From a virus (Duplodnaviria > Heunggongvirae > Uroviricota > Caudoviricetes): 64,000 nt of DNA. The notes below the pieces were generated by a model. The model did no database searches and had not been told where the DNA came from. It worked only from the letters and a program-made list of their open reading frames with translations. Position 1 is the first letter of the stretch, and each line of letters opens with the position of its first letter. This document shows positions 1 through 64,000 of the stretch, one piece after another. The stretch lies in IMG/VR virus record IMGVR_UViG_3300030294_000003; one strand, written 5' to 3'. The position numbers were made by a program, and so were the translations under genes.

Positions 1-393
1 TTAATAACTGTTTTTGGTAATTCAATTAGTAAGTTATTAAAAGAAAATGTTGCACCTTGTACCACTGCATCTCATTTAGAAAATGAAACACTTTTAAATA
101 GATATGATTCGATTGATAAAGGTCATGCGTTATTACTTACCAATGGAATGCAATACATGGGTTTATTAGATGGGTTTAAAATCATTCAGACAAGAGAAAG
201 TAGTGTATTACAGTACCCTGATGAAATTAAGCCTACAAAAGAAGAAATTATTATTAAACGGTGGGATGATGGAACTCATTATTATGCTAAAATAGGTAGT
301 TTTAATGTTGTGGATGATAATGGAAATGTTAAATGGACTAGTTATAGACGGGCTATGGAAGAAGCACTTAAAATGTTAAATAAACTAATTTAA
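1..393 (+). CDS. hypothetical protein (5' partial; frame open from window start)
   Basis: Frame 1 is open from nt 1 to the TAA at 391-393. The ORF track shows only the Met-initiated part 148-393. Confidence 0.5.
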   Translation, partial: LITVFGNSISKLLKENVAPCTTASHLENETLLNRYDSIDKGHALLLTNGMQYMGLLDGFKIIQTRESSVLQYPDEIKPTKEEIIIKRWDDGTHYYAKIGSFNVVDDNGNVKWTSYRRAMEEALKMLNKLI

Positions 394-465
394 CAAATTC
401 AATTTTAGTCAACCGTTTATTTTATCTACATTTGTATTGCATATCAATTTAATCAAATAAACAAT

Positions 466-1263
466 ATGATAAAAGAAATTTTCACTTTCAATGATGACCA
501 TTTTAAACGTGACATAGTTTATAAAAATAAACTCATGCAGAAGTTAAGATTCAGTTTTGATTATTTATTAAAGTATTTACCTATCAATACAGTTGATGAT
601 AAATTCTCTTTTGATAAACTCAAATTTCATGAGGGTAAAAACTATGATTGGTTTTTATTGGTTAAAGATAATGTTTATTTATTGGTAAGACAATACGGTT
701 CTCATTTTACATTTATTACTGTTAACAAGGACAAAGAAATTTCATATCGAGATAGGATGTCTGTTTTCACTATAAATGATGACCGTGAAAAAATGGATGA
801 TGAAACCTCTGATGCACATGTTGATGACCATTTTTTAACAATGAAACAAATACTTCCTTCACTGATTGAAATGATTGAAAAAGATGATGTTCATTCAATT
901 TGGAATTCCCTTTCATTGGTTCGCCCTGAATTTACAGAAGTTAAAATTGGTCAAGTGGGTGATTCTACTCATAGCTTGGATTTGTTAACATTTGCTTGTG
1001 ATGAAGTTTTTAATTTGCATTCACAATATTTTGCTGAAAATGAAATGGCTAATAAAATAGCTGATTTTAAAGTAGATGATATGTTGGGAAACGTTTATAA
1101 AATAACAGAAGTTAAAAAAGAAATAGATAAAGAATATTATTATAATACAGGATTATCATTTATTAACACTAACTTCCCAAATGAAAAATCTAAATGGTCT
1201 GATGTTTATTCTTTAACAAGATATTACTTAGAATACATATTCCCTATAACAAACGTTATTTAA
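466..1263 (+). CDS. hypothetical protein
   Basis: 265-aa ORF with an acidic protein-like composition. Its stop codon sits inside promoter cassette P1. Confidence 0.6.
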   Translation: MIKEIFTFNDDHFKRDIVYKNKLMQKLRFSFDYLLKYLPINTVDDKFSFDKLKFHEGKNYDWFLLVKDNVYLLVRQYGSHFTFITVNKDKEISYRDRMSVFTINDDREKMDDETSDAHVDDHFLTMKQILPSLIEMIEKDDVHSIWNSLSLVRPEFTEVKIGQVGDSTHSLDLLTFACDEVFNLHSQYFAENEMANKIADFKVDDMLGNVYKITEVKKEIDKEYYYNTGLSFINTNFPNEKSKWSDVYSLTRYYLEYIFPITNVI

Positions 1264-1313
1264 CAAATTAGGTTTCGATATATAAAAGTTAAAGCTTATC
1301 TTTGTTATATCAA
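1260..1313 (+). promoter_or_regulatory. promoter cassette P1 (-7 TATCTTTG 1297-1304)
   Basis: TTAACAAATT box overlapping the upstream stop, then GTTAAAgctTATCTTTGttatatcaa. Confidence 0.55.
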
Positions 1314-1343
1314 ATAAATTAAATAAATGTAATTAAAAGTAAA

Positions 1344-1712
1344 ATGAAAACATTTTTAGTAGTTAAAGACTTTTTATCGTTGGTTAAAGATGATATAATT
1401 TCATTTTCACTTGATGATTCAAATGTTGTGATAAGTTCTAACCGTTTAATAGAGTATGAATTAAGTGGTAATAAAAATGGTCGTTGGAGTAGTGAAAATC
1501 CATATATTAAAGGTACTAATTTGATTTCAATACAAACTAAACAGGCTACAATTCACTTTACATTAATAATTGGTAAATTAAGTAATATTTATTCAAAAGA
1601 TATTAATCCTACTATTCGGTCATCTAAAATGATTCAGTTAAGAAATGAAGACTATAAGAATAAATGTATAAATGATTTAATAGATTTAGGTATTATAATT
1701 CAATCGTTATGA
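1344..1712 (+). CDS. hypothetical protein
   Basis: 122-aa ORF lying 40 nt downstream of the cassette -7 box at 1297-1304. Confidence 0.55.
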   Translation: MKTFLVVKDFLSLVKDDIISFSLDDSNVVISSNRLIEYELSGNKNGRWSSENPYIKGTNLISIQTKQATIHFTLIIGKLSNIYSKDINPTIRSSKMIQLRNEDYKNKCINDLIDLGIIIQSL

Positions 1713-1909
1713 AAAATAAACAATCACGTTCATTAAATGCAGCCGTAAATGGTTTTATCATCTTAGTTATAAATGGGTGGGATGTTGAGCTTGCGTTTAC
1801 ATGTATGTATGATACTGTATTTGATTTAATTGGAATTGATTCTTTCATTACACTATGTCAGAAACAATGTGAAATAGAAAAGGTTAATTTATTAAAAATT
1901 TTTAATTAA
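1709..1909 (+). CDS. hypothetical protein
   Basis: 66-aa ORF whose ATG overlaps the upstream stop (ATGA), suggesting translational coupling. Confidence 0.45.
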   Translation: MKNKQSRSLNAAVNGFIILVINGWDVELAFTCMYDTVFDLIGIDSFITLCQKQCEIEKVNLLKIFN

Positions 1910-1919
1910 ATATATTATC

Positions 1920-2693
1920 ATGGGTAGACCTAAAAGAGTATTTCCGCACAATTTGAAATTTCACACTATCAAGCATACTGTAAAAGTTAAAATGATGAGT
2001 GGTGTTGAAATGACAGCTTTACATTTGTTAAAAGAAACTGAGCATTATTATATTGGTATTGAATCGTGGGCGTTTTGTTGTTCTAAATATAAATGTAAAA
2101 AAGAGAAAGCTAAAATTGAATTTAACATTCCAATTATTAAGGATGAAAAGACTATTGAGTTTCTTAATAAAAAAGCATGGAAAGATTATGTTGAGGAAAG
2201 AAAAGATAGTCAAGACATGATTGAAGCAGTTTCATTTCTTAATGGGTTATTTCCTAATAAAAAAGCGATTTATTTTTACGAGCTTGAGCCATTAATCGGG
2301 TCATATTGTTATGGGTCATTTTCTGATGATAGAAATGATGAAGACCGAAAGTACTATAACTTCAAATATCAAGGAATGACTAAATTGATAATTGAAAGTC
2401 ATCCTGAAAATATTAAAAAATATTATGAAGCTTATCTTGAATCTTCAAAAAATAACGAAGATGATAAGATAACAAAGAAGAAATATAACGAATATAGAAA
2501 TTTATCCGATAACTTTATTCTTGAAAATTACGATTTGACGGATATATTTGAATCAATTGGTATTAATAGTATTGTTTGCCCTTACATATTTACTAATCAA
2601 ACAATGAAAGGTTATTCATATGAAAATGTTGGTGAAATATATTTTGTTGTAACAGATGATTGCGTGTATTTTGAAACAACTAGACATTTTTAA
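1920..2693 (+). CDS. hypothetical protein
   Basis: 257-aa ORF starting 10 nt after the previous gene. Confidence 0.6.
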   Translation: MGRPKRVFPHNLKFHTIKHTVKVKMMSGVEMTALHLLKETEHYYIGIESWAFCCSKYKCKKEKAKIEFNIPIIKDEKTIEFLNKKAWKDYVEERKDSQDMIEAVSFLNGLFPNKKAIYFYELEPLIGSYCYGSFSDDRNDEDRKYYNFKYQGMTKLIIESHPENIKKYYEAYLESSKNNEDDKITKKKYNEYRNLSDNFILENYDLTDIFESIGINSIVCPYIFTNQTMKGYSYENVGEIYFVVTDDCVYFETTRHF

Positions 2694-2742
2694 CAAATAA
2701 TATTTCATAAGTCAATGTTAAATACTATCTTTGCATATCAAT
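2690..2742 (+). promoter_or_regulatory. promoter cassette P2 (-7 2726-2733)
   Basis: Cassette consensus. Part of the duplicated 2690-2778 segment. Confidence 0.55.
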
Positions 2743-2778
2743 TAGAAATAAAACAATATAAAATAACAAAAAGTTATG
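2690..2778 (+). repeat. duplicated promoter+leader segment, copy A
   Basis: ~76 nt (2703-2778) differ at one position from 6973-7048. Confidence 0.7.
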
Positions 2779-3045
2779 GAAACAAGTTTTGAAACAATAA
2801 GATATAAAACTGACAACGGTTTTATTAAACACGTAAAAGTCAGTAAGGAAAACCCTCGTGATTTTAAATTGGGTGTATTTGAAAAATTCTTTGTTCATTG
2901 GGGTGGTATGAGTTTTATCGATGAAGTAAACGAATATACAAGCCAAATTGAAATTGATGAACTTAATGGGAATATTGAACCCAATCCTGATTTGATTGAT
3001 TTAACATCAGGATTTTGGAGATGTGTTAGAAAAGTTATTGAATAA
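2776..3045 (+). CDS. hypothetical protein
   Basis: 89-aa ORF preceded by promoter cassette P2, which is near-identical to the cassette at 6959-7048. Confidence 0.55.
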   Translation: METSFETIRYKTDNGFIKHVKVSKENPRDFKLGVFEKFFVHWGGMSFIDEVNEYTSQIEIDELNGNIEPNPDLIDLTSGFWRCVRKVIE

Positions 3046-3062
3046 AAAATTAAGCCTATAAT

Positions 3063-3116
3063 TTAACAAATTAGATTTCGGTATGTGGTTGTTAAAGTCT
3101 ATCTTTGCATTATCAA
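3063..3116 (+). promoter_or_regulatory. promoter cassette P3 (-7 3100-3107)
   Basis: TTTAACAAATT followed by GTTAAAgtcTATCTTTGcattatcaa. Confidence 0.55.
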
Positions 3117-3142
3117 ATAAAACATAAATAAATCAGTCAGTT

Positions 3143-3353
3143 ATGGAAGCACAAGAATTTTTAGATAAGCTTAAAGCTTTACTTGTTAATTATAAATTTA
3201 ACGATGAAATAAAGCGATTTAATTTTATTAGTATTTGGGGATGTATTTGATGATTTTTATATTTCAAATATAGATGTTTTAGAAACAATTAATAGTGTAT
3301 ATAAATTTTCTGATTTATACGGTTTTATCCCATTAAAAGAAGCTAATATATAA
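3143..3353 (+). pseudogene. small gene with an apparent +1 frameshift at a GGGG run (~3237-3240)
   Basis: Frame 2 ATG 3143 runs to a TGA at 3248-3250. Frame 3 is open from 3213 to the TAA at 3351-3353 with no start codon of its own, and its text reads as a continuation. Cassette P3 is upstream. Confidence 0.3.
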
Positions 3354-3366
3354 TTAAAGTAATGTT

Positions 3367-3861
3367 ATGAGAAAATGTGATTTATATTTACTTAGTGGGA
3401 TAATTCCCGAATTAAGAAATAAATTCATTAAGGATTTAAAAACCCAAATAAAAAACGGTTTTGTTAAAACAGAAGATGATGCTATAAAACTGGCTAAAAA
3501 GTATTTAAAAGAAAACCATCATTCTTATGAAGAAACAATGGCAGTTGTTTTATTTTTAGATTCAAAAATTGATAAAATTATTTCACTTAAAAAATACAAA
3601 CATCCTTATTTTAAAGGTAATACTATAAGAACTTTATACGCTGATAAATGGGGTCGTGTTTGGAGTAAAACAGTTGGTGTGTTAAAAGATGATAACGAAC
3701 TAAAACTTACATATAGCAAACAATTTAAATGTTATCATATTGATACGTTAGGTGGCGGTATGTGGAGTAGTAAAAGAGGTAAAACTTTTATATGCCAATA
3801 CAGAACATCAATAGAAGAATCAAAGGAACATGTTAACCCTGAAACATTTGTATCTTTTTAA
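3367..3861 (+). CDS. hypothetical protein
   Basis: 164-aa ORF. Confidence 0.55.
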   Translation: MRKCDLYLLSGIIPELRNKFIKDLKTQIKNGFVKTEDDAIKLAKKYLKENHHSYEETMAVVLFLDSKIDKIISLKKYKHPYFKGNTIRTLYADKWGRVWSKTVGVLKDDNELKLTYSKQFKCYHIDTLGGGMWSSKRGKTFICQYRTSIEESKEHVNPETFVSF

Positions 3862-3912
3862 CATATTTCATTTTCATATATTGATGTTAAACCGTATCTT
3901 TGCATATCGAAT
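3858..3912 (+). promoter_or_regulatory. promoter cassette P4 (-7 3895-3902)
   Basis: TTTAACATATTTCATTTTC followed by GTTAAAccgTATCTTTGcatatc. Confidence 0.55.
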
Positions 3913-3946
3913 TTAAAATAAAATCAAATAAAAACACATTCATATT

Positions 3947-4444
3947 ATGAAAACCATTAAAGTAATATTCATTGATAATTGTTCACACGGATATTATTCT
4001 GTATTAAAAAAAGATTTTTTGCTTAGTGGTTTAAAACCATCGGATATTTCAGGGTGTTCAGGAATGACATTGAACAGGGTTTATTTAGAAGAGGATGAGG
4101 ATGCAAGTAAGTTCTTTAATGCTTGTAAGGATAATAACAATAATATTAAAGTTGATGTTAAACGTTCTTACAATCCTAAATTTGCCATATCACATAACTA
4201 TGATGAATCGTTGTTTGATTATGTTCCGATGGTTGGGGATGTTGTTCATTGTGGGGTTAACAAATTTTTTATAACTGATGTTAATTCTAAAATGTTGCTT
4301 GTTTGTACTGATACTATTATAAACCTTGATAGCAGACAATACAGAATACCATTAAGTAACCTATTCAAATATGTTTCAGGTTTTGACAGAAACAGTATAT
4401 TGAATAATGAAAAAACTTTAACCAACAAATTTGAATCATTATGA
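3947..4444 (+). CDS. hypothetical protein
   Basis: 165-aa ORF with cassette P4 (-7 box at 3895-3902) upstream. Confidence 0.6.
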   Translation: MKTIKVIFIDNCSHGYYSVLKKDFLLSGLKPSDISGCSGMTLNRVYLEEDEDASKFFNACKDNNNNIKVDVKRSYNPKFAISHNYDESLFDYVPMVGDVVHCGVNKFFITDVNSKMLLVCTDTIINLDSRQYRIPLSNLFKYVSGFDRNSILNNEKTLTNKFESL

Positions 4445-4665
4445 AAAAAGTAAAAGTATATACAGACCACCCTTTCAGTAAAAAAGGTACTTTTGAGGTT
4501 GTGGATGTTCTTAGTATTGTTCCTATTGTTAAAAAACCTAAAACCAATTCTGAAATAGCAGCTTTTCATTTATTTAACAAATTTGGTTTAAATAAAGGAC
4601 TTGTTAAATTTTCTGATGGTACAATTCAGGATAACGTATTTTTTGATCCAAAAGATCTTATTTAA
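4441..4665 (+). CDS. hypothetical protein
   Basis: 74-aa ORF with an ATGA overlap with the upstream gene. Confidence 0.5.
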   Translation: MKKVKVYTDHPFSKKGTFEVVDVLSIVPIVKKPKTNSEIAAFHLFNKFGLNKGLVKFSDGTIQDNVFFDPKDLI

Positions 4666-4716
4666 CATATTTGATTTTGATATTAAAATGCTAATTCGTA
4701 TCTTTGTATTACAATA
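4662..4716 (+). promoter_or_regulatory. promoter cassette P5 (-7 4699-4706)
   Basis: Consensus match. Confidence 0.5.
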
Positions 4717-4748
4717 AAATTAATTAATCAATATAAAACATTCAGGTT

Positions 4749-5063
4749 ATGGACATATTAAAGGTAATAAAGAATTTCAATCCAAAAGCAATTAAATATA
4801 CTGGTGATGCAATCGATGGTTTTTCGGTATTGGTTAAAGACAAAAAAAGTGGACTTGAACTATGGCTTGATGTATTTGTGAGAGATGGTGATGTTTCTGT
4901 AGATTGGAATCAATACATTTTCTTTTTAAATGATGAAGATGATGCTATTAAAAAACAAATTCAGGAGGATGCATATGTTTATGATATATGTTCAAGTGAA
5001 GTGATTTCTCATTTACAGGATAATAAACAAATAATTCAAACTGACATGGGTCTTTGGTATTAA
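4749..5063 (+). CDS. hypothetical protein
   Basis: 104-aa ORF with cassette P5 upstream. Confidence 0.55.
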   Translation: MDILKVIKNFNPKAIKYTGDAIDGFSVLVKDKKSGLELWLDVFVRDGDVSVDWNQYIFFLNDEDDAIKKQIQEDAYVYDICSSEVISHLQDNKQIIQTDMGLWY

Positions 5064-5079
5064 AATAAATAAAAAACAT

Positions 5080-5340
5080 ATGAGAATAGTTAAATATTTT
5101 GCGGATAAAAACAATTTAAAAATTGTTGCTATTAATACAAGTGATATATCAAAAGGTTTTTATTTGGTTGATAATACAAATCACATAATTATATCTTTTG
5201 AAACTAATTCAGGTAATTTTGCTATTACTTATAAATGGCTTATTACAAATGATGGTAATGCAGAATTTTGTGATAGTATTGATCTGAAATTTCTTAACCA
5301 ATTAAATTTAAATCCTAAAAATCCATCCATTTTAAAATAA
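5080..5340 (+). CDS. hypothetical protein
   Basis: 86-aa ORF. Confidence 0.5.
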   Translation: MRIVKYFADKNNLKIVAINTSDISKGFYLVDNTNHIIISFETNSGNFAITYKWLITNDGNAEFCDSIDLKFLNQLNLNPKNPSILK

Positions 5341-5352
5341 TATAATATCACA

Positions 5353-5368
5353 ATACTCGTTTGAGTAC
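5353..5368 (+). promoter_or_regulatory. palindromic element H1 (aTACTCgtttGAGTAc)
   Basis: TACTC-N4-GAGTA lying after a stop codon, 30 nt upstream of the ATG. Confidence 0.4.
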
Positions 5369-5397
5369 CTAAAAAAAACAATTAAACATATACTTTT

Positions 5398-5595
5398 ATG
5401 GAAAAAATACTAACAAGTGAACAAATTGCGGACAATTTACTAAGTGATATAAACTCATACGGTGAGAATGTAAAAGAAATGATTATTAGATTACTTGAAA
5501 AGGATTCAAATTCTAAAAATTATTGGGATGCGTGGTTTAGGGGTGCTGAAAACAAAGATTTGGAAAAAGCCGAAAAAGGTTTAATATATAAATAA
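5398..5595 (+). CDS. hypothetical protein
   Basis: 65-aa ORF with palindromic element H1 30 nt upstream. Confidence 0.45.
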   Translation: MEKILTSEQIADNLLSDINSYGENVKEMIIRLLEKDSNSKNYWDAWFRGAENKDLEKAEKGLIYK

Positions 5596-5680
5596 ATTCA
5601 GTCGTTTTATATGGATGCAGTTACAATTTTGGATTCAATGAACTTATGTTTGAAAGTAAAGGTAAGTCGTTTAAAAGAGG

Positions 5681-5899
5681 TTGATAAATTGCCTATATTG
5701 TCGAAATTTTGGTTTTCCTCGAATGTTGGGTATAATTGTTTATTTTACGTTGATTATTACAATAGCAAATGTTATTTCTGATATAGTAGAGCGTTCGCAT
5801 TTAATGAGAGGGCGGTTAATAAATGGGGCATCTGTTTTTATATATGCCTTTATAAGTGAAATATCTATAACTTTAACAATTATATATTTTTTAATTTAA
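5681..5899 (+). CDS. putative small membrane protein
   Basis: 72-aa hydrophobic ORF (about 2 TM segments). The region 5596-5906 is ambiguous, with an alternative 55-aa ORF from 5611. Confidence 0.3.
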   Translation: MINCLYCRNFGFPRMLGIIVYFTLIITIANVISDIVERSHLMRGRLINGASVFIYAFISEISITLTIIYFLI

Positions 5900-5906
5900 A
5901 CAAATA

Positions 5907-6119
5907 ATGAAAGCAATTGTAACTATAAATAATAAAGAAGTTATTGTTAAAGTAAATGTATATCATGAAAGTTGTGATAGATTTGCAGATGTAACAATAG
6001 GTAGTAAAGATTTTAGATATGACTTCAAAGTTGAAGCAAATGGTGGTGATGATTGTCATGGTTATGTTTTTAAAGCGGAAGATTTAATAAATTTTTTATC
6101 TAATGATATTTTTATTTAA
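5907..6119 (+). CDS. hypothetical protein
   Basis: 70-aa ORF whose stop lies in cassette P6. Confidence 0.5.
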   Translation: MKAIVTINNKEVIVKVNVYHESCDRFADVTIGSKDFRYDFKVEANGGDDCHGYVFKAEDLINFLSNDIFI

Positions 6120-6170
6120 CAAATTCTATTTTAGAATGTCATTGTTAAACCGTATCTTTGCATTATCAAA
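6116..6170 (+). promoter_or_regulatory. promoter cassette P6 (-7 6153-6160)
   Basis: Consensus match. Confidence 0.55.
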
Positions 6171-6198
6171 TTTAATCAAATAATAAACACATACAGTT

Positions 6199-6513
6199 AT
6201 GGAAAAAGAACCAAAAGTATTAATAGATAGAAAAGAGGTTTCAAGGGATGCTTACAAGCAATTTCCTTATGGTAGCTTAATGCCAATCGGTTCAAGAGAC
6301 AGGGCTATGTATGAATCAAGAAAAGAAGCACATTTGCAAGGTGTTATATTCGCTGAACAAAAGTTAACAAATAAAATGTGCGATTTTAGCATATGGTGTG
6401 CAAAGGAATATAATTTTGATGGTGAAAGATTTTATTATGATACCCCAAATTACCCTGATGGAAGAACATTTTTCACTATTGAAGAACTTTTAAATCAGTT
6501 TTTAATACAATAA
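6199..6513 (+). CDS. hypothetical protein
   Basis: 104-aa ORF with cassette P6 upstream. Confidence 0.55.
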   Translation: MEKEPKVLIDRKEVSRDAYKQFPYGSLMPIGSRDRAMYESRKEAHLQGVIFAEQKLTNKMCDFSIWCAKEYNFDGERFYYDTPNYPDGRTFFTIEELLNQFLIQ

Positions 6514-6520
6514 TATAGGT

Positions 6521-6709
6521 ATGAAACAATTGATAGATGATAAAGAGGTTTCGGGTAGAAGTTATTACTATCTATTAGATTGGAATGAATCAAACAGGTG
6601 GGAATATATGTTTGAACATTTTGAAACAAAACGTCTTTGTGATTTAGAATTTCATCAATTTATTCAGTTATTTGAATATGCTACAAAACAAGATTTAAAA
6701 AATTTTTAA
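6521..6709 (+). CDS. hypothetical protein
   Basis: 62-aa ORF followed by the GNRA hairpin terminator. Confidence 0.45.
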   Translation: MKQLIDDKEVSGRSYYYLLDWNESNRWEYMFEHFETKRLCDLEFHQFIQLFEYATKQDLKNF

Positions 6710-6710
6710 C

Positions 6711-6740
6711 AAAAAGGTTTGCGAAAGTAAACCTTTTTTT
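6711..6740 (+). terminator. intrinsic terminator hairpin with GAAA tetraloop (copy 1)
   Basis: AAAAAGGTTTGC-GAAA-GTAAACCTTTTTTT, an 8-bp stem with a GNRA loop and a U-tract. Confidence 0.6.
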
Positions 6741-6757
6741 ATCTTTGTATCAAGAAG
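6735..6757 (+). promoter_or_regulatory. promoter -7 box P7 (6740-6747) fused to terminator hairpin
   Basis: TATCTTTGtatcaa immediately follows the T-tract of the hairpin. Confidence 0.45.
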
Positions 6758-6782
6758 TTAATCAATAAAACATAATAAAGTT

Positions 6783-6962
6783 ATGACCGAAAAAGATTAT
6801 AGTCCGTATTGCGGTAATAACATATCAAGAAACGAAAGAGGTGGCTGTGATAACCCTCGTACACGTTTCAATGGTAGTCAATTTGTTTGCCCTCGTTGTG
6901 GTTTTGTTTCACAATTTCCTGATGATTTCATTATTAGGTATAAAGCTAAATGGAATATTTAA
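6783..6962 (+). CDS. small zinc-ribbon protein
   Basis: 59-aa ORF, just below the track's 60-aa cutoff, with two Cys pairs (C-x-n-C and CPRC) and a -7 box at 6740. The track ORF 6841-7068 in another frame is rejected. Confidence 0.45.
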   Translation: MTEKDYSPYCGNNISRNERGGCDNPRTRFNGSQFVCPRCGFVSQFPDDFIIRYKAKWNI

Positions 6963-7012
6963 CAAATTCCATTTTCATAAGTCAATGTTAAACACTATCT
7001 TTGCATATCAAT
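6959..7012 (+). promoter_or_regulatory. promoter cassette P8 (-7 6996-7003)
   Basis: Near-identical copy of P2 with its leader. Confidence 0.55.
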
Positions 7013-7048
7013 TAGAAATAAAACAATATAAAATAACAAAAAGTTATG
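6959..7048 (+). repeat. duplicated promoter+leader segment, copy B
   Basis: See copy A. The downstream genes differ. Confidence 0.7.
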
Positions 7049-7402
7049 GTAAAGTTAAAACATTTTAATATAGATGAGGTTCTTAATTCTTATTTAGAAA
7101 CTTTATTATGGGTGGATGTTGAATTTGATGGGTATTCCATTATTGATGTTTGCGATGATTCAACTGAAATATCAAGATTAGATATTATCAACTTCATTAA
7201 AGAGATTGAAAAATCAAATGAAGCTATTGAAGAAGCGAATACCTATACTGATAGCTTATTAGGTCATAACTTCTTATTGAGTCGTAATGGACATGGGGCA
7301 GGATTTTTTGATGATAACAACGATGTGTTACAGGAAATTTGTAGGAAAACAAAAGAATGTAACATTTATTTGGGGGATGATAAACAAATACATATATTCT
7401 AA
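7046..7402 (+). CDS. hypothetical protein
   Basis: 118-aa acidic ORF with the duplicated cassette P8 upstream. Confidence 0.6.
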   Translation: MVKLKHFNIDEVLNSYLETLLWVDVEFDGYSIIDVCDDSTEISRLDIINFIKEIEKSNEAIEEANTYTDSLLGHNFLLSRNGHGAGFFDDNNDVLQEICRKTKECNIYLGDDKQIHIF

Positions 7403-7407
7403 TATTA

Positions 7408-7677
7408 ATGAATACGCCGAAAAAAGGTTCAACACAATTAAACAACATGAAAAAATCATTTTTGGTAGTATACGCATTAATATCTAATAATAATAATGAT
7501 AACTATACTATGGGTATTGACGTTGAATATGATGAAACGTTAATGATTGATGATAAAACATTAATTATTTTTACGGCTATATTGGTTAAACATCGCAATG
7601 AAAATACTAAAGGTCGTTTTAAAACTTGGGTATATGATACAGATGAAATATTTATAAAAACAATTTCTCAAATTTAA
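7408..7677 (+). CDS. hypothetical protein
   Basis: 89-aa ORF. Confidence 0.5.
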   Translation: MNTPKKGSTQLNNMKKSFLVVYALISNNNNDNYTMGIDVEYDETLMIDDKTLIIFTAILVKHRNENTKGRFKTWVYDTDEIFIKTISQI

Positions 7678-7728
7678 CAAATTCCATTTTAGAATATCAA
7701 AGTTAAATAATATCTTTGTATATCAATT
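7674..7728 (+). promoter_or_regulatory. promoter cassette P9 (-7 7711-7718)
   Basis: Consensus match. Confidence 0.55.
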
Positions 7729-7751
7729 TAATAAAGCAAATATAAAGTAAT

Positions 7752-7997
7752 ATGAAAATAGATGATTTTTTGAAAATATATAGTATTGAAACAATTGTTA
7801 AAGATAATCAAATTAACAATCGTGATTTATACTCTTCGGAAGAATTTAAAGCAAATATGAAATTGTGTAATACTAGTTTAATTGAGGTAGTTGAATATAA
7901 AAATATAAACAACTTTAATTCCACCACTTATGAAGTCATTTTTTATGATAATGATGATGAACTTTTATTTGAAACAGAAATTACATTAATTAAATAA
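7752..7997 (+). CDS. hypothetical protein
   Basis: 81-aa ORF with cassette P9 upstream. Confidence 0.55.
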   Translation: MKIDDFLKIYSIETIVKDNQINNRDLYSSEEFKANMKLCNTSLIEVVEYKNINNFNSTTYEVIFYDNDDELLFETEITLIK

Positions 7998-8006
7998 TAT
8001 TTAATT

Positions 8007-8306
8007 ATGAAAAACATTCAAGTTACAGGTAATTTATTTGGTGAAATGACAACACTAAAACAAATTAATATAGTTAAAGCTAAAAAGCTTTATGCTGATG
8101 GAATTACTGTATTTATTCAGTCATCAAATAAAATACCATTTCAACCTTATCAAAGTGTTTGCCCTATATCAAATCATTTGTTTAATTGTATGCATTCTTT
8201 TGATACAGATAGTGATTTATCCTTTAAAAGTCAATGCGAATCTTACTCATATTACAATTGTGATACCGAAAGAGGTACATATATTCACTATTTTGAAAAA
8301 ATTTAA
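8007..8306 (+). CDS. hypothetical protein
   Basis: 99-aa Cys-rich ORF. Confidence 0.5.
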   Translation: MKNIQVTGNLFGEMTTLKQINIVKAKKLYADGITVFIQSSNKIPFQPYQSVCPISNHLFNCMHSFDTDSDLSFKSQCESYSYYNCDTERGTYIHYFEKI

Positions 8307-8321
8307 CAAACTAAAAATATT

Positions 8322-8690
8322 ATGGAAAAAGAAATTAAAGGTGCTACTATTTTACATGCGGTTGTTGTTTTTGATGGAAATGTCAGTAACAATGATTTGG
8401 AAGAGGGGTTTGGCTCAATCACTTTAAAACGTGAAAATAGGGAATTTATTTTGGATATTGTTAATTCTAATTGGTTTTTCGATGGTGAAAAAACAGAGGT
8501 TGATTTAACGTTAGAAGTCGATTTAGAAGTGTTTGGGGATTGTAAATATGATTTAACAGATTTAGATTTACATTCAAGAGATTTGGAAGCTACTATTTTT
8601 ATCGGTGAAGTTGATGATATTTTAATTTCGGCAACCTTATTTGTTAAATTAGGTGAAATGACACAAGCAATTGATTTGAAATTAGATTAA
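8322..8690 (+). CDS. hypothetical protein
   Basis: 122-aa acidic ORF. Confidence 0.55.
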   Translation: MEKEIKGATILHAVVVFDGNVSNNDLEEGFGSITLKRENREFILDIVNSNWFFDGEKTEVDLTLEVDLEVFGDCKYDLTDLDLHSRDLEATIFIGEVDDILISATLFVKLGEMTQAIDLKLD

Positions 8691-8697
8691 ACATAAT

Positions 8698-8752
8698 TTA
8701 ACATATTCTATTTTGATATATCAATGTTAATGACTATCTTTGCATTACAATT
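8698..8752 (+). promoter_or_regulatory. promoter cassette P10 (-7 8735-8742)
   Basis: Consensus match. Confidence 0.5.
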
Positions 8753-8779
8753 TAATTAATTATATAAAAAAGTGGTATT

Positions 8780-9028
8780 ATGATATTCAACAAAAACGCA
8801 TCCGTATTATCAGACAATGGCGAAAAAGTCTTTTTAGTACCTGAAATTGAAGAGATTTTAACAATGGCTTATGACTATGATTATTCAAACAACAGTCGTA
8901 AAAATCGGTATTGTGATGAAGAGGTTTGTGATTGTTTTGATATTTCAGTTAATGAATTGAACCAAATGAAATATTTATTATCTTATGAATATAACACTGA
9001 TGAAAATGGTGGTCTGAAACAATTTTAA
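8780..9028 (+). CDS. hypothetical protein
   Basis: 82-aa ORF with cassette P10 upstream. Confidence 0.55.
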   Translation: MIFNKNASVLSDNGEKVFLVPEIEEILTMAYDYDYSNNSRKNRYCDEEVCDCFDISVNELNQMKYLLSYEYNTDENGGLKQF

Positions 9029-9032
9029 AAAA

Positions 9033-9087
9033 TTAACAAATTACATTTTGATATATTAATGTTAAACAGTATCTTTGTATTATAATT
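9033..9087 (+). promoter_or_regulatory. promoter cassette P11 (-7 9070-9077)
   Basis: Consensus match. Confidence 0.55.
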
Positions 9088-9110
9088 AATCAAATAATAA
9101 CAAAAACATT

Positions 9111-9344
9111 ATGAATACAGTAGCGTGTCAATTTGGTAATTTAAACAATCCGTTCATTAAAAAAGAAAACGAAAGCATATCATTATTTTGGTTGCATTGC
9201 ATTAGAGCATCAAGAGATGGTTATAATGGCGATGCAACTTTGTTTATAAATGGTAAGGCTGTTAGATACATGCTAAATGCAGATGTTAAAATATTAAATA
9301 AAAGTGTTCAGTGTACTTATGAAGTTATTAAACCTAAAAAATAA
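9111..9344 (+). CDS. hypothetical protein
   Basis: 77-aa ORF with cassette P11 upstream. Confidence 0.55.
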   Translation: MNTVACQFGNLNNPFIKKENESISLFWLHCIRASRDGYNGDATLFINGKAVRYMLNADVKILNKSVQCTYEVIKPKK

Positions 9345-9348
9345 TAAT

Positions 9349-9693
9349 ATGAAATCAATGAATCTTTGTTCTTATAAGACATCTCAATTTTGTTTAGCAC
9401 TTTTGAGACATGGTAAAAAATCAGATGAAGTACATGAAGAAATATGTTCTAAATTAGGCTTGTACGGTGTTAAATATTTTGGTCATGGTACTGCATACCA
9501 AAAAAGAAAAGTAGAGCATATTTGGCGTTCTATATTGTTTATACTCTATGATTTTACAGAGTTTTCCAATATGACAACGGTTGAACAAAAACAAGAAATT
9601 TCAAATTATTTAGAATTGAAAGTAGATAATAAAAATAATTTTGGTTTGAGTAAAAGTTATAAATCTATTAACAAATTACATTTTGATAATTGA
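9349..9693 (+). CDS. hypothetical protein
   Basis: Start at the internal ATG 9349, which avoids a 40-nt overlap of the track's 9304 start. The protein is 114 aa. Confidence 0.5.
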   Translation: MKSMNLCSYKTSQFCLALLRHGKKSDEVHEEICSKLGLYGVKYFGHGTAYQKRKVEHIWRSILFILYDFTEFSNMTTVEQKQEISNYLELKVDNKNNFGLSKSYKSINKLHFDN

Positions 9694-9722
9694 ATGTTAA
9701 ACCGTATCTTTGTACTATCAAT
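9668..9722 (+). promoter_or_regulatory. promoter cassette P12 (-7 9705-9712)
   Basis: Consensus match. Confidence 0.55.
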
Positions 9723-9767
9723 TAAAAGTAATTTAATCAAATAAAACAATTTAAAACCTATAAAATT

Positions 9768-10004
9768 ATGTATTACAGACTTTACGATAAACAGTGTAAA
9801 AGATATATGGCTACAGGCTATAATGCTAAATCAAAACAAGAATTAGTAGATGATTATAAAGACTATATTAACATGGATATTGATGAGAATGAAGAGGTTG
9901 AAATTGCAAATTTATCACTTAAAGATTCAATATCAATGATAATAGGAAATGATTTTTTTATTGATAAATCTAAAACAAAATTTGATGAAAATGAGTGTGA
10001 TTAA
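9768..10004 (+). CDS. hypothetical protein
   Basis: 78-aa ORF with cassette P12 upstream. Confidence 0.55.
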   Translation: MYYRLYDKQCKRYMATGYNAKSKQELVDDYKDYINMDIDENEEVEIANLSLKDSISMIIGNDFFIDKSKTKFDENECD

Positions 10005-10009
10005 ATTAT

Positions 10010-10064
10010 TTAACAAATTACATTAGTATATATCAATGTTAAAGACTATCTTTGTATTACAATA
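10010..10064 (+). promoter_or_regulatory. promoter cassette P13 (-7 10047-10054)
   Basis: Consensus match. Only short or split ORFs lie downstream. Confidence 0.5.
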
Positions 10065-10372
10065 AATCAAATAAAACAATTTATCGATTATGGAAAATAT
10101 AAAAAAAATGGAATTAGCAAAGGCTATGAGAAGAAAAGCTAATGAAAAAGAATATTAAGAACATTAAGTACTTCGTATAATAAATATATTAATACTATGA
10201 GAGATATTGAAATTGATTTACTAATCGAAGTATTAAATAATTGTAAACGTAAAGGGGCAAACTTTGTACAACTTCAAGGTACAATTATGTGTGAAGAAAC
10301 AGGAAATGAAATAATTTCGACAACAGAAAATCAAATTTAACAGATGAATTTTTAATTGATTTAGAAACAACG

Positions 10373-10388
10373 ATACTCGTTTGAGTAC
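10373..10388 (+). promoter_or_regulatory. palindromic element H2 (aTACTCgtttGAGTAc)
   Basis: Identical to H1. Confidence 0.4.
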
Positions 10389-10415
10389 TTAATTAATCAA
10401 AAATACTTTATTAAC

Positions 10416-10733
10416 ATGGAAGAAAAATTATATACGGAAGAGGATTTAAGAAACGCTTTTAAAGCAGGTAGATTATATGGCTATGATGATAGTATGGATG
10501 CGTTGAGTGAGGATGAATGGGTTAACGCATATAATTTAATACCTATAGTCATCGAAGAGAAAACCGTTCCTATCACATTGGGATGTATAAAAATAACATG
10601 TGGTTGGGAAAAATTTTGCGATGTAACAGGAGGTAATCATTGGATGATTGCTGAATGGACTGTTTCTGATAGTGAAATATTTCACGTTAAAATTTCGGAT
10701 GCTAAAAAATTAGGTTTTAATATTCAAAATTAA
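10416..10733 (+). CDS. hypothetical protein
   Basis: 105-aa ORF with palindromic element H2 upstream. Confidence 0.55.
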   Translation: MEEKLYTEEDLRNAFKAGRLYGYDDSMDALSEDEWVNAYNLIPIVIEEKTVPITLGCIKITCGWEKFCDVTGGNHWMIAEWTVSDSEIFHVKISDAKKLGFNIQN

Positions 10734-10738
10734 ATGTT

Positions 10739-10942
10739 ATGACAGAAATAAAGAAAGAACTAAAATTAATATTTCCCGATGCTGAATTTGATAATCATGA
10801 ATCGGATTTGTACGTGAGGTATACTCGTTGTATTTGGAAGTATTTAGACCGTGAATATATGTGGTTTGATAGTTGTTCTACTTTCATTAGTGAAGTTGAT
10901 GGTGAACGTTGGATTGAGATTCCTTTTGCTAATTGGGATTAA
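10739..10942 (+). CDS. hypothetical protein
   Basis: 67-aa ORF. Confidence 0.45.
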   Translation: MTEIKKELKLIFPDAEFDNHESDLYVRYTRCIWKYLDREYMWFDSCSTFISEVDGERWIEIPFANWD

Positions 10943-10957
10943 CAATAATTTTAAAAT

Positions 10958-11012
10958 TTAACAAATTCAATTAGTATAATCAAATGTTAATCCGTATCTT
11001 TACATTGTAATC
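10958..11012 (+). promoter_or_regulatory. promoter cassette P14 (-7 variant TATCTTTA 10995-11002)
   Basis: Consensus match except a G-to-A change at the last -7 position. Confidence 0.45.
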
Positions 11013-11041
11013 AAATTAATACAATCTAAATAAATAATAAT

Positions 11042-11278
11042 ATGGTAGTAGATAAAATAAGAGTTGAATACAGGGATAAAAAAACATTAAAATGGTTACA
11101 TGAGGATTTTCCTTTTGATGTTACAAAGGATTCTGAAAAGCAACTTAAAGAAGCTTGTGAACCATATAAGTATAATCAGGATGTTAGTTCAAGTTGGTTT
11201 ACGTTTATAAGTATTTCAGGTACATGGATGGAAATGAGGGTATATTATCCTTTTTTTAAAAGGTATGTAAAACTATAG
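11042..11278 (+). CDS. hypothetical protein
   Basis: 78-aa ORF with cassette P14 upstream. Confidence 0.55.
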   Translation: MVVDKIRVEYRDKKTLKWLHEDFPFDVTKDSEKQLKEACEPYKYNQDVSSSWFTFISISGTWMEMRVYYPFFKRYVKL

Positions 11279-11282
11279 TAAT

Positions 11283-11495
11283 ATGAAAAAAAAATATATA
11301 ATATTAGATGTTGAAAATAATCGATATTATTCATATATCGATTTGAGTTTAGAATTTTCTAAAAATTTAGAAAATGCACATAAATTTGATACTGAACAAG
11401 AAGCAGAAAAATTTATGGATGAGAATTTTAACGAATTAGACTCTTATTATCAATTAGTTGGTGTATATCATAAACACAGCCAAATATTTAACTAA
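11283..11495 (+). CDS. hypothetical protein
   Basis: 70-aa ORF. Confidence 0.45.
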   Translation: MKKKYIILDVENNRYYSYIDLSLEFSKNLENAHKFDTEQEAEKFMDENFNELDSYYQLVGVYHKHSQIFN

Positions 11496-11542
11496 TTTCA
11501 TTTCCATATATCATTGTTAAAGACTATCTTTGTATATCAATT
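11488..11542 (+). promoter_or_regulatory. promoter cassette P15 (-7 11525-11532)
   Basis: Consensus match. Confidence 0.5.
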
Positions 11543-11559
11543 AATAATTAAAACAAGTT

Positions 11560-11748
11560 ATGACAGTAAGAGAATTTATTGCAGAAATAAGCTTAATGAA
11601 AGATTCTTTACAGGATAAAGAAATTGTTATTAAAGCACCAAACGGATTATTATTTGAACCGTTTGTTAAATTTATTATGAAAGATGAACATATGATGCCT
11701 ATTTTTGATGCAGAGCATGTTGATAAAATTTTTATTACTTATAAATAA
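11560..11748 (+). CDS. hypothetical protein
   Basis: 62-aa ORF with cassette P15 upstream. Confidence 0.5.
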   Translation: MTVREFIAEISLMKDSLQDKEIVIKAPNGLLFEPFVKFIMKDEHMMPIFDAEHVDKIFITYK

Positions 11749-11763
11749 AAAACAAATAAACTT

Positions 11764-12267
11764 ATGTTAGAATTAAAACCTATTGTATTATCACTTGAAT
11801 ATCGTAAAGAATGGAACAAATCATCAAAGGATTTTTTTAATCTGTATGTTGATGGTAAAAAAGTAAATGATGCCATCTACAGAACAGGCATGTGGGACGG
11901 CAGAGTTAAGGATGGATATATTATGTTATTGAAATACGTTGAAGCGTTTTATTCAAAAGAAATACTTAAAATGAGTGGTAGTAATAAACCAAAGCATCTT
12001 GAGAGTCAGTGGTGTATTTTAAATGAAAAAGGTGAAGAAAAGGTTTGTTTTGAACCATATAATTCCCCTTATTTAATGGGTGGCGTAATTTATTCTATCA
12101 AATCCGATTATTTCAATATTGAAACAAATGAATTTTATTGCAACGCATCTTCTACCATGAATACAGATAATTATCTATTTTTGGAAAATAAATATGATAA
12201 AAATATTTTGAAACGTGGGGTTTTAAAAATAGAAAAGAAAACAGGTTTGTTTGAATTAATAAATTAA
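11764..12267 (+). CDS. hypothetical protein
   Basis: 167-aa ORF. Confidence 0.55.
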   Translation: MLELKPIVLSLEYRKEWNKSSKDFFNLYVDGKKVNDAIYRTGMWDGRVKDGYIMLLKYVEAFYSKEILKMSGSNKPKHLESQWCILNEKGEEKVCFEPYNSPYLMGGVIYSIKSDYFNIETNEFYCNASSTMNTDNYLFLENKYDKNILKRGVLKIEKKTGLFELIN

Positions 12268-12310
12268 TTATAATATTGATAAAAGTACAATATTGAATAA
12301 GATAAATAAT

Positions 12311-12365
12311 TTAACAAAATTGGTTTGTATATGTCGATGTTAAACCGTATCTTTGCATTATAATA
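12311..12365 (+). promoter_or_regulatory. promoter cassette P16 (-7 12348-12355)
   Basis: Consensus match. Confidence 0.55.
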
Positions 12366-12391
12366 ATTCAAACAAATAAACAAATACAATT

Positions 12392-12634
12392 ATGGAATTT
12401 AATTATAAATTTTGGAGTTGGAATAATGGAAAATATTATCAATCCTATCCTACTTTTTGGGGTAATACTGAAATTCGTTGGTTTTCAACAAAAGAAGCAG
12501 AGAAAAGTTGTGGCGAACTGTGGATTGACAATGTGCTAATTAAAACAGGTGAAGACTTAGGTTTTAATAATTATCATGACGGTACAATTGGATTGCTTAA
12601 ATTTGCGTTAGAAAATAACCTCTGTAAAAACTAA
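12392..12634 (+). CDS. hypothetical protein
   Basis: 80-aa ORF with cassette P16 upstream. Confidence 0.55.
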   Translation: MEFNYKFWSWNNGKYYQSYPTFWGNTEIRWFSTKEAEKSCGELWIDNVLIKTGEDLGFNNYHDGTIGLLKFALENNLCKN

Positions 12635-12641
12635 TATCATC

Positions 12642-12923
12642 ATGGAAGAAATAGTTGACCATTCATTTTGTAATTGTGGGGCTGTAACCGTTTATTTTGA
12701 AAACGGTGAAAACAATTCGCTAAAAAGAAAGAACTTAAAGAAGTTTGGACTATCTTTGAAATATAGTAATGAAATGCATTCTACATACGCTTGTAATCAT
12801 TGTGTTAATCATTACGGTTTAGATATATGCGAATGTGGAAGTGGTTTGAAACCTGAAAAATGTTGTAGAAAAGGAAGTCGTGAACAATTTGGTGAAAGCG
12901 TTAAATTTAGCTGTAAATTTTAG
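12642..12923 (+). CDS. SEC-C zinc-binding motif protein
   Basis: 93-aa ORF. CECGSGLKPEKCC matches the SecA C-terminal SEC-C motif (CxCxSGxxxxxCC), and there is an additional CxxC / CxxC pair. Confidence 0.5.
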   Translation: MEEIVDHSFCNCGAVTVYFENGENNSLKRKNLKKFGLSLKYSNEMHSTYACNHCVNHYGLDICECGSGLKPEKCCRKGSREQFGESVKFSCKF

Positions 12924-12935
12924 TAATATATTATT

Positions 12936-13136
12936 ATGAAGCAGATAAAATACGACCTATTCAATGTGGATTCTTATATGTGTAGTGTGTTCTTTTGTCC
13001 AAATATCGTTGGTGTTCTTTCAAAGGATGAAGAAAATTCTATTTTGAATTTAGTTAAAAAAGAACATTTTGAAATTGTTGATGGTTTTGGTGTATTATAT
13101 GGTTTAGTTATAAAAATAAATGCAGATTCATTATGA
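12936..13136 (+). CDS. hypothetical protein
   Basis: 66-aa ORF. Confidence 0.45.
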   Translation: MKQIKYDLFNVDSYMCSVFFCPNIVGVLSKDEENSILNLVKKEHFEIVDGFGVLYGLVIKINADSL

Positions 13137-13468
13137 TAAAAGATCTTATTAGTCAAATAGAAGCTATTAAAGAGCAGTTATACACTAAAATAAGTGAACT
13201 ACCCGACAATGCAAATATAAAGCGTTTAGATAGTGATTCTAATTGCTTTATTATTAATTCAAGTCAAATAATAGGAAAGCCATTTTCTCCTGAATACCAT
13301 GATTATAAACATCAATATAAACTTATCATTAAATATCTTAAAACGTGTGAAATTACCAACTTTGAAAATAGTTTAAATACTATAATTAAAACAAGTATTG
13401 TAAGGGATGGTAATAGAAGTGTTCGTTTAAACCCCGAAGTTGTTAAATATCTTAAAACAATTATTTAA
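13133..13468 (+). CDS. hypothetical protein
   Basis: 111-aa ORF with an ATGA overlap. Confidence 0.5.
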   Translation: MIKDLISQIEAIKEQLYTKISELPDNANIKRLDSDSNCFIINSSQIIGKPFSPEYHDYKHQYKLIIKYLKTCEITNFENSLNTIIKTSIVRDGNRSVRLNPEVVKYLKTII

Positions 13469-13518
13469 CAAATTCCATTTCATTATATCAAAGTTAAACC
13501 GTATCTTTGTGTATGAAT
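13464..13518 (+). promoter_or_regulatory. promoter cassette P17 (-7 13501-13508)
   Basis: Consensus match. Confidence 0.55.
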
Positions 13519-13549
13519 TAAATTAATAAATCAATTAAAATAATATTAT

Positions 13550-13912
13550 ATGAAAAAAGAAACGCTTGTAAACTGTTTAAATTGCGGACATGAATTTGTT
13601 TTAACAAGTTGGGGATATGATAAATTAGAAGATGATTGTGCTTTTTATACCGTTTGTCCTGAATGCGAAAGCAGTTTTGATATTTCAGATGAAGATGCTG
13701 AATCAATTTTAATACCTGATGGTACAGAAATCAAATTATCAGATGGTAGTATTTGTATTGTTGATGGGAATGATTTTGAAGATGTAGATTTTGAAGATGA
13801 TATACCTTTTGATAATATTAATTATCACGTTTGCCCTATTGAATTTACAAATGAAGAAATTTGGTCAGACCATTATATTTATGTGAGAAGAGTAGAATTC
13901 GAATTAAATTAA
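13550..13912 (+). CDS. zinc-ribbon protein
   Basis: 120-aa ORF with CLNCG..CPEC and a C-terminal CP motif. Cassette P17 is upstream. Confidence 0.55.
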   Translation: MKKETLVNCLNCGHEFVLTSWGYDKLEDDCAFYTVCPECESSFDISDEDAESILIPDGTEIKLSDGSICIVDGNDFEDVDFEDDIPFDNINYHVCPIEFTNEEIWSDHYIYVRRVEFELN

Positions 13913-13963
13913 CAAATTTCATTTCAGCCAATCAATTAAATTCACTACTTTTGTAATACAATT
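13909..13963 (+). promoter_or_regulatory. promoter cassette P18 (-7 variant TACTTTTG 13946-13953)
   Basis: The upstream box is conserved and the -7 box is a variant. Confidence 0.4.
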
Positions 13964-13987
13964 TAAAACAATAATAATAATAATCGT

Positions 13988-14215
13988 ATGAAAACATTAA
14001 TAACTGAAATGTCTCACAATATCGGACAAATTCGAGAAGAATTTGCAGATGAAGAAGTAAAACGAATGATTAAACAAACAGGTAAAAATTGGTCAAAATC
14101 TTATGAAGACCAAATGTTTGTTATTGATGAATCAGATGATGATGTTATTAATCCTTGTATAAGAAAAGAAGGACATTGTTTTGTATGTCAAGATAATTAT
14201 GTTGAAAATTGGTAA
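13988..14215 (+). CDS. hypothetical protein
   Basis: 75-aa ORF with cassette P18 upstream. Confidence 0.5.
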   Translation: MKTLITEMSHNIGQIREEFADEEVKRMIKQTGKNWSKSYEDQMFVIDESDDDVINPCIRKEGHCFVCQDNYVENW

Positions 14216-14238
14216 TTAAGCAAAATAAAACAATCGTT

Positions 14239-14400
14239 ATGGAAAAGAAAGTAGTAGTTGTAAGTTTTATCATTCCCGATAATGGTTTTGATATTGAACA
14301 TATTGAAGCAGCAATAAAAAGAGGATTAGCTTTTGGATTAGATGTTAAACATATTTGTAACCCAAATGAAATAGAAGAAATGGTAATAACCATTGCCTAA
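14239..14400 (+). CDS. hypothetical protein
   Basis: Internal ATG 14239 avoids the overlap of the track's 14209 start. The protein is 53 aa. Confidence 0.35.
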   Translation: MEKKVVVVSFIIPDNGFDIEHIEAAIKRGLAFGLDVKHICNPNEIEEMVITIA

Positions 14401-14412
14401 AAACTTTAATGA

Positions 14413-14613
14413 ATGAAAAAATATATTGTAATTGTTACGAGTGATGATATGTACCAACAGTTTACAACAGTTGATTGTGATACACAGGAAGTAGTTCATC
14501 AACATTCGTGTGGATATTGTTCAAGTGATGAAGAAGAAAATAATGAAGTAAGAAAAGCTTGTATTATGAGTAATGGTATTTACAAAACAATTAAAATTAG
14601 TGGTAGTTTTTAA
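14413..14613 (+). CDS. hypothetical protein
   Basis: 66-aa ORF. Confidence 0.4.
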   Translation: MKKYIVIVTSDDMYQQFTTVDCDTQEVVHQHSCGYCSSDEEENNEVRKACIMSNGIYKTIKISGSF

Positions 14614-14623
14614 CTAAATAATT

Positions 14624-14887
14624 ATGGAAATAAATACACTTGGAGAGCCTTTAAATAAAGAATTTAATAAATTTAATCCATCGTTTGATATTAATATCAA
14701 ATTGAATACTAAAAATATTCAAACTATTCTATGGTGGTTACATGTTCACAATGGTGAGGTTGATATGGATGTACAGGATGTTGCAGCGTATAAAAAGATT
14801 ATTAAAATGTTACCTGACAATGAGGAAAAAGGTAAAATTACAAGTCTTTATGATATTAATCATAAATTAAACAGTCAAGATTATTAA
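14624..14887 (+). CDS. hypothetical protein
   Basis: 87-aa ORF. Confidence 0.5.
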   Translation: MEINTLGEPLNKEFNKFNPSFDINIKLNTKNIQTILWWLHVHNGEVDMDVQDVAAYKKIIKMLPDNEEKGKITSLYDINHKLNSQDY

Positions 14888-14907
14888 TATAAATACATTA
14901 TTATATT

Positions 14908-15264
14908 ATGAGAAAATTTCATTTGGTAAGTAGAATTGGTGATGATGTTTTTGTTTGTGAAACATTGGTTGAAATGTGGAATTGTATTAATGATACTATT
15001 GAAGAACCTAAAAAATATGTTGTTGATGAAATGAACGGATATAGTTTTGTTGATTCTATAGGTGCTTATACTTTAATTGATATGTATAAAACGGAAGATG
15101 ATGTTCCCGAAACATTGTTCGAAGATGAAATAGCCATTAAAATAAAAAAAGAAGCAATTACATTCAAAACTTGGTGTGATGAAAATGTTTCAGACGGACG
15201 TGATTTAACAAATGAACAATTGTATGAGGAATTTATTAAACTCCATTATATAAAATGTGATTAA
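14908..15264 (+). CDS. hypothetical protein
   Basis: 118-aa acidic ORF followed by the GNRA hairpin terminator. Confidence 0.55.
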   Translation: MRKFHLVSRIGDDVFVCETLVEMWNCINDTIEEPKKYVVDEMNGYSFVDSIGAYTLIDMYKTEDDVPETLFEDEIAIKIKKEAITFKTWCDENVSDGRDLTNEQLYEEFIKLHYIKCD

Positions 15265-15339
15265 GAAAGGATGCAACAGAAATGTTAAGTACTAATTCGC
15301 TAAAATATATAATGGGGTTTTTATATTTATAAAATTAAC

Positions 15340-15372
15340 AAAAAGGGTTTGCGAAAGTGAATCCTTTTTTTT
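15340..15372 (+). terminator. intrinsic terminator hairpin with GAAA tetraloop (copy 2)
   Basis: AAAAAGGGTTTGC-GAAA-GTGAATCCTTTTTTTT, with the conserved TTTGCGAAAGT core and G:U/compensatory pairs. Confidence 0.5.
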
Positions 15373-15389
15373 ATCTTTGTACTATCAAA
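15368..15389 (+). promoter_or_regulatory. promoter -7 box P19 (15372-15379) fused to terminator hairpin
   Basis: TATCTTTGtactatcaa follows the hairpin T-tract. Confidence 0.45.
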
Positions 15390-15412
15390 TTAATTAAAAA
15401 ACAAGTAAAAAT

Positions 15413-15715
15413 ATGAGCACAATTAAACCTGATTATTATACTTTTAATGAACATTATAACCCTAAACAGATGTATTATGTTCTTTTGAATGGACAAACAT
15501 TTTTAGCTGTTTATAATAGATTTAAAAAGCCAAATAAAAGGGTACACGTTGAGGATTTTGAATATACAATTGAAATTACAACACTAAAAAGATTTAAACG
15601 AAATTGGATTGATGAAAATATTAATACAGTTGTTTATTTAAAGGTTATTGTGGGTACAAAAAAAGTAACGACTAATTTGCAAGATGGTGTTTTAATTCAA
15701 TTAGCAAAAATATAA
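15413..15715 (+). CDS. hypothetical protein
   Basis: 100-aa ORF with a -7 box at 15372. Confidence 0.55.
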   Translation: MSTIKPDYYTFNEHYNPKQMYYVLLNGQTFLAVYNRFKKPNKRVHVEDFEYTIEITTLKRFKRNWIDENINTVVYLKVIVGTKKVTTNLQDGVLIQLAKI

Positions 15716-15718
15716 ATT

Positions 15719-15964
15719 ATGGAAAATGATAATGTAATTTTTTCAGTGGGTACGAAATTCGAAGTTGTTGGATGGGTTATGCTTAAAGGATTGGATGATG
15801 GGTGTAAGTACGTTGTTACTATCAGAGAGGATAATGTGGTTCAATTTGCAAGGATTTTGAAAAATGGTAAGAAAGCTAAAAAGCAGTTTGCTCACTATTT
15901 GAGTGATATGGAATCAAGTGTTAACTGTAAAGATCGTTGTTTAAATCATATAAATATTCTTTAA
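15719..15964 (+). CDS. hypothetical protein
   Basis: 81-aa ORF. Confidence 0.5.
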   Translation: MENDNVIFSVGTKFEVVGWVMLKGLDDGCKYVVTIREDNVVQFARILKNGKKAKKQFAHYLSDMESSVNCKDRCLNHINIL

Positions 15965-16015
15965 TAAATTTCATTTTGATATATTAATGTTAAATAGTAT
16001 CTTTGTATTATCAAT
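15961..16015 (+). promoter_or_regulatory. promoter cassette P20 (-7 15998-16005)
   Basis: Consensus match. Confidence 0.5.
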
Positions 16016-16032
16016 TTAATTAAAATATAATT

Positions 16033-16245
16033 ATGAAAATTAAAAGATTATGTGCAGGATATTATAAGGTTGTTGGTTTTATTGAAGATGTTAATATAGT
16101 AAGAATATACCATGAAGAAGATAATAAATATTATTGGTATGTTGAGATTGATGGTTGTGCTGATGATTTAATTGATACAAAAAAAGAATGTATCTTAGGT
16201 CTCGATGAATTAATTAAAATGGGTAATATTCACCCAATAAAATAA
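16033..16245 (+). CDS. hypothetical protein
   Basis: 70-aa ORF with cassette P20 upstream. Confidence 0.5.
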   Translation: MKIKRLCAGYYKVVGFIEDVNIVRIYHEEDNKYYWYVEIDGCADDLIDTKKECILGLDELIKMGNIHPIK

Positions 16246-16265
16246 CAACAAAAAAATAAATTATT

Positions 16266-16451
16266 ATGAGTAAAAAAATGAATACTTGGATTGAACAATT
16301 ATTACCTATAATTGAAGAGTACAAAGATGGTTTTGAAAATGAACCTTTGGATAGTGATGCAGTGGATGATTTAATTGAAATCATTAGAGCCAAAATCAAT
16401 CTGCAAGAGGGTAATATTACCATTGAAGAATACGAAACACTAATCGGATAA
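16266..16451 (+). CDS. hypothetical protein
   Basis: 61-aa acidic ORF. Confidence 0.4.
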   Translation: MSKKMNTWIEQLLPIIEEYKDGFENEPLDSDAVDDLIEIIRAKINLQEGNITIEEYETLIG

Positions 16452-16470
16452 ACAAATAAAAATAATCATC

Positions 16471-16716
16471 ATGGACAAAAATTTAAAAATCAACATTAAA
16501 AATTTTGTTATTAGAAATTCATATTTTAAACCAAATTCAAACGATGTTGATGAAGTGTTCTTTAGTACACGAAAACATTCTTTTGGTGGTCATAGTGGGG
16601 ATGCAGATTTTAATGAGGGCTATCGTATCAAAAAGATGTTAATCGCTGAATTTGGGAATATGGATATTGAAGTACGTTCGTCTGATGAGTGGGTTAGTTT
16701 GAGCGTTTATAATTAA
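16471..16716 (+). CDS. hypothetical protein
   Basis: 81-aa ORF. Confidence 0.5.
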   Translation: MDKNLKINIKNFVIRNSYFKPNSNDVDEVFFSTRKHSFGGHSGDADFNEGYRIKKMLIAEFGNMDIEVRSSDEWVSLSVYN

Positions 16717-16728
16717 TTAATAATTAAT

Positions 16729-16783
16729 TTAACAAATTCCATTTCTATATATCAACGTTAAACAGTATCTTTGTAGGGTAATC
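16729..16783 (+). promoter_or_regulatory. promoter cassette P21 (-7 16766-16773)
   Basis: Consensus match. Confidence 0.55.
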
Positions 16784-16821
16784 AAAAATAAATAATTAAA
16801 CAAATAAAACATACACACATT

Positions 16822-17412
16822 ATGAAAATGAAAGACAGAGTTGCATTGAACGAAGTTAAAAATTTAAGTAAAGAAATGTACGAAACTTTTCTTAGATATA
16901 ATAAAGGAATATCTAACTTTATGGAATATTTTTTTAAATATCATGCATTAAAATTTCCCGAAATTCAAATTTTCAGAGAAGAAAATGAAGATTTTTTAGA
17001 CGATGGTAATACAAGAACTGCAGGTTTTACGTGGTCTGCATATTGGATTGTACCATTATCAGAAAATGAAGTTAGCGTTAGTGATGTTAGAAGTGGGTAT
17101 GGAAATTCAGCAATTGTATTTCATATGGAAAATTACGATCAAAGACTATTTGATGGTCGTATAGGTGGTATTAAATCTTTCTCACTATCTTTTAGTTTTG
17201 GTTCATATATTGATTTAGTTAAATTATCCGATGGTGCATTTATTCAGAATAATTCTAAAAGGTTGGATTTTCAGAATAACAATTATAATGAATTAGCATT
17301 ATTAAATAGAAAAGAAAATTATTTAAAGCTTATTATATGTTTGAATAAACTGAACGAGGTTAAAAAAATTGAGAGTTTTTTTGATAAACAAATTATTGAT
17401 TTAAAATATTGA
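16822..17412 (+). CDS. hypothetical protein
   Basis: 196-aa ORF with cassette P21 upstream. Confidence 0.6.
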   Translation: MKMKDRVALNEVKNLSKEMYETFLRYNKGISNFMEYFFKYHALKFPEIQIFREENEDFLDDGNTRTAGFTWSAYWIVPLSENEVSVSDVRSGYGNSAIVFHMENYDQRLFDGRIGGIKSFSLSFSFGSYIDLVKLSDGAFIQNNSKRLDFQNNNYNELALLNRKENYLKLIICLNKLNEVKKIESFFDKQIIDLKY

Positions 17413-17417
17413 TTAAC

Positions 17418-17433
17418 ATACTCAATTGAGTAC
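17418..17433 (+). promoter_or_regulatory. palindromic element H3 (aTACTCAATTGAGTAc, perfect 14-bp palindrome)
   Basis: Perfect palindrome. Confidence 0.4.
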
Positions 17434-17458
17434 TAAACAAATAATAAAATAAGTATAT

Positions 17459-17776
17459 ATGACAACAACTAAATTAAAAAAGTTTTTTGAGGAACATGAA
17501 TATAATGTTGAGTTATTTAAACAGGATAATCAACAATGTGCAGAAATTGAAAGTTGGACAGATGGCGGTGTAGATATGATTATTACACTTCAACCATTCT
17601 CAATAGAAGAATTCATTAAATATGTTAATGATTTTAATATAGATGAAGAAATTGATTTGTACCGACAAGATAAAAGTTATAAAACTTCTTTTACTATCAG
17701 CGAAAGTGTTGCGGACTTTACAAAGTATTTAGAAGAATTGAAAAGTGTTGTAACTGAATTAGAAAATTTAAAATAA
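17459..17776 (+). CDS. hypothetical protein
   Basis: 105-aa ORF with palindromic element H3 upstream. Confidence 0.55.
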   Translation: MTTTKLKKFFEEHEYNVELFKQDNQQCAEIESWTDGGVDMIITLQPFSIEEFIKYVNDFNIDEEIDLYRQDKSYKTSFTISESVADFTKYLEELKSVVTELENLK

Positions 17777-17780
17777 ATAT

Positions 17781-17891
17781 ATGGGAACAGCAAGATTATT
17801 TCAAGTGGTAAATATGAGCGAAATAAGTAAACCCATAAACGAAATAGCATTTTGGAATAATAATGGGGATTATATTTTTTTAAGAAAATAA
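17781..17891 (+). CDS. hypothetical small protein
   Basis: 36-aa ORF below the track cutoff that fills a gap. Confidence 0.25.
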   Translation: MGTARLFQVVNMSEISKPINEIAFWNNNGDYIFLRK

Positions 17892-17901
17892 GAATGATTG
17901 T

Positions 17902-18081
17902 ATGGGTGATAAAACATCAAAAGAATTTGCTAATACTACCACTATTGAGAATTTTGTTTTAACTATAGTTAATAAGGAATTACAAGATATGCTACCATCG
18001 TTTGATGTTAGTAAAAGTGGTTCACACATTTGGATTGAAGAAAAAACTTCAAAGACAAGAGTAATGTTGATAACATTTTAA
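17902..18081 (+). CDS. hypothetical protein
   Basis: 59-aa ORF whose stop overlaps cassette P22 in the usual way. Confidence 0.4.
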   Translation: MGDKTSKEFANTTTIENFVLTIVNKELQDMLPSFDVSKSGSHIWIEEKTSKTRVMLITF

Positions 18082-18132
18082 CAAATTTCATTTCGGTATA
18101 TCACTGTTAAGTATTATCTTTGTGTATCAATT
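18078..18132 (+). promoter_or_regulatory. promoter cassette P22 (-7 18115-18122)
   Basis: Consensus match. Confidence 0.55.
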
Positions 18133-18160
18133 AAAACAAATATTTATCCAATTAAAACAT

Positions 18161-18520
18161 ATGAATATGAAAACAGATTTAGAAATGACCCGTGAATTGA
18201 ATGCGTTGGATATTCAGATTTATAAAATCAAAGGAACTGAAAGATTTGAAACGTGTACTCATGATTCTTATCGTTTGGAATTTGATTCAATCAAAGATGC
18301 TTATGATTACCATAAAGCAACTAATTTTTTGAATAAAGAACCAACAGCAAATGTAAAAAAATTCAAATTAGTAATTACATCTGTATTTCATTTTCATGTT
18401 GAAATATTTGTTGATGATGAAATATTTTGTTGTAGTGATAGAAATATTTACAAATCGGAAATTATAAAAGCTATCAAGGAATATGAAGCCGAAGGATTTG
18501 TTTTGGTTGAATATTTTTAA
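18161..18520 (+). CDS. hypothetical protein
   Basis: First ATG at 18161, because the track's 18122 start is a GTG inside the -7 box. The protein is 119 aa, with cassette P22 upstream. Confidence 0.55.
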   Translation: MNMKTDLEMTRELNALDIQIYKIKGTERFETCTHDSYRLEFDSIKDAYDYHKATNFLNKEPTANVKKFKLVITSVFHFHVEIFVDDEIFCCSDRNIYKSEIIKAIKEYEAEGFVLVEYF

Positions 18521-18571
18521 TAAATTCTATTTCCATATATCATAGTTAAAGCTTATCTTTACACTATCAAT
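18517..18571 (+). promoter_or_regulatory. promoter cassette P23 (-7 variant TATCTTTA 18554-18561)
   Basis: Variant -7 box. Confidence 0.45.
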
Positions 18572-18601
18572 TAATTATTTAATCAAATAAAAAACAGATA
18601 T

Positions 18602-18826
18602 ATGAATTCACGTGAAAATGAGATGAAGTTTTATAATTATATTATTGATAAGGCTATAGAATCAAAAGATGGTGGTGATTTAAAAGAATTACAGGAACTA
18701 ATTCAATTATATTCTTTTGATGATATGTTAAGATATACTTTCCTTATGGGATTAATATATGGTGCGTTAATGCAATTTAATAAAAAGATTGCTATTGAAG
18801 AATTACAGGAGTTTAAAAAGTTTTAA
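18602..18826 (+). CDS. hypothetical protein (paralog of 19401-19604)
   Basis: 74-aa ORF. Its N-terminal ~37 aa and ~110 nt are ~85% identical to the gene at 19401. Confidence 0.55.
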   Translation: MNSRENEMKFYNYIIDKAIESKDGGDLKELQELIQLYSFDDMLRYTFLMGLIYGALMQFNKKIAIEELQEFKKF

Positions 18827-18849
18827 CTTAAATAAATAAGTACATTGTT

Positions 18850-19101
18850 ATGAAGACCGAATATGAACAACTTACAACAGCAAAGAAAAATATTGCAAAA
18901 TCTTTGATTAAATACATAACTTTATCCAATAAACTTGGTCAACATGGAACACAAAGTATTGCTTTGATTGATGGTGTTTATGAAGCATATAACGTTACCA
19001 ATATGAGTAGTGATGTGTTGGAGTTATTAATGAAGAGTTTAAATAATTGGCACGAGCAAAATGAGGAATTAAAACGTATGTTCACACCACCAATTATTTA
19101 A
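18850..19101 (+). CDS. hypothetical protein
   Basis: 83-aa ORF. Confidence 0.5.
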   Translation: MKTEYEQLTTAKKNIAKSLIKYITLSNKLGQHGTQSIALIDGVYEAYNVTNMSSDVLELLMKSLNNWHEQNEELKRMFTPPII

Positions 19102-19152
19102 CAAATTTCATTTCCATATATCAGAGTTAAAGACTATCTTTGTATTATAATT
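19098..19152 (+). promoter_or_regulatory. promoter cassette P24 (-7 19135-19142)
   Basis: Consensus match. Confidence 0.55.
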
Positions 19153-19164
19153 AAAACAAAATGT

Positions 19165-19404
19165 ATGATAAAAGAGGAATCAAATTATTTTAAATGTAAA
19201 TCAACAGAATATTCTACATTTTTAAAAAATAGAATTTATCATAAAGATTTAATAGGTAAGTATCTAATATCAGAACCAAATGATTGGGTATTAGTACCAT
19301 CATATCCTACTTATCAAGAAATAATTGAAATAATTGAAATAGGTGATGATGTTCAAATTAAAAAATTATTGAAATTATTAAAAATATGGAGAAAAGAATT
19401 ATGA
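19165..19404 (+). CDS. hypothetical protein
   Basis: 79-aa ORF with cassette P24 upstream. Confidence 0.5.
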   Translation: MIKEESNYFKCKSTEYSTFLKNRIYHKDLIGKYLISEPNDWVLVPSYPTYQEIIEIIEIGDDVQIKKLLKLLKIWRKEL

Positions 19405-19604
19405 ACTCATCAGAAAACGAAATAAAATTTTGTAATTATATTATTGATAAGGTTATAAAATCAAATGGCGGTGGTGATTTAAAAGAATTACAGGAACTAG
19501 TTCAGGCAGATACAGTTGGAATTTCTCCCGAATATTCAGAAGTTTACACAAAGGAAATATCAATATCTTTCGATGGTGATGAGTTGGTTAAGAATAATTT
19601 ATAA
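19401..19604 (+). CDS. hypothetical protein (paralog of 18602-18826)
   Basis: Start at ATG 19401 (MNSSENEIKF), aligned to its paralog MNSRENEMKF, with an ATGA overlap with the upstream gene. Confidence 0.5.
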   Translation: MNSSENEIKFCNYIIDKVIKSNGGGDLKELQELVQADTVGISPEYSEVYTKEISISFDGDELVKNNL

Positions 19605-19610
19605 ATAAAT

Positions 19611-19626
19611 ATACTCATTTGAGTAT
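19611..19626 (+). promoter_or_regulatory. palindromic element H4 (ATACTCAtttGAGTAT)
   Basis: 7-nt arms. Confidence 0.4.
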
Positions 19627-19647
19627 CTAATAAATACATTTAATACA

Positions 19648-20127
19648 ATGGAAAATTCAATTAAAATATACGATGGTTTTATTGCAGATAAAAATACTGA
19701 ACTACACTATGACCTTGAACGCTTAGACGAGTGGTTCGATCATTGTCCTGTTGAGGGTATAAGTAATTATCGTTCCGATAAAAGTTGTTTAAATCATTGG
19801 AGAATTATTGATAACGGAGAGTTTTTTACTATCATTAGTAAACCTAATTTTACAGAGGGTAAGTGCGATTATTATAAACGGCTTGTGATTTGTAAACTTG
19901 TTAAAGATGATATGTGGAAGTACATAAACAAATTTAATTTAAGTCCTTGTATTTATAAGTTTGGTGAGGATGACCAATTTGAAAATTTTCCTGTAGATGA
20001 AGAAACATTAATTATATTAAGTGGATTTTCAGAAATTGTGATGGATTTGTTTGTTGAAGACAGTGAATCGTGTGAAAAATTATTAGACGTAATAAATATT
20101 AAAAATTTATATTATCATGAAAAATGA
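19648..20127 (+). CDS. hypothetical protein
   Basis: 159-aa ORF with palindromic element H4 upstream. Confidence 0.55.
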   Translation: MENSIKIYDGFIADKNTELHYDLERLDEWFDHCPVEGISNYRSDKSCLNHWRIIDNGEFFTIISKPNFTEGKCDYYKRLVICKLVKDDMWKYINKFNLSPCIYKFGEDDQFENFPVDEETLIILSGFSEIVMDLFVEDSESCEKLLDVINIKNLYYHEK

Positions 20128-20311
20128 ACAACAAATAAGAGATACCCGAAATGATACGGATGATAAGCTAATAAAAGTGTTAGAATATTTTTTATCATTG
20201 CATGAAGCGGATGAAATATTCAATATGATAAATGACCCACAATTTGAAGTTGATGATGTCATTGAACTATTGGAAAAATATGAAACTGATTATAAAAACG
20301 ATATAGAATAA
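20117..20311 (+). CDS. hypothetical protein
   Basis: 64-aa acidic ORF. Confidence 0.4.
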   Translation: MKNEQQIRDTRNDTDDKLIKVLEYFLSLHEADEIFNMINDPQFEVDDVIELLEKYETDYKNDIE

Positions 20312-20335
20312 AAATTAATTAAAATATTAAAAATT

Positions 20336-20617
20336 ATGGAAGTATTAGGATTTGTAGTGTTATTAATTATATTAGTTGGGTTGGGTTATTGGTTGGTTTA
20401 TGATGGTCGTAATTTTAATACGATTACTCTTGTGTCTATAATATTTTCAATGTCAAGTTTTTGTTTATTTTTAATACCAAATAAATTAGGATATGAAAGA
20501 GGTCAAATTGATGCATTAAAAGGGAATATGCAATACGAGATGAAAATAAGTTATAAGATGGTTGATTCAGTATATATACCTATTGACACAGTTTATGTAC
20601 TTAAAAATAATAAATAA
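20336..20617 (+). CDS. small 2-TM membrane protein (paralog of 31218-31487)
   Basis: 93 aa with two hydrophobic helices and a conserved tail LKGnmqYeMkIsYkmvDsVyipiDTvYvLKnnK, matching 31218. Confidence 0.55.
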   Translation: MEVLGFVVLLIILVGLGYWLVYDGRNFNTITLVSIIFSMSSFCLFLIPNKLGYERGQIDALKGNMQYEMKISYKMVDSVYIPIDTVYVLKNNK

Positions 20618-20634
20618 GTATATAATTATTTTAT

Positions 20635-20689
20635 TTAACAGATTATATTTTAGAATGTCAGTGTTAAACCATATCTTTGTATTATAAAA
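20635..20689 (+). promoter_or_regulatory. promoter cassette P25 (-7 20672-20679)
   Basis: Consensus match. Confidence 0.5.
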
Positions 20690-20700
20690 AATAAATAATT

Positions 20701-21090
20701 ATGGAAAAAGAATTTGTAACGTATGAAATTGCTTTACTATTAAAAGAGTTGGGTTATATAGGTGATGATTGTTTTGGGGTTTACATTAAAAGCATTATAT
20801 CAAATGAGGGTGTTTTGGTTAATTTTGCTACCGATGATTTGAATGGTATAGATTTAGTTGGTGAAGTAAATGCCCCACTATGGCAACAGGTTATTAATTG
20901 GCTTAGGGAAAAGCATAATTATAATATTACATATAATGTATTGGAAGGGTATGATTGTAAAAAAATTATAAATTATATTTTTAAGGGTGGTGATATTCAG
21001 TCACATTTTAAAATACTATCAAAAAAATCAGATTATTACGAGGCTCGTGAATCTGCTATTTTAAAAGTAATAGATTTAATAAAAAAATAA
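20701..21090 (+). CDS. hypothetical protein (paralog of 29197-29547)
   Basis: 129 aa. The motifs MEKxFVxYEIALxLKExG and APLWqQVinWLRxKHN are shared with 29197. Confidence 0.55.
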   Translation: MEKEFVTYEIALLLKELGYIGDDCFGVYIKSIISNEGVLVNFATDDLNGIDLVGEVNAPLWQQVINWLREKHNYNITYNVLEGYDCKKIINYIFKGGDIQSHFKILSKKSDYYEARESAILKVIDLIKK

Positions 21091-21366
21091 ATGAAAGAGT
21101 TAAATTTAGAAATGGCTTTAGGTAGCGGTAAAAACAGATTTAGGTTATTAGCTTCAATGAATAGCACACCGTGGATTTTCATGTGGTGCGATGAAGAAGA
21201 TAATTTTCTTGGAATGTCGGGTTCAGATATTGATGAATATAAGTTTGATTATACTTTGGAAGAGTTACCAAAAATGATTGATAATGCGCAGGATTGGCTT
21301 AATCGAGCTAAAAATGCAGAACATCCATGTGCTAATATTTCAAATATTTATGTAATGGCAATCTAA
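21091..21366 (+). CDS. hypothetical protein
   Basis: 91-aa ORF. Confidence 0.5.
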   Translation: MKELNLEMALGSGKNRFRLLASMNSTPWIFMWCDEEDNFLGMSGSDIDEYKFDYTLEELPKMIDNAQDWLNRAKNAEHPCANISNIYVMAI

Positions 21367-21386
21367 TTAAATACAAAAATAAATAT

Positions 21387-21425
21387 AAATGCAATCAATT
21401 AACATATTCTGTTTTGGTTGCATTT
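21387..21425 (+). terminator. inverted repeat (possible weak terminator)
   Basis: AAATGCAA..22 nt..TTGCATTT followed by CTTTTTT. Confidence 0.3.
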
Positions 21426-21453
21426 CTTTTTTATGTATCTTTGTATATCAAAT
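21426..21453 (+). promoter_or_regulatory. promoter -7 box P26 (21436-21443) after inverted repeat
   Basis: GTATCTTTGtatatcaa, with an inverted repeat (21387-21425) in place of the usual upstream box. Confidence 0.4.
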
Positions 21454-21473
21454 AATTTAAAAGATAAGTGGGT

Positions 21474-22013
21474 ATGAAAACTGAATCAATGACGGCAAGT
21501 GAATTTTCTAAATTAGTTTATTGTGGATGTTTACCAAAAGAAAATTATGTTAATGATTTAAAACAAATTAAATATTTCAGTTATGATGATTTTGGCTGTC
21601 ATTTTTATGGAAGTAAAGAATATAATGATTCGTTGGTGTTCGTGGTTTGTTATGATGAAGAACATATTTATGGAGTTACCAAATTTGCCTATTTTTCAAA
21701 TGAAGAACACTATTCAATTTCTTATTGTTCAACAAATAAAAACTATTTAAATAAAGGTATTTGTTCTAAAATGGTTGATTTATTCACTTCTTATTTTTCA
21801 CATAAATACAGTAAAGAAATTTTATATGTTTCACAATATTCGGTAAGCGGTTGGAAGTATTTAAGACCATTATTATTAAATTTATGTAAACAAAAAGATA
21901 TTTCTTTCAGAGATAATATTATTGGATATATGGATGATGATGCAAAATATAGTGATGAGTATTATACACTAAGGGATATATCTATTAAAATAGTAGGGGA
22001 AAGGTTTTATTAA
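21474..22013 (+). CDS. hypothetical protein
   Basis: ATG at 21474, because the track's 21468 start is a GTG. The protein is 179 aa, with a -7 box at 21436. Confidence 0.55.
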   Translation: MKTESMTASEFSKLVYCGCLPKENYVNDLKQIKYFSYDDFGCHFYGSKEYNDSLVFVVCYDEEHIYGVTKFAYFSNEEHYSISYCSTNKNYLNKGICSKMVDLFTSYFSHKYSKEILYVSQYSVSGWKYLRPLLLNLCKQKDISFRDNIIGYMDDDAKYSDEYYTLRDISIKIVGERFY

Positions 22014-22064
22014 CAAATTACATTTTCAAATATAATTATTTTGATATATCTTTGTAGTATGAAT
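22010..22064 (+). promoter_or_regulatory. promoter cassette P27 (-7 22047-22054)
   Basis: Consensus match. Confidence 0.5.
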
Positions 22065-22082
22065 TTTAAATGATAAACAATT

Positions 22083-22601
22083 ATGAATGTAGAAATTAAG
22101 AATATTAAAATCAGTTTAGGCAATAGTGACGAAACTTATTGTTTCAATGCCGATATTTATGCTGACGGTAAAAAAGTTGGATATGCAAAAAACAATGGTC
22201 GTGGTGGAAATACCGATTATAATAGATACCCTAAATTTAGCTATGATGATATTCGTGATATTGAAAATTATTTTAAGTCAATGCCTTGTAAAGAATATAC
22301 ATTAAATAATGAAATTTTTAAAATGAATTATTCACTTGAAAATTTTATTGATGAAGCAGTTGAAAAAAAATTGGCTGAAAGGGATGCTGCGAGATTGAAA
22401 AATAGAATGGAAAAGGATTTCCAAAAATATATTTGTTACAAAGTTGAAAATGGATGGAATTCAACGGGTTGGAAAAATTATACTATAACTCAAATGTTGG
22501 GTACACCAGTTGGTATGTCATTGATTCAAAAGACCGTTGATACATTAAAAGAAAAAGGCGAAAAGATTTTAAATAATAATTTAATTGGTATAAAATTATA
22601 A
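22083..22601 (+). CDS. hypothetical protein
   Basis: 172-aa ORF with cassette P27 upstream. Confidence 0.6.
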   Translation: MNVEIKNIKISLGNSDETYCFNADIYADGKKVGYAKNNGRGGNTDYNRYPKFSYDDIRDIENYFKSMPCKEYTLNNEIFKMNYSLENFIDEAVEKKLAERDAARLKNRMEKDFQKYICYKVENGWNSTGWKNYTITQMLGTPVGMSLIQKTVDTLKEKGEKILNNNLIGIKL

Positions 22602-22607
22602 AATATT

Positions 22608-22805
22608 ATGGAAATTGAACAATGGATTTGTATTGGTATTATTGTATTAGCTTTATTATGTTTAATAACTAAAGTGATTTATAGGTGGATAGTTATTGGT
22701 AACCTGTTATGTGCTTTAGGTCTTCATGATTTTGGAGATTCACAAAGTGGTGTAATGTTCAGTAATATAACTTGTAACAGATGCGGGCATACAGACATTG
22801 AATAA
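22608..22805 (+). CDS. small membrane protein
   Basis: 65 aa with an N-terminal hydrophobic stretch and CxxC. Confidence 0.4.
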   Translation: MEIEQWICIGIIVLALLCLITKVIYRWIVIGNLLCALGLHDFGDSQSGVMFSNITCNRCGHTDIE

Positions 22806-22860
22806 TTAACAAATTTGATTTTGATAACCAAAAGTAAAATATTATCTTTGTATATCAATT
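22806..22860 (+). promoter_or_regulatory. promoter cassette P28 (-7 22843-22850)
   Basis: Consensus match. Confidence 0.5.
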
Positions 22861-22891
22861 AAAAATTAAAACAATTTAAATAAAAAACATT

Positions 22892-23131
22892 ATGAAAAAT
22901 TTAACAGTAGAAACAGCAAAGGATTTTTTAAAATCAAACGGTTATTTTGTTGATAACCTTTGGCATATTGATGATGTAAAAAACGTATGTAATTGCACCG
23001 ATGAAGAAGCTCAAAAAATACTGTGCGATAGTTTAACAAATGAAGAGCTAATATCTCAAATAAATTGCGATATAGAGGATAATGCTTCAATGATGGGTTT
23101 TGAAATAATTGATACAAATAATGAAGATTAA
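22892..23131 (+). CDS. hypothetical protein
   Basis: 79-aa ORF with cassette P28 upstream. Confidence 0.5.
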   Translation: MKNLTVETAKDFLKSNGYFVDNLWHIDDVKNVCNCTDEEAQKILCDSLTNEELISQINCDIEDNASMMGFEIIDTNNED

Positions 23132-23339
23132 AAGAGAAAACGTTTATAAAGATACTACTTCTTGTAGCTTTTGTGATAGAGGTAAATTAAGTGTTACAAG
23201 GTATAGTTTAGTTTATCCTTATCAGGAGGTAACAACTTTTATGCGAAGTAATGGAAACGGTATGAAAGTTTCTATTTGTGATGACTGTTTGAAAGAATTG
23301 AACTTATTTAATGAACCACCAACTAAATTAATTGATTAA
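23109..23339 (+). CDS. zinc-ribbon protein
   Basis: 76 aa with CSFCD..CDDC. The start is uncertain (23109 or 23121). Confidence 0.45.
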   Translation: MIQIMKIKRENVYKDTTSCSFCDRGKLSVTRYSLVYPYQEVTTFMRSNGNGMKVSICDDCLKELNLFNEPPTKLID

Positions 23340-23342
23340 ACT

Positions 23343-23543
23343 ATGGATGCACTTGGACTAAATGCCTTATCAAATATTATTTACAGAATGGATGAGTTAC
23401 CTGAAAGAATTGAATTTTTACATAGAATTACTGTTAGAGGTGATGTTGATTTACAGGGTTTTAATGAATTAATTAAAAAATGTAATATAGAAAGCGTTGA
23501 ACAGGATGCTAAAAGAAAAAGCGGTGGGCGAAGAAGTTGGTAA
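23343..23543 (+). CDS. hypothetical protein
   Basis: 66-aa ORF. Confidence 0.4.
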   Translation: MDALGLNALSNIIYRMDELPERIEFLHRITVRGDVDLQGFNELIKKCNIESVEQDAKRKSGGRRSW

Positions 23544-23545
23544 AT

Positions 23546-23600
23546 TTTAACAAATTCCATTTTTACAATTGAAGTTAAAGCACTATCTTTGTATTATAAT
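23546..23600 (+). promoter_or_regulatory. promoter cassette P29 (-7 23583-23590)
   Basis: Consensus match. Confidence 0.55.
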
Positions 23601-23634
23601 AACCAAATTAAAATAAATAAATAAAAACTGATAT

Positions 23635-24012
23635 ATGCTAATCAAAACTAAAGAAATTACACAAAAAAATACGTTACTTTCTCATATGATTTTGAATTGC
23701 TTGACGAAAGAGGTAATCAATGATAAAATAGAAAGTAAGGCTGAAAGAACAGGAGATACTGAATATGATATAGTCTTAATGTTTGAGGGGGTAGAACTTG
23801 ATATTAGACTTTTTACTGAACATTTGGATAAATCGTGGGATTCATGTGTAAGTGAAGCAACCCGACCCGAAGCAGAGAAAATGTTTGAAGAATTGAAACA
23901 CACTTTTATTAGTAAAAACTCAACAAACGCAAAGCTTGAAAGCATTCGAAAACAAATGATTAAGGTTAATGAACAAATGTTGAATATTAATAACGCATTA
24001 TTAAACTTGTAA
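23635..24012 (+). CDS. hypothetical protein
   Basis: 125-aa ORF with cassette P29 upstream. Confidence 0.55.
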   Translation: MLIKTKEITQKNTLLSHMILNCLTKEVINDKIESKAERTGDTEYDIVLMFEGVELDIRLFTEHLDKSWDSCVSEATRPEAEKMFEELKHTFISKNSTNAKLESIRKQMIKVNEQMLNINNALLNL

Positions 24013-24015
24013 AGC

Positions 24016-24486
24016 ATGAAAAAGCAAATTATGTTTGAGGGTATGAGTTTCAACGAGGGAACGCCAAAATCTGTGATGGAAATATTACACGCAACCAATG
24101 AATACGGTTGGAGAATTAGATTGTGGTACGGTGATGATGATGGAAAAAGTTGGAATGAGGAAAATGATATTATTGGTAAGGTTGGTAAATCAACAGGAAC
24201 AAAATGTCCACTACTAATTAATAATAGCAGGTCATTAGGTGGCGGTATTATTTTATCAGACTGTATTGTTAAGATTGTGGATGTGGTAACAAAGGAAGTA
24301 TTATATCAACATCGTACTTTTAATCAGTCAAAATTTGAAGCGGTTGGTAATTCGGTGGTTGTTGATGGTAAGGTATGGGGTAAAGAATTAACTGATTTGG
24401 ATCAACCTAAATACGCTAATTGTAAAAACTTTCAACAGGCTTACAGATTAGCAGCATTTATGAATGGTGAGCGAATGTCTAAATAA
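24016..24486 (+). CDS. hypothetical protein
   Basis: 156-aa ORF. Confidence 0.55.
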   Translation: MKKQIMFEGMSFNEGTPKSVMEILHATNEYGWRIRLWYGDDDGKSWNEENDIIGKVGKSTGTKCPLLINNSRSLGGGIILSDCIVKIVDVVTKEVLYQHRTFNQSKFEAVGNSVVVDGKVWGKELTDLDQPKYANCKNFQQAYRLAAFMNGERMSK

Positions 24487-24488
24487 CA

Positions 24489-24504
24489 ATACTCAAATGA
24501 GTAT
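24489..24504 (+). promoter_or_regulatory. palindromic element H5 (ATACTCAaaTGAGTAT)
   Basis: 7-nt arms. Confidence 0.4.
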
Positions 24505-24522
24505 TTAAAGCTAATATGTTAT

Positions 24523-24810
24523 ATGAAAAAGAAAAAAGAATTAATAATAACAATCGATGATATTAGTAGAAGTGCTTGGCTTCAGCAGGGTTATAATTGG
24601 GATAGTATTTCTATTGAAAAAATAACTGAAAAAATATTAGCCGATGAGGATTGTTATAATTTTTCAAGAAATCTTGAGGATAATGGTGTTGTAAATGATT
24701 ATATTAACACTGAATATATGGGATATTTAATATTTCATTGCCTTGTAACTTTATCAAATGAAGACTTAGTAAATGGGATTAACAACGCTTTAAAACAATT
24801 ATTAAAATAA
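24523..24810 (+). CDS. hypothetical protein
   Basis: 95-aa ORF with palindromic element H5 upstream. Confidence 0.5.
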   Translation: MKKKKELIITIDDISRSAWLQQGYNWDSISIEKITEKILADEDCYNFSRNLEDNGVVNDYINTEYMGYLIFHCLVTLSNEDLVNGINNALKQLLK

Positions 24811-24821
24811 ATATAAATAAT

Positions 24822-25055
24822 ATGAAAAAATTAACATCGTTATTAGAAGCATTTCACGCAATGTTGAACGAAGATACATTTGCTTTGAGCGAAGATGTAC
24901 TTAAAATAGTTGTAGAAGAACAGGGGTATCAGGTAACTGAAAATGAATTTACCATTCAATCAATTGAACGTGATGGTCGTATATCATTGTATTGTCAAAG
25001 TTGTTCGGATGTTATTTATGATTTTGAGGTTTATCAATTAGAAAAAATTAACTAA
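24822..25055 (+). CDS. hypothetical protein
   Basis: 77-aa ORF. Confidence 0.5.
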   Translation: MKKLTSLLEAFHAMLNEDTFALSEDVLKIVVEEQGYQVTENEFTIQSIERDGRISLYCQSCSDVIYDFEVYQLEKIN

Positions 25056-25102
25056 TTCCATTTTCATAAGTAAATAATAAATATTATCTTTGTACTGTAA
25101 TT
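25048..25102 (+). promoter_or_regulatory. promoter cassette P30 (-7 25085-25092)
   Basis: Consensus match. Confidence 0.5.
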
Positions 25103-25124
25103 AAAAACATAAAAAATTATTACC

Positions 25125-25337
25125 ATGATAAACATAAATGATAGAGAAAAATATTTAGAAAGCAAACTACCTAAAAATGTTGATATTGAAGCAAAGTATA
25201 GAAAAAATTTCGAAAGGTATGCTACCTATTTAGGTAATGGAATATATCAATGGAAAGGTATTACCGCTACAGATACCGCTTTGTTATTTCTTATGGGTGT
25301 TCTAAGAAGTGAAAATATAAATTTTAAAGAAATTTAA
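25125..25337 (+). CDS. hypothetical protein
   Basis: 70-aa ORF with cassette P30 upstream. Confidence 0.5.
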   Translation: MININDREKYLESKLPKNVDIEAKYRKNFERYATYLGNGIYQWKGITATDTALLFLMGVLRSENINFKEI

Positions 25338-25352
25338 TATATTATAATTAAT

Positions 25353-25607
25353 ATGAAAACAGAAATTAAAAAAAGAACATTTGAGGCTTCAAAATTTCCA
25401 AAAGGAAGTGATGAGAGAGCTAAACTAAATTGCGATCCTTTAACAAGTGAATACATGACAAGTTATAAATATACTTTATATATTTATAAAGAACAAACGG
25501 TTACTTCGTTACCTATAATTCACACATATAATTTTAGGACTAAATCCGATGCAATGGATAAAGAAAAGTCCATAATTGATAACCCATCTTATTACGAAGC
25601 TAAATAA
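25353..25607 (+). CDS. hypothetical protein
   Basis: 84-aa ORF. Confidence 0.5.
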   Translation: MKTEIKKRTFEASKFPKGSDERAKLNCDPLTSEYMTSYKYTLYIYKEQTVTSLPIIHTYNFRTKSDAMDKEKSIIDNPSYYEAK

Positions 25608-25624
25608 ATAAGCTAATATAAGTT

Positions 25625-25915
25625 ATGAAAACAATACAGTTAACAAATGCTGAAAAGGTACTTTTAAATAATGTGGTTGAGTATGAATATAATGGTGAAA
25701 AGCTTCAATCTACATTAGATGATATATTAAACGATATATTGCTATGTGCTGAAATGAAAGTTATTAATAATAAACCTTATTTCTTTGTTCCTTTAAAAGT
25801 GGAAGACATTTATCATCCGTTAGATCAAAAATATTATAACATATTAGTTGAAAATGGTATTAATCCATTTGAATATATGTTCGGAGATTACGGTATAGGT
25901 AAAATAATTAATTAA
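25625..25915 (+). CDS. hypothetical protein
   Basis: 96-aa ORF. Confidence 0.5.
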   Translation: MKTIQLTNAEKVLLNNVVEYEYNGEKLQSTLDDILNDILLCAEMKVINNKPYFFVPLKVEDIYHPLDQKYYNILVENGINPFEYMFGDYGIGKIIN

Positions 25916-25966
25916 CTAATTACATTTTTACTATTCAATATATTTTACTATCTTTGTGTATTAAAA
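25912..25966 (+). promoter_or_regulatory. promoter cassette P31 (-7 25949-25956)
   Basis: Consensus match. Confidence 0.5.
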
Positions 25967-25987
25967 TTAAATAAAAACATAAATATT

Positions 25988-26332
25988 ATGATGGGTGATG
26001 AAAATTTAGATAAAAATATTGCTATTGCAGAATTTATTGGTATGCAAAAAACCTCACTTGGTTGGTACGATGCAGAAGAAATTCTTTCTCTGCATTATAC
26101 GACTGATAATACTTTCGATAGGTTATTATTTGATGTATCTTTTGATTGGTTAATACCTGTTGGATTAAAATGTTCAAACTTAGCATGTTTAGCTGAAATG
26201 GATGAATGGGATTATGGTATCATGAACGCAGCATCAACATTTAATATTAAAATTCTTTTTAAAGAAATATTTGACTTTATTACCTTTTATAAGAAGAACC
26301 CCGACATTTTTGAATCAATTATTGAAAAATAA
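25988..26332 (+). CDS. hypothetical protein
   Basis: 114-aa ORF with cassette P31 upstream. Confidence 0.55.
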   Translation: MMGDENLDKNIAIAEFIGMQKTSLGWYDAEEILSLHYTTDNTFDRLLFDVSFDWLIPVGLKCSNLACLAEMDEWDYGIMNAASTFNIKILFKEIFDFITFYKKNPDIFESIIEK

Positions 26333-26391
26333 TTTTTTAACAATTTTGATTTTAATAAGTAAATAAAAACAAAACCAAACTTAATATTATT

Positions 26392-26748
26392 ATGACAGAT
26401 AAGCAGATGAATAAAAATCATAATATTGAAAGATGTAATTCTCAATATTGGATTGATAGGAGTGGAAAAATACATAAATATAAAGGTAGTTTGAATCGTG
26501 AATGTGTTTCAATACACTATGAAATAGTAAATACTTTATTCCCCGATGTACCCCACGCAAAACAGTATGTTGAAAAATTAGGTTGGTGTATGGTTGGAAG
26601 TACCGTTTATAGTACGCCTATTATCGAAATAAAGCCATCACAGGCACAAATAAATACGCTTGATAAATTAGGGTTATATGATAGATTGTGCATTCCATAT
26701 GAGGGATATATGATAAATTATAAAGAAAACGAAAGTAAATTTCAATAA
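26392..26748 (+). CDS. hypothetical protein
   Basis: 118-aa ORF. Confidence 0.5.
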   Translation: MTDKQMNKNHNIERCNSQYWIDRSGKIHKYKGSLNRECVSIHYEIVNTLFPDVPHAKQYVEKLGWCMVGSTVYSTPIIEIKPSQAQINTLDKLGLYDRLCIPYEGYMINYKENESKFQ

Positions 26749-26832
26749 AAAAATTGTCTAAAATAACAGATGAAAATATTTCTAAAGTGCTATATGAAAA
26801 CTTTTTATATTTAAACAAAAAATAAAAATATC

Positions 26833-27579
26833 ATGAACTTAAAAGATTTAAAAGAATACTATACAGTCAATAAAGACTATGTTAAAGATCATTATTTACT
26901 TTTTAATCCAATTGTAGGTAGTGGTAAAAATCTTAATATTCAATATTATTGTAGAGTTGAGAGAGTTGGTGATGGATTTAAAATTATTCCGAGTGAATAT
27001 ATTAAAAATCCTATTAATGAAGTGAAATATTTTTATACTTCAATATCTGTTTTAAAAGATGTTATTAAAAAATATGTTGAATCATTACCTTATCACTCTG
27101 ATTTCTATTACCCAAATAATAGACCGTTTGTTTTTCCTTATCTTGTTGTGAATGAATTTCTGAAAGATTTGGGTTTTGTATGTGGCTCGAATGAAACATA
27201 TATCTTTGAGCAAAAAGATATTTATGGATGTACAACCAATAAAATGACTATGCGTATTAATGGACTTGATATGTCCGAATACGATGAAAGCGATGAAATA
27301 ACTATAAACTTATTTACATCTAACAAATCATATATAACAGTTAAATCCGAAAAAGATGTTGATTCAATTATTTCAATTTTAAGTAGTTTATTGAAACCGT
27401 TATTTTTAACGACAGGTATTCAAAATATTGAATTGGCTGATAAATTGAATTTTAATAGTTTCGAACCTATATTAAGTACAGTTGAGTGGTCTTCATTAAA
27501 TATTGAACACTCATTATATAAACAAGAGCTAATAGGTAAGCTTGAAGATATGCTTAAAAAATTAAAAACCAGCAATTAA
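26833..27579 (+). CDS. hypothetical protein
   Basis: 248-aa ORF. Confidence 0.6.
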   Translation: MNLKDLKEYYTVNKDYVKDHYLLFNPIVGSGKNLNIQYYCRVERVGDGFKIIPSEYIKNPINEVKYFYTSISVLKDVIKKYVESLPYHSDFYYPNNRPFVFPYLVVNEFLKDLGFVCGSNETYIFEQKDIYGCTTNKMTMRINGLDMSEYDESDEITINLFTSNKSYITVKSEKDVDSIISILSSLLKPLFLTTGIQNIELADKLNFNSFEPILSTVEWSSLNIEHSLYKQELIGKLEDMLKKLKTSN

Positions 27580-27584
27580 TTAAA

Positions 27585-27639
27585 TTAACAGATTTCATTT
27601 TTATAATTGAAATAAATAATTTATCTTTGTGTTACAATA
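27585..27639 (+). promoter_or_regulatory. promoter cassette P32 (-7 27622-27629)
   Basis: Consensus match. Confidence 0.5.
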
Positions 27640-27667
27640 TAATAAAAAACAAAATAAACTATATAAT

Positions 27668-27982
27668 ATGAAAGTTACAAAAGTATTAGATCACAAATTT
27701 AGAACTGCGGCTACCAAAATGATATTAGTTTATAACGCTAAGGTAATCAATGAAGCAGTTAGAAATGGCAGCTATAAGGTTGATGGGGAAATAAACAACG
27801 TGGAGATATATGTTGATGATAATATTGGAAGCGGATTATTTAGTGTTTTTTGTAGATTTGATAACTGTAATGAATTGACAGGTTATATGAATTCAAAACA
27901 TAATTTTCACACTCAATCGACTTGTGATTTAGCTTTGGTTGAATTTCAAAAATTTATACTTGAATTGGTGAAATATTTATAA
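27668..27982 (+). CDS. hypothetical protein
   Basis: ATG at 27668, because the track's 27629 start is a GTG inside the -7 box. The protein is 104 aa, with cassette P32 upstream. Confidence 0.55.
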   Translation: MKVTKVLDHKFRTAATKMILVYNAKVINEAVRNGSYKVDGEINNVEIYVDDNIGSGLFSVFCRFDNCNELTGYMNSKHNFHTQSTCDLALVEFQKFILELVKYL

Positions 27983-28053
27983 TAGGGTGGAAGTGGTTTT
28001 TTACTTACAGTCATCGATAGTGAATTTAGTTTAAATCACAGATACCCTATTAT

Positions 28054-28108
28054 TTAACAAAAATCATTTTCAGTATTAAAATTAATTTAATAATTTTGTA
28101 TTATAATT
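28054..28108 (+). promoter_or_regulatory. promoter cassette P33 (-7 variant TAATTTTG 28091-28098)
   Basis: The upstream box is present and the -7 box is a variant. Confidence 0.4.
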
Positions 28109-28124
28109 AAAGAAGAGAAATATT

Positions 28125-28292
28125 ATGAATAAATTTGATGAAATATTAAAAATATTAGAAAATAGACTTGAAGTGTTGGAATCAGGGATGTACAATTATG
28201 ATAAAGATGATTATTATTTTGAAATGGTTGGTAGAATTGATGAACTTAAAGATGCTATTACTACAATTGAAAATATAATATTAAAAGATTAA
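28125..28292 (+). CDS. hypothetical small protein
   Basis: 55-aa ORF below the track cutoff, with a variant cassette P33 upstream and plausible helical composition. Confidence 0.4.
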   Translation: MNKFDEILKILENRLEVLESGMYNYDKDDYYFEMVGRIDELKDAITTIENIILKD

Positions 28293-28297
28293 TCAAT

Positions 28298-28591
28298 ATG
28301 AAAACTATAAATTATGAAACGTCTGATAAAAGTATAAAAATAAGGTTAGAGTATTTAACAGGGCATCCATTGAGAATGTATTATGTTGGTAAATCTTACC
28401 CTAAAACAACGCAATGTTTAATGTATGTAAATGGGTTTCTACGTGGAACAGGAACAGTGATTAAACACGAAAAGGATATTGATAACGAAAATTTAGCAGT
28501 AAGACTTGCTACAAAAAAAGCATTACCATCATTAAATATAAAATTCCTAAGGGGAGAAGTTTGGAAATTAGTTTTAAAAGAAACAAAATAA
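28298..28591 (+). CDS. hypothetical protein
   Basis: 97-aa ORF. Confidence 0.5.
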   Translation: MKTINYETSDKSIKIRLEYLTGHPLRMYYVGKSYPKTTQCLMYVNGFLRGTGTVIKHEKDIDNENLAVRLATKKALPSLNIKFLRGEVWKLVLKETK

Positions 28592-28604
28592 ATAATATAA
28601 TAAT

Positions 28605-28898
28605 ATGGAAGATGTAACGAAATTAGGTGATTTTTACCAATATTACGATACCACTATGAAGCGAAATATTTGGTCTTTAGGTTATTTTGGTGGTGGTTCA
28701 ATCAATTGTCTTGATGCTTACGATGCTGCTTTACAATATGCTAAAATAGTAAATGTAGATGTATCTACTGTGCAAATAGATGAGATATTAAGATCGAGTA
28801 GGTATAAGCATTTTAAAATCATATACTCTCGTGAGAAACAAGAACCTGTTGGTGACCCAATGAAACTTAAAAATGTGTATGAATTTTTAACAGATTAA
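28605..28898 (+). CDS. hypothetical protein
   Basis: 97-aa ORF. Confidence 0.5.
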   Translation: MEDVTKLGDFYQYYDTTMKRNIWSLGYFGGGSINCLDAYDAALQYAKIVNVDVSTVQIDEILRSSRYKHFKIIYSREKQEPVGDPMKLKNVYEFLTD

Positions 28899-28941
28899 AT
28901 TTTCATAAACCAATGTAAAGGTTTATCTTTGTATCAGAAAT
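28887..28941 (+). promoter_or_regulatory. promoter cassette P34 (-7 28924-28931)
   Basis: Consensus match. Confidence 0.5.
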
Positions 28942-28968
28942 TAATTAAAGCAAATAAAAAGTAAACAT

Positions 28969-29190
28969 ATGGAAAATAAATTAACAGTATTATTTGGTAG
29001 CATGACGTTTTTAGAATATAATTTTGACGGTGTTTATAAAACTATTGTGCATCGAATTGATTCAATACAACACCTAACAGAGGATGAAGCTAATGAAGTG
29101 ATTGATGCCGATGAATACGATTGTTACCTTATCCCTGAAGAATATAAAGGCGATATTGAATACGAATGTGAAAAACCAAAATTTAATTAA
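28969..29190 (+). CDS. hypothetical protein
   Basis: 73-aa acidic ORF with cassette P34 upstream. Confidence 0.5.
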   Translation: MENKLTVLFGSMTFLEYNFDGVYKTIVHRIDSIQHLTEDEANEVIDADEYDCYLIPEEYKGDIEYECEKPKFN

Positions 29191-29196
29191 ATCATT

Positions 29197-29547
29197 ATGG
29201 AAAAATATTTTGTTAATTACGAGATAGCATTAGAATTAAAAGAAGTTGGTTTTAATGAAACTTGTTTTAAAGTTTATGATGAAGAAGGGTTCATTCAAGA
29301 TGAAAAAATAATGGATGAATTGAAACTTACAAAAATTTTAGCTCCGCTTTGGGATCAGGTTTTTGATTGGCTTAGAATTAAACATAATGTGTTTGCTTGT
29401 CCTATTTTTAGCCACATTAATGGTAAAGGTTATTGGGTTACGTTTGGTAAAATGGGTAAAACTTGTAATTCAGAATATAATTTTGACACTTACGAACAAG
29501 CCCGTGAATATGTTATTTTAGAAGCAATTAAATTAATTGAAATATAA
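29197..29547 (+). CDS. hypothetical protein (paralog of 20701-21090)
   Basis: 116 aa with conserved blocks shared with 20701. Confidence 0.55.
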   Translation: MEKYFVNYEIALELKEVGFNETCFKVYDEEGFIQDEKIMDELKLTKILAPLWDQVFDWLRIKHNVFACPIFSHINGKGYWVTFGKMGKTCNSEYNFDTYEQAREYVILEAIKLIEI

Positions 29548-29602
29548 TTAACAATTTACATTTTATTAAACCAATAAAAACTATTATCTTTGTGTATCAA
29601 AA
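29548..29602 (+). promoter_or_regulatory. promoter cassette P35 (-7 29585-29592)
   Basis: Consensus match. Confidence 0.5.
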
Positions 29603-29628
29603 TTTAACTAAATAACATTTTGTAATAT

Positions 29629-29898
29629 ATGAAAACAGAAAAAGATTTTCCAAATGGATTTACGGATTGGTTGGAAGCACATTATAAAATAGTGATGGCA
29701 ATAGAACAACAACTTAGTCATTCAGATGATGTTGGTAAAGCTTGGGATGTAGTAAAAACACGTGGTACTGGAGGTTTATATAATCTTTCAGAAGACTTAA
29801 CAGATAAATTTGAGCTTGAATATGAGAGTGTAATGTGGGGAGAAGATTTAGAATATATTGATGAAATGGAAGCATTTATAAAAAGAGAACTTTATTGA
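29629..29898 (+). CDS. hypothetical protein
   Basis: 89-aa ORF with cassette P35 upstream. Confidence 0.55.
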   Translation: MKTEKDFPNGFTDWLEAHYKIVMAIEQQLSHSDDVGKAWDVVKTRGTGGLYNLSEDLTDKFELEYESVMWGEDLEYIDEMEAFIKRELY

Positions 29899-29922
29899 TG
29901 ACAAAAAAATAAAATAATTATT

Positions 29923-30171
29923 ATGGAAACAAAGAAAATTAATTTACAGGAAATATTAGATGATATTGCAGTTGAAAAAGGTTGGTCAATTGCTGATAGA
30001 ATGATTAAAGATGTTATAGTTCCTGCTATGTTTGAAGCTTGTAAACAAGTTCTTGAATTAGGATTTGAAAATGCTGATGCTGAATTAATAGATAGTACGG
30101 ATGATAGTCGAGGATTAATTGTTATTGTTAAAGAATCAATTACCGATACAATCAAACAAGTTGTAATTTAA
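29923..30171 (+). CDS. hypothetical protein
   Basis: 82-aa ORF. Confidence 0.5.
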   Translation: METKKINLQEILDDIAVEKGWSIADRMIKDVIVPAMFEACKQVLELGFENADAELIDSTDDSRGLIVIVKESITDTIKQVVI

Positions 30172-30222
30172 CAAATTTCATTTCTACTATTAAAATAAAA
30201 CTACTATCTTTGTATTAGAAAT
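30168..30222 (+). promoter_or_regulatory. promoter cassette P36 (-7 30205-30212)
   Basis: Consensus match. Confidence 0.55.
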
Positions 30223-30239
30223 TAATTTAAACAAATAAT

Positions 30240-30509
30240 ATGGAAATAAAATATTTTTTACTAACAGAATCAGATAACGTTGCAGTTGCAGTTATATCGG
30301 CTTACAATAGCACTGAATTAAATGAAAAAGCTAAAATAGCTTTGACTGAACATTTTGATTGTGAAATTCCAACTGAAATAGATTTGGATATGAATGATTA
30401 TGGATTTGGACAAGAAGGTACGTTTGAAATTCTTGTGACTTTTGATAAAGATGATGAGGATGATACCGATACTACTACCATTTATGTTCAGGAAGTTGTT
30501 GTTTATTAA
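30240..30509 (+). CDS. hypothetical protein
   Basis: 89-aa very acidic ORF with cassette P36 upstream. Confidence 0.55.
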   Translation: MEIKYFLLTESDNVAVAVISAYNSTELNEKAKIALTEHFDCEIPTEIDLDMNDYGFGQEGTFEILVTFDKDDEDDTDTTTIYVQEVVVY

Positions 30510-30532
30510 TTGAAACATTTAAAAATAAATAT

Positions 30533-30784
30533 ATGAAAGTACTACATATTACACCTGAAACCGATGGTTATGAAATTGTTGAACTATTGGCTAATAGCGT
30601 TAATAAAACTAATCATTTGAAAGTTATTGATATAAATGGAGAACAGTTTATCACAGGTGGATTCATTTTAACTGACAATGATAGAATAAGGCAAGTTTTA
30701 GATTCGTTTCCAAAAGATAAACAATATGGATTTGTTAAAGAATTTTTAATTTGTCCGTTTGAAAAAATGTATTTCGAAGACTAA
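30533..30784 (+). CDS. hypothetical protein
   Basis: 83-aa ORF. Confidence 0.5.
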   Translation: MKVLHITPETDGYEIVELLANSVNKTNHLKVIDINGEQFITGGFILTDNDRIRQVLDSFPKDKQYGFVKEFLICPFEKMYFED

Positions 30785-30914
30785 ATATATAAATAAAAAA
30801 ATTATCATTTTTACCAATCAATTTATTATTAATTATTTGGGTTTTTATATGAAAACTTAACTGAAAACGAATTAATATTCAAATAGTAATAACAACTAAA
30901 AAATTTATTTAATC

Positions 30915-31187
30915 ATGGGAGCAACAAATATTGATATTACAATTTTAATAAAGAAACAACAAGTTGAAAAGGTTCGTAAATACGTACCTACATTTGATAA
31001 TGAATTTGATTATGAAACAGCAGCTACCCACGGATTAATTGATGGTAAGCTTTACGCAATAGTAGAACGAGGTGAGTTTTTCTTTGGTTTATCTAATCAT
31101 ATTTCATATCAGAAAAATAATAAAAACATTACTTGGTTGCGGTTGTATGAAATTGATTATGAAAATATAAATTTTCCGACTTGGTAA
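30915..31187 (+). CDS. hypothetical protein
   Basis: 90-aa ORF. Confidence 0.5.
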   Translation: MGATNIDITILIKKQQVEKVRKYVPTFDNEFDYETAATHGLIDGKLYAIVERGEFFFGLSNHISYQKNNKNITWLRLYEIDYENINFPTW

Positions 31188-31217
31188 AAACATTTTAAAA
31201 ATAAATAAATTAAAAAT

Positions 31218-31487
31218 ATGGAAATAATTACTATTTTATGTCTAATATATTCGTTGGTGATTGGAATATTAACATATCTAATCGTTAAAGAGAAAAACGT
31301 ATTCTTAATCTTTCTTTTTATAATATTACTTGTAATAACCGTATCAATATTAGGTTTTTTCGTTGGTACTAGAACTGGTGAATCAAATGTGTTAAAGGGT
31401 AAACCAACTTATAAAATGGTTATAAACTATCAAAAAATTGATAATGTTGTTTCAGTAAAAGACACAACGTTCATATTAAAAAAATAG
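31218..31487 (+). CDS. small 2-TM membrane protein (paralog of 20336-20617)
   Basis: 89 aa with two TM helices and a tail LKGkptYkMvInYqkiDnVvsvkDTtFiLKK. Confidence 0.55.
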   Translation: MEIITILCLIYSLVIGILTYLIVKEKNVFLIFLFIILLVITVSILGFFVGTRTGESNVLKGKPTYKMVINYQKIDNVVSVKDTTFILKK

Positions 31488-31496
31488 ATATATTAT

Positions 31497-31551
31497 TTAA
31501 CAAATTCCATTTTCACGGTTAAAACTATTATAGTATCTTTGCATATCAAAA
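31497..31551 (+). promoter_or_regulatory. promoter cassette P37 (-7 31534-31541)
   Basis: Consensus match. Confidence 0.55.
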
Positions 31552-31595
31552 TTAATTAAAAACAAATAAATAATTATTAAAAAAAACAAGAATTT

Positions 31596-32423
31596 ATGAA
31601 AAAAGTATTTTCGATTATTTTTCTAACTGTATTAATGTTTACAATGAACAGTTGCTATCGGGTTTCACCAAATGCAGGTGAAGAGAGTGTGTTAGTGTAT
31701 AAACCTATGATTTTTGGTGATGGTGGGGTTGATACTACTCCTATCCCAACAGGTTCTATTTGGTGTGTTGTAACTACAGATCATTATGAATTTCAGATTA
31801 CACCAACTACCATTACCGAAGATTTTAAGAATATGATTCCATCGGATAATACACCTGTTTCCTTTTCAGTTTATTTGAAAGTCCAAATACAACAAGGTAA
31901 AACACCGTATTTATATCAAAATTTTGGTGCTAAGTGGTATGAACACAGCCTACAGGCAACATTTAGAACGATGGTTAGAGATAAGGCAAGTGCTTTTAAA
32001 ATGTTTGACTTGGCAAGTAAACGAGACATTTCATCTAAATTAGAAAGTGATATTTTCAAAGACTTATCGGCATACGCTAAAAAATTAAATATTCCTGTCA
32101 AAATTCTACAAGTTTCAATCGGTGCAATTACACCACCTGAACAAGTATTAACTGAAACAAAATTAACAGCAGCACAAAATCAAAGTGTATTAACCCAAAA
32201 TGCAAGGGCTACAGCCGAGCTTTCAAGAAAACAAGCCGAAATAAATAAAGCTATTGCTGATAAATCATACCAAAATCAAATGGGTATGAGTGTTAATGAA
32301 TATCTTCACCTAAGGCAACTTGAAATTGAAAAGGAAAAAGTTGAGTTAATTAAAGATCATGATAATGTTACCATTATATTCGGTGGTGGGTCAGGAGTAC
32401 CAATGACATATCCAGTAAAATAA
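31596..32423 (+). CDS. putative lipoprotein with SPFH/band-7-like C-terminal region
   Basis: 275 aa. The N-terminal signal peptide ends in a lipobox (LMFTMNSC). The C-terminal Ala/Gln-rich coiled coil (TAAQNQSVLTQNARATAELSRKQAEINKA) resembles the helical region of HflK/C, stomatin and prohibitin proteins. Cassette P37 is upstream. Confidence 0.45.
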   Translation: MKKVFSIIFLTVLMFTMNSCYRVSPNAGEESVLVYKPMIFGDGGVDTTPIPTGSIWCVVTTDHYEFQITPTTITEDFKNMIPSDNTPVSFSVYLKVQIQQGKTPYLYQNFGAKWYEHSLQATFRTMVRDKASAFKMFDLASKRDISSKLESDIFKDLSAYAKKLNIPVKILQVSIGAITPPEQVLTETKLTAAQNQSVLTQNARATAELSRKQAEINKAIADKSYQNQMGMSVNEYLHLRQLEIEKEKVELIKDHDNVTIIFGGGSGVPMTYPVK

Positions 32424-32451
32424 TAAAATATAATTTTAATTAACATATTTT

Positions 32452-32489
32452 AGCTAAATCCATTTGTATATTACATCGGATTTAGCTAT
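32452..32489 (+). terminator. inverted repeat hairpin (possible terminator)
   Basis: TAGCTAAATCC-N16-GGATTTAGCTA followed by TTTTT. Confidence 0.4.
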
Positions 32490-32505
32490 TTTTGTATCAT
32501 AATTT
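32484..32505 (+). promoter_or_regulatory. promoter -7 variant P38 (TATTTTTG 32488-32495) after inverted repeat
   Basis: Variant -7 box. Confidence 0.35.
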
Positions 32506-32522
32506 TAAAAACAATAAACATA

Positions 32523-32711
32523 ATGAGCGTACTAAAAACAAATCCTGAAATGATGAGCGTTGTTATTAACATTCAAACAATGAAAAGTAAAATTAACCCT
32601 CTTTATAATTCACATTATGATTTTCAACAGTTGATTAAAAAGAGTGTTGAAGAATTATACAATGAACAAGATTCTTTAATTACTGAATATAATAAAACAT
32701 TTAATAAATAA
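32523..32711 (+). CDS. hypothetical protein
   Basis: 62-aa ORF. An inverted repeat precedes a variant -7 box TATTTTTG. Confidence 0.45.
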   Translation: MSVLKTNPEMMSVVINIQTMKSKINPLYNSHYDFQQLIKKSVEELYNEQDSLITEYNKTFNK

Positions 32712-32718
32712 ATATATT

Positions 32719-33084
32719 ATGACAACAGACGGAAAATTAGAAGAAAAAGAAATTGAAGTAGGTAGTGGGTTGATATTAGAATTTGCTGGGTTTGTAAAAT
32801 GTCTCGATGTTTATGCTTGGAGGAGTATCGAGGGTGACTATATACTACCTTTCAGGTCGGTTACATACCATTTATCTTATGATACTTTGATGTCAATAGT
32901 TGAAAAAATAATAAAACTTAAAATTGATGGGTATACTCCATTTATTGAAATAACGAATCATGGTTCAAGTATTGAAGTTGGTAAAAAACCTATGAAATTT
33001 AGTGGTGTACGTGGTGAAAGTATGTTAATTAACACTTGGGTTGCGGTTGTTGAATTTTTGGATTGGTACTTAAAAACAAAATAA
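32719..33084 (+). CDS. hypothetical protein
   Basis: 121-aa ORF. Confidence 0.5.
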   Translation: MTTDGKLEEKEIEVGSGLILEFAGFVKCLDVYAWRSIEGDYILPFRSVTYHLSYDTLMSIVEKIIKLKIDGYTPFIEITNHGSSIEVGKKPMKFSGVRGESMLINTWVAVVEFLDWYLKTK

Positions 33085-33087
33085 ATC

Positions 33088-33291
33088 ATGAAAAATAGAT
33101 TTTGGAGTTCAGTTTTAATATTTGTAGTTACTTGGTTGATTACCTATTTGATTAGCGGTATAGTTCCATTTAATTGGGATATGAGCCGTTGGAGTGAAGA
33201 TGGTAGAATAGCTTACACGGTGTTTTGTACGGGTATGGGTGCTTTATTTGTTGGTATATATTGGTTTAATTCTGTAACTGATAATAAATAA
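33088..33291 (+). CDS. small membrane protein
   Basis: 67 aa with two hydrophobic helices. Confidence 0.45.
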   Translation: MKNRFWSSVLIFVVTWLITYLISGIVPFNWDMSRWSEDGRIAYTVFCTGMGALFVGIYWFNSVTDNK

Positions 33292-33302
33292 TATATGTTA
33301 TT

Positions 33303-33848
33303 ATGAGAGATAAAATGAATTCAGTTGTTTACTTTGTTGAAGCAACAAGTTTTGAACAACATTCTTTGTGGAAAGAATATCATACTAAAACAGAATGGGA
33401 AGAAATACGTGATGGTTTTGGTGAAATTATTGGTGAATTTGGTGGAAAGCCTATTTTTTTAACCTTTAGTTTCATTAATCTTTATGGTAAGTTAATATGT
33501 TTTTATAATCCAATATCTACAGTTGTTAATTATGTGATAATTGAAAACTATTTTAAAGCAAAATATGTTGGAGTTAAAACAACAGATGCTAAAAATTTTT
33601 CGGATGTAATTAACTTTTGTAAAATTATGAAAAAACAATATATAATTAATTATCAAATAAAAGATAAGTGTTTTACTACGTGTTTAAACGTATTAATATC
33701 AGAATCAAACCCAAAAAATACATTAAATGAACTTTTGAGTGGTATTAAAAATGATTTTGATAATGACACCAATAAAAAAGGTCATAATGGTAATAACAGT
33801 ATTTATCTTTCTGAAATTTTAATCACAAATATGTTTCCTTTAACATAA
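33303..33848 (+). CDS. hypothetical protein
   Basis: 181-aa ORF. Confidence 0.55.
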   Translation: MRDKMNSVVYFVEATSFEQHSLWKEYHTKTEWEEIRDGFGEIIGEFGGKPIFLTFSFINLYGKLICFYNPISTVVNYVIIENYFKAKYVGVKTTDAKNFSDVINFCKIMKKQYIINYQIKDKCFTTCLNVLISESNPKNTLNELLSGIKNDFDNDTNKKGHNGNNSIYLSEILITNMFPLT

Positions 33849-33894
33849 TTCATTTGTAACTATTGTTCAAATAAACTATCTTTGTATTATAAAA
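33840..33894 (+). promoter_or_regulatory. promoter cassette P39 (-7 33877-33884)
   Basis: Consensus match. Confidence 0.5.
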
Positions 33895-33923
33895 ATTAAT
33901 AAACAATTTAAATAAATAAGGTT

Positions 33924-34124
33924 ATGGAAAAATATGAGTTAATGGGTATTGATGGTAACGCATTTAGTATAATGGGATATGTTAGTGGTGCTATGAGAAG
34001 TGAGGGTAAAAGTCAGGAAGAAATAGATGCTTACATTACAGAAGCAAAATCAGGAAACTATGATAATTTGTTATGTGTTAGTATGGATATGATTGATGAA
34101 TTAAACAAAGAGTTGGAAAAATAA
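33924..34124 (+). CDS. hypothetical protein
   Basis: 66-aa ORF with cassette P39 upstream. Confidence 0.5.
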   Translation: MEKYELMGIDGNAFSIMGYVSGAMRSEGKSQEEIDAYITEAKSGNYDNLLCVSMDMIDELNKELEK

Positions 34125-34221
34125 TCTTAAACTTAAATACTATGGATTTTTTTATCAATGGAAAAAAGAAATATGTAGTTAGTAAGGGGTCAATCACGAA
34201 AACAATAGATCAAATAGTACT

Positions 34222-34276
34222 TTAACAAATTTGATTTCCAAAACAGACTAAAATAGCTTATCTTTGTGTCATAATT
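34222..34276 (+). promoter_or_regulatory. promoter cassette P40 (-7 34259-34266)
   Basis: Consensus match. Confidence 0.55.
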
Positions 34277-34298
34277 AAAACAAATAAAGAAATAGAAT

Positions 34299-34790
34299 AT
34301 GAAAAAAGAATTTGATTTTGGAAAAATTGACTACAATAGTATTGGTAAAAGAGTTAACACTGTTTTGGTTGAAGTTGAATTATTCGAAAAGAAATGCAAA
34401 AACTTTGAAACAAACGAAATAGAATTGATGTGGTGTTTTAGCTGTAGTTGTGGCGTTTGGAATGGTAGGAAAACAGATATAATTGCAGGAGGTAATTTAT
34501 TTTCTGAATTAAAAACATTTATTAAAAATCCTTTGTTAGAAACTATTTCTATTTTATATAATAAATGGAATCTGAATGATTTAAAGTCGGGTTCTAAGAC
34601 ACAATGCGAAGCAATTGAACTATTCCGTAAAGAAAATAATATGGGTGGTATATGGGCTTATGAACAAGAATGTAATTATCTTAAATCAATTGGAATATAT
34701 GAAGATGGCGATTTTAGATATGGTATCGGTTGGTGGTGTCAAGAGATACCAAATGAAGTAGTTGAAGAAATTAAAAACCTTTTAAAATAA
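34299..34790 (+). CDS. hypothetical protein
   Basis: 163-aa ORF with cassette P40 upstream. Confidence 0.55.
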   Translation: MKKEFDFGKIDYNSIGKRVNTVLVEVELFEKKCKNFETNEIELMWCFSCSCGVWNGRKTDIIAGGNLFSELKTFIKNPLLETISILYNKWNLNDLKSGSKTQCEAIELFRKENNMGGIWAYEQECNYLKSIGIYEDGDFRYGIGWWCQEIPNEVVEEIKNLLK

Positions 34791-34803
34791 AATATAATTT
34801 AAT

Positions 34804-35601
34804 ATGGAAAAAGTATTATTAAACTCATTGAAAATAGGTGATGAATTTCGGTTATTAAGCGAAAATGATACGCTATATACAATTCGTGTTGTTGATAATG
34901 ATAATCGTGTATTTGTTGATAGCAACGTGACGGCACTTTCAGAAATAAGAACTGAATATGTGTATGTTGATAATAAAATTAAAAAAGCATTGGAGTGGTG
35001 GAGTGGAATAACTAATACTATGAAAAAAGTTAATTTACAAGAAACATATATTGGTAATTGTAGTTTATTGAGAACATTAACAGATGGAGAAATAGTTTAC
35101 ATTTGGGAATCTGAAAATAACAAAAAAATAACACCAATTATCAAAAACGAAAAAATGTTGGATAAAATGGAAGAGTTCATGAGAGATTCAACATCAGAAT
35201 CCATATTGGATGATTGTAAAAAATGGGGTATTCCTGTGGAAGATGTTATCGAGGAAAAACCAAAGTCAATTAATAATATGGTGGAAGATTTAAAAGAATA
35301 TTTCAGAATAACATCAAGAGAAAAGGTTTTGGAAGATTGGGCAAAATCTGCTGAATATGATAATGTTGGTGTATCTGTAAGTGAGTTTCTTGATGTACAG
35401 GAAAGTTACCAATATAAATATGTTTGGCTTAATTTAATCACAGGTGCGTTTACTATGTCATGGACAGAAGAGATTGAAAAATTATATGGTTGTGATGCTG
35501 AACTGCAAGAAAAAGCCAACAAAGACGGAATGAAACTTATCAAATACCAATGTGTTAACGACCATGAGTTTGAATTTTATAATCAAATGAAACTTAGATA
35601 A
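34804..35601 (+). CDS. hypothetical protein
   Basis: 265-aa ORF. Confidence 0.6.
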   Translation: MEKVLLNSLKIGDEFRLLSENDTLYTIRVVDNDNRVFVDSNVTALSEIRTEYVYVDNKIKKALEWWSGITNTMKKVNLQETYIGNCSLLRTLTDGEIVYIWESENNKKITPIIKNEKMLDKMEEFMRDSTSESILDDCKKWGIPVEDVIEEKPKSINNMVEDLKEYFRITSREKVLEDWAKSAEYDNVGVSVSEFLDVQESYQYKYVWLNLITGAFTMSWTEEIEKLYGCDAELQEKANKDGMKLIKYQCVNDHEFEFYNQMKLR

Positions 35602-35614
35602 TTAAATAATAATA

Positions 35615-35630
35615 ATACTCAATTGAGTAC
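35615..35630 (+). promoter_or_regulatory. palindromic element H6 (aTACTCAATTGAGTAc)
   Basis: Perfect 14-bp palindrome identical to H3. Confidence 0.4.
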
Positions 35631-35650
35631 CTTAAAAAAACAAGCTAACT

Positions 35651-35758
35651 ATGAATACTATAAAGTTATCAAAAAGACAAATAGAAATATTGGAATTGAT
35701 TAATGATGATGGTTCAATAATTAAAATTAGTTGTATTACACCAATTAAAACAAATTAA
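35651..35758 (+). CDS. hypothetical small protein
   Basis: 35-aa ORF lying 20 nt after palindromic element H6. Confidence 0.25.
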   Translation: MNTIKLSKRQIEILELINDDGSIIKISCITPIKTN

Positions 35759-35761
35759 ATT

Positions 35762-36160
35762 ATGAAAACAAATTTGACCTTTTATTTGAACGATAAAGCG
35801 GAAACATGTATTACGACAATTTATGATTACCAAACAGCACCAATTTTTAAGAAAGGGTATAGGTTTTGGTTTTCAGTTTCGGATTTATACCCAAAGACAA
35901 TATCAGAATTATCGAAAGAATATAAAACTACATTTGTTGATTCAATAATTGCTGATAATAAAGAAAAAATCAAAAACTTTAATAATACTGAATTTAAGAT
36001 TGTCTCAATATATTCTGAAATGAAATTTGATCAAAATTTATCTGAAAATCATCGAATGGTAATAGAATATAGATGTAAAAAAATAAAACATTTTTATTGG
36101 AGATTTTGGGATAGATATAAATTTAAACAGTTTTTTAATTTAAAAAATTATTTTAACTAA
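35762..36160 (+). CDS. hypothetical protein
   Basis: 132-aa ORF. Confidence 0.5.
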   Translation: MKTNLTFYLNDKAETCITTIYDYQTAPIFKKGYRFWFSVSDLYPKTISELSKEYKTTFVDSIIADNKEKIKNFNNTEFKIVSIYSEMKFDQNLSENHRMVIEYRCKKIKHFYWRFWDRYKFKQFFNLKNYFN

Positions 36161-36184
36161 ATCAACTTGCTTTATAAATAAAAT

Positions 36185-36205
36185 GTTAGTACATTTGTAC
36201 AAAAA
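36185..36205 (+). promoter_or_regulatory. class-2 promoter (aGTACATTTGTAcaaaaa; -7 36190-36197)
   Basis: GTACATTTGTA core. Confidence 0.4.
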
Positions 36206-36220
36206 AATTATAATTAATAT

Positions 36221-36502
36221 ATGAAAACGAATTTCAACTTTCAACTAAATAACTGGGAATTAAATTTAATTCTTGATGTTAAATGTCAAGAAATAGTTAA
36301 CGATGTTGTAGATGTAACAATAAGTATTATGGGTTGTAATTTTGAAAATAGATTAGGTATTTTGAATTTAGAAACAAGAAAATTAATATGTAAAGAAAAG
36401 TTTTCAATTAAACCATATAAAGAAAACGAAGAAATTAAATCTACATATAATTTTATAGTCCCAAAAGATATTGTTAAACAAATAAAATCATATTTAAATT
36501 AA
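36221..36502 (+). CDS. hypothetical protein
   Basis: 93-aa ORF with a class-2 -7 box (TACATTTG at 36190) upstream. Confidence 0.5.
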   Translation: MKTNFNFQLNNWELNLILDVKCQEIVNDVVDVTISIMGCNFENRLGILNLETRKLICKEKFSIKPYKENEEIKSTYNFIVPKDIVKQIKSYLN

Positions 36503-36531
36503 AATAACCATTAAAAAATAAATGTAAGAAA

Positions 36532-36834
36532 ATGAAGAAATTATTATTAGTATTAGCCTTGGCTTTCTCCCTATCATCTTGTTATGAGGATGTTAATAAA
36601 TCAGTAACTAATCCAGCAAAGGAAACAACAAGTTATTTACAGCATTTACCAAAAGATACAACTGTAACGGTTGCATATGAACGGCATAGTGTTTATATTT
36701 TTGATGCAAAAACTAATTTATTAAAATATAAAGCTGATTCTGAAATAGATAGTGGTTTTTCGATTGATATTTTTCTTTTTCTTTGTATTTGTGTTATGTT
36801 CTTTTTGCTTGGAGCTTTGATAGGTAGTAATTAA
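36532..36834 (+). CDS. putative lipoprotein with C-terminal TM helix
   Basis: 100 aa with a signal peptide plus lipobox (AFSLSSC) and a C-terminal hydrophobic helix. Confidence 0.5.
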   Translation: MKKLLLVLALAFSLSSCYEDVNKSVTNPAKETTSYLQHLPKDTTVTVAYERHSVYIFDAKTNLLKYKADSEIDSGFSIDIFLFLCICVMFFLLGALIGSN

Positions 36835-36843
36835 TGGTATTAT

Positions 36844-36963
36844 ATGAACAAAGAAATATATTTTAAAATTAAAATAGGAATTATTAGGTTGATTGTTTTT
36901 ATAGCTTATGCTGTATTAGGTGTATGTATCGGGTGCGGTTTAATTTATACATTAAAAATATGA
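36844..36963 (+). CDS. putative small hydrophobic peptide
   Basis: 39-aa ORF with one TM-like segment. Its TGA overlaps the next ATG. Confidence 0.25.
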   Translation: MNKEIYFKIKIGIIRLIVFIAYAVLGVCIGCGLIYTLKI

Positions 36964-37121
36964 TAAAAAGAGCAATTGAAACAGAAGACGATTATATTGA
37001 TAGAAAATATGAAAGTAGTAAACAGGTATTAGAAACATTTTATAAATTAATTTTTATAGTTTTATTTGGTGTTATACTTGGTAAAATTTTTGGTTATGTA
37101 ATTTTAACCTTTTTAAATTAA
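36960..37121 (+). CDS. putative small membrane protein
   Basis: 53 aa from ATG 36960 (the track's 36924 start overlaps the upstream peptide), with a C-terminal TM helix. Confidence 0.3.
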   Translation: MIKRAIETEDDYIDRKYESSKQVLETFYKLIFIVLFGVILGKIFGYVILTFLN

Positions 37122-37131
37122 TTATAATATA

Positions 37132-37314
37132 ATGATTAGATTTTTGAAAAGAAATTACTATAAACTATTTGATTATGCTAGTCGAATAGATAACGATTCT
37201 AAAGGGAAATTCAGAGTTAAATATTCAGATGGTAAAACAACAACAAAAATGAGTTATTGGACTGCCAAAACATATGCAACTACATTTAATGGGGTAATAA
37301 TCGACGCATTTTAA
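37132..37314 (+). CDS. hypothetical protein
   Basis: 60-aa ORF. Confidence 0.4.
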   Translation: MIRFLKRNYYKLFDYASRIDNDSKGKFRVKYSDGKTTTKMSYWTAKTYATTFNGVIIDAF

Positions 37315-37330
37315 TTAAAATCAAAATAAT

Positions 37331-37498
37331 ATGGAATTAACATTTAGAAAAACAGAAACTGATGAAATTATCATTGAAGGACTTTTCCCTCTACCAGTAG
37401 TGTATCAGGATTTAGATACTGCCCTCACCTGTGAATTTGCTACGAAGTTGGAAGAGGCATTAAAGGAATACGGTGGGAATGTGATTGTAAAATTTTAA
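37331..37498 (+). CDS. hypothetical small protein
   Basis: 55-aa ORF below the track cutoff. Confidence 0.3.
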   Translation: MELTFRKTETDEIIIEGLFPLPVVYQDLDTALTCEFATKLEEALKEYGGNVIVKF

Positions 37499-37658
37499 AT
37501 AATATGAGAAAAATATATATGGTACAGACTTTGAACTTTATAGCTCAAACAAATGTGGATTTTGTAAATGATATACTTAAAAATTCAACTCAACAACAGT
37601 TGAAAGATGATACGTATTATTTTGTTATGAATTAATTAACAATCAAAATTTTATTGTT

Positions 37659-37916
37659 ATGGCGAATGATTATTTTAACTATGAACCTACAGCTATTGAA
37701 TTGAACGAATTCAAAATGGTTAATTCAGGCTATATAAAGCCACCTAAACCATTTGAAATTATCAAACCTACTCACGGTTCACTTGTATTAATAGAGGGTA
37801 ATAATCGAACGATAATAAAGAATAATTTACCAATACCTTTATTACAACATATAAGAAGTAAAATGATAAAAAATTGTTATAAAAAGAAAAATTTAAAAAT
37901 AGAACATATAATTTAA
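37659..37916 (+). CDS. hypothetical protein
   Basis: 85-aa ORF. Confidence 0.45.
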   Translation: MANDYFNYEPTAIELNEFKMVNSGYIKPPKPFEIIKPTHGSLVLIEGNNRTIIKNNLPIPLLQHIRSKMIKNCYKKKNLKIEHII

Positions 37917-37929
37917 AATAAATAAACAT

Positions 37930-38313
37930 ATGGAAATAATAAAAGTTATAATTTTATGGATACTTATAGATATTTCAATTATCTTAGTCATTATTGAAAT
38001 TACGAATATATTGGTAAATGGCTATCATTTTATCCATGGAAATGGTGTGAATTTATTAATTGAAGAACTTGATGTTAGTACATCTTCAATTTTAAGTTCG
38101 ATGATAGATTTAAAAGGAAAGTCAAGATTGAATGCGCAGTATATATCGAATTCAATGTCAACTTTAATCTTTCCTTATATTATTAGATGTGGAGAGTTAG
38201 GTGATAAAAGGACTACGTATATGATTATTAGGTGGACAAAATCTTATTATCTCATTAAGGATAAATACAAAGAGCTTTACCCGAAAAAAAAAAACAAACC
38301 AAAAATACATTAA
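37930..38313 (+). CDS. membrane protein
   Basis: 127 aa with an N-terminal TM helix, followed by a terminator hairpin at 38328-38358. Confidence 0.5.
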   Translation: MEIIKVIILWILIDISIILVIIEITNILVNGYHFIHGNGVNLLIEELDVSTSSILSSMIDLKGKSRLNAQYISNSMSTLIFPYIIRCGELGDKRTTYMIIRWTKSYYLIKDKYKELYPKKKNKPKIH

Positions 38314-38327
38314 ATTTTAGTTGATTT

Positions 38328-38358
38328 AACCACATTATATTTTATTTTGTGGTTTTTT
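38328..38358 (+). terminator. intrinsic terminator
   Basis: AACCACA-loop-TGTGGTT followed by TTTTT. Confidence 0.45.
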
Positions 38359-38366
38359 AATATATT

Positions 38367-38421
38367 TTAACAAATTAAATTTTTACAAGTAAATGTTTTA
38401 TAATATCTTTGTTGCCTAATC
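38367..38421 (+). promoter_or_regulatory. promoter cassette P41 (-7 38404-38411)
   Basis: Consensus match. Confidence 0.5.
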
Positions 38422-38471
38422 AATAAATAAATAAATAAATGATTAATATTAAGTAAAAAAAATATACTGAT

Positions 38472-38819
38472 ATGGAAATAGAAATAGGTAAAAAATACAA
38501 TTACTTTGATGATGGAAAAATATGGGAAAGTAGACGGTTGACTGTTGAAATTACAGAGATAATTCCATTTAAAGATATTGATGATACAACACTTTGTATT
38601 TGGAAAAGTGAGGTTGAACAGTGTTATTGGTTATATTCTAAAGAAACAGACTATTTTGTTAAAGGACTTTTAGAAACGGAATATATAGAAATAAAATACG
38701 AGGAAATTATTTTTGTTAGAACCTTAGATGGTGGATGGTTTAGTCTCGGATGGTGGGGTGGAAGATTAGATGTAGATGGAAAACTTGCCATATTATCAAA
38801 TAAGAACTCACAAAAATAA
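38472..38819 (+). CDS. hypothetical protein
   Basis: 115-aa ORF with cassette P41 upstream. Confidence 0.55.
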   Translation: MEIEIGKKYNYFDDGKIWESRRLTVEITEIIPFKDIDDTTLCIWKSEVEQCYWLYSKETDYFVKGLLETEYIEIKYEEIIFVRTLDGGWFSLGWWGGRLDVDGKLAILSNKNSQK

Positions 38820-38823
38820 TATT

Positions 38824-39048
38824 ATGACGGAAGAAGAAAAATGGTGTCGGCGTTTAAAACGTGTAGTTGATAATATGCCCGAAACTTTAGAGGTTTGTAT
38901 ATGTCTAGGTACTATTAATGTTTATTCAAATGGATCTATTCGTAGAAGTTTTGAACAAAGTGGTGATGCAGATGAAGTTGGTAAATATTCAGAATTTAAT
39001 TTCACAATTTATGATACAGGGTTCTATGGAAACGAAGAAAGCATTTAA
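38824..39048 (+). CDS. hypothetical protein
   Basis: ATG at 38824 (the track's 38776 start overlaps the previous gene). The protein is 74 aa. Confidence 0.45.
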   Translation: MTEEEKWCRRLKRVVDNMPETLEVCICLGTINVYSNGSIRRSFEQSGDADEVGKYSEFNFTIYDTGFYGNEESI

Positions 39049-39062
39049 TAAAATATATTAAT

Positions 39063-39491
39063 ATGGAAGACATTTTTAGAATAGTTACAAAAGCATTTGG
39101 TAATAAAGTTGATAAGGGTGGAAGTCCATATGTTTACCATCTAAATAGGGTTGCCGATAAAGTGATGGTCTATTATAGCGAAGATTATGAGTTAAAAGAA
39201 GCTGCTTTTTGTTATGATCTTTTGGAAGACATAAAAGGTTGGACACCTGAAAAGTTGGGTGAATATGTAAGTCCTCGTGTTGTTAATTTAGTTAGTATTT
39301 TAACGCATAAAGAATATGAACCATATAAAGATTATATTGATAGGGTTGCAATGGATAAGGATGCTATTAAGATTAAATTAGCTGACTTAGAGGACAATAT
39401 GGATATTACAAGATTACCTGAATTGACTGAAAAGGACATTGTGCGTTTAAAGAAATACCACAAGTACTACATTTACTTAAAAAATTTATAG
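39063..39491 (+). CDS. HD-domain protein, SpoT/Mesh1-like (p)ppGpp-hydrolase fold (HD dyad replaced by YD)
   Basis: 142 aa. GGSPYVYHLNRVA matches the GePYixHplxVA block of RelA/SpoT hydrolases. AAFCYDLLEDI aligns to AALLHDvvEDT, but with Tyr in place of His. KLADLEDNMDITRL matches KLADRLHNMRTL. Confidence 0.55.
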   Translation: MEDIFRIVTKAFGNKVDKGGSPYVYHLNRVADKVMVYYSEDYELKEAAFCYDLLEDIKGWTPEKLGEYVSPRVVNLVSILTHKEYEPYKDYIDRVAMDKDAIKIKLADLEDNMDITRLPELTEKDIVRLKKYHKYYIYLKNL

Positions 39492-39494
39492 AAT

Positions 39495-39713
39495 ATGAAA
39501 GTAACACAAAACGGGCTACAGGAATTTCCAGAAGAGAGTGGTTTAATAATGGATGATATTATTAATTTAATGAATTTAATAAATAAAAAAGATGGCCATT
39601 TGGGTGACATAGTTTCTTGTATTAGAACGACATGTTCAAGCCTGAAATTAAAAGCAGATAAATTATCAAAAATATTTGAAGAACAAAAATATGAGACTAA
39701 TAAAAATAACTAA
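39495..39713 (+). CDS. hypothetical protein
   Basis: 72-aa ORF. Confidence 0.45.
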   Translation: MKVTQNGLQEFPEESGLIMDDIINLMNLINKKDGHLGDIVSCIRTTCSSLKLKADKLSKIFEEQKYETNKNN

Positions 39714-39999
39714 ATATCTTAGTGCTAGAAGTTTTGATCACTATGTTGTTATATATGATGATTCAAAAACTGTATCGGAAATCGATGAAATAGTGGAAGA
39801 CTGGGGACAGTCCAACCCATCAGGTTCTAATAATGGATATAATCTTAATTGGTCATTTATTGAGGATGAAAAACTAATTGAAGATTCTTTTCTAAAAGAA
39901 CTTAAAAGAATATTATTAGATATTGATGAATTACAGAAAAAAGAAATTGAATTGTATACGTATTTTAAATCAATAAAAGTAAAAGATGTAGAATCATGA
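39691..39999 (+). CDS. hypothetical protein
   Basis: ATG at 39691 (the track start is 39676). The protein is 102 aa. Confidence 0.5.
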   Translation: MRLIKITKYLSARSFDHYVVIYDDSKTVSEIDEIVEDWGQSNPSGSNNGYNLNWSFIEDEKLIEDSFLKELKRILLDIDELQKKEIELYTYFKSIKVKDVES

Positions 40000-40184
40000 A
40001 AAAGAAAGTAAACCTTAAAGATCCTGAAACGGACGAAATTATTGCACAGGTAAATTTACTGACAATTGATTGGTATGACGACCTTATACCGACTTGGGAA
40101 TATTTTTTAGAACAGGTTGGTGGAAATATTGAGGATTTTATAGAATATGTTAATGAAACTACAAACTTAAAAATAAGCAAATAA
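39996..40184 (+). CDS. hypothetical protein
   Basis: 62-aa ORF with an ATGA overlap. Confidence 0.4.
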   Translation: MKKKVNLKDPETDEIIAQVNLLTIDWYDDLIPTWEYFLEQVGGNIEDFIEYVNETTNLKISK

Positions 40185-40185
40185 A

Positions 40186-40383
40186 ATGCAAAAAATAAAT
40201 AATTTAATAGAAGATTATCAGAGACGAAGTTCAAATATTGAAAGTCAATTAAAATCTTCTAAATGTAAAGAAGATAATGTTAATATTAATCGTTTGAGTG
40301 CTAAACTTCATTGTTATAAAACGTTTGTAGTTGAACTAGAACGTTTGGTTGATGAAATTAATGAGAAAAATCAACGAATTTAA
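40186..40383 (+). CDS. hypothetical protein
   Basis: 65-aa helical ORF. Confidence 0.4.
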   Translation: MQKINNLIEDYQRRSSNIESQLKSSKCKEDNVNINRLSAKLHCYKTFVVELERLVDEINEKNQRI

Positions 40384-40436
40384 TTGTTAATTTATTTTGT
40401 TAATCCAATACCTTTACGTATCTTTGTATTAGAAAT
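40382..40436 (+). promoter_or_regulatory. promoter cassette P42 (-7 40419-40426)
   Basis: The -7 box is conserved and the upstream box is degenerate. Confidence 0.45.
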
Positions 40437-40456
40437 TTAAAGAAGAAAATTATATT

Positions 40457-40786
40457 ATGGAAACAACATTTAGTACGATTAATTTTATTGAACCTACGGA
40501 TGAGTTCAAAAAAGAATTTTTCGATGTTTTGAATATTAAGGAATTTTTTAATATGGACTTAATTGCTTATTCTTTTTATTATAAAGATGTTTTAAAAGAT
40601 AATAACCTTAAATTAGATGAACTCGAAAGATCTTTTAATGGGTATGTAAAATTTTATAATTTACAGTATTCATTATTAGAAATCTATGAAATGTTCAAAG
40701 ATTGGACTGAAAATGATTTAACTAATTTCATGGCTTATTATAGACCAATTTTTTTAAAAAATAATAAAGATACAAATGAACAATAA
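40457..40786 (+). CDS. hypothetical protein
   Basis: 109-aa ORF with cassette P42 upstream. Confidence 0.55.
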   Translation: METTFSTINFIEPTDEFKKEFFDVLNIKEFFNMDLIAYSFYYKDVLKDNNLKLDELERSFNGYVKFYNLQYSLLEIYEMFKDWTENDLTNFMAYYRPIFLKNNKDTNEQ

Positions 40787-41108
40787 AGAATTTATATTAT
40801 GTGCAGCTATTCATTATAAAAATGGTGCTGAAACAACCGTATATGGGGTTGAAGATGGTGTAATTGTTTGTGGGAGAAGACATGGAGATTGTTATGCTAT
40901 TTTGAAAGGTATATTGAATATTGGTGATGATTATAATATTGATGATTTACCCGATAGAGATGAGCAGGGATTTTTAACATCTGAAAATAGGTTTGTTTCA
41001 AGACGTGAAGCGTGGTTTATAGCTAAAAAAAATAAACAAATTAGATTTGGGTTAGAAGCAACAGAGAATGGAGAATTTAGTGAATTAATTTCCGAAAACT
41101 TATATTAA
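40776..41108 (+). CDS. hypothetical protein
   Basis: 110-aa ORF. Confidence 0.5.
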   Translation: MNNKEFILCAAIHYKNGAETTVYGVEDGVIVCGRRHGDCYAILKGILNIGDDYNIDDLPDRDEQGFLTSENRFVSRREAWFIAKKNKQIRFGLEATENGEFSELISENLY

Positions 41109-41122
41109 AATACTAATATTTT

Positions 41123-41401
41123 ATGAAAACAAATATTTTAGATAGAAGATTATCAGTCGAAGATCAAAGTGAAATTTTAGAAACGTTGTTTTCTTTTAAA
41201 TGTGTAAAAACGGATGAAAATGATGATAAACATGTTATTATCTACGATGAAGAGGGTTACGAATTTTATGGTAATGATATTAACCTGAAATATGATTTAA
41301 CAAATATTCGGGGAATTATATGGTATGCCAAAGACATATCAGCTTATAATGCTATTTGGGAACATAACACCAAAATCAAAAATCTTTTAAATATAAGATA
41401 A
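41123..41401 (+). CDS. hypothetical protein
   Basis: 92-aa ORF. Confidence 0.5.
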   Translation: MKTNILDRRLSVEDQSEILETLFSFKCVKTDENDDKHVIIYDEEGYEFYGNDINLKYDLTNIRGIIWYAKDISAYNAIWEHNTKIKNLLNIR

Positions 41402-41402
41402 G

Positions 41403-41642
41403 ATGATGGAACAACAGAATATAATAAAAGGCAATAAAGTTAAATTTTACGATTGTTTTCAAGTTTCAATTGATAAAGATGCATCTGGAACTAATCCAAA
41501 ACATTACCCTATTGGTATTGTCGATAAGGTTTATATCTATCACAGTATTTTTGGTTATTCTGATCAGGTTTGTGACATTAAAATAGGTAATAGAATATCA
41601 AGAGCGCATTTCACTAATTGTGTTACCAAAATACCCAATTGA
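41403..41642 (+). CDS. hypothetical protein
   Basis: 79-aa ORF. Confidence 0.45.
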   Translation: MMEQQNIIKGNKVKFYDCFQVSIDKDASGTNPKHYPIGIVDKVYIYHSIFGYSDQVCDIKIGNRISRAHFTNCVTKIPN

Positions 41643-41878
41643 GTATGCTGAAAAAGAAAAAACTCACAGTTAAAGAAAAACTGTTTAATGATATTGATAG
41701 TGTAATATCAATTAAACTTAGTTTAACGGGGCTTAAAGAGTTCGAAAACTATTTTAGAACCGAACTATTCACTGCAGGACCCGATCAATGGAATGAGCTT
41801 GAAATAGCTATTTGTGACTATAATATGAGAATACAAACTGAATTAGAAACCGAAATAAAAAAACTACTAATAAAATGA
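41618..41878 (+). CDS. hypothetical protein
   Basis: 86-aa ORF. The start is uncertain (41618 or 41645). Confidence 0.45.
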   Translation: MCYQNTQLSMLKKKKLTVKEKLFNDIDSVISIKLSLTGLKEFENYFRTELFTAGPDQWNELEIAICDYNMRIQTELETEIKKLLIK

Positions 41879-42168
41879 AAAATATAGAGAAAAAATATAC
41901 AAAAGAAGAAATTCTTTTATTTAATGAAAATGATTGGGAGTTTGGTCGTAGTAGTGGCTATGCTGGTTATTATCGGAAAGGATCAGAATATTGTGATAAG
42001 GAATCTAATTGGATCTATGAACAAGATTATATGGATCGTAAAAATCTATTGGAAAAGTATTATGAAGATTATAAACTACTTCACAATTTCAGACTTGAAC
42101 AATTAGAATTTGGAAAATACCCCGACTACATCATTCAAGATTTTTTAAACAACAAATATTTTAAATAA
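41875..42168 (+). CDS. hypothetical protein
   Basis: 97-aa ORF with an ATGA overlap. Confidence 0.5.
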   Translation: MKNIEKKYTKEEILLFNENDWEFGRSSGYAGYYRKGSEYCDKESNWIYEQDYMDRKNLLEKYYEDYKLLHNFRLEQLEFGKYPDYIIQDFLNNKYFK

Positions 42169-42178
42169 ACAATATTAT

Positions 42179-42334
42179 ATGGTATTATTCATTTTAATTT
42201 TAGGTTTAATTCTTAATATTTTGAGTGTTTATGTTGATATTAAGAAAAAATATTACTATGTTCTTATATTAAACGCAATTGCGGTTGTTTTAATATCTTT
42301 TGCTATTATTAATCACTTCTTTAAAATTATATAA
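42179..42334 (+). CDS. putative small 2-TM membrane protein
   Basis: 51-aa hydrophobic ORF below the track cutoff. Confidence 0.3.
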   Translation: MVLFILILGLILNILSVYVDIKKKYYYVLILNAIAVVLISFAIINHFFKII

Positions 42335-42338
42335 ATAT

Positions 42339-42683
42339 ATGAAACTAAGCGAAATTCACAATGGTTTAGAAAACCAAAATATTAGAGAAATGTTATCAAA
42401 AAAAATAGGTGATTTGGTTTTTAATTTACCACAAAAAATACAGGTAGATAATAAACTATATATTCTTGATTGGTCAATTAAAAATGAAGAGGCTGAAATA
42501 GCCTATCATACGGAATTATTAAATAAAACAAAAGAAAAACAAGCCTGTAGATTACTAATTAAAATGATGGGTTGGGAGGAATATGATGTTTCGGATTACA
42601 CACAATTGGATTTACCTAATTGGATTAACTTTATTGGAACTGAAAACGAATATCATAACCTTTTAAAACAATTAAACGTATGA
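42339..42683 (+). CDS. hypothetical protein
   Basis: ATG at 42339, because the track's 42300 start is a TTG. The protein is 114 aa. Confidence 0.5.
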   Translation: MKLSEIHNGLENQNIREMLSKKIGDLVFNLPQKIQVDNKLYILDWSIKNEEAEIAYHTELLNKTKEKQACRLLIKMMGWEEYDVSDYTQLDLPNWINFIGTENEYHNLLKQLNV

Positions 42684-42967
42684 TATTAATGTATATTTTC
42701 GCTGGATTAGTATTATTGTGTGCCATAGCCTCTGGTGTTATGGTTGATAACGATAACAAAAATGGTAAATATAATACGGCTATGATAGTATTTGTGATTA
42801 TGCTTCTTTTTTCGGTAATTGTTGGTGGAATAACATCAAAAACATCATATAAGGATGGCTTTGAAAAAGGATACCAAAAAGGTCAAGTTGACTACCAAAA
42901 AGGCAAAATAGAATATAAGGTGGAAATCAAACAAGTAACCGATACAATTATATCAAAAGCTAATTAA
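42680..42967 (+). CDS. membrane protein
   Basis: 95 aa with two TM helices and a C-terminal YQKGxxDYQKG repeat. Confidence 0.5.
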   Translation: MILMYIFAGLVLLCAIASGVMVDNDNKNGKYNTAMIVFVIMLLFSVIVGGITSKTSYKDGFEKGYQKGQVDYQKGKIEYKVEIKQVTDTIISKAN

Positions 42968-42969
42968 TA

Positions 42970-42985
42970 ATACTCAAATGAGTAC
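42970..42985 (+). promoter_or_regulatory. palindromic element H7 (aTACTCAAATGAGTAc)
   Basis: Same arm sequences as H1-H6. Confidence 0.4.
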
Positions 42986-43001
42986 CTAAAATAAACTAAA
43001 A

Positions 43002-43484
43002 ATGTTGATCATGGGAAAATATAGAATAAAAATAGACTATAGTACTGGAGATAGTTTTAGTAACAGTTATGAATCTGACCTTATCGACCTTGAATGGGAT
43101 GATATTGAAGTAGCTAAAAAAAATTTGGGTAGAATTAAAGAGCATTACGAAATGTATCAAAGACTAAATAGCTATTTTAATAATATAAGTCAATTCGATA
43201 TAGTAAATGAATATAAAAATAAAGATTGGTTTGTTTCTGGGGAAAATAAGTTATTAAATATAAAAAATAACTGTATCATTACTAAAGAGGAAGCTGATAG
43301 AATTGGGGTGGACAACTTTAAGGTTGTAATAGATGTTGATATGGCCTCAAGATGTATAATATTTATTACAGATAATAAAACACCTATGCAGATAGGGTGC
43401 TTTTGGTGTGGATGTTTTGAACATCTTGATGGTGCCGAAATTATAATTGATCAAGATGATGATATTAAATTCATAGTAAATTAA
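43002..43484 (+). CDS. hypothetical protein
   Basis: 160-aa ORF with palindromic element H7 upstream. Confidence 0.55.
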   Translation: MLIMGKYRIKIDYSTGDSFSNSYESDLIDLEWDDIEVAKKNLGRIKEHYEMYQRLNSYFNNISQFDIVNEYKNKDWFVSGENKLLNIKNNCIITKEEADRIGVDNFKVVIDVDMASRCIIFITDNKTPMQIGCFWCGCFEHLDGAEIIIDQDDDIKFIVN

Positions 43485-43492
43485 ATAATATT

Positions 43493-43547
43493 TTAACAAA
43501 TTTCATTTTACTAGTCCAATTAAATAAATTATCTTTGTATTATAAAA
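43493..43547 (+). promoter_or_regulatory. promoter cassette P43 (-7 43530-43537)
   Basis: Consensus match. Confidence 0.55.
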
Positions 43548-43569
43548 TAAATTTAAATTAAAATATATT

Positions 43570-44013
43570 ATGACAAAAGAATTAGAATTAAAGAAAATAA
43601 TCCGTAATGAAAAATTTTTACGTGAAAGAATTTCTATCGCTCTTGAAAAGGAGTTACAACTACAAAAAAATTCTGGTAAAAAATTTATTACAACTGAAGA
43701 TGTTGATTCACTAATTAAACAAATTATAAAAGAAGAAAGTAATAAAACATTTACTTCTTGCAAGGCAAAACCAATGAAAATTGAAGAACAGGTTGTGGAA
43801 CATTTTACCCCAAATGATGAAAGTATTGGGTTTCTAACAGCAAACGAATTTTTATATTTAAGAATTCAAATTAGAAATGAATATGAGTCTGGTTGGTATC
43901 TAATGTTTGAAGGAGAAAGAATAATGATTAAGCCTAATGGCGATATCGAAAAATGGCCGAACAATTTATATAACACAGCGACGGATCTTTTGAATGAACT
44001 TTTTGGAATTTAA
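43570..44013 (+). CDS. hypothetical protein
   Basis: 147-aa ORF with cassette P43 upstream. Confidence 0.55.
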   Translation: MTKELELKKIIRNEKFLRERISIALEKELQLQKNSGKKFITTEDVDSLIKQIIKEESNKTFTSCKAKPMKIEEQVVEHFTPNDESIGFLTANEFLYLRIQIRNEYESGWYLMFEGERIMIKPNGDIEKWPNNLYNTATDLLNELFGI

Positions 44014-44027
44014 ATATAGTAAATATT

Positions 44028-44876
44028 ATGGGAAAAATTAACAGAACACAACTTGAAATTGAAAAACTACTTTTAGAACCTTTTAAAGTTGGTGAGGTAG
44101 TTAGTGTAGACGAACGTTTGGTAGGTAATAGAGGATCTTCCAAAACATCTGCTAAAATTATTGAGATTGATGGTGATGAAGTTGTTTTGGAAGCGTTCGG
44201 TGGTTATAAAGATAAAAAAACGTATAAAGTTCACATATCCAACTTAGGAAAAAGTATTTATTACGTTGGTTATTCCCCGATGGTAAGACCATCATATCGC
44301 TTAGAAACCATTAATTTCTCACTTGAATCAATTGTTTTTGATTGTGGTTTTGATAGACGTGAAAGAAAATTTAAACCAGATGAAAATATTGGTGAAATTA
44401 CTGTACCAGAATTGAATTGGAACCCATATGTAATTCAATCTGATGGTTCAAAATTTTATTATCAACGAGAGTTTGTTTGGACATTGGAGGATAAACAATC
44501 ATTTATTGATTCAATTTATAACAACATATCTTTAGGTAAGGTTATTTTAAGGGAACGTGGTTTTGAATGGAATAGACAACAGGCATTACTTGGAAATACG
44601 GTGTTTGGTTATAAAGATATTGTTGATGGAAAACAACGTTTGAACTGCATTCTATCGTTTTTACAGGATGAATTTCCAGATTCAAAAGGATTTTATTATT
44701 CTGAATTTTCAAAAGCATCCCAAAACCAATTTTTAAATCACCAATTGCTTGGCTATGCAAAATTAGATGAAAACGCATCTGATAAAGATGTTATCGATTG
44801 TTTCCTTAGAACAAACTTTTCAGGAGTACAAATGAGTAAAGAGCACTTAGAGTATATTAAGACTATTAAATTATAA
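44028..44876 (+). CDS. DUF262-like ParB/Srx-fold NTPase domain protein
   Basis: 282 aa. The C-terminal half has YQREFVW followed by IVDGKQRLNCILSF, matching the DUF262 hallmark xQRxxVW and (I/V)DGQQRLT. The N-terminal ~140 aa are unassigned, and no HNH/DUF1524 partner was seen. Confidence 0.55.
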   Translation: MGKINRTQLEIEKLLLEPFKVGEVVSVDERLVGNRGSSKTSAKIIEIDGDEVVLEAFGGYKDKKTYKVHISNLGKSIYYVGYSPMVRPSYRLETINFSLESIVFDCGFDRRERKFKPDENIGEITVPELNWNPYVIQSDGSKFYYQREFVWTLEDKQSFIDSIYNNISLGKVILRERGFEWNRQQALLGNTVFGYKDIVDGKQRLNCILSFLQDEFPDSKGFYYSEFSKASQNQFLNHQLLGYAKLDENASDKDVIDCFLRTNFSGVQMSKEHLEYIKTIKL

Positions 44877-44880
44877 TATC

Positions 44881-45417
44881 ATGGAAAAATATAAATTACT
44901 TGAAAAGGCCTATGAAATTGACCTAAGTAAAATTGATGAACGTTATGTGTATGAACGAGAAATTGCATATGCAGATAGCGTTGGTAAAGCTAAAACAAAA
45001 TTATTAAGTACGGCAAATTATAATGGAATGCAACTTTATATCGGCGATGATCTAACATATATTAATATACCTGTTATTAGAGCTAAGGATCATGATAAAT
45101 TCGAATTTGAGGGTAAGGGAGAAACCATGTATTCAATAAATGAAATACTTCATGATCGAGAGCGAATAACGAAATTAGACGAACTACTTAATAATGAAAA
45201 TATAAAATTCTGTTACATTAAGAAAGGTAGCTACTATAAACCAGGATCATGTGGATATACGGATTTTAAACACAGGGCGGGGGTATTTACAAAAGAAGAT
45301 GCTGTTCAAAGTGCTAAATCATGTGATGACCTTTGGATTATCCCAGTTATCATTGAAGAGCATAACGAGATGATAAATAAAGAGATTGAAGAACTACAAA
45401 CGAGGTTATTGAATTAG
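44881..45417 (+). CDS. hypothetical protein
   Basis: 178-aa ORF followed by the GNRA hairpin terminator. Confidence 0.55.
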   Translation: MEKYKLLEKAYEIDLSKIDERYVYEREIAYADSVGKAKTKLLSTANYNGMQLYIGDDLTYINIPVIRAKDHDKFEFEGKGETMYSINEILHDRERITKLDELLNNENIKFCYIKKGSYYKPGSCGYTDFKHRAGVFTKEDAVQSAKSCDDLWIIPVIIEEHNEMINKEIEELQTRLLN

Positions 45418-45430
45418 ATTAATATAAGTT

Positions 45431-45460
45431 AAAGGATTTGCGAAAGTAAGTCCTTTTCTT
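45431..45460 (+). terminator. intrinsic terminator hairpin with GAAA tetraloop (copy 3)
   Basis: AAAGGATTTGC-GAAA-GTAAGTCCTTTTCTTT, with the same core and covarying stem positions. Confidence 0.5.
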
Positions 45461-45478
45461 TACTTTTGTATCATAATA
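45457..45478 (+). promoter_or_regulatory. promoter -7 variant P44 (TACTTTTG 45461-45468) fused to terminator hairpin
   Basis: Variant -7 box. Confidence 0.4.
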
Positions 45479-45512
45479 ATTTTAATTAAAAACATCTAAT
45501 AAACCAATAGTT

Positions 45513-45767
45513 ATGAAATACAACAAAACATCATTGAATAATGCTATTATAACAATGGCTGAAAATTTCAAACAAAAAGACAGTTTCGAAGCTCTAATTA
45601 AAGCATATCAAGGAACACCAAGAATTGTAGAAATGATAGTTTACCAAATATTCTTAAATAAATTTGATTCAAGGTCATGTTCTGACGAATTATATGATGC
45701 ATTTGATATAATATTGAATTATGCAAGAGAATTAGAAAAAAATGGGTTTGTTGAATTTAAAGATTAA
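45513..45767 (+). CDS. hypothetical protein
   Basis: 84-aa ORF. Confidence 0.5.
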   Translation: MKYNKTSLNNAIITMAENFKQKDSFEALIKAYQGTPRIVEMIVYQIFLNKFDSRSCSDELYDAFDIILNYARELEKNGFVEFKD

Positions 45768-45773
45768 ATAAAT

Positions 45774-46370
45774 ATGATTGAAGCAAATATTACAAGCTAT
45801 ATTGGACAGGATAACGATGCAGTGCATTATTATTGCCACTATGATGAGGAAAATTATGAGATTCCAAAAAAATATGGATCGGTTGGTTATGGGTGTGATG
45901 AACTATTTAGAACGATTACAGATACTATTGAAGTAATACGTTTGAATAATAAAGATAGGGCACATGGAATACGTTTAGGTGGGAAAACAAATAGATTCAA
46001 TACGTTCGAAGAAATCCATAATGAATTATTAAAAAAGTTCCCTAATGAAAATATAGTTACATATCAAGATAATCAACCATTTAGGGAAATGTTATGTTTT
46101 ATTGATGGGCATGATCTTGGTTATAAGGGATTGGGTGAATTGTGGTTAAATGTTCCTCACACTTGTTGGAGAGATTTATTACCAAACGAAGGTGAAATAA
46201 TAGTTAAATGTGAACATTGTGGAACTGTTCACACATTTGAAGAAATAGTTATGGATGAATATTATCATGAAATAGAAAAAAGAACGTTAATTAAATTCGC
46301 CACTCGTGGTTATGAGATGAATGATAGATGTTGTAAATTTCCTGATTTAGTTTGGAACGTAATACTATAA
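45774..46370 (+). CDS. hypothetical protein with CxHCG zinc-ribbon
   Basis: 198-aa ORF. Confidence 0.55.
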   Translation: MIEANITSYIGQDNDAVHYYCHYDEENYEIPKKYGSVGYGCDELFRTITDTIEVIRLNNKDRAHGIRLGGKTNRFNTFEEIHNELLKKFPNENIVTYQDNQPFREMLCFIDGHDLGYKGLGELWLNVPHTCWRDLLPNEGEIIVKCEHCGTVHTFEEIVMDEYYHEIEKRTLIKFATRGYEMNDRCCKFPDLVWNVIL

Positions 46371-46379
46371 TATCCTATA

Positions 46380-46709
46380 ATGAGCCAAGAAGAATATGAA
46401 AAATTATTAGATCACTCAACTACTTACCGTACAAGTGAAAGGTGCTTTGAAATTCAGGGTGGTATTGATTGTTTTTTAATTAATTTTGTTAGATCAATTA
46501 TAAATAGAAATTTTACTTCAAGCGATCAAAACCGTTATCGTGTGAATGTTTTTAAATCACCCGATGTTTTAGATAAACGAAATGCATCACCATATTACGA
46601 AAAAGGTGAATATGTGGGTTATAAATGGTTTTCGGAATTTTTAAATGTTTCATCGAACATGTGTTTATATGTTGAAATACACAAGGATTTAATTAAAAAA
46701 GTTTTATAA
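46380..46709 (+). CDS. hypothetical protein
   Basis: 109-aa ORF. Confidence 0.5.
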   Translation: MSQEEYEKLLDHSTTYRTSERCFEIQGGIDCFLINFVRSIINRNFTSSDQNRYRVNVFKSPDVLDKRNASPYYEKGEYVGYKWFSEFLNVSSNMCLYVEIHKDLIKKVL

Positions 46710-46940
46710 GCTATGAAAAACAACGAACATTTTTTAGGTGAAGAAATATGGTTAACTTGGGTAGGTAATTGTGTTTCAAATATTCAGGAAAACCATTTAA
46801 AAGTGGTTCAAAAATAGAAAAAGTTGTTAATATGATGATTAACCCATTATCTAATAAAATCGCTTTTAAAATGGAAGATGGTACATTTGTTGACTGTTTT
46901 CGTTGTTACATAACTAATTATAAAAAAAAATAAATATATT

Positions 46941-47129
46941 ATGAGACACCATTTAAATATTATTGCTTCGAATTATAAATTTGATAAAGAAAAATTTACA
47001 GAATTCGCATTGAAACCACAGAATTATAATAAATATGGAATTATTAATGAAAATGGGTTTGTCACTACCAGTACGTTTTTTACCGATGCGTTAGTATTTG
47101 CGTTTAAAAAAGAATATGAACTGAAATAA
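46941..47129 (+). CDS. hypothetical protein
   Basis: 62-aa ORF. Confidence 0.4.
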   Translation: MRHHLNIIASNYKFDKEKFTEFALKPQNYNKYGIINENGFVTTSTFFTDALVFAFKKEYELK

Positions 47130-47149
47130 ATAAATAATAAAAACAAGTT

Positions 47150-47416
47150 ATGGACTACATACATAAAACTTCAACCATCGGTTTCTTGGGAAGCTCTTAC
47201 AATTCTAAATGCAAAGGTATTCTTGAAGATGGGGCTATTGAAATTGAACAACCTAAAGAATGGTGTAAAAATCTTGTATGCGTTGTTGATAATGGAGAAT
47301 TTGGTGCTTCGGCATTTGTTCGTGATGAATCTGATTTTGGAAGATGTACAAATCCAAACGACATTAGACCAACAAGATGGTTTATCTGGAATAAAGTAGA
47401 ATCATATATTGACTAA
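47150..47416 (+). CDS. hypothetical protein
   Basis: 88-aa ORF. Confidence 0.5.
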   Translation: MDYIHKTSTIGFLGSSYNSKCKGILEDGAIEIEQPKEWCKNLVCVVDNGEFGASAFVRDESDFGRCTNPNDIRPTRWFIWNKVESYID

Positions 47417-47434
47417 AATAACAATTAAAATATT

Positions 47435-47731
47435 ATGAAAGATAATAAAATATTAGAATTAATAGACAGTTATTGGAAATTTGATGATGATCAATACCCA
47501 GCCTCATCGTATCACGATAAACAAGATTTATTGTTAGCAATTGAAGATGAACTATATGCTCAATTAGCAGCTGTTCGTAATAAAATGAGTCCAATCAAAA
47601 ATTTAATTGCTTTGGTGGAAAATTTTAATGTTAACTTAATAGCGGAAGAAACAAACGTAAGTAAACTTTTCAAAGTTGAAATAGTTAAATCGAAAAATGT
47701 AATTAAACAAATTTGTCAAACAGAAGATTAA
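47435..47731 (+). CDS. hypothetical protein
   Basis: 98-aa ORF. Confidence 0.5.
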   Translation: MKDNKILELIDSYWKFDDDQYPASSYHDKQDLLLAIEDELYAQLAAVRNKMSPIKNLIALVENFNVNLIAEETNVSKLFKVEIVKSKNVIKQICQTED

Positions 47732-47748
47732 ATTAAATAAGATATATT

Positions 47749-48024
47749 ATGGGAATGGATGAAAAATTAGCATATGACTGTAATGATTATATTAAACGGG
47801 CAGTTAGATCGACAATATCGACAATGGTACAACCAAAAATTATAAGCACAAAAAAAGATTTACTTCTTAAAAAGAAAAAATATCTTGAGTATATGCTCGA
47901 ATACTATACTAAGGAACGTGACAAAAAAGATGTAAGTAGTCTTATCACATTACCATTTACACTTGCCGTAAACACGACAAAAGATTCACTTGATTTGGTT
48001 GATATAATGTTAATAGATTTATAA
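47749..48024 (+). CDS. hypothetical protein
   Basis: 91-aa ORF. Confidence 0.5.
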   Translation: MGMDEKLAYDCNDYIKRAVRSTISTMVQPKIISTKKDLLLKKKKYLEYMLEYYTKERDKKDVSSLITLPFTLAVNTTKDSLDLVDIMLIDL

Positions 48025-48043
48025 ATAAAAATAACAACACACA

Positions 48044-48277
48044 TTGGAAAATAAAGAATTACTTAGTGAGATTTTGGATTCAATGAAAGAATTTAAAATA
48101 ATTGCTTATGGTGAGGATGAACATATTGCAAATAAAATCATGGCTGTAATTAAATCATCATTACTCACTAAAATAAATACGCTTATAGTTAGTAGTACCG
48201 ATATTTGTGATTATGATGCTGGATATATTATGGCACTAGAGGGTGTTTCAAACCTCATTGATGACGAATTATCTTAA
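48044..48277 (+). CDS. hypothetical protein
   Basis: 77-aa ORF. The track start is a TTG; the alternative is an internal ATG ~36 nt downstream. Confidence 0.4.
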   Translation: MENKELLSEILDSMKEFKIIAYGEDEHIANKIMAVIKSSLLTKINTLIVSSTDICDYDAGYIMALEGVSNLIDDELS

Positions 48278-48423
48278 AAAAGCTTAATTAATTTGTATAT
48301 TTGAATTATTTATTATATTTTTACAGTCCAATTAATAGATAACCAACACAAAATTGTCTTTATTCCAAAATAATACATAAACAATATAAAAATAACCCCT
48401 TAAATTTGTTTTAATCAATGAAA

Positions 48424-48445
48424 TACCTTACATTTGCAAACTGTT
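48424..48445 (+). promoter_or_regulatory. class-2-like promoter (cttACATTTGcaaa; -7 48429-48436)
   Basis: TACATTTG core lying ~90 nt upstream of the GHKL ATPase start. Confidence 0.3.
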
Positions 48446-48525
48446 TTTTTTAATAACAATCGGTAGGTGATTACAACCATTAAAAACAAAATGGATTTTT
48501 CGCCTATCAAAAAATTTAACTTGAT

Positions 48526-50109
48526 ATGAAAAATTTAAATGTGAAACAAGACTTGAAAGAATTGGTTACGCAAATTGACGTAACTCCAAATGTGAATTTT
48601 TTAACAACATTAAGAAATTCTGGTTATAATAATTATACGGCTATTGCTGATATAATTGATAACTCGTTAGATACAGATGTAAACTCTAAAAACGTTAAGG
48701 TTCAAATTAAGAGAACTAAAGATGATTACGAGTTTATTAAAATTTGTGATGATGGGTGTGGTATGAATATTGAAACTCTTAATGAGGCCTTTAAGCTTGG
48801 TGCGTTAATGGGTAAAAATAAAGAATTTGATCTTGGTTCGTATGGGACTGGGTTAAAGGCAGCGGCTCTATCATTGGGTCGTAAATTTGTTGTTAAAACT
48901 AAAGCGTCAGATGACGATTTTTATATCGCTACATATGATTTGGATGTTATGATAATGACAAATACATTTGAAATTCCTGTTACAATAGGTAGTTGGGAAG
49001 AATATAGTGAATTTAAACGTGAGACTGGAAGTGATATAGGTACAGTTGTGATAGTATCTAAATTAGATAGAATAACAAATGCTAATATTACTGTATTCAA
49101 GGACATATTAAAAGGTAAACTTGGATTGTTTTATAAGTACTTTATTGATGAATTAAATATTAATTTATTTGTTAATAATGAATATATAAAAAGTGTTGAT
49201 CCAATGCTTAGAAATGAACCATATACTACATGTCTAACATCGAATGAAAAATTTGAGTATAATGAGTCTGAATTTAGATTCAGCGTATTTAATATTGAGT
49301 TCGTTAGCCAATCACTTTCAAATGAAGTAAACCGAAGTTCAGCTTATTCTGGGTTGTATGTTTATAGAAACAATCGTTTAGTTGGGAGTAGCTTGGATTT
49401 AGGTATTGTTGGTAAGGTTGGTGATGGTCACTTAAATGGTCTTAGAATTGAACTATTTTGTAGTGGTGATAGTGATAACTTATTTGGCTCAACCTTTAAT
49501 AAGATTATACACGAAAAAGATAAAAATGAAATCGATCAAGGGTTCAGAGATGTATGTAAAGGTAAACTTCGTGGTTATATTAAGACAGTAAAAAACAACG
49601 AAGATTCTAAAACAACCAACGAAAAGATTAGCGATGATGTTAAAAGTGAAATGGCTGAAATAGTCAAATCAATTAACCAAAATCCATTTATTGGAATAAA
49701 AAAGGAACGTGGGAAAAATGAGCAACATAAAGATATTATTCCAGCAACAACAGAAAAAGAAAAGAAGGAACCAGTTGACGATAGGATAAAAAACAAACTT
49801 GCTCCTCGAAAAAGAGAAGATAAATTTGCTGATTATCGGTTTACTAAGCTTGGTGAAAATGGGTTAATCTTTAAATCGGTTAAGGAACACGGACTATATA
49901 TTATAGAGATAAATCAAGAGCATCCATTTTGGATTAGATTTTTAAATAATGCAACTCTCCAAACGAAAGATGTAATTATTAAAATGTTATTTTCGTTAGG
50001 TGTATCTTTAGAAGAAACCGAATATTATAATAACCCTGAAAAGGAAGACTTATTGAATGAGTATTTTATTAAAGTAAGTGAACGACTAAGGAAGTTTATT
50101 ATATATTAA
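48526..50109 (+). CDS. GHKL-superfamily ATPase, MORC-like (HATPase_c_3-type)
   Basis: 527 aa with a Bergerat fold: N-box IADIIDNSLDT, G1 box DDGCGMN, and G2 box GSYGTGLKAAALSLG. The G-x-x-G-x-G-x-K-x6-G pattern is the MORC/paraMORC variant. A Lys-rich linker and a C-terminal domain follow. The gene has its own upstream promoter-like TACATTTG and a downstream intrinsic terminator. Confidence 0.7.
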   Translation: MKNLNVKQDLKELVTQIDVTPNVNFLTTLRNSGYNNYTAIADIIDNSLDTDVNSKNVKVQIKRTKDDYEFIKICDDGCGMNIETLNEAFKLGALMGKNKEFDLGSYGTGLKAAALSLGRKFVVKTKASDDDFYIATYDLDVMIMTNTFEIPVTIGSWEEYSEFKRETGSDIGTVVIVSKLDRITNANITVFKDILKGKLGLFYKYFIDELNINLFVNNEYIKSVDPMLRNEPYTTCLTSNEKFEYNESEFRFSVFNIEFVSQSLSNEVNRSSAYSGLYVYRNNRLVGSSLDLGIVGKVGDGHLNGLRIELFCSGDSDNLFGSTFNKIIHEKDKNEIDQGFRDVCKGKLRGYIKTVKNNEDSKTTNEKISDDVKSEMAEIVKSINQNPFIGIKKERGKNEQHKDIIPATTEKEKKEPVDDRIKNKLAPRKREDKFADYRFTKLGENGLIFKSVKEHGLYIIEINQEHPFWIRFLNNATLQTKDVIIKMLFSLGVSLEETEYYNNPEKEDLLNEYFIKVSERLRKFIIY

Positions 50110-50143
50110 TTAGATTAATGTAGTTTTTCAATTATTACTAATA

Positions 50144-50178
50144 AAAAAACCCATAAGCTAAATACTTGTGGGTTTTTT
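50144..50178 (+). terminator. intrinsic terminator after GHKL ATPase gene
   Basis: AAAAAAACCCATAAG-ctaaata-CTTGTGGGTTTTTT. Confidence 0.65.
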
Positions 50179-50216
50179 ATTAAAATTTGTTAACCAACTT
50201 GTTTATTACTATTTTT

Positions 50217-50240
50217 ATTAGTACATTTGTATCGAATTAA
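50217..50240 (+). promoter_or_regulatory. class-2 promoter (aGTACATTTGTATCGAATTaaaaac; -7 50222-50229)
   Basis: Shares an 18-nt identity with the copy at 53646. Confidence 0.5.
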
Positions 50241-50263
50241 AAACAAACTTAAAACTAAATTAT

Positions 50264-50665
50264 ATGGAACAACAATTAATTGATAAAATAAATAAATTAT
50301 GCCCAGAAAATCAGGGTATTTTTATTGAACCATTCGGTTGCGATGGAATAAATGAACCATTAATTTATATTCGGTGGGTTACTGGTGGGATTGGCGGTGG
50401 AGGCTATCACGAAGACGATTATCAACGACGATATGATGGCAACGGTAAACCACAATTTGAAGTATTAAATTTGGTTTTAAAAGAACTGAAACAAAATATA
50501 ACGTTCTCACAATTTAAAGAAATTGAAGAATTAATCATATCAACAGAGAAAGATGAATTTCCTGACTACTATGGTAACTTCGAAGAGTATGGAATTGAAT
50601 ATATTAAATTAAGCCAATTAGAAGCACAAATTAATTATTTTAAAACAATTGAAAATTATGACTGA
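50264..50665 (+). CDS. hypothetical protein
   Basis: 133-aa ORF with a class-2 promoter at 50222. Confidence 0.55.
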   Translation: MEQQLIDKINKLCPENQGIFIEPFGCDGINEPLIYIRWVTGGIGGGGYHEDDYQRRYDGNGKPQFEVLNLVLKELKQNITFSQFKEIEELIISTEKDEFPDYYGNFEEYGIEYIKLSQLEAQINYFKTIENYD

Positions 50666-51482
50666 AGTTGAAAAAATACATAATGAAATTGATACAGCCC
50701 AAGATCGTTTACTCAATCAGGCTATGTTATTAATTTCAATGAATGATGTTTCTCAAGAACTTAAAAGCAAAGCTGATAGACTTCTAAAAATTGGGTTTAC
50801 AAGTAACCCATTGATTAAAGATGTTTTGAATAAAACAAATAGTTTGGTAAAAACAACCGAACAAGCAAATACTATTTCTCATTATAAAACCGAGTACCCA
50901 GGATTAAAGTTTTTAACCGAAACAGAATTTGATAGGATTTGTGATAAATACAAATTGATTTATGCACCTGTAGCTAATTATATTAAAGATATACCTGAGG
51001 TTAATTTGAAAGAAATTGAAACAGTAATAGAGTTGAACCCAAGCGACTATTTTGTTAATGTAATACAAATAAAGGTTCGTATAGACAATGAATGTATATC
51101 CTATTTAACAGATGAGGAGAAAGAGTTAATATATGTTAAAGGGTTTTATATTAATAATAAAGATTTAATTGGTTCTGGTTCTGGGATGTATGGTTATAGT
51201 CCAGATATAATTGTTTCTAAATTATTGGGTAGATCAATATTGTTTCAATTTAGTACTATTCACTGTGATATTATAGCTAGGGTAGAAAAGTCTGGTTTAT
51301 TTATAGCTGCACCAAAGTCACATTTCAATTTGAATGGATTGGAAAAACAAGGAAAAGGATTTTTTAAAATCTTTAAAATAGAGCCAAAAGACCCGATTGT
51401 TTTTCGATATGTTAATGGTGGAATTCAAGTTATTACCAAATGGGGAAATGAAGCTAATGATCCGAATTTAATAATATTTTAA
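50649..51482 (+). CDS. hypothetical protein
   Basis: 277-aa ORF with a 17-nt overlap. Confidence 0.55.
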   Translation: MKIMTEVEKIHNEIDTAQDRLLNQAMLLISMNDVSQELKSKADRLLKIGFTSNPLIKDVLNKTNSLVKTTEQANTISHYKTEYPGLKFLTETEFDRICDKYKLIYAPVANYIKDIPEVNLKEIETVIELNPSDYFVNVIQIKVRIDNECISYLTDEEKELIYVKGFYINNKDLIGSGSGMYGYSPDIIVSKLLGRSILFQFSTIHCDIIARVEKSGLFIAAPKSHFNLNGLEKQGKGFFKIFKIEPKDPIVFRYVNGGIQVITKWGNEANDPNLIIF

Positions 51483-51508
51483 ACAATTGAAAACATAATA
51501 TTAATAAT

Positions 51509-51832
51509 ATGAAAATACTAAGAATCTCAATTAGTTTAAATAAGGCTGGATTTACAACGGATATAGTGGAATATGATGCTTCAGAAAAAAAGCTAATATA
51601 TGTACTCACCAGATGTTCAGTTGATGGTGATACTGTAATTAGAAAAATACCCAAAGGTGAATTGACTGTTTTAAGATCACATATGCATCACACAACTAAT
51701 TTCATAGAGTACAATACCTATGCATTTCCAGAAGATGTTGATACAACCAAAGATAGATTAACAAAAGCAATTGTGGAAGTAGCTAAAAATTTTGAACAAG
51801 ATCTAAACCAGTTACTTAAACACATTAAATAA
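51509..51832 (+). CDS. hypothetical protein
   Basis: 107-aa ORF. Confidence 0.5.
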   Translation: MKILRISISLNKAGFTTDIVEYDASEKKLIYVLTRCSVDGDTVIRKIPKGELTVLRSHMHHTTNFIEYNTYAFPEDVDTTKDRLTKAIVEVAKNFEQDLNQLLKHIK

Positions 51833-51843
51833 AAACCAATATA

Positions 51844-52044
51844 ATGAAAAAATTTATCACTAACACTTTTATACCGTATTTTATTTTTTTTATTGTGTGT
51901 CTATTAATTGTTCATTTTGGTGTTGGTGAAGTACTTAATATAAAATCGGAAATTTTTGTTGCAACGATTATCGCAATGTTTTTAAACATACTCTTCGATA
52001 TTTCTGAATCAATTGATAATATAAATAAAAAATTAACTAAATAA
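51844..52044 (+). CDS. small membrane protein
   Basis: 66 aa with two TM helices. Confidence 0.45.
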   Translation: MKKFITNTFIPYFIFFIVCLLIVHFGVGEVLNIKSEIFVATIIAMFLNILFDISESIDNINKKLTK

Positions 52045-52055
52045 ATCTATAAAAT

Positions 52056-52472
52056 ATGGCTTGGCAGTTCTACGCAATTATATTCGTTACGTTTTTGGGT
52101 ATATCACATTTAGTTATTAATTTGGGTATTAATAAAATCAATCAACTAAAAACCTACTTTATTAAACATAAAATTCCGCTAATATTTGATGAAATATGGG
52201 TGAAAGATGACCTACTTAAAATTAAATATATTAATATCTCGGATCAAAAAATAGTCGGATTTAATATGATTATTGAAATAGAAAAAAAAGATGGCGAAAA
52301 GGAATTAATCGATTACTATGTTGATAAACTAGAATCACCAATAAAAATGTTTATTAATAAGACATTTACATTATACGTTCCTATAAGTGAAAATGAAAAA
52401 ATAATAAACACTTATACTACTAAGGTACTGTTTTTAGATGGTAGTTTTTGGAAACTTAAAAAAATAAAATAA
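52056..52472 (+). CDS. membrane-anchored protein
   Basis: 138 aa with an N-terminal TM helix. Confidence 0.5.
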   Translation: MAWQFYAIIFVTFLGISHLVINLGINKINQLKTYFIKHKIPLIFDEIWVKDDLLKIKYINISDQKIVGFNMIIEIEKKDGEKELIDYYVDKLESPIKMFINKTFTLYVPISENEKIINTYTTKVLFLDGSFWKLKKIK

Positions 52473-52473
52473 T

Positions 52474-52698
52474 ATGAAAGAAAATAACGAAATTGAAATT
52501 GTTAAGGCTTTGGGTGAAACAATTGGCTATGGACATATGATGGTATTGGCATCTGCATTGTGGAGAGAGAGTTTAAAAGAGAAAAACTACCCAACATCTG
52601 GTGCATTTATTGGTGTCTGTATGTCTTCGGTGTATAAAAAATATCGAAATGAAATTGAAAATGAAAATAAATTTTACGATAAATATATAACAAAATAA
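52474..52698 (+). CDS. hypothetical protein
   Basis: 74-aa ORF. Confidence 0.45.
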   Translation: MKENNEIEIVKALGETIGYGHMMVLASALWRESLKEKNYPTSGAFIGVCMSSVYKKYRNEIENENKFYDKYITK

Positions 52699-52704
52699 AC
52701 TTAT

Positions 52705-53262
52705 ATGGAATTAAATGAGTTTGGTAGTAAAATCAAGGGTCTTATGGGCTTAAAAGAAAATAAACAAGTAAATGGTTTTGGTTGTGTGATGTTGTATGTC
52801 TACTTTCCAGAATTTAAAGAGTTACAATCTAAAATTGATGAGAAGGATTTATATAATGATGATACAAAGTCATATGGTTTTGAAAAATCGGAACATATTA
52901 CCCTTTTATATGGTCTCCACGAAGAAGTTAAAGATCAACAAGTTAAAGATATTATGAGTAAATTTGATTTTGAAGATGTAGAAATTAAAAATGTTTCTTT
53001 ATTTAAAAATGAAACATTCGAAGTACTAAAATTTGAAGTTTATAAAGAAAAGTATTTATCTAAATGTAATAAGGAACTTTCAAAATTACCTAATACAAAC
53101 GAATATAAAATATTTAATCCTCATTTAACACTGGCGTATTTAAAATTAGGTGAAGGTGATAAATATATTGAAATGTTTAAAGACCTGAAATATGAATTAC
53201 AACCAACAAAAATAGTATATTCAAAAATAGATGGTTCGGAATTAAAAATAAAAATTGATTAA
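52705..53262 (+). CDS. 2H phosphoesterase (LigT/ThpR-like 2',3'-cyclic phosphodiesterase / 2'-5' RNA ligase family)
   Basis: 185 aa with two H-x-T-x motifs in the typical context and spacing (EHITLLYGL and PHLTLAYLK). Confidence 0.65.
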   Translation: MELNEFGSKIKGLMGLKENKQVNGFGCVMLYVYFPEFKELQSKIDEKDLYNDDTKSYGFEKSEHITLLYGLHEEVKDQQVKDIMSKFDFEDVEIKNVSLFKNETFEVLKFEVYKEKYLSKCNKELSKLPNTNEYKIFNPHLTLAYLKLGEGDKYIEMFKDLKYELQPTKIVYSKIDGSELKIKID

Positions 53263-53264
53263 TC

Positions 53265-53456
53265 ATGACAAATAAAGAATTTTACACCCATACTGGTTTT
53301 AACTTTGATGATGTAATTGAAATGTTGAAAAGTGACTCAGTATATACTGTTTTACGTTATGGTTATAAAAACCCATCAGATAGTGGTGCTGATGAATGTG
53401 ATGATTGTAAAAACATTTCACTATATGGTATTTCTCAATTATTACGTTCTATGTGA
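53265..53456 (+). CDS. hypothetical protein
   Basis: 63-aa ORF. Confidence 0.4.
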   Translation: MTNKEFYTHTGFNFDDVIEMLKSDSVYTVLRYGYKNPSDSGADECDDCKNISLYGISQLLRSM

Positions 53457-53586
53457 ACTAAACCACCACCAAGCCGACAGGCTGAAGGAAGGGTATGTTT
53501 TGCTTGGATATTAAAAAATACTAATATATTATGTGGTTAATTTGTATAATTATTGCTTTTTATTTTTACTTGGAAAATGAAGAGCC

Positions 53587-53616
53587 TAACATATATTAAA
53601 TATTTAATATATGTTA
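53587..53616. promoter_or_regulatory. 30-bp perfect palindrome (candidate operator) upstream of the 710-aa gene
   Basis: TAACATATATTAAAT|ATTTAATATATGTTA is its own reverse complement. A third half-site, CACATATATTAAT, lies at 53631-53643 immediately before the class-2 -7 box. Confidence 0.5.
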
Positions 53617-53640
53617 AAGAAATTGTTAATCACATATATT

Positions 53641-53662
53641 AATCGTACATTTGTATCGAATT
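53641..53662 (+). promoter_or_regulatory. class-2 promoter (cGTACATTTGTATCGAATTttaaaac; -7 53646-53653)
   Basis: Same 18-mer as the copy at 50222. Confidence 0.5.
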
Positions 53663-53746
53663 TTAAAACAGTTATAAATAAAATTAAACAAGTCCAATTA
53701 CGAATAAAGTAGTGTTGGAAAGAAAAAAAACAAAAAATTAAAAAAA

Positions 53747-55879
53747 ATGAAAGAACTAACTAATTTAATGCAAGCACAATTTGATAAGATGTGCGCTACT
53801 GGTAAACTTTTTAGGAGTGAAGTTACTGGTCAAAAAGTTTGGGATGTATATCTTCAAGCTTTTAATCCAGAAGATAATCCTATTTTTCGAGATCCAAATT
53901 CAACAGTTCATAACTGTAATTTCTGTAAAAATTTTGTTCGTAGGTATGGTAATATTGTTGCTATTGGTGATGATAATGAAATTATGTCTATTTGGGGTGT
54001 TGATGCACCTGAAGAGTATAAAAATTCAGCAAACACATTAAATAATTTAATAGCAAATTCTAAAATAGTTGAGGTATTCTTTGAAACATATAATGAATTA
54101 AACTCATTACCTTATGAAAAGAATTGTACTAAAACACAAGCTACATTTAAATTAGGTGTTGAAAAAAATACAAAAAGGTATACGAAAGAGGAGGCTGAAA
54201 TGTTCGGTGTTGTAAAGCCAAATGAAGAAATAACTTTCGACCATTTCAATTTATCTATATCAAAACAATTCGTTGATCAAACTGGTTCTTCAGTTGAAAG
54301 TATAATTGGTAATTATAGAGATTCAAAAAATGTTTTTCAACGTGGGATGGAAGAAATTTCATTAGATACATTGATACTTGTAAAAGATTTAATCAATCAG
54401 GAGTCACTACTTGATGGTAAAACTCATTTATTTAAGGTTGAAAAAATGATCACGTTTAAAACAGAATATGAGTCTAAATCTCAAAAAGAGAAAGATAATT
54501 ATTGCTGGGTGGCTTCATATAATAATCAGCTTGCTAAGTTCCGTAACGAACTGATTGGTGTACTTTGTAGTGAATTGTCTGAGGGTAAGGAACTTAACGA
54601 AGCTTGTAAATCTTGGAATAAACGTGTTGATCCAATTAATTATATGAAAACAACTACCCCTATTACCAAGAAACAAATTGAGGAGGCAAAATTATTTGTA
54701 GAGGAAAATGGATTTGTCGAATCTTTTGATAGAAGGTTTGCTACCATTGATGATATAAAGGCATCCGAAATACTTCACGTTAATATGGGGGATGGATCTA
54801 TTAAAAATGTTTCAATATTCGATAATGTAAAATCTACTTCGACAAGACACAAGAGGAGTGAATTCGATGGTATTGATGAAGTTACAATTGATAAGTTTAT
54901 GTCTGATATTCTACCTAATTGTACCTCTGTGGAAGCCTTTTTGTTAAGTAAACATGAGGGTAATTTGGTTTCACTTACCACTTCAAACAAGTCTGAAAGT
55001 AAGCCTATTTTTAAATGGAATAATAACTACTCTTGGACTTTTAATGGTAATTTAGCAGGTAAATCTCAAATCAAAGAAGCTGTTAAAGGACGTGGTGGAA
55101 ATGTGATTGGTGATGTTAGAATAAGTTTGGCATTCCCTCTAACTACTGATGACTACGATCTTCACGTACAAGATACTGATGGAAACCATATTTATTATTC
55201 AAATGTAAGACAAAAACACAACTCTTCTGGAATGCTAGATTTAGATGCTCAAGGTGTAGACGGTGCTCAAACCCCAGAAAAAAGAGTAGAAAACATAATA
55301 TTTACAGATAAATCAAAAATAAAAAATGGAAATATAAAAATTTGGGTTGAAAATTACTCACAAAGAGGATTAAGAGTTCCATTTGATATTGAAATTGAAA
55401 TTGAGGGTGATATTACAACATTAACATATGATAGGAATCATTCAGGTAATAAAGCTGAGGTCGGTAATATTGTAGTTAAAAATGGTATGTTTGAATTACA
55501 TCCTGATGCTTATATGACTTTAAAGGAAAGTACAAATTTATCAAAAGAAGTTTATGGGTTGGAAACAAATAATTTTCATAAGGTTAACTTAGTATGCCTT
55601 TCACCTAACCATTGGGGTGATAATAATGTTGGTAATAAGCACTATTTATTTATGTTAGATGGTTGTAAATGTCCAACAGATATTAGAAGTTTTCATAATG
55701 AAAACCTATTACCTGAATTGGCTGAACATAGAAAAGTATTGGAGGTACTTGGTGCGACTAATATGATTAAGCCAACAGATAAACAGCTATCAGGTCTTGG
55801 ATTTAATGCCACTGTAAGGGATGAGATAGTAGTTAGACTACAAGGTTCATTTAAAAGAGTTATCAAAATTAAATTTTAA
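53747..55879 (+). CDS. large hypothetical protein (710 aa), function unknown
   Basis: The longest ORF in the window, with a clean frame. A class-2 promoter and a palindromic operator lie upstream. I could identify no catalytic motif. Confidence 0.7.
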   Translation: MKELTNLMQAQFDKMCATGKLFRSEVTGQKVWDVYLQAFNPEDNPIFRDPNSTVHNCNFCKNFVRRYGNIVAIGDDNEIMSIWGVDAPEEYKNSANTLNNLIANSKIVEVFFETYNELNSLPYEKNCTKTQATFKLGVEKNTKRYTKEEAEMFGVVKPNEEITFDHFNLSISKQFVDQTGSSVESIIGNYRDSKNVFQRGMEEISLDTLILVKDLINQESLLDGKTHLFKVEKMITFKTEYESKSQKEKDNYCWVASYNNQLAKFRNELIGVLCSELSEGKELNEACKSWNKRVDPINYMKTTTPITKKQIEEAKLFVEENGFVESFDRRFATIDDIKASEILHVNMGDGSIKNVSIFDNVKSTSTRHKRSEFDGIDEVTIDKFMSDILPNCTSVEAFLLSKHEGNLVSLTTSNKSESKPIFKWNNNYSWTFNGNLAGKSQIKEAVKGRGGNVIGDVRISLAFPLTTDDYDLHVQDTDGNHIYYSNVRQKHNSSGMLDLDAQGVDGAQTPEKRVENIIFTDKSKIKNGNIKIWVENYSQRGLRVPFDIEIEIEGDITTLTYDRNHSGNKAEVGNIVVKNGMFELHPDAYMTLKESTNLSKEVYGLETNNFHKVNLVCLSPNHWGDNNVGNKHYLFMLDGCKCPTDIRSFHNENLLPELAEHRKVLEVLGATNMIKPTDKQLSGLGFNATVRDEIVVRLQGSFKRVIKIKF

Positions 55880-55916
55880 AAATTATTAACTAACAAAATT
55901 AAAACAATTAATTATT

Positions 55917-56294
55917 ATGGAAATGTACAAAGAAGCTGCAAAGCTGGGATTACGAATTGTTACTGTTAAAGGCCCTTTGTCGGTAGAACAGTTGTTTGGA
56001 ACAGATAAGGAAACTCTTATTTTAGCGGAAGAGAGTTTAACTGATCAAGTTGAAAAGCTTGGTAAGGTATCAAGAAGGTCTACTGGAGTTAGAGGTAAGA
56101 ATGTTGAGCTTTTAAAATTGAAATTATCAATCGTTTCAGATGTGTTAGATACTATTGAAACGGAAGAAGAAACTGCAAGAACTGAAGCTGCCAAAAGGCT
56201 TAACAATAAGAAAATTATCGAGCTTATAGCTGCTAAAAAAGAACTTCAACTTGGAGAGAAGTCTATCGAAGAACTTGAATCGATGCTTCAATAG
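55917..56294 (+). CDS. hypothetical protein, C-terminal coiled coil
   Basis: 125-aa ORF followed by a 270-bp structured ORF-free region. Confidence 0.55.
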   Translation: MEMYKEAAKLGLRIVTVKGPLSVEQLFGTDKETLILAEESLTDQVEKLGKVSRRSTGVRGKNVELLKLKLSIVSDVLDTIETEEETARTEAAKRLNNKKIIELIAAKKELQLGEKSIEELESMLQ

Positions 56295-56299
56295 TGAAA

Positions 56300-56530
56300 A
56301 AATACTTATTTTACCCTGAAAAGTTAAACTAAAATAATTAACAATTTAAAAACTAATCTTAGTTGTTTCTGATATGTTTTTAATACAAAAATTCGGGGTG
56401 AAATAAGTTGTAAAATAAATTGGTTGTATTGTTTGTAATTCAAATCATATTTTACACAACTTTTACTGTTTTTTTTACACAACCAATAAGAATTGCCAGT
56501 TTGTGAAAATCGGTAATTCTTTTTTTAATC
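56300..56530 (+). ncRNA. candidate structured non-coding RNA / 3' UTR element
   Basis: ORF-free region with nested inverted repeats (56304-56316 with 56395-56408; 56409-56417 with 56448-56456), a direct repeat TTTTACACAAC x2 (56450-60 and 56474-84), and a terminal strong terminator. Confidence 0.25.
56488..56527 (+). terminator. strong intrinsic terminator
   Basis: AAGAATTGCC-14 nt loop-GGTAATTCTT followed by TTTTTTT. Confidence 0.65.
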
Positions 56531-56564
56531 TATTATATAATAATTAGCTATTTAAAAAACAAAT

Positions 56565-56876
56565 ATGAAAGCAGAAGAATTAATTAAAGAGGATCTTATT
56601 TCGGTGGATAAATTATCATCTTATCTTTTACCAAAATATGATAATGGGATGATTGAAGATGTTATAACAATCGTTTTGTTTAGGGATAATCTACGTTATG
56701 AAAATAGAAAAACACTTATTAAAGAGCTATCTTTAAAACATTTCTCTTTTGATAATAACCCAAGTATATCACCTCTTAGAAAACCAATGAAAGCCGAATT
56801 GGTTATTTTTGTTGATAAAGATGGCAAAACAAAAATATTAAAAAGTCGTTGGGGAAACCTTGGTATTGTCAAATAA
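56565..56876 (+). CDS. hypothetical protein
   Basis: 103-aa ORF after the strong terminator at 56488-56527. Confidence 0.5.
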   Translation: MKAEELIKEDLISVDKLSSYLLPKYDNGMIEDVITIVLFRDNLRYENRKTLIKELSLKHFSFDNNPSISPLRKPMKAELVIFVDKDGKTKILKSRWGNLGIVK

Positions 56877-56936
56877 AAAATTAATAAACTAAATCTTTTT
56901 TATTTTTCTACACTATTTATATTAAAAATATTTATA

Positions 56937-57425
56937 ATGCTAATGGAAAATAAAACATTAATAAGTCTAAATGAGAGCCAACTTACTAATTTGGTTAAAA
57001 AAATTATAACAGAGTCTTTTGGTGAGTCTAAAACACAGGCTGCTATTAATTATATTGAATATATGCGAAGGTCGCTTACACGTATTTACGGTAGGTCTAA
57101 TAGGGATTTAGTAAATCGTAATTTGGATAAATATATTAAGTTGATTGAGAAAAATAACTTACAAGATACTATTGATATATTCGGAGATAAATATAAAAAT
57201 TTTGACCCCAAAGAACTCGAAAAAAATAATGTACCTAAAGAAAGTTTACCGATAATAAATCGGCCAGATGATTGGAAACAGAAAGCGCAATCTGATTTTG
57301 ATAAATACTATTCTGGTATAAAAAGGTCGAGTAACAAGTTAGCTAATGAACCATATTTTGAATCAAAATTAATTGAGTCAAATATAAATTATTTATTGAT
57401 GGAATATATTAAAAAGGTAATCTGA
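56937..57425 (+). CDS. hypothetical protein
   Basis: 162-aa ORF followed by the terminator at 57450-57482. Confidence 0.55.
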   Translation: MLMENKTLISLNESQLTNLVKKIITESFGESKTQAAINYIEYMRRSLTRIYGRSNRDLVNRNLDKYIKLIEKNNLQDTIDIFGDKYKNFDPKELEKNNVPKESLPIINRPDDWKQKAQSDFDKYYSGIKRSSNKLANEPYFESKLIESNINYLLMEYIKKVI

Positions 57426-57449
57426 AATAAAACATTTAATGTTAAAATA

Positions 57450-57482
57450 CCCTAAGAAACTTGTTTTTTAGGGATTTTTTTT
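57450..57482 (+). terminator. intrinsic terminator
   Basis: CCCTAA-loop-TTAGGGA followed by TTTTTTTT, directly abutting a class-2 promoter. Confidence 0.55.
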
Positions 57483-57500
57483 GTACATTTGTTTTGAAAT
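57480..57500 (+). promoter_or_regulatory. class-2 promoter (tGTACATTTGTtttgaaat; -7 57484-57491)
   Basis: GTACATTTGT core directly after a terminator. Confidence 0.4.
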
Positions 57501-57515
57501 AAAAAAATATGTAAA

Positions 57516-57818
57516 ATGGATAAACGGATTACGGCTTTAAAAACCCAAATTATAAAAGAGAATATGGGTCGTTTACTTTCTTTAAATAAAGATGGTATTG
57601 TGGATATTGATATTAACGAAAAACTTTGTATTGAGACAACCTTGGACTATGGTTTTTTCATAACAAAATTAATTTGTGAAGAAAGTACTATTTCGGTTAT
57701 ATCAAACCATTTTAAAGATGGTGAAAAGTGTGATACTGATATTCGTTTATTTGATTTAGAAAGCATTGACTATTTTATCACAAATATATTAGAACGTTTA
57801 ATTAACAATCAAAAATAA
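57516..57818 (+). CDS. hypothetical protein
   Basis: 100-aa ORF with a class-2 promoter at 57484. Confidence 0.5.
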   Translation: MDKRITALKTQIIKENMGRLLSLNKDGIVDIDINEKLCIETTLDYGFFITKLICEESTISVISNHFKDGEKCDTDIRLFDLESIDYFITNILERLINNQK

Positions 57819-57821
57819 CGT

Positions 57822-58076
57822 ATGGTAAAAACTAAAAAAGAATTTATCATGAAGGTTCAATCTATGAAAAGGCCATATATGTTTGAATTTGAAGAAGATT
57901 CTATGTTTAAAAATTTAAGTTTTATATGTAAGGATTTAGATAATAGTTTTAATAGATTTGAAACAAACACTATAAGATTTAATCCTGAAAATCAGATGCT
58001 GGAAGATTATAATATTAGGGTGGAAAAATATAAACAAAAAATAAATAAATGGTTTAATGAAGCAAAAAATCAATGA
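57822..58076 (+). CDS. hypothetical protein
   Basis: 84-aa ORF. Confidence 0.5.
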   Translation: MVKTKKEFIMKVQSMKRPYMFEFEEDSMFKNLSFICKDLDNSFNRFETNTIRFNPENQMLEDYNIRVEKYKQKINKWFNEAKNQ

Positions 58077-58089
58077 GAATAATTATTTT

Positions 58090-58269
58090 ATGTATTCAAT
58101 AATGCGAAAAATAAAACGTTTAACCCGTAAAATAAGGTTACTGATATATATTTGTGAAAGATGGTTAAGACCTACTTGTAGTAGATGTGGACATTATTCT
58201 TATGATGATGCCGATGGTACTATTAGTTGTCCACATTGCGGATATGTACGATACTACGAAACAAGATAA
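58090..58269 (+). CDS. zinc-ribbon protein
   Basis: ATG at 58090 (the track's 58057 start overlaps the previous gene). The protein is 59 aa with CSRCG..CPHCG. Confidence 0.45.
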   Translation: MYSIMRKIKRLTRKIRLLIYICERWLRPTCSRCGHYSYDDADGTISCPHCGYVRYYETR

Positions 58270-58307
58270 TTTTAAATAGTAAATTCAAAAATAATATATA
58301 TATATAT

Positions 58308-58592
58308 ATGAAAACAGCAATATTTATTAATAAACATAAACGAATACTAAAAAGATATAATGTAAATTTTGAGCCTGATTGTGATTACTACTCAATGGTG
58401 AATGGTTCATATTACTATGATATGAAAATAAGTGAAGAAATGACGGATGACTCATTTATAATCCATATAATGGGAATAGGTATTTGTGATGGATATATTG
58501 GTGGAGATCCAGAAGGATATTTAAAATTACTATCAAAATCACTTAGAGAATATAGAAAAGACCCAATAAAATTTAAAATTGATAGTTTATGA
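58308..58592 (+). CDS. hypothetical protein
   Basis: ATG at 58308, following a (TA)n run (the track start 58227 overlaps). The protein is 94 aa. Confidence 0.45.
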   Translation: MKTAIFINKHKRILKRYNVNFEPDCDYYSMVNGSYYYDMKISEEMTDDSFIIHIMGIGICDGYIGGDPEGYLKLLSKSLREYRKDPIKFKIDSL

Positions 58593-58807
58593 TAATAGAA
58601 GTTAAAATGTTTACAGTACAGTGTGATAATTGTAAAAAGTTTAGTGGACAAGATTCAGATTATTCGTGTTGGAATGACGAATCGACGGCCTGGGATGATG
58701 CATCTGAAAGTGGTTGGATAGAAGATGAAGGAAAGCATTATTGCCCTAATTGTTATACCATTGATAGTATTGATAATATAATAATTAAACCAATAAAAAT
58801 TAAATAA
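58589..58807 (+). CDS. zinc-ribbon protein
   Basis: 72 aa with CDNCKK..CPNCY and an ATGA overlap. Confidence 0.5.
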   Translation: MIIEVKMFTVQCDNCKKFSGQDSDYSCWNDESTAWDDASESGWIEDEGKHYCPNCYTIDSIDNIIIKPIKIK

Positions 58808-59371
58808 ATGAAAAAATTAAAAGAATCTTACGAGAAAATTGTTAATAAATATCTTCAACTTTTTTGTGAAAAACACGAATTTAACATTCAAGATGGTTAT
58901 TGGGTTGGTAAAGAAATTGGGGATATTATAATGATTGGTGATTATTATTTTAATTTTGATGATATACGACTTGATATTGATGAAAATGTTGAAGAGAAGA
59001 TAATTTTTGATTGGTATGAATTTTCGGTTGAAAAAGAGAGTGATGTTAGTTATCGTTCTTGGGTTAAAGGTTATAGGCCATTAAAATGCTGGATTTCAAA
59101 TTGTTTCTTTGATGAGTATTCCGAAAGAGAATTGGATGTTAAAAAATTGGGATTTGAACCTAAGTCGCTCGAACATTTAGGATTATCGACTGGGGTTGAT
59201 TCAAAATACGAATTACTACAATCCTTAGAAGCATTATCAAAATGTCAGAAATTGATGTTACCAATAGAGTGGGAAAAATATCATACTTGCAGAATTGAAC
59301 GTGATTTCTTTTTAGAAGGAACGGTCAGTGATATGAATAATTATGAAAATGAAAATATAATTTATGTATAA
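58808..59371 (+). CDS. hypothetical protein
   Basis: 187-aa ORF. Confidence 0.55.
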   Translation: MKKLKESYEKIVNKYLQLFCEKHEFNIQDGYWVGKEIGDIIMIGDYYFNFDDIRLDIDENVEEKIIFDWYEFSVEKESDVSYRSWVKGYRPLKCWISNCFFDEYSERELDVKKLGFEPKSLEHLGLSTGVDSKYELLQSLEALSKCQKLMLPIEWEKYHTCRIERDFFLEGTVSDMNNYENENIIYV

Positions 59372-59395
59372 TTTAATTAATTAGCTTGCATATTT

Positions 59396-59686
59396 ATGAA
59401 AGATGCTGAAAATTATCCAGATTTATTAAAAGTTCCAGATTATGTTATTATTAAAGAATTGAGAATTGAACTAGGAAAAGCCAATGCCTATATACTGGAA
59501 TTAAAACACGATTTAAATAAATTAGAAGAAAAACACTCTAAAATTGAAGATGATGTTCGAAAAAATAATCATATTAAAGGTTTGGAAAACAAAAATAACA
59601 AATTAAAAGAGAGAAATCAAATACTTACGTATGAAAACACAAGTTTAAAATTAAGAATTAACCATATACACTCACAAAATAGATAA
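59396..59686 (+). CDS. coiled-coil protein
   Basis: 96 aa with heptad-like K/E/L-rich sequence. Confidence 0.5.
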   Translation: MKDAENYPDLLKVPDYVIIKELRIELGKANAYILELKHDLNKLEEKHSKIEDDVRKNNHIKGLENKNNKLKERNQILTYENTSLKLRINHIHSQNR

Positions 59687-59687
59687 T

Positions 59688-60719
59688 ATGAAAAAACTTT
59701 GCAAATTCTCGGACATAGGTCAATTTAGGGAAATTTATTCAACAATTAAACATAGAACGCAATACATTGGTAAGGATGAAAATGGGGACTGTATGTATGA
59801 TACAACAATTCCTCTTCCAATTATCAAAGTTTCAGGTACAATAAAAATTGATGGAACAAACGGAGGGATTTCAATGAATAAAAATGGTGAAATCTGGGCT
59901 CAATCAAAAGACAATATATTGACTTTAAAGAATGATAATTATAATTTTGCTTTCACGTTAGAATCAAAAAAAGATGTTTTTAAAGATCTACTAAATAAAA
60001 TTGATTTCAAAGGATATGATTACATAACTATTTTTGGTGAATTTGCAGGAAAAGGGATACAGGCTGGAATGGCCGTATGTCAGCTTCCAAGAATATTTGT
60101 TATATATGACATTAAGCGATCATATGAAGATAATTCAAAAGGTGATAATAAATATGCGCCAATAGATCAAATTAAACTATTGCGTTCACCTGAAAATGAT
60201 ATTTATAACATATATGACTTCCCAACGTTTGAAGTTGAAATTGATTTTAACGAGCCTCAGGCAGCTTTAGATAAACTAACTGAAATAACTACCCAAGTTG
60301 GTATTAAATGCCCATTTGGTGACGCTATGGGTGTTGAAGGTAGGGGAGAAGGCATAGTTTACACTTTCTTTACTGAAACTGGTGAAAAACTTAGGTTTAA
60401 AGTAAAAGCCGAAAAAAGTAAAATTTCAAAAACGAAGGAATTGGTTGCAATCGATATAGATAGAATGAATTCAATTAATGAATTTATTGAGTATGCTGTT
60501 ACTGAAAATAGATTAAACCAAGGGCTTGAAAAAATATACGGTAACGGAGTTTTGTTTATTGAGAAGATGGGTGATTTCTTGAGATGGTTAGCTAATGATA
60601 TTATTAAAGAAGAAACAGATGTTTTGATTGGGAATAATTTGGAACCAAAAGCCGTTACAGGTGGTATATCAAAAAAAGGTAGAGATTGGTTGTTGGCTAA
60701 AATAAATAATTTCGAATAG
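59688..60719 (+). CDS. ATP-dependent RNA ligase, Rnl2-like nucleotidyltransferase
   Basis: 343 aa with the covalent nucleotidyltransferase motifs. Motif I is KIDGTN (compare Rnl2 KIHGTN). Motif III is IFGEFAG. Motif IV is EGIVY. Motif V is RFKVKAEK (KxK). Confidence 0.7.
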   Translation: MKKLCKFSDIGQFREIYSTIKHRTQYIGKDENGDCMYDTTIPLPIIKVSGTIKIDGTNGGISMNKNGEIWAQSKDNILTLKNDNYNFAFTLESKKDVFKDLLNKIDFKGYDYITIFGEFAGKGIQAGMAVCQLPRIFVIYDIKRSYEDNSKGDNKYAPIDQIKLLRSPENDIYNIYDFPTFEVEIDFNEPQAALDKLTEITTQVGIKCPFGDAMGVEGRGEGIVYTFFTETGEKLRFKVKAEKSKISKTKELVAIDIDRMNSINEFIEYAVTENRLNQGLEKIYGNGVLFIEKMGDFLRWLANDIIKEETDVLIGNNLEPKAVTGGISKKGRDWLLAKINNFE

Positions 60720-60792
60720 AAGTTAATTAATTTGGGTTATTGCGGTTTAAATATTACCTTTGTGGCTAATTATTAAAAAAACAAAATATATA

Positions 60793-61506
60793 ATGAAAAA
60801 AGAATTAAAGCAATTTAAAATATTAAGCGAGTACGATTATAATCTAAAAAACACACAAAAAAGGTTATTTGAATCATTTGTAACCATATCGGAAATAAAT
60901 CGATATTCACATAGATTATCTGAATCGTTGTCTATGGAGTTGGATGCTACAAATTTAACCGAATCTGGTGATCAACAAAATGTCTTGGATTTAATCGGTA
61001 GTAACCAATATGATGTTAATAATAATATTGAATTTAAGAATTCATTAAAATATGGTAATCGTGGTGAATTTTTAAGTGATTACACCGAAGATGAATATGG
61101 ACAAATGAAAACATATAAACTGAAAGGTTATAATATTGGGTTTGCTATTAAGTTGGATGGTGACATAGTTTCACTTCATAATAATAGTGGTATTGGTGGG
61201 TTAGGTGGAGCTTTAGTTAAATCAGCTGTATCATTAGGTGGCACTAAAATGGATCATTTTGATGGATTTTTAACAGGATTATATTCAAAAAATGGGTTTA
61301 ATGTTGTTAATTCAGATCAATGGAACGATGATTATTCCCCATCTGATTGGAAATACGTACCTGTAGACATATTTAACCCTGATAGCTCGATTTACGCAAA
61401 TACATTGAAGAAATTCCCAAGTGAAAATGAAATTACTCCAGAATTAAAACAGGAAATTAACTTATATGGTTCTGGAATGCCAGATGTTGTGTATCGCTCA
61501 CTATAA
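60793..61506 (+). CDS. GNAT-like N-acetyltransferase (putative)
   Basis: ATG at 60793 (the track's 60760 start lies in the upstream spacer). HNNSGIGGLGGALVKSAV resembles GNAT motif A (R/Q-x-x-G-x-G/A). YSKNGF is a motif B-like element. Confidence 0.45.
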   Translation: MKKELKQFKILSEYDYNLKNTQKRLFESFVTISEINRYSHRLSESLSMELDATNLTESGDQQNVLDLIGSNQYDVNNNIEFKNSLKYGNRGEFLSDYTEDEYGQMKTYKLKGYNIGFAIKLDGDIVSLHNNSGIGGLGGALVKSAVSLGGTKMDHFDGFLTGLYSKNGFNVVNSDQWNDDYSPSDWKYVPVDIFNPDSSIYANTLKKFPSENEITPELKQEINLYGSGMPDVVYRSL

Positions 61507-61526
61507 TATAAAAATTTAAATTTATA

Positions 61527-62228
61527 ATGTTTCAAAGCCTATTATTACACATCCCCCATTCAAGTACTTACATTCCAGATTCTTTTGGAAATATTAATGA
61601 CTACACATTAATGGGAAATGTTGTTATTCAAACAGATTTATTAGTTGATGACTTATTTTACCACCCAGTAACTACAAATGTTAAAACATTAAAATTTATT
61701 TATAGTCGGTTTTATTGTGATGTGGAAAGATATTGGGATGACAAAAAAGAACCAATGTCACTAATTGGACAGGGTGTATATTATAAACAATATTCTGATG
61801 GTTCATTAATTAATAGAACCGACTCAAAGGATGATATTAAATTAGTTTACAATGAGCATCACTCAAAATTAAACTATATTTCCCAAAAACTTATTGCGGA
61901 AAATGGTTCTTGTTTAATCATTGATTGTCATTCTTTTACACCAACGAATGAAAATGAGCCAGATATATGTATTGGGGTTAATTATGATAAAAATGACCCA
62001 GGTCCTGAAACATTATGGTCTATTATAAATCATTTTATTGATAATGGGTATAAATTTAAGATAAATTATCCGTTTTCAGGATCAATATATCCATCAAAAT
62101 ATTTAAATAAAAACTTAAAATCTATTATGATTGAAGTAAATAAAAATATTTATTTGGGTAATGAGATTAAGTTTTCGAAATTAAAAAATACAATAAACGA
62201 ATTATATCATAAATTGTTAAAATATTAA
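61527..62228 (+). CDS. putative Zn-dependent amidohydrolase (N-formylglutamate amidohydrolase / AstE-AspA-like fold)
   Basis: 233 aa with LLHIPHSSTYIP, CDVERY (compare DxNR) and IDCHSF (compare DLHS), arranged as in FGase-family proteins. The assignment is tentative. Confidence 0.35.
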   Translation: MFQSLLLHIPHSSTYIPDSFGNINDYTLMGNVVIQTDLLVDDLFYHPVTTNVKTLKFIYSRFYCDVERYWDDKKEPMSLIGQGVYYKQYSDGSLINRTDSKDDIKLVYNEHHSKLNYISQKLIAENGSCLIIDCHSFTPTNENEPDICIGVNYDKNDPGPETLWSIINHFIDNGYKFKINYPFSGSIYPSKYLNKNLKSIMIEVNKNIYLGNEIKFSKLKNTINELYHKLLKY

Positions 62229-62947
62229 TGAAAAATAAACTTTCAATTGTTGCAATTTCCGACCTTCACGGGTATCTACCTGAAATAACCGAAGAAGCTG
62301 ATATAATGATCATCGGTGGGGATATTTCTCCTTTAAATATTCAACGTAATAAACCTAAAACGAAAATTTGGCTTGAAACAACGTTTCTCGAATGGGTCAA
62401 TAATTTACCAGTTAAGAAAGTATTCCTTGTGGCTGGTAATCATGATTTTGCGTTAGAGGGTTTATCTGATACTGAAAAATATTTTTTTGAAAAATTATTT
62501 GGCGGAAAACTTAAATATTTAGAAAACGAAACATTTAACCACGTTGATGATAACGGTTGTTCTTGGGTGATTTTTGGAACGCCTTATTGTCACATATTTA
62601 GTTCTGGTTGGGTATTTATGATACCAGATGATAATATGTATTTCAAATTTCTGAAAATTCCAGATGAAGTTGATATAATTATTTCTCATGACCCGCCTTA
62701 TGGTGTTGGTGAAGTTGATGTTATTTTGGAACAATATAATTTAAATGAACCAATCACGCATATTGGAAATAAACCTTTAGCAAAAAGATTGCAACAAATC
62801 AAATATAAATTTCTATGCTGTGGTCATATACATAGTGGTAGCCATATACCATATGAATTTAATGGTGGAAAATGTGTAAACGTTTCGATCAAAGATGAAG
62901 ATTACCAACCAATCTATCATCCATTTTATTATACATTAGAAAAATGA
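62228..62947 (+). CDS. calcineurin-like metallophosphoesterase
   Basis: 239 aa with the MPP motifs ISDLHG, GGD, VAGNHD, SHDPP and GHIHSG. Confidence 0.75.
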   Translation: MKNKLSIVAISDLHGYLPEITEEADIMIIGGDISPLNIQRNKPKTKIWLETTFLEWVNNLPVKKVFLVAGNHDFALEGLSDTEKYFFEKLFGGKLKYLENETFNHVDDNGCSWVIFGTPYCHIFSSGWVFMIPDDNMYFKFLKIPDEVDIIISHDPPYGVGEVDVILEQYNLNEPITHIGNKPLAKRLQQIKYKFLCCGHIHSGSHIPYEFNGGKCVNVSIKDEDYQPIYHPFYYTLEK

Positions 62948-63348
62948 TAGAACTAATAATATTTATAGGACTTATCTTGGTGATCTCTTGGTATGGTGTT
63001 AAAGTATCAATAGGTGGTGCAAGTTTTGAAATATTTCCAATTAAACGATTTTTTACTAAATTAAATGTGATTAAAATACAAAAAAAAGTAAACAAACAAG
63101 CTATTAGCGATGTACAAATGGGTGATTTCGGTAGATGGCTTGAAAAAAATTATGTTGGAGAATTTAATATTTATAACACAACAATCACACCACCGAAAAA
63201 ATTAGAAATATCAGATTTAATCGAAATATATAAAAAAGAAGTATTAAACTATAATGATACTTGCCCATTTTGTAATTCAAAACACCTTCACTCATTTGTA
63301 TTAAAACACACGAAATGTAAATCCTGTGACCAAATGTGGACTGATTAA
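62944..63348 (+). CDS. membrane-anchored zinc-ribbon protein
   Basis: 134 aa with an N-terminal TM helix and a C-terminal CPFC..CKSC. Confidence 0.5.
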   Translation: MIELIIFIGLILVISWYGVKVSIGGASFEIFPIKRFFTKLNVIKIQKKVNKQAISDVQMGDFGRWLEKNYVGEFNIYNTTITPPKKLEISDLIEIYKKEVLNYNDTCPFCNSKHLHSFVLKHTKCKSCDQMWTD

Positions 63349-63358
63349 ATTATATGAT

Positions 63359-63413
63359 ATTTGTTAAAATATTTTGATATATCAATTAAATTATTTACTT
63401 TTGTCACATAAAA
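63359..63413 (+). promoter_or_regulatory. promoter cassette P45 (-7 variant TACTTTTG 63396-63403)
   Basis: The only main-type cassette in the last 18 kb. Confidence 0.4.
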
Positions 63414-63436
63414 TAAATTATAAAAAAATAAATATT

Positions 63437-63619
63437 ATGAGCGTAAGGACGACAGCAGATGATGCATTGGAAAATGCAAGAGAACACATATTAGATGCCT
63501 ATAAGTCATTATTGGTGGTTATTAATCCAGATACTTGGGGTTCTGATTGCTATTCCGTAGAATTTAATAAAAAAATTATGGATGCTATGAACCAATTAAA
63601 TGAATTAAGAAAATTATAA
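63437..63619 (+). CDS. hypothetical protein
   Basis: ATG at 63437 (the track's 63374 start lies inside the promoter cassette). The protein is 60 aa. Confidence 0.45.
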   Translation: MSVRTTADDALENAREHILDAYKSLLVVINPDTWGSDCYSVEFNKKIMDAMNQLNELRKL

Positions 63620-63621
63620 TA

Positions 63622-63843
63622 ATGAAAAATAATAATAATATTAAAACTGGAATAATCGATATTGATAATATATTATCAAATGGGATTAATCCAACTGAAT
63701 TAGAATTAATTATTGGCCCACCAACAGTTGGTATGAAACATATGTCAGTATATATGGAAAGAGCTAAAAGATTAATGAAGGAAGCTGGTATTGGCGTTAT
63801 TGAAACTAATACAGACCCAATTATAACTATCTGTAATGAATAA
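63622..63843 (+). CDS. hypothetical protein
   Basis: 73-aa ORF. Confidence 0.45.
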   Translation: MKNNNNIKTGIIDIDNILSNGINPTELELIIGPPTVGMKHMSVYMERAKRLMKEAGIGVIETNTDPIITICNE

Positions 63844-64000
63844 CGACACTATTAAAATATGTTTCATAGGGGACATCCACGGAAAATCTGTTTGGAAAAA
63901 ATTCATAAAAGATCCAACCATTAACTTTTTCGTGTTCTCTGGTGACTATGTTGATAATGATATGGGTATGGTTATTTCTGATGAAGAAATGATTGAAAAT
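63836..64000 (+). CDS. calcineurin-like (lambda PPase-type) metallophosphoesterase, 3' partial
   Basis: Begins MNNDTIKICFIGDIHGK, then FVFSGDYVDND (motifs GDxHG and GDxVDRG-like). The ORF runs off the window end. Confidence 0.55.
   Translation, partial: MNNDTIKICFIGDIHGKSVWKKFIKDPTINFFVFSGDYVDNDMGMVISDEEMIEN

What the first reader, a model, noticed from the sequence alone, without database searches (positions are those of the whole stretch)
48278..50180. Stand-alone MORC-like GHKL ATPase cassette in a phage early region
ORF 48526-50109 (527 aa) has a complete Bergerat ATP-binding fold (N-box IADIIDNSLDT, G1 DDGCGMN, G2 GSYGTGLKAAALSLG). The G-x-x-G-x-G-x-K-x6-G spacing is typical of MORC/paraMORC-type ATPases rather than GyrB, Hsp90 or MutL. 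In bacteria these ATPases are mostly known as components of restriction-like defence systems, and one encoded alone in a phage is unusual. The gene is insulated: 245 bp of ORF-free AT-rich DNA with its own TACATTTG promoter lies upstream and a clean intrinsic terminator (50144-50178) downstream. The C-terminal ~150 aa after a Lys-rich linker have no motif I recognise. Candidate roles are a phage-encoded exclusion or defence factor against competing phages, a DNA-compaction or host-chromatin remodelling factor, or an anti-defence decoy.
Basis: partly seen in the sequence, partly recalled or inferred. Interest (0 to 1): 0.7.

Follow-up and report, generated by a model that had tools for sequence, protein, structure and literature searches.

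The report
Stand-alone MORC-type ATPase in a phage
A large phage of Bacteroidota carries, as a self-contained early gene, a lone ATP-driven clamp protein of the MORC family (relatives silence foreign DNA in eukaryotes and sit in bacterial restriction-like operons); it belongs to an undescribed, mostly phage-borne family whose biological role is still unknown.

Summary
ORF 48526-50109 (527 aa) has all four invariant Bergerat motifs, passes Pfam HATPase_c_3, and has its own Bacteroidota-type promoter (48406-48436) and a hairpin/U-tract terminator (50144-50178).

The MORC-like reading is supported. MORC3/4/2 are the best sequence and structure matches among solved proteins. The MORC-defining S5 motif GhXhhpXXRhl is present (G276-V286, 56/56 relatives). 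It is not GyrB, MutL, Hsp90, rIIA or a true MzaB.

New findings:
- It belongs to an unannotated family: at least 226 clusters share a family-specific 3-strand/3-helix C-terminal module with an invariant N-x-x-H.
- Across 36 loci no neighbouring gene recurs, so it really works alone.
- A phage clade is distinct from a cellular clade. The cellular copies are GC-poor lone insertions among housekeeping genes.

Most likely mechanism (inferred): a C-terminally dimerised, ATP-gated clamp acting on DNA, used in phage-host or phage-phage conflict. Its biological role is untested. I rate it a new variant of a known kind, of moderate interest.

The parts
48406..48436 (+). Promoter: -33 TTG (48406-48408), 20-nt spacer, -7 box TACATTTG (48429-48436). 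Bacteroidota sigma-A type (TTG / TAnnTTTG).
   Evidence: The motif TTG-N19-21-TAnnTTTG occurs 27 times on the + strand, 7 on the - strand and 5.1 expected. Twenty are intergenic just upstream of ORFs (for the 8-mer). The same motif precedes homologs in L005, L010, L015, L018, L019 and L037. The function is inferred from the consensus and was not measured.
48437..48525 (+). 5' leader of about 90 nt, with a modest hairpin and a 12-codon uORF (48491-48529). Neither is conserved.
   Evidence: Fold z = -2.75. The leaders of the 63%-identical relatives L019 and L037 are unrelated. No Rfam family matches.
48526..50109 (+). CDS of the 527-aa stand-alone MORC-family GHKL ATPase (stop codon 50107-50109).
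48559..49071 (+). GHKL (Bergerat) ATP-binding domain, aa ~12-182. Motif I is D42-x-x-D45-N46, motif II is D75-x-G77-x-G79, motif III is G104-x-x-G107-x-G109-x-K111, motif IV is G172-T173.
   Evidence: Pfam HATPase_c_3 E = 7.5e-20 over res 37-167. These motif residues are invariant in 56/56, except T173 (55/56). pLDDT is mostly 83-96.
49087..49530 (+). S5-fold transducer domain, aa ~188-335. It carries the MORC signature G276-LYVYRNNRLV-286 and invariant R307, E309, K326 and E330.
   Evidence: The motif is defined in PMC2292703 and is present in 56/56. Foldseek alignments of ~400 columns to MORC3/4/2 ATPase modules, a span longer than the ~180-residue GHKL domain. That K326 is the ATP-contacting basic residue is inferred.
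49537..49827 (+). Helical arm (aa 338-384) followed by a disordered Lys/Arg-rich linker (aa 385-434; 15 K+R in 50 residues) that ends in a conserved R-K-R.
   Evidence: AF2 secondary structure, with pLDDT below 50 for residues 398-429. Composition. R430 is conserved in at least 90% of sequences.
49828..50106 (+). Family-specific C-terminal module (aa 435-527): three strands plus three helices, with invariant N463 and H466 (I-N-x-x-H-P-F-W). Proposed to be a dimerisation or partner-binding domain.
50144..50178 (+). Intrinsic terminator: A-tract, stem CCCATAAG/CTTGTGGG (50150-50157 / 50165-50172), 7-nt loop, T6 tail.
   Evidence: -17.2 kcal/mol, z = -4.46, and 0 of 200 shuffles fold as well. Sequence.
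50199..50229 (+). Promoter of the next gene (ORF 50264-50665), of the same TACATTTG class. It marks the downstream boundary of the cassette.

Best explanation
The gene encodes a catalytically competent MORC-family GHKL+S5 ATPase. It belongs to a previously undescribed, largely phage-borne clade that works without the helicase, nuclease or methylase partners of other prokaryotic MORCs.

Proposed mechanism:
- Two protomers are held together by the family-specific C-terminal module.
- ATP binding closes the N-terminal GHKL gates, as in MORC, MutL and Hsp90.
- The helical arm and the Lys/Arg-rich linker hold nucleic acid, so the dimer acts as an ATP-gated DNA clamp or compactor.

The gene is transcribed early from a host-type (Bacteroidota sigma-A) promoter as a monocistronic, horizontally mobile cassette. 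It most likely serves in genome conflict, by silencing or excluding competing or host DNA in the infected cell, rather than in core replication.

Shown: the ORF, the motifs, the fold, the family, the stand-alone context, the promoter and terminator signals, and the signatures of horizontal mobility.
Inferred: dimerisation through the C-terminal domain, DNA as the substrate, and the conflict role.
For: Identity:
- Pfam HATPase_c_3, 71.8 bits.
- PDB phmmer hits with E below 0.01 are all MORC4/3/2.
- Foldseek top 14 hits are all MORC, E ~1e-16 over ~400 columns.
- The MORC S5 motif is in 56/56 members, and all ATP-binding residues plus K326 are invariant. This argues for an active enzyme.

Architecture:
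- AF2 pLDDT 84, with a helical arm, a disordered basic linker and a confident C-terminal module.
- The C-terminal module has weak similarity to the HtpG dimerisation domain.

Stand-alone:
- Contexts all differ.
- Clustering across 36 loci finds no shared neighbour.

Accessory and mobile:
- Absent from the related Cellulophaga phages and from the 462-kb uncultured phage that share the neighbouring 710-aa gene.
- Chromosomal copies are 9-11% lower in GC than their flanks and sit among suc/ser genes or next to ffh.
- Two phage copies also deviate in GC.

Conflict context:
- The nearest partnered relatives are MZA-type operon ATPases.
- The window neighbourhood holds a GmrSD_N/DUF262 protein and RNA-ligase/phosphoesterase genes. 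RNA repair is listed as a counter-defence theme in PMC7824862.

Early expression:
- Host-type promoter class.
Against: - There is no experimental data. No effector domain was recognised, so it is unclear how a lone clamp would harm a competitor.
- The general-base position of motif I is Asp (D42), not the Glu of MORC and MutL, so the hydrolysis rate is uncertain.
- The S5 domain profile alone does not retrieve MORCs by sequence.
- DNA binding is inferred only from the basic linker and by analogy with MORCs.
- A conflict role is inferred from distribution, not from any phenotype.
Confidence: 0.55

Rival explanations
1. Anti-defence decoy or poison subunit. The phage protein mimics the ATPase of host MORC/MZA-type restriction-like systems. 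It heterodimerises with that ATPase, or titrates its partners, and so disables host immunity.
For: - The best PADLOC and NCBIfam matches are MzaB.
- The gene has an early, host-type promoter.
- One homolog lies 2 kb from an anti-Gabija Gad2 gene.
Against: - All catalytic residues are invariant across the family, which a passive decoy would not need.
- A sister clade sits as lone genes in bacterial chromosomes outside recognisable prophages, where an anti-defence gene is not expected.
- The C-terminus shows no significant similarity to that of MzaB-type proteins.
- It is not known whether the host carries an MZA system.
Confidence: 0.15
2. Hsp90-like protein chaperone. The N-M-C architecture with a charged linker and a C-terminal dimerisation domain works on proteins (for example virion or replisome assembly), not on DNA.
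For: - Foldseek aligns 520-570 columns to full-length Hsp90/TRAP1/GRP94 at E 1e-14 to 1e-12.
- Some family members weakly hit HtpG/HSP90 NCBIfam models.
- A DnaJ gene lies near the homolog in L015.
Against: - The MORC-specific S5 motif and the motif-III lysine are present.
- Sequence searches find MORC and MutL and never Hsp90 for this protein.
- The Hsp90 alignments have rmsd 13-19 Å.
- The gene's patchy, mobile distribution is unlike a core assembly chaperone.
Confidence: 0.1
3. DNA-metabolism accessory of the phage's own genome: a MutL-like or topoisomerase-like helper for replication, recombination, repair or packaging.
For: - It has the GHKL+S5 module shared with MutL and type II topoisomerase ATPases.
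- One homolog sits beside the gp23/portal/prohead-protease block.
Against: - No Toprim, GyrA-like or MutL_C partner or domain was found.
- GyrB and MutL are absent from the top 50 structural matches.
- Its position varies in every phage.
- It is absent from the closest cultured relatives.
- The NCBIfam mutl score is 24.7 bits against a cutoff of 180.
Confidence: 0.1
4. A divergent rIIA-type protein (T4 rIIA has an N-terminal GHKL domain) that protects against prophage-encoded exclusion systems.
For: - The jumbo-phage review notes the GHKL domain in rIIA (PMC7824862).
- rIIA models appear among the BFVD matches at E 1e-10 to 1e-8.
- The phage lineage is T4-like: T4_Y16D in the window, and gp23/portal next to homologs.
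Against: - No PHROGs rIIA family is hit even at E <= 1.
- rIIA matches rank below MORC-type and topoisomerase matches and cover only the ATPase core.
- The protein is 527 aa, whereas the rIIA models listed are 618-823 aa.
- No rIIB-like neighbour is present.
- rIIA does not explain the cellular clade.
Confidence: 0.03

Closest known systems
Prokaryotic MORC family of GHKL ATPases (Iyer, Abhiman and Aravind 2008, PMC2292703)
   Same: It has the four GHKL motifs, an S5-fold transducer, and the family-defining GhXhhpXXRhl motif (GLYVYRNNRLV). Its distribution is patchy and laterally mobile.
   Different: The described prokaryotic MORCs sit in RM-like operons with SFII helicases, nucleases and methylases. 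This one is always alone, is mostly phage-borne, and has its own C-terminal module.
[not shown]
   Same: It is the best profile match. It shares about 28% identity over the GHKL+S5 core (res 25-379), the Asp at the motif-I general-base position, and the MORC S5 motif.
   Different: It scores 97 bits against an equivalog cutoff of 850. Only profile positions 3-282 of 480 match. None of the four operon partners is present. The C-termini are not demonstrably homologous (hhalign E 0.03).
Eukaryotic MORC2/3/4 ATPase modules (PDB 5of9, 6o1e, 7k7t, 9cdj)
   Same: They are the closest solved structures and sequences, with the same motif-III G-x-x-G-x-G-x-K-x6-G. By analogy, the phage protein may share their ATP-driven N-terminal dimerisation and DNA clamping.
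   Different: It has no CW zinc finger, chromo-like domain or long coiled-coil insertions. Identity is 12-16%. It has Asp instead of the catalytic Glu, and a different C-terminal domain.
Hsp90/HtpG
   Same: It has a three-part N (GHKL), middle and C (dimerisation-like) layout with a charged linker. The C-terminal module shows weak fold similarity to the HtpG CTD.
   Different: The middle domain carries MORC-type S5 signatures. There is no sequence-level Hsp90 match.
T4 rIIA and phage type II topoisomerase large subunits (other phage GHKL proteins)
   Same: They are phage-encoded GHKL ATPases, and rIIA is implicated in conflict with prophage exclusion systems.
   Different: Only the ATPase core is distantly similar (BFVD E ~1e-10). 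There is no Toprim domain, no rIIB partner and no PHROGs match.

Membership tests
GHKL (Bergerat-fold) ATPase superfamily | Four ATP-binding motifs (N-box with Mg-binding Asn; DxGxG; GxxGxG lid; GT) and a Pfam HATPase_c-type match | tested here: met
   N46, D75/G77/G79, G104/G107/G109 and G172 are invariant in 56/56 and T173 is in 55/56. HATPase_c_3 scores 71.8 bits against cutoff 25, and HATPase_c 27.7 against 26.4.
GHKL (Bergerat-fold) ATPase superfamily | Glutamate general base at the start of motif I (ExxxN) | tested here: not met
   The position is Asp (D42) in all 56 members and also in the MzaB-like proteins P0114 and P0116. This is a conservative substitution, and its effect on catalysis is unknown.
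MORC family (Iyer et al. 2008) | S5-fold domain C-terminal to the GHKL domain | tested here: met
   The AF2 model has an alpha+beta domain at residues 188-335. Foldseek aligns ~400 columns to MORC3/4/2 ATPase modules, a span longer than the ~180-residue GHKL domain. The S5 profile alone finds no MORC by sequence.
MORC family (Iyer et al. 2008) | GhXhhpXXRhl motif in the S5 domain, which separates MORCs from paraMORCs and other GHKLs | tested here: met
   G276-L-Y-V-Y-R-N-N-R-L-V286. A regular expression for the motif matches 56/56 members, and G276, R281 and R284 are invariant. The definition was read. phmmer aligns the motif to MORC4 'GIMMYHNNRLI'.
MORC family (Iyer et al. 2008) | Conserved basic residue in S5 that reaches the ATP gamma-phosphate | tested here: inconclusive
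   K326 (with E330) is invariant. Its contact with the nucleotide could not be checked, because no coordinates or dimer model were available.
MORC family (Iyer et al. 2008) | Operon association with an SFII helicase, nuclease or methylase (typical of about 70% of prokaryotic MORCs; contextual rather than strictly defining) | tested here: not met
   No such neighbour lies within about 7.8 kb upstream or 10 kb downstream in the window phage. No neighbour recurs across the 36 loci.
MzaB (MZA system ATPase) | NCBIfam NF041932 equivalog score of at least 850 bits over the full-length model | tested here: not met
   97 bits, with profile positions 3-282 of 480 matched. Ten divergent family members score 0-131 bits.
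[not shown]
   These partners are present next to P0114. They are absent from the window's larger ORFs and from all family loci.
GyrB / type IIA topoisomerase ATPase | Toprim domain or partner cleavage subunit, and GyrB-type transducer | tested here: not met
   There is no Toprim or DNA_topoisoIV hit in the protein or its neighbours. No GyrB appears in the top 50 PDB matches. Phage topoisomerase subunits match only at E ~1e-11 in BFVD.
MutL | MutL transducer plus the MutL_C dimerisation/endonuclease domain, and TIGR00585 at 180 bits or more | tested here: not met
   TIGR00585 scores 24.7 bits over residues 40-90 only. The only MutL-family hit is PMS2 at E 0.44, and there is no MutL_C match.
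Hsp90/HtpG | Hsp90 middle domain with catalytic Arg, C-terminal dimerisation domain, and HtpG model match | tested here: inconclusive
   [not shown]
T4 rIIA | rIIA PHROG/Pfam match, size of about 600-800 aa, and an rIIB partner | tested here: not met
   No PHROGs hit at E <= 0.1. BFVD rIIA models match at 1e-10 to 1e-8 over the ATPase core only. The PHROGs scans of neighbours returned no rIIB family.

The most novel reading that the evidence does not exclude
This family may be an autonomous viral and bacterial MORC that, like eukaryotic MORCs, topologically entraps and compacts DNA to silence it, with no nuclease, helicase or methylase partner. If so, phages would use it early in infection to shut down host or competitor DNA. 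Stand-alone prokaryotic or viral MORCs of this kind, rather than the RM-operon MORCs, would then be the closest functional prototype of eukaryotic MORC-mediated silencing.
Probability: 0.2. Interest if true: 0.8.

Novelty: new variant of a known kind. Interest (0 to 1): 0.5.

Why it matters
Prokaryotic MORC-type ATPases have only been discussed as cogs in multi-gene restriction-like systems, and none has been characterised mechanistically. This family packs the ATPase engine plus a private C-terminal module into one gene, and that gene moves between large phages and bacterial chromosomes. That makes it a simple one-protein system for asking what a MORC engine does on its own: DNA clamping, compaction or silencing.

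It is also a candidate new single-gene player in phage-host or phage-phage conflict in Bacteroidota phages, a group with few characterised accessory genes. If it silences DNA autonomously, it bears on the origin of eukaryotic MORC silencing.

The family has no hit in PHROGs (E <= 0.1) and only three weak matches among GenBank phage records. Its C-terminal module is in no Pfam family.

Tried and rejected
1. Megablast of 5 kb around the gene against GenBank phages found no match. tblastn of the protein found only three weak hits in unannotated faecal contigs.
2. PHROGs had nothing at E <= 0.1, so the rIIA and phage-topoisomerase family assignments were rejected.
3. The C-terminal module had no significant hit against Pfam (27 members scanned) or against PDB sequences with a profile (best E 0.13). 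A word-indexed search with its profile gave only two fragments.
4. hhalign of the C-terminal profile against two MzaB-like proteins aligned the N-x-x-H region at the equivalent place, but only at E ~0.03. MAFFT did not align them. Homology of the C-termini is therefore not claimed.
5. The S5-domain profile against PDB sequences gave only a chance L6 hit.
7. The 5' leader hairpin and uORF are not conserved in relatives and match no Rfam family.
8. The simple terminator scanner missed the 50144-50178 hairpin. Folding confirmed it.
9. The literature searches found no paper on phage MORCs, and MZA appears only in prevalence surveys. One search ('MzaB' by word start) was wasted on unrelated words.
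Full report
1. OBSERVATION

ORF 48526-50109 (+) encodes 527 aa.
- Pfam HATPase_c_3 matches residues 37-167 at E = 7.5e-20, 71.8 bits against a cutoff of 25.
- I aligned 56 full-length relatives at 29-91% identity. D42, D45, N46, D75, G77, G79, G104, G107, G109, K111, G118 and G172 are invariant, and T173 is in 55 of 56. The Bergerat motifs are therefore real and under selection.
- The upstream gap is 248 bp with no ORF of 40 aa or more.
- 'TACATTTG' is not a stray word. It is the -7 box of TTG-N19-21-TAnnTTTG, which occurs 27 times on the + strand, against 7 on the - strand and 5.1 expected. Twenty of the 27 are intergenic, 24-94 nt upstream of an ORF (the 8-mer alone occurs 15 times against 6.7 expected).
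- From established knowledge, TTTG / TAnnTTTG is the Bacteroidota sigma-A promoter consensus. This matches the best cultured relatives of the neighbouring 710-aa gene, which are Cellulophaga phages at 50-56% identity.
- The downstream hairpin with its U-tract (50144-50178) folds at -17.2 kcal/mol, z = -4.5.
- A second promoter of the same class at 50199-50229 starts the next gene. The gene is thus a monocistronic cassette, as claimed.

2. WHAT KIND OF GENOME

The window is 26-30% GC. All 29 ORFs of 150 aa or more are on the + strand, and no tRNA was found. The exact protein occurs on more than 20 metagenomic contigs of up to 263 kb. Neighbours include T4_Y16D, a GmrSD_N/DUF262 protein, Rnl2-like and LigT-like RNA ligases and a metallophosphoesterase. 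A 42%-identical homolog lies beside gp23, the T4-type portal and the prohead protease on a contig of up to 355 kb. This is therefore a large T4-like phage, probably infecting Flavobacteriia. The host assignment is an inference.

3. WHICH GHKL FAMILY

- Sequence against the PDB: every hit with E below 0.01 is MORC4, MORC3 or MORC2 (1e-9 to 1e-5). Topo VI-B and PMS2 come in at E above 0.2.
- Structure: the AF2 model has pLDDT 83.9. In Foldseek against the PDB, the first 14 hits are all MORC3/4/2 (E ~1e-16, ~400 aligned columns). Hsp90, TRAP1 and SMCHD1 follow. No GyrB or MutL chain appears in the top 50.
- Signature motif: Iyer et al. 2008 separate MORCs from paraMORCs and other GHKLs by the S5-domain motif GhXhhpXXRhl. 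The phage protein has G276-LYVYRNNRLV-286, and a regular expression for the motif matches 56/56 members.
- Viral models: rIIA and phage topoisomerase subunits match only at about 1e-10 over the core. PHROGs gives nothing.
- One departure: the motif-I general base is Asp (D42), not Glu, throughout the family and also in MzaB-like proteins.

4. RELATION TO DEFENCE-SYSTEM ATPASES

5. THE C-TERMINAL MODULE

After the S5 domain come a helical arm (338-384), a disordered Lys/Arg-rich linker (385-434) and a confident module of three strands and three helices (435-527; pLDDT 91 when modelled alone). N463 and H466 are invariant.
- It matches no Pfam family and no PDB sequence.
- A full HMMER scan of 1.84 billion cluster representatives found 226 proteins with the module at E <= 0.001. 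Among the 150 listed, it is at the extreme C-terminus of 490-600 aa proteins or in fragments. All carriers tested have a MORC/MzaB-like N-terminus, except one odd 711-aa protein. The module is therefore private to this family.
- GHKL clamps are generally constitutive C-terminal dimers, so I read the module as a dimerisation or partner-binding domain. This is an inference.

6. CONTEXT AND DISTRIBUTION

- Seven looked-up contexts are all phage-like and all different. This includes a contig binned as Methanobrevibacter that carries a homing-endonuclease-split IMPDH, a thymidine kinase and T5orf172.
- A profile-guided scan found 19 loci in IMG/VR on contigs of up to 548 kb. It also found 80 loci in GTDB genomes, about 20 of them full length.
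- I clustered all ORFs from 36 loci. Only the ATPase itself is shared, apart from three near-identical phages.
- In real chromosomes the gene is a lone insertion. In the Pseudaquidulcibacter isolate it lies between sucCDAB and serC/serA. In Granulicella it lies beside ffh and a tyrosine recombinase. These copies are 9-11 percentage points lower in GC than their flanks.
- A rough NJ tree separates a phage clade, which includes the window, from a cellular clade. MzaB-type proteins fall outside both.
- The Cellulophaga phages and the 462-kb uncultured phage that share the adjacent 710-aa gene gave no ATPase match.
- The gene is thus an accessory, horizontally mobile, single-gene cassette.

7. MECHANISM

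Shown: an intact ATP-binding engine of MORC type, an S5 transducer with invariant K326, a basic flexible linker, a private C-terminal module, a host-type promoter, and no partner gene.

Inferred: the C-terminal domain dimerises the protein, ATP closes the N-terminal gate, and the basic arm and linker hold DNA, giving an ATP-gated DNA clamp or compactor as in eukaryotic MORCs. The distribution is patchy, mobile and GC-deviant. Relatives are defence-associated, and the local gene content (DUF262, RNA repair) is conflict-related. I therefore favour a role in genome conflict, such as superinfection exclusion or the silencing of host or competitor DNA.

Rivals:
- Decoy against host MORC/MZA systems. 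This is disfavoured by the invariant catalytic residues and by the chromosomal lone copies.
- Hsp90-like chaperone. It has architectural similarity, but the signatures are MORC-type.
- Housekeeping DNA metabolism. There is no partner, and the gene is not conserved among relatives.
- rIIA-like. There is no profile support.

8. NOVELTY

The held literature has nothing on phage-encoded MORCs. The jumbo-phage survey mentions GHKL only for topoisomerase and rIIA. MZA appears only in prevalence surveys. The kind of protein (prokaryotic MORC-type GHKL ATPase) is known. The variant is new: stand-alone, with a private C-terminal module, and forming a phage clade. Its interest is moderate. It offers a clean one-protein system for asking what a MORC engine does alone, but no phenotype or effector is yet evident.

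Noticed in passing
window 4677-4706, 8713-8742, 9048-9077, 9683-9712, 12325-12355, 15976-16005 (and about 14 further intergenic sites): There are nearly identical copies of an early-promoter-like element, TTGATATATTAATGTTAAAnnGTATCTTTG (TTG-N19-21-TAnnTTTG, Bacteroidota sigma-A type), in front of many small ORFs. A second sub-class ends in TACATTTG (36167, 48406, 50199, 53623, 57461). The two sub-classes might mark different regulatory groups.
   Followed up: partly
window 44028-44876 (+): This 282-aa protein has only the GmrSD_N/DUF262 (ParB-like) domain and lacks the DUF1524 HNH nuclease of type IV restriction enzymes (Pfam mark; phrog_1583). It may be another conflict-related gene, 3.6 kb upstream of the ATPase.
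   Followed up: partly
window 52705-53262, 59688-60719, 62228-62947 (+): This looks like an RNA-repair gene set: a LigT/RNA-ligase-like protein (phrog_755), an Rnl2-type RNA ligase (Pfam RNA_ligase; tblastn to RnlB of Salmonella phages) and a metallophosphoesterase. It suggests a counter-measure to host anticodon nucleases.
   Followed up: partly
window 53747-55879 (+): This 710-aa protein belongs to phrog_1735/DUF8224, of unknown function. It is present in 549 GenBank phage records across many host phyla. The best matches are an uncultured 462-kb phage (62%) and Cellulophaga phages phi4:1 and phi17:2 (50-56%). It has its own TACATTTG-class promoter at 53623-53653.
   Followed up: partly
window 31596-32423 (+): A phage-encoded SPFH/Band_7 (stomatin/prohibitin-like) protein, Pfam E = 4e-14.
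   Followed up: no
L022 about 6250-6300 and L023 (IMG/VR contigs of 232 and 252 kb) compared with L025: The ATPase homolog is split into two ORFs in L022 and L023. L022 differs from the otherwise 99.95%-identical L025 by a single 1-nt gap, between motifs II and III; L023 is 98% identical with 5 gap openings. This could be an assembly error, a pseudogene or phase variation. In L025 the ORF also has an N-terminal extension of about 140 aa.
   Followed up: partly
L008 13569-14537 (-): An anti-Gabija Gad2 homolog (Pfam PF26128) lies 2 kb downstream of the ATPase homolog P0105 in a 134-kb phage-like contig.
   Followed up: no
L011 3022-5680 (also L012, L013): An IMPDH gene is split by a NUMOD3 homing-endonuclease ORF, directly downstream of the ATPase homolog. 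The contig is deposited as part of a Methanobrevibacter MAG but has phage-like content (TK, T5orf172), so it is probably mis-binned.
   Followed up: no
window 48462-48508 and 48491-48529 (+): The 5' leader of the ATPase mRNA can form a hairpin (z = -2.75). It also contains a 12-codon uORF whose stop overlaps the main ATG (ATGA). Neither is conserved in the 63%-identical relatives, so both are probably fortuitous.
   Followed up: yes
protein P0161 (711 aa; hit): One representative matches the core of the C-terminal module (profile positions 30-56) in 7 separate stretches and has no NCBIfam hit. It may be a repeat protein built from the beta-strand/N-x-x-H element.
   Followed up: no

Follow-up and report, generated by a model that had tools for sequence, protein, structure and literature searches.

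The element described here lies in a non-coding gap of 290 bp (53457-53746) between an upstream operon (50264-53456) and the gene for a 710-aa protein, in a 64-kb stretch of phage DNA that we call the window. The original prediction gave 287 bp for this ORF-free region, a length that needs correction; that the region is one of a few long ones is right, as it is one of the six gaps of at least 200 bp in the window. The G+C content of the window is 26% and 158 of its 159 ORFs are on the + strand. The features of the locus, in the coordinates of the window, are the following:

53522-53541, - strand: imperfect inverted copy of the third half-site and its flank
53555-53585, + strand: 13-bp hairpin GCTTTTTATTTTT-ACTTG-GAAAATGAAGAGC (-11.4 kcal/mol, z -4.9), abutting the palindrome
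53587-53616: perfect 30-bp palindrome TAACATATATTAAATATTTAATATATGTTA, two 15-bp arms without spacer, at -71 to -42 (numbered from the predicted start) and centred near -56.5
53589-53599, + strand: half-site 1, ACATATATTAA, core of the left arm
53604-53614, - strand: half-site 2, ACATATATTAA, core of the right arm
53622-53625, + strand: predicted -33 element ATTG, at about -36 to -33, 20 nt 5' of the -7 box
53632-53642, + strand: half-site 3, exact 11-mer ACATATATTAA (with flanks, TCACATATATTAAT), at -26 to -16, within the 20 nt that separate the -33 and -7 elements
53646-53653, + strand: predicted -7 box TACATTTG (TAnnTTTG), at -12 to -5
about 53658: predicted start site (+1), positioned by consensus (PMC9723704)
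53747-55879, + strand: 710-aa gene, DUF8224 (PF26675), phrog_1735
55917-56294, + strand: 125-aa gene, phrog_2018
56488-56527, + strand: canonical terminator, stem of -12.9 kcal/mol followed by TTTTTTT

The promoter at 53646 is a well supported prediction of a Bacteroidota sigma-A-type promoter. The sigma-A consensus of this phylum, as defined in Flavobacterium, consists of a -33 TTTG and of a -7 TAnnTTTG located at -12 to -5 (PMC9723704); the gap contains a TAnnTTTG box and, 20 nt upstream of it, a TTG, the range within the class being about 19-21 nt. The arrangement (C/T/A)TTG-N20-TACATTTG is present at five sites of the window (36190, 48429, 50222, 53646 and 57484), upstream of genes, and constitutes a second promoter class that appears past about 46 kb, with one site, at 36190, before that point. 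The -33 element of the 53646 promoter is ATTG, while the other members have C or T before the TTG and the consensus is TTTG. An 18-mer, GTACATTTGTATCGAATT (53645-53662), is found identically upstream of the gene at 50264 (promoter 50222), and this identical core is not accompanied by a palindrome. The -7 box proposed at 53646 by the original prediction is thus backed by a five-fold motif, by the shared 18-mer and by the match to the sigma-A consensus. Hexamers of the sigma-70 type are not enriched in the window (126 versus 128.6 expected).

The 125-aa gene is probably co-transcribed with the DUF8224 gene; a phrog_2018 gene is also located 3' of a DUF8224 gene in LR756500 (36% identity, E 4e-19). 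The terminator at 56488-56527 is the likely end of this two-gene unit. Just 5' of it, in the 270-bp gap past the DUF8224 operon, there is a direct repeat, TTTTACACAAC, present twice with a 21-bp spacing (56440-56475). Another small feature, a 9-bp hairpin TCCAATTAC...GTAGTGTTGGA at 53693-53719, occupies the predicted 5' leader of the DUF8224 gene, about 30 nt before the ATG.

The exact self-complementarity that had been claimed for 53587-53616 was verified by script: the sequence equals its own reverse complement, so that the dyad symmetry that one expects of an operator extends to 30 bases out of 30. No perfect palindrome in the window is longer, and the runners-up, at 18 bp, are 12 bp shorter. 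The 11-mer ACATATATTAA that forms the core of each arm occurs five times in the window when both strands are considered; three of the five copies lie within 54 bp, and the remaining two (45055 and 51126) are both in coding sequence. The third copy of the cluster is the further half-site that had been announced at 53631-53643, and it is indeed there, as an exact 11-mer, at 53632-53642. It was said to abut the -7 box, whose position is correct; the two are actually separated by two bases, CG. Taken with its flanks, the third copy reads TCACATATATTAA, which is one base away from TAACATATATTAA, the arm of the palindrome, and the likeness ends at the borders of the motif (T-N-ACATATATTAA), which looks like a common recognition sequence rather than a longer duplication. 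Half-site 3 has no symmetric partner, since direct reading of the expected site (53647-53657) gives a match at 2 of 11 bases only. The distance from half-site 1 to half-site 3 is 43 bp, i.e. about four helical turns, so that both would be on the same face of the helix. The palindrome ends 5 nt 5' of the TTG of the -33 element, and it is followed by a TGTTAA unit (53624-53629) and then by the TCACA with which the third half-site begins. On the other side of the palindrome, the imperfect inverted copy at 53522-53541 reads TTAACCACAT(AA)TATATTAG as compared to TTAATCACATATATTAAT, with a 2-nt insertion. The right arm and its flank, TTAATATATGTTAAAG, are found again, without any change, at 51126-51141. 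These 16 nt are the last ones of a promoter-like stretch, TTTAACAGAT...TTAATATATGTTAAAG (51100-51145), inside the ORF 50649-51482, and this stretch may represent a promoter in decay or a half-site on its own.

How probable is such an arrangement in DNA of this composition? A perfect palindrome of at least 30 bp was obtained in one of 6580 order-1 Markov simulations of the window and in one of 200 order-2 simulations, and extrapolation of the decay of the window's own palindrome lengths leads to an expected number of about 0.005. The chance of the 30-bp palindrome is therefore in the range of about 1e-4 to 5e-3 overall. As for the additional half-site, ACATATATTAA has a background of 2 per 128 kb elsewhere, from which the chance of a further copy at 50 bp or less on either side is about 3e-3. 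Matches to ACATATATTAA with one mismatch are over-represented in the window (26 versus 13.9 expected). The palindrome and its extra half-site are real, and not an accident of a 26% G+C composition.

The sequence of the palindrome also recalls the early-type promoters of this phage. There are at least 43 of these, near-identical over about 60 bp, in intergenic positions from 1 to 45 kb (consensus aATTTAACAAATTnCATTTTnATAtaTcAATgTTAAAnanTATCTTTGTAT); examples are those at 2726, 6153, 7711, 9070, 16766 and 43530, each of which precedes one or a few small ORFan genes. Their -7 box, TATCTTTG, fits the sigma-A TAnnTTTG (PMC9723704), and around their -33 element they have a terminal dyad, TTTAACA-N19-TGTTAAA, the conservation of which suggests that all early promoters share a site to which a factor binds. 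The pattern TAACA-N20/21-TGTTA is found 14 times in the window, as against about 0.9 expected, and apart from the palindrome all 13 occurrences are in early promoters. The form with N21 accounts for 12 of them, every one in early promoters, and the form with N20 for two, the early promoter at 2691 and the palindrome. The interior of the dyad is self-complementary at 12-18 of 31 positions in early promoters, as compared to full symmetry in the palindrome. This observation was made post hoc; it nevertheless ties the palindrome to the promoter motif vocabulary of the phage and favours a DNA element recognised by a protein.

Other recurrent hairpins are present in the same phage. The motif (A)ATACTC-N4-GAGTA(C/T)(C/T)TAAA, a short intergenic hairpin, is repeated seven times in the window (5354, 10374, 17419, 19612, 24490, 35616 and 42971), each time immediately past a stop codon, with 25-45 nt left to the next ATG, and in gaps devoid of an early promoter; it could represent a second class of signal, e.g. 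the promoter of a different polymerase or a site of RNA processing. About 1.6-2.8 kb before the start of the window (7200-8350 of L048, same phage), tandem perfect-palindrome hairpins, TGTCAAAAAATCCTTTTTTGACA, TGGGGTTAAAATTTTAACCCCA and TGTCAAAAATATCTTTTTGACA, are located right after gene ends; past them come some 600 bp of non-coding DNA, the core of which is comparatively rich in G+C.

A search for further copies had been suggested by the original prediction as a check, and it brought none of the dyad: the palindrome is not repeated in the window, in the 10 kb upstream or in the 7 kb downstream, i.e. in about 81 kb of a phage of at least 263 kb, where the only exact half-sites outside the locus are the two in coding sequence mentioned above. 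The dyad with any 4-nt centre is absent from IMG/VR. Among JGI metagenomes it is found at 11 loci, one of which is the same locus of the same phage, the other 10 being unrelated and resembling AT-rich hairpins. A scan of 185 579 bacterial and archaeal species genomes gave one match, in an unrelated Clostridia MAG. Repetition of the recognition sequence is thus limited to the three half-sites of the locus. The near-absence of the dyad from species genomes speaks for a site specific to the phage rather than for a host regulon, and the idea of a host operator was accordingly discarded. A multi-copy MITE was excluded too, as there is no other copy of the same element in the window, its flanks, IMG/VR, JGI metagenomes or species genomes.

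Five assemblies of the locus, from JGI, ENA and Logan, are 100% identical, and the next-closest DUF8224 gene is only 68% identical at the amino-acid level; between these two extremes, conservation is uninformative. IMG/VR, JGI metagenomes and the protein collection contained, as relatives, either identical copies of the locus or genes with at most 68% identity. The regions upstream of DUF8224 genes at 27 related loci contain no equivalent element and only a few unrelated palindromes. Those that were considered, AATGTTCTAttTAGAACATT in three loci (L015, L018 and L023) and a perfect one of 26 bp in another (L027), were put aside since they have no common pattern. One of the five assemblies, the MEGAHIT contig k141_325982 of ERZ27250296 (ENA), starts at 53589, 2 nt inside the palindrome, and the four others read through it. 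This may be an effect of a self-complementary 30-mer on the assembly graph, or a coincidence.

The phage itself can be placed as follows. The DNA of the 710-aa gene is distantly similar to that of the Cellulophaga phages phi17:2 and phi4:1 and of a 462-kb uncultured phage, and the host is probably a member of the Bacteroidota. An identical 710-aa protein is encoded on at least 23 metagenomic contigs, and since these are up to 263 kb long, the phage is a giant one. Neither tRNAs nor Rfam families were found in the window. At least 1904 proteins are homologous to DUF8224 at E ≤ 1e-50; for this family we found no mention in the literature, no annotated function and no match in the PDB, whether by sequence or by Foldseek with an AlphaFold model (mean pLDDT 70). 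DUF8224 gives therefore no clue as to why the gene should need special regulation.

The original prediction had also suggested, as a check, to look for a small HTH protein nearby: with Pfam, PHROGs and NCBIfam, the ORFs located at about 1-31 kb and 39-64 kb, nearly all of them ORFans, yielded neither an HTH nor a family of regulators, and no HTH was detected in the DUF8224 protein or in the 125-aa phrog_2018 protein. Because most of these ORFs have no family at all, the absence of a recognised regulator is weak as negative evidence. Family matches were limited to a GHKL ATPase, a LigT/Acb1-like protein, GmrSD_N, an RNA ligase, FGase, metallophosphatases and an HD phosphohydrolase; matches to 'Serglycin' were rejected as artefacts of the GS linkers used to join concatenated ORFs. 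Several of the matches are grouped on the upstream side of the locus, namely a GHKL/MORC-like ATPase (HATPase_c_3, E 7.5e-20; 48526-50109), a LigT/2',5'-RNA-ligase-like protein with a weak Acb1 match (52705-53262) and GmrSD_N (DUF262; about 44000-45400), and the RNA ligase, FGase and metallophosphatases come downstream. The genes near the locus look related to defence or counter-defence.

What could be the role of the palindrome? We tentatively propose that, together with the extra half-site, it is a protein-binding operator acting on the sigma-A-type promoter of the operon formed by the DUF8224 and 125-aa genes, a reading that we think has a good, if less than even, prospect of being right. 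The facts from which it starts, i.e. the symmetry, the clustering of the motif and the position of both relative to the predicted promoter, are direct observations; the binding of a protein, the nature of the binder and the sign of regulation are what we infer from them. The ligand would be a sequence-specific DNA-binding protein, probably dimeric or tetrameric. One dimer would occupy the perfect dyad (-71 to -42), and a further subunit or dimer, recruited cooperatively, would bind to the lone half-site of the spacer (-26 to -16); occupancy of the spacer would then exclude the host RNA polymerase, resulting in repression and in control of the timing of expression of the operon. Repression would be favoured, activation from the upstream dyad being the alternative, and the binder is more likely to be encoded by the phage than by the host. 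Support comes from the fact that the third half-site fills the spacer, a classic position for steric repression, and that, measured against the predicted promoter, the sites overlap or adjoin its core, as those of an operator do. Several points speak against an operator: there is no second copy in about 81 kb and thus no visible regulon; the assemblies are identical and thus reveal no sign of selection; the 27 related loci have no equivalent element; the two exact half-sites outside the locus are in coding sequence; an arm of 15 bp exceeds the usual length of an HTH half-site; activators do not classically bind at -56.5, where the dyad is centred; and the palindrome also forms an RNA hairpin of -10.9 kcal/mol, next to a hairpin that is strand-specific. 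An operator with an auxiliary site was also what the original prediction had suggested; the anatomy of the locus fits it, and the searches that it proposed, for copies and for an HTH protein, have given no positive support.

The last of these points leads to another possibility, which we consider unlikely, namely that the palindrome and the hairpin at 53555-53585 act at the level of RNA, in transcripts that read through from the upstream operon (50264-53456). They would terminate these transcripts in a non-canonical way, stabilise their 3' ends or be processed by an RNase, and thereby separate that operon from the DUF8224 unit. The two hairpins are back to back, with energies (-11.4 and -10.9 kcal/mol, z below -4 in both cases) similar to those of the obvious terminators of the window; the first one needs G.U pairs and hence exists only as + sense RNA, and the whole 290-nt gap folds with a z of -4.3. 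Furthermore, a terminator scan (53000-54200) revealed no canonical terminator for the upstream operon, terminator-promoter cassettes are common in the window, and elsewhere in the phage tandem perfect-palindrome hairpins come directly after a gene end (L048 7707-7751). However, the stem formed by the palindrome contains a single C-G pair in 13 bp, where a G+C-rich stem would be expected, and what follows it, AAAGAAAUUG / AAAGAAATTG, is not a U-tract; on both counts it differs from the real terminators of the window and is not a canonical one. Nor does an RNA hairpin need a perfect dyad, as the neighbouring one, which tolerates G.U, illustrates; the third half-site would have no role in such a model, unless as an alternative partner of the right arm, and there is no match to an Rfam family. 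An outer complementarity was also noticed, between 53496-53541 and 53625-53670 (duplex of -21.1 versus -14.1 ± 3.0 for shuffles), of which the imperfect inverted copy at 53522-53541 is a part. It was equalled by 12 of 500 shuffles and, among genomic controls, by 12 of 453. Being marginal (p about 0.025), this 46-nt inverted repeat is not relied on here.

The palindrome might also have no function. It would then be a quasi-palindrome of the TAACA...TGTTA type, similar to an early promoter, that was made symmetric by template-switch (hairpin-templated) replication, and the match of the third copy, AT-rich as it is, would be fortuitous. The palindrome does fit the early-promoter frame with N20, as at 2691, its right arm and flank (16 nt) are identical to a promoter-like stretch within the gene at 51126-51141, the motif is AT-rich with an excess of one-mismatch matches, and the element is in single copy without a sign of conservation. 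We nevertheless find this explanation rather improbable, given the precise placement with respect to the -33 and -7 elements and the very low probability that a perfect palindrome and an exact 11-mer within the promoter spacer would arise together by chance. Perfect palindromes that are long and AT-rich are unstable, and the fact that this one is unchanged in five assemblies suggests that it is at least tolerated. Symmetrisation by template switching could also be the origin of a functional site. Far less credible is a structural role of the DNA, as a replication origin, a cruciform, a packaging site or the end of a mobile element (MITE). The gap is long, AT-rich and non-coding, it has nested inverted repeats, two inverted TTAANCACA, each matching the DnaA-box consensus at 8 of 9 positions, flank the palindrome, and one ENA contig begins 2 nt inside it. 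But the cumulative GC skew rises monotonically, without a turning point, no canonical TTATNCACA box is present anywhere in the window, iterons are lacking, and the neighbouring genes code for the GHKL ATPase, the LigT-like protein and the RNA ligase and not for replication functions; the outer complementarity, which 12 of 500 shuffles equal, is marginal.

Coming back to the operator, if it is real, it would be a gene-specific control site on the promoter of DUF8224, a widespread and uncharacterised family of large phages. It would provide a handle on temporal regulation in giant Bacteroidota phages, whose promoters and regulators are almost unstudied, and a fragment of 60 bp would be a ready bait for the regulator. 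Palindromic operators at promoters are textbook material, and the value of the finding is thus local rather than conceptual. A more ambitious scheme, suggested by the motif shared with the early promoters and of quite low probability in our view, is that a single factor reads the TAACA/TGTTA dyad at the early promoters, at least 43 in number, as well as the palindrome, a perfected version with high affinity, and that it could silence the early promoters at the same time as it activates or represses the DUF8224 operon. If true, a giant phage of Bacteroidota, dependent in other respects on the host sigma-A RNA polymerase, would have a temporal switch operated by one factor.

How does the locus compare to known systems? 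As an intrinsic terminator would, it has a stable hairpin past an operon, with an energy near that of the true terminators of the window, but with one G-C pair and no U-tract. With Bacteroidota sigma-A promoters it shares the -7 box TACATTTG, the TTG 20 nt upstream and an A-rich leader without Shine-Dalgarno; these account for the host promoter only, not for the palindrome, and the start site is here a predicted one. Phage factors that switch transcription from early to middle or late genes, such as p4 of phi29 and MotA of T4, bind near -35. In the same manner, a phage factor could bind in or upstream of the host-type promoter described here, which shares the TAACA/TGTTA frame with the early promoters; the differences are that no factor has been recognised and that the element is present at one promoter only. 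Aca-controlled anti-CRISPR promoters have two inverted repeats, one of them in the core promoter, and are autorepressed by an HTH protein from the same operon. Like them, the DUF8224 locus combines a strong gene-specific promoter, an upstream dyad, a site in the core promoter and a small operon ending at a terminator; unlike them, neither product of its operon has an HTH, its second site is a half-site only and there is no link to anti-defence. The operators OR and OL of lambda, to which CI and Cro bind, and those of P22 are multi-site phage operators that overlap promoters. Compared to these, the arms are here of 15 bp and perfectly symmetrical, a lone auxiliary half-site takes the place of a second dyad, no adjacent repressor gene or lysogeny module is recognisable, and the promoter is of the Bacteroidota -33/-7 type. 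What the DUF8224 locus has in common with the lambda and P22 operators is the clustering of dyad sites, one of which overlaps the core promoter, with a spacing fit for cooperativity.
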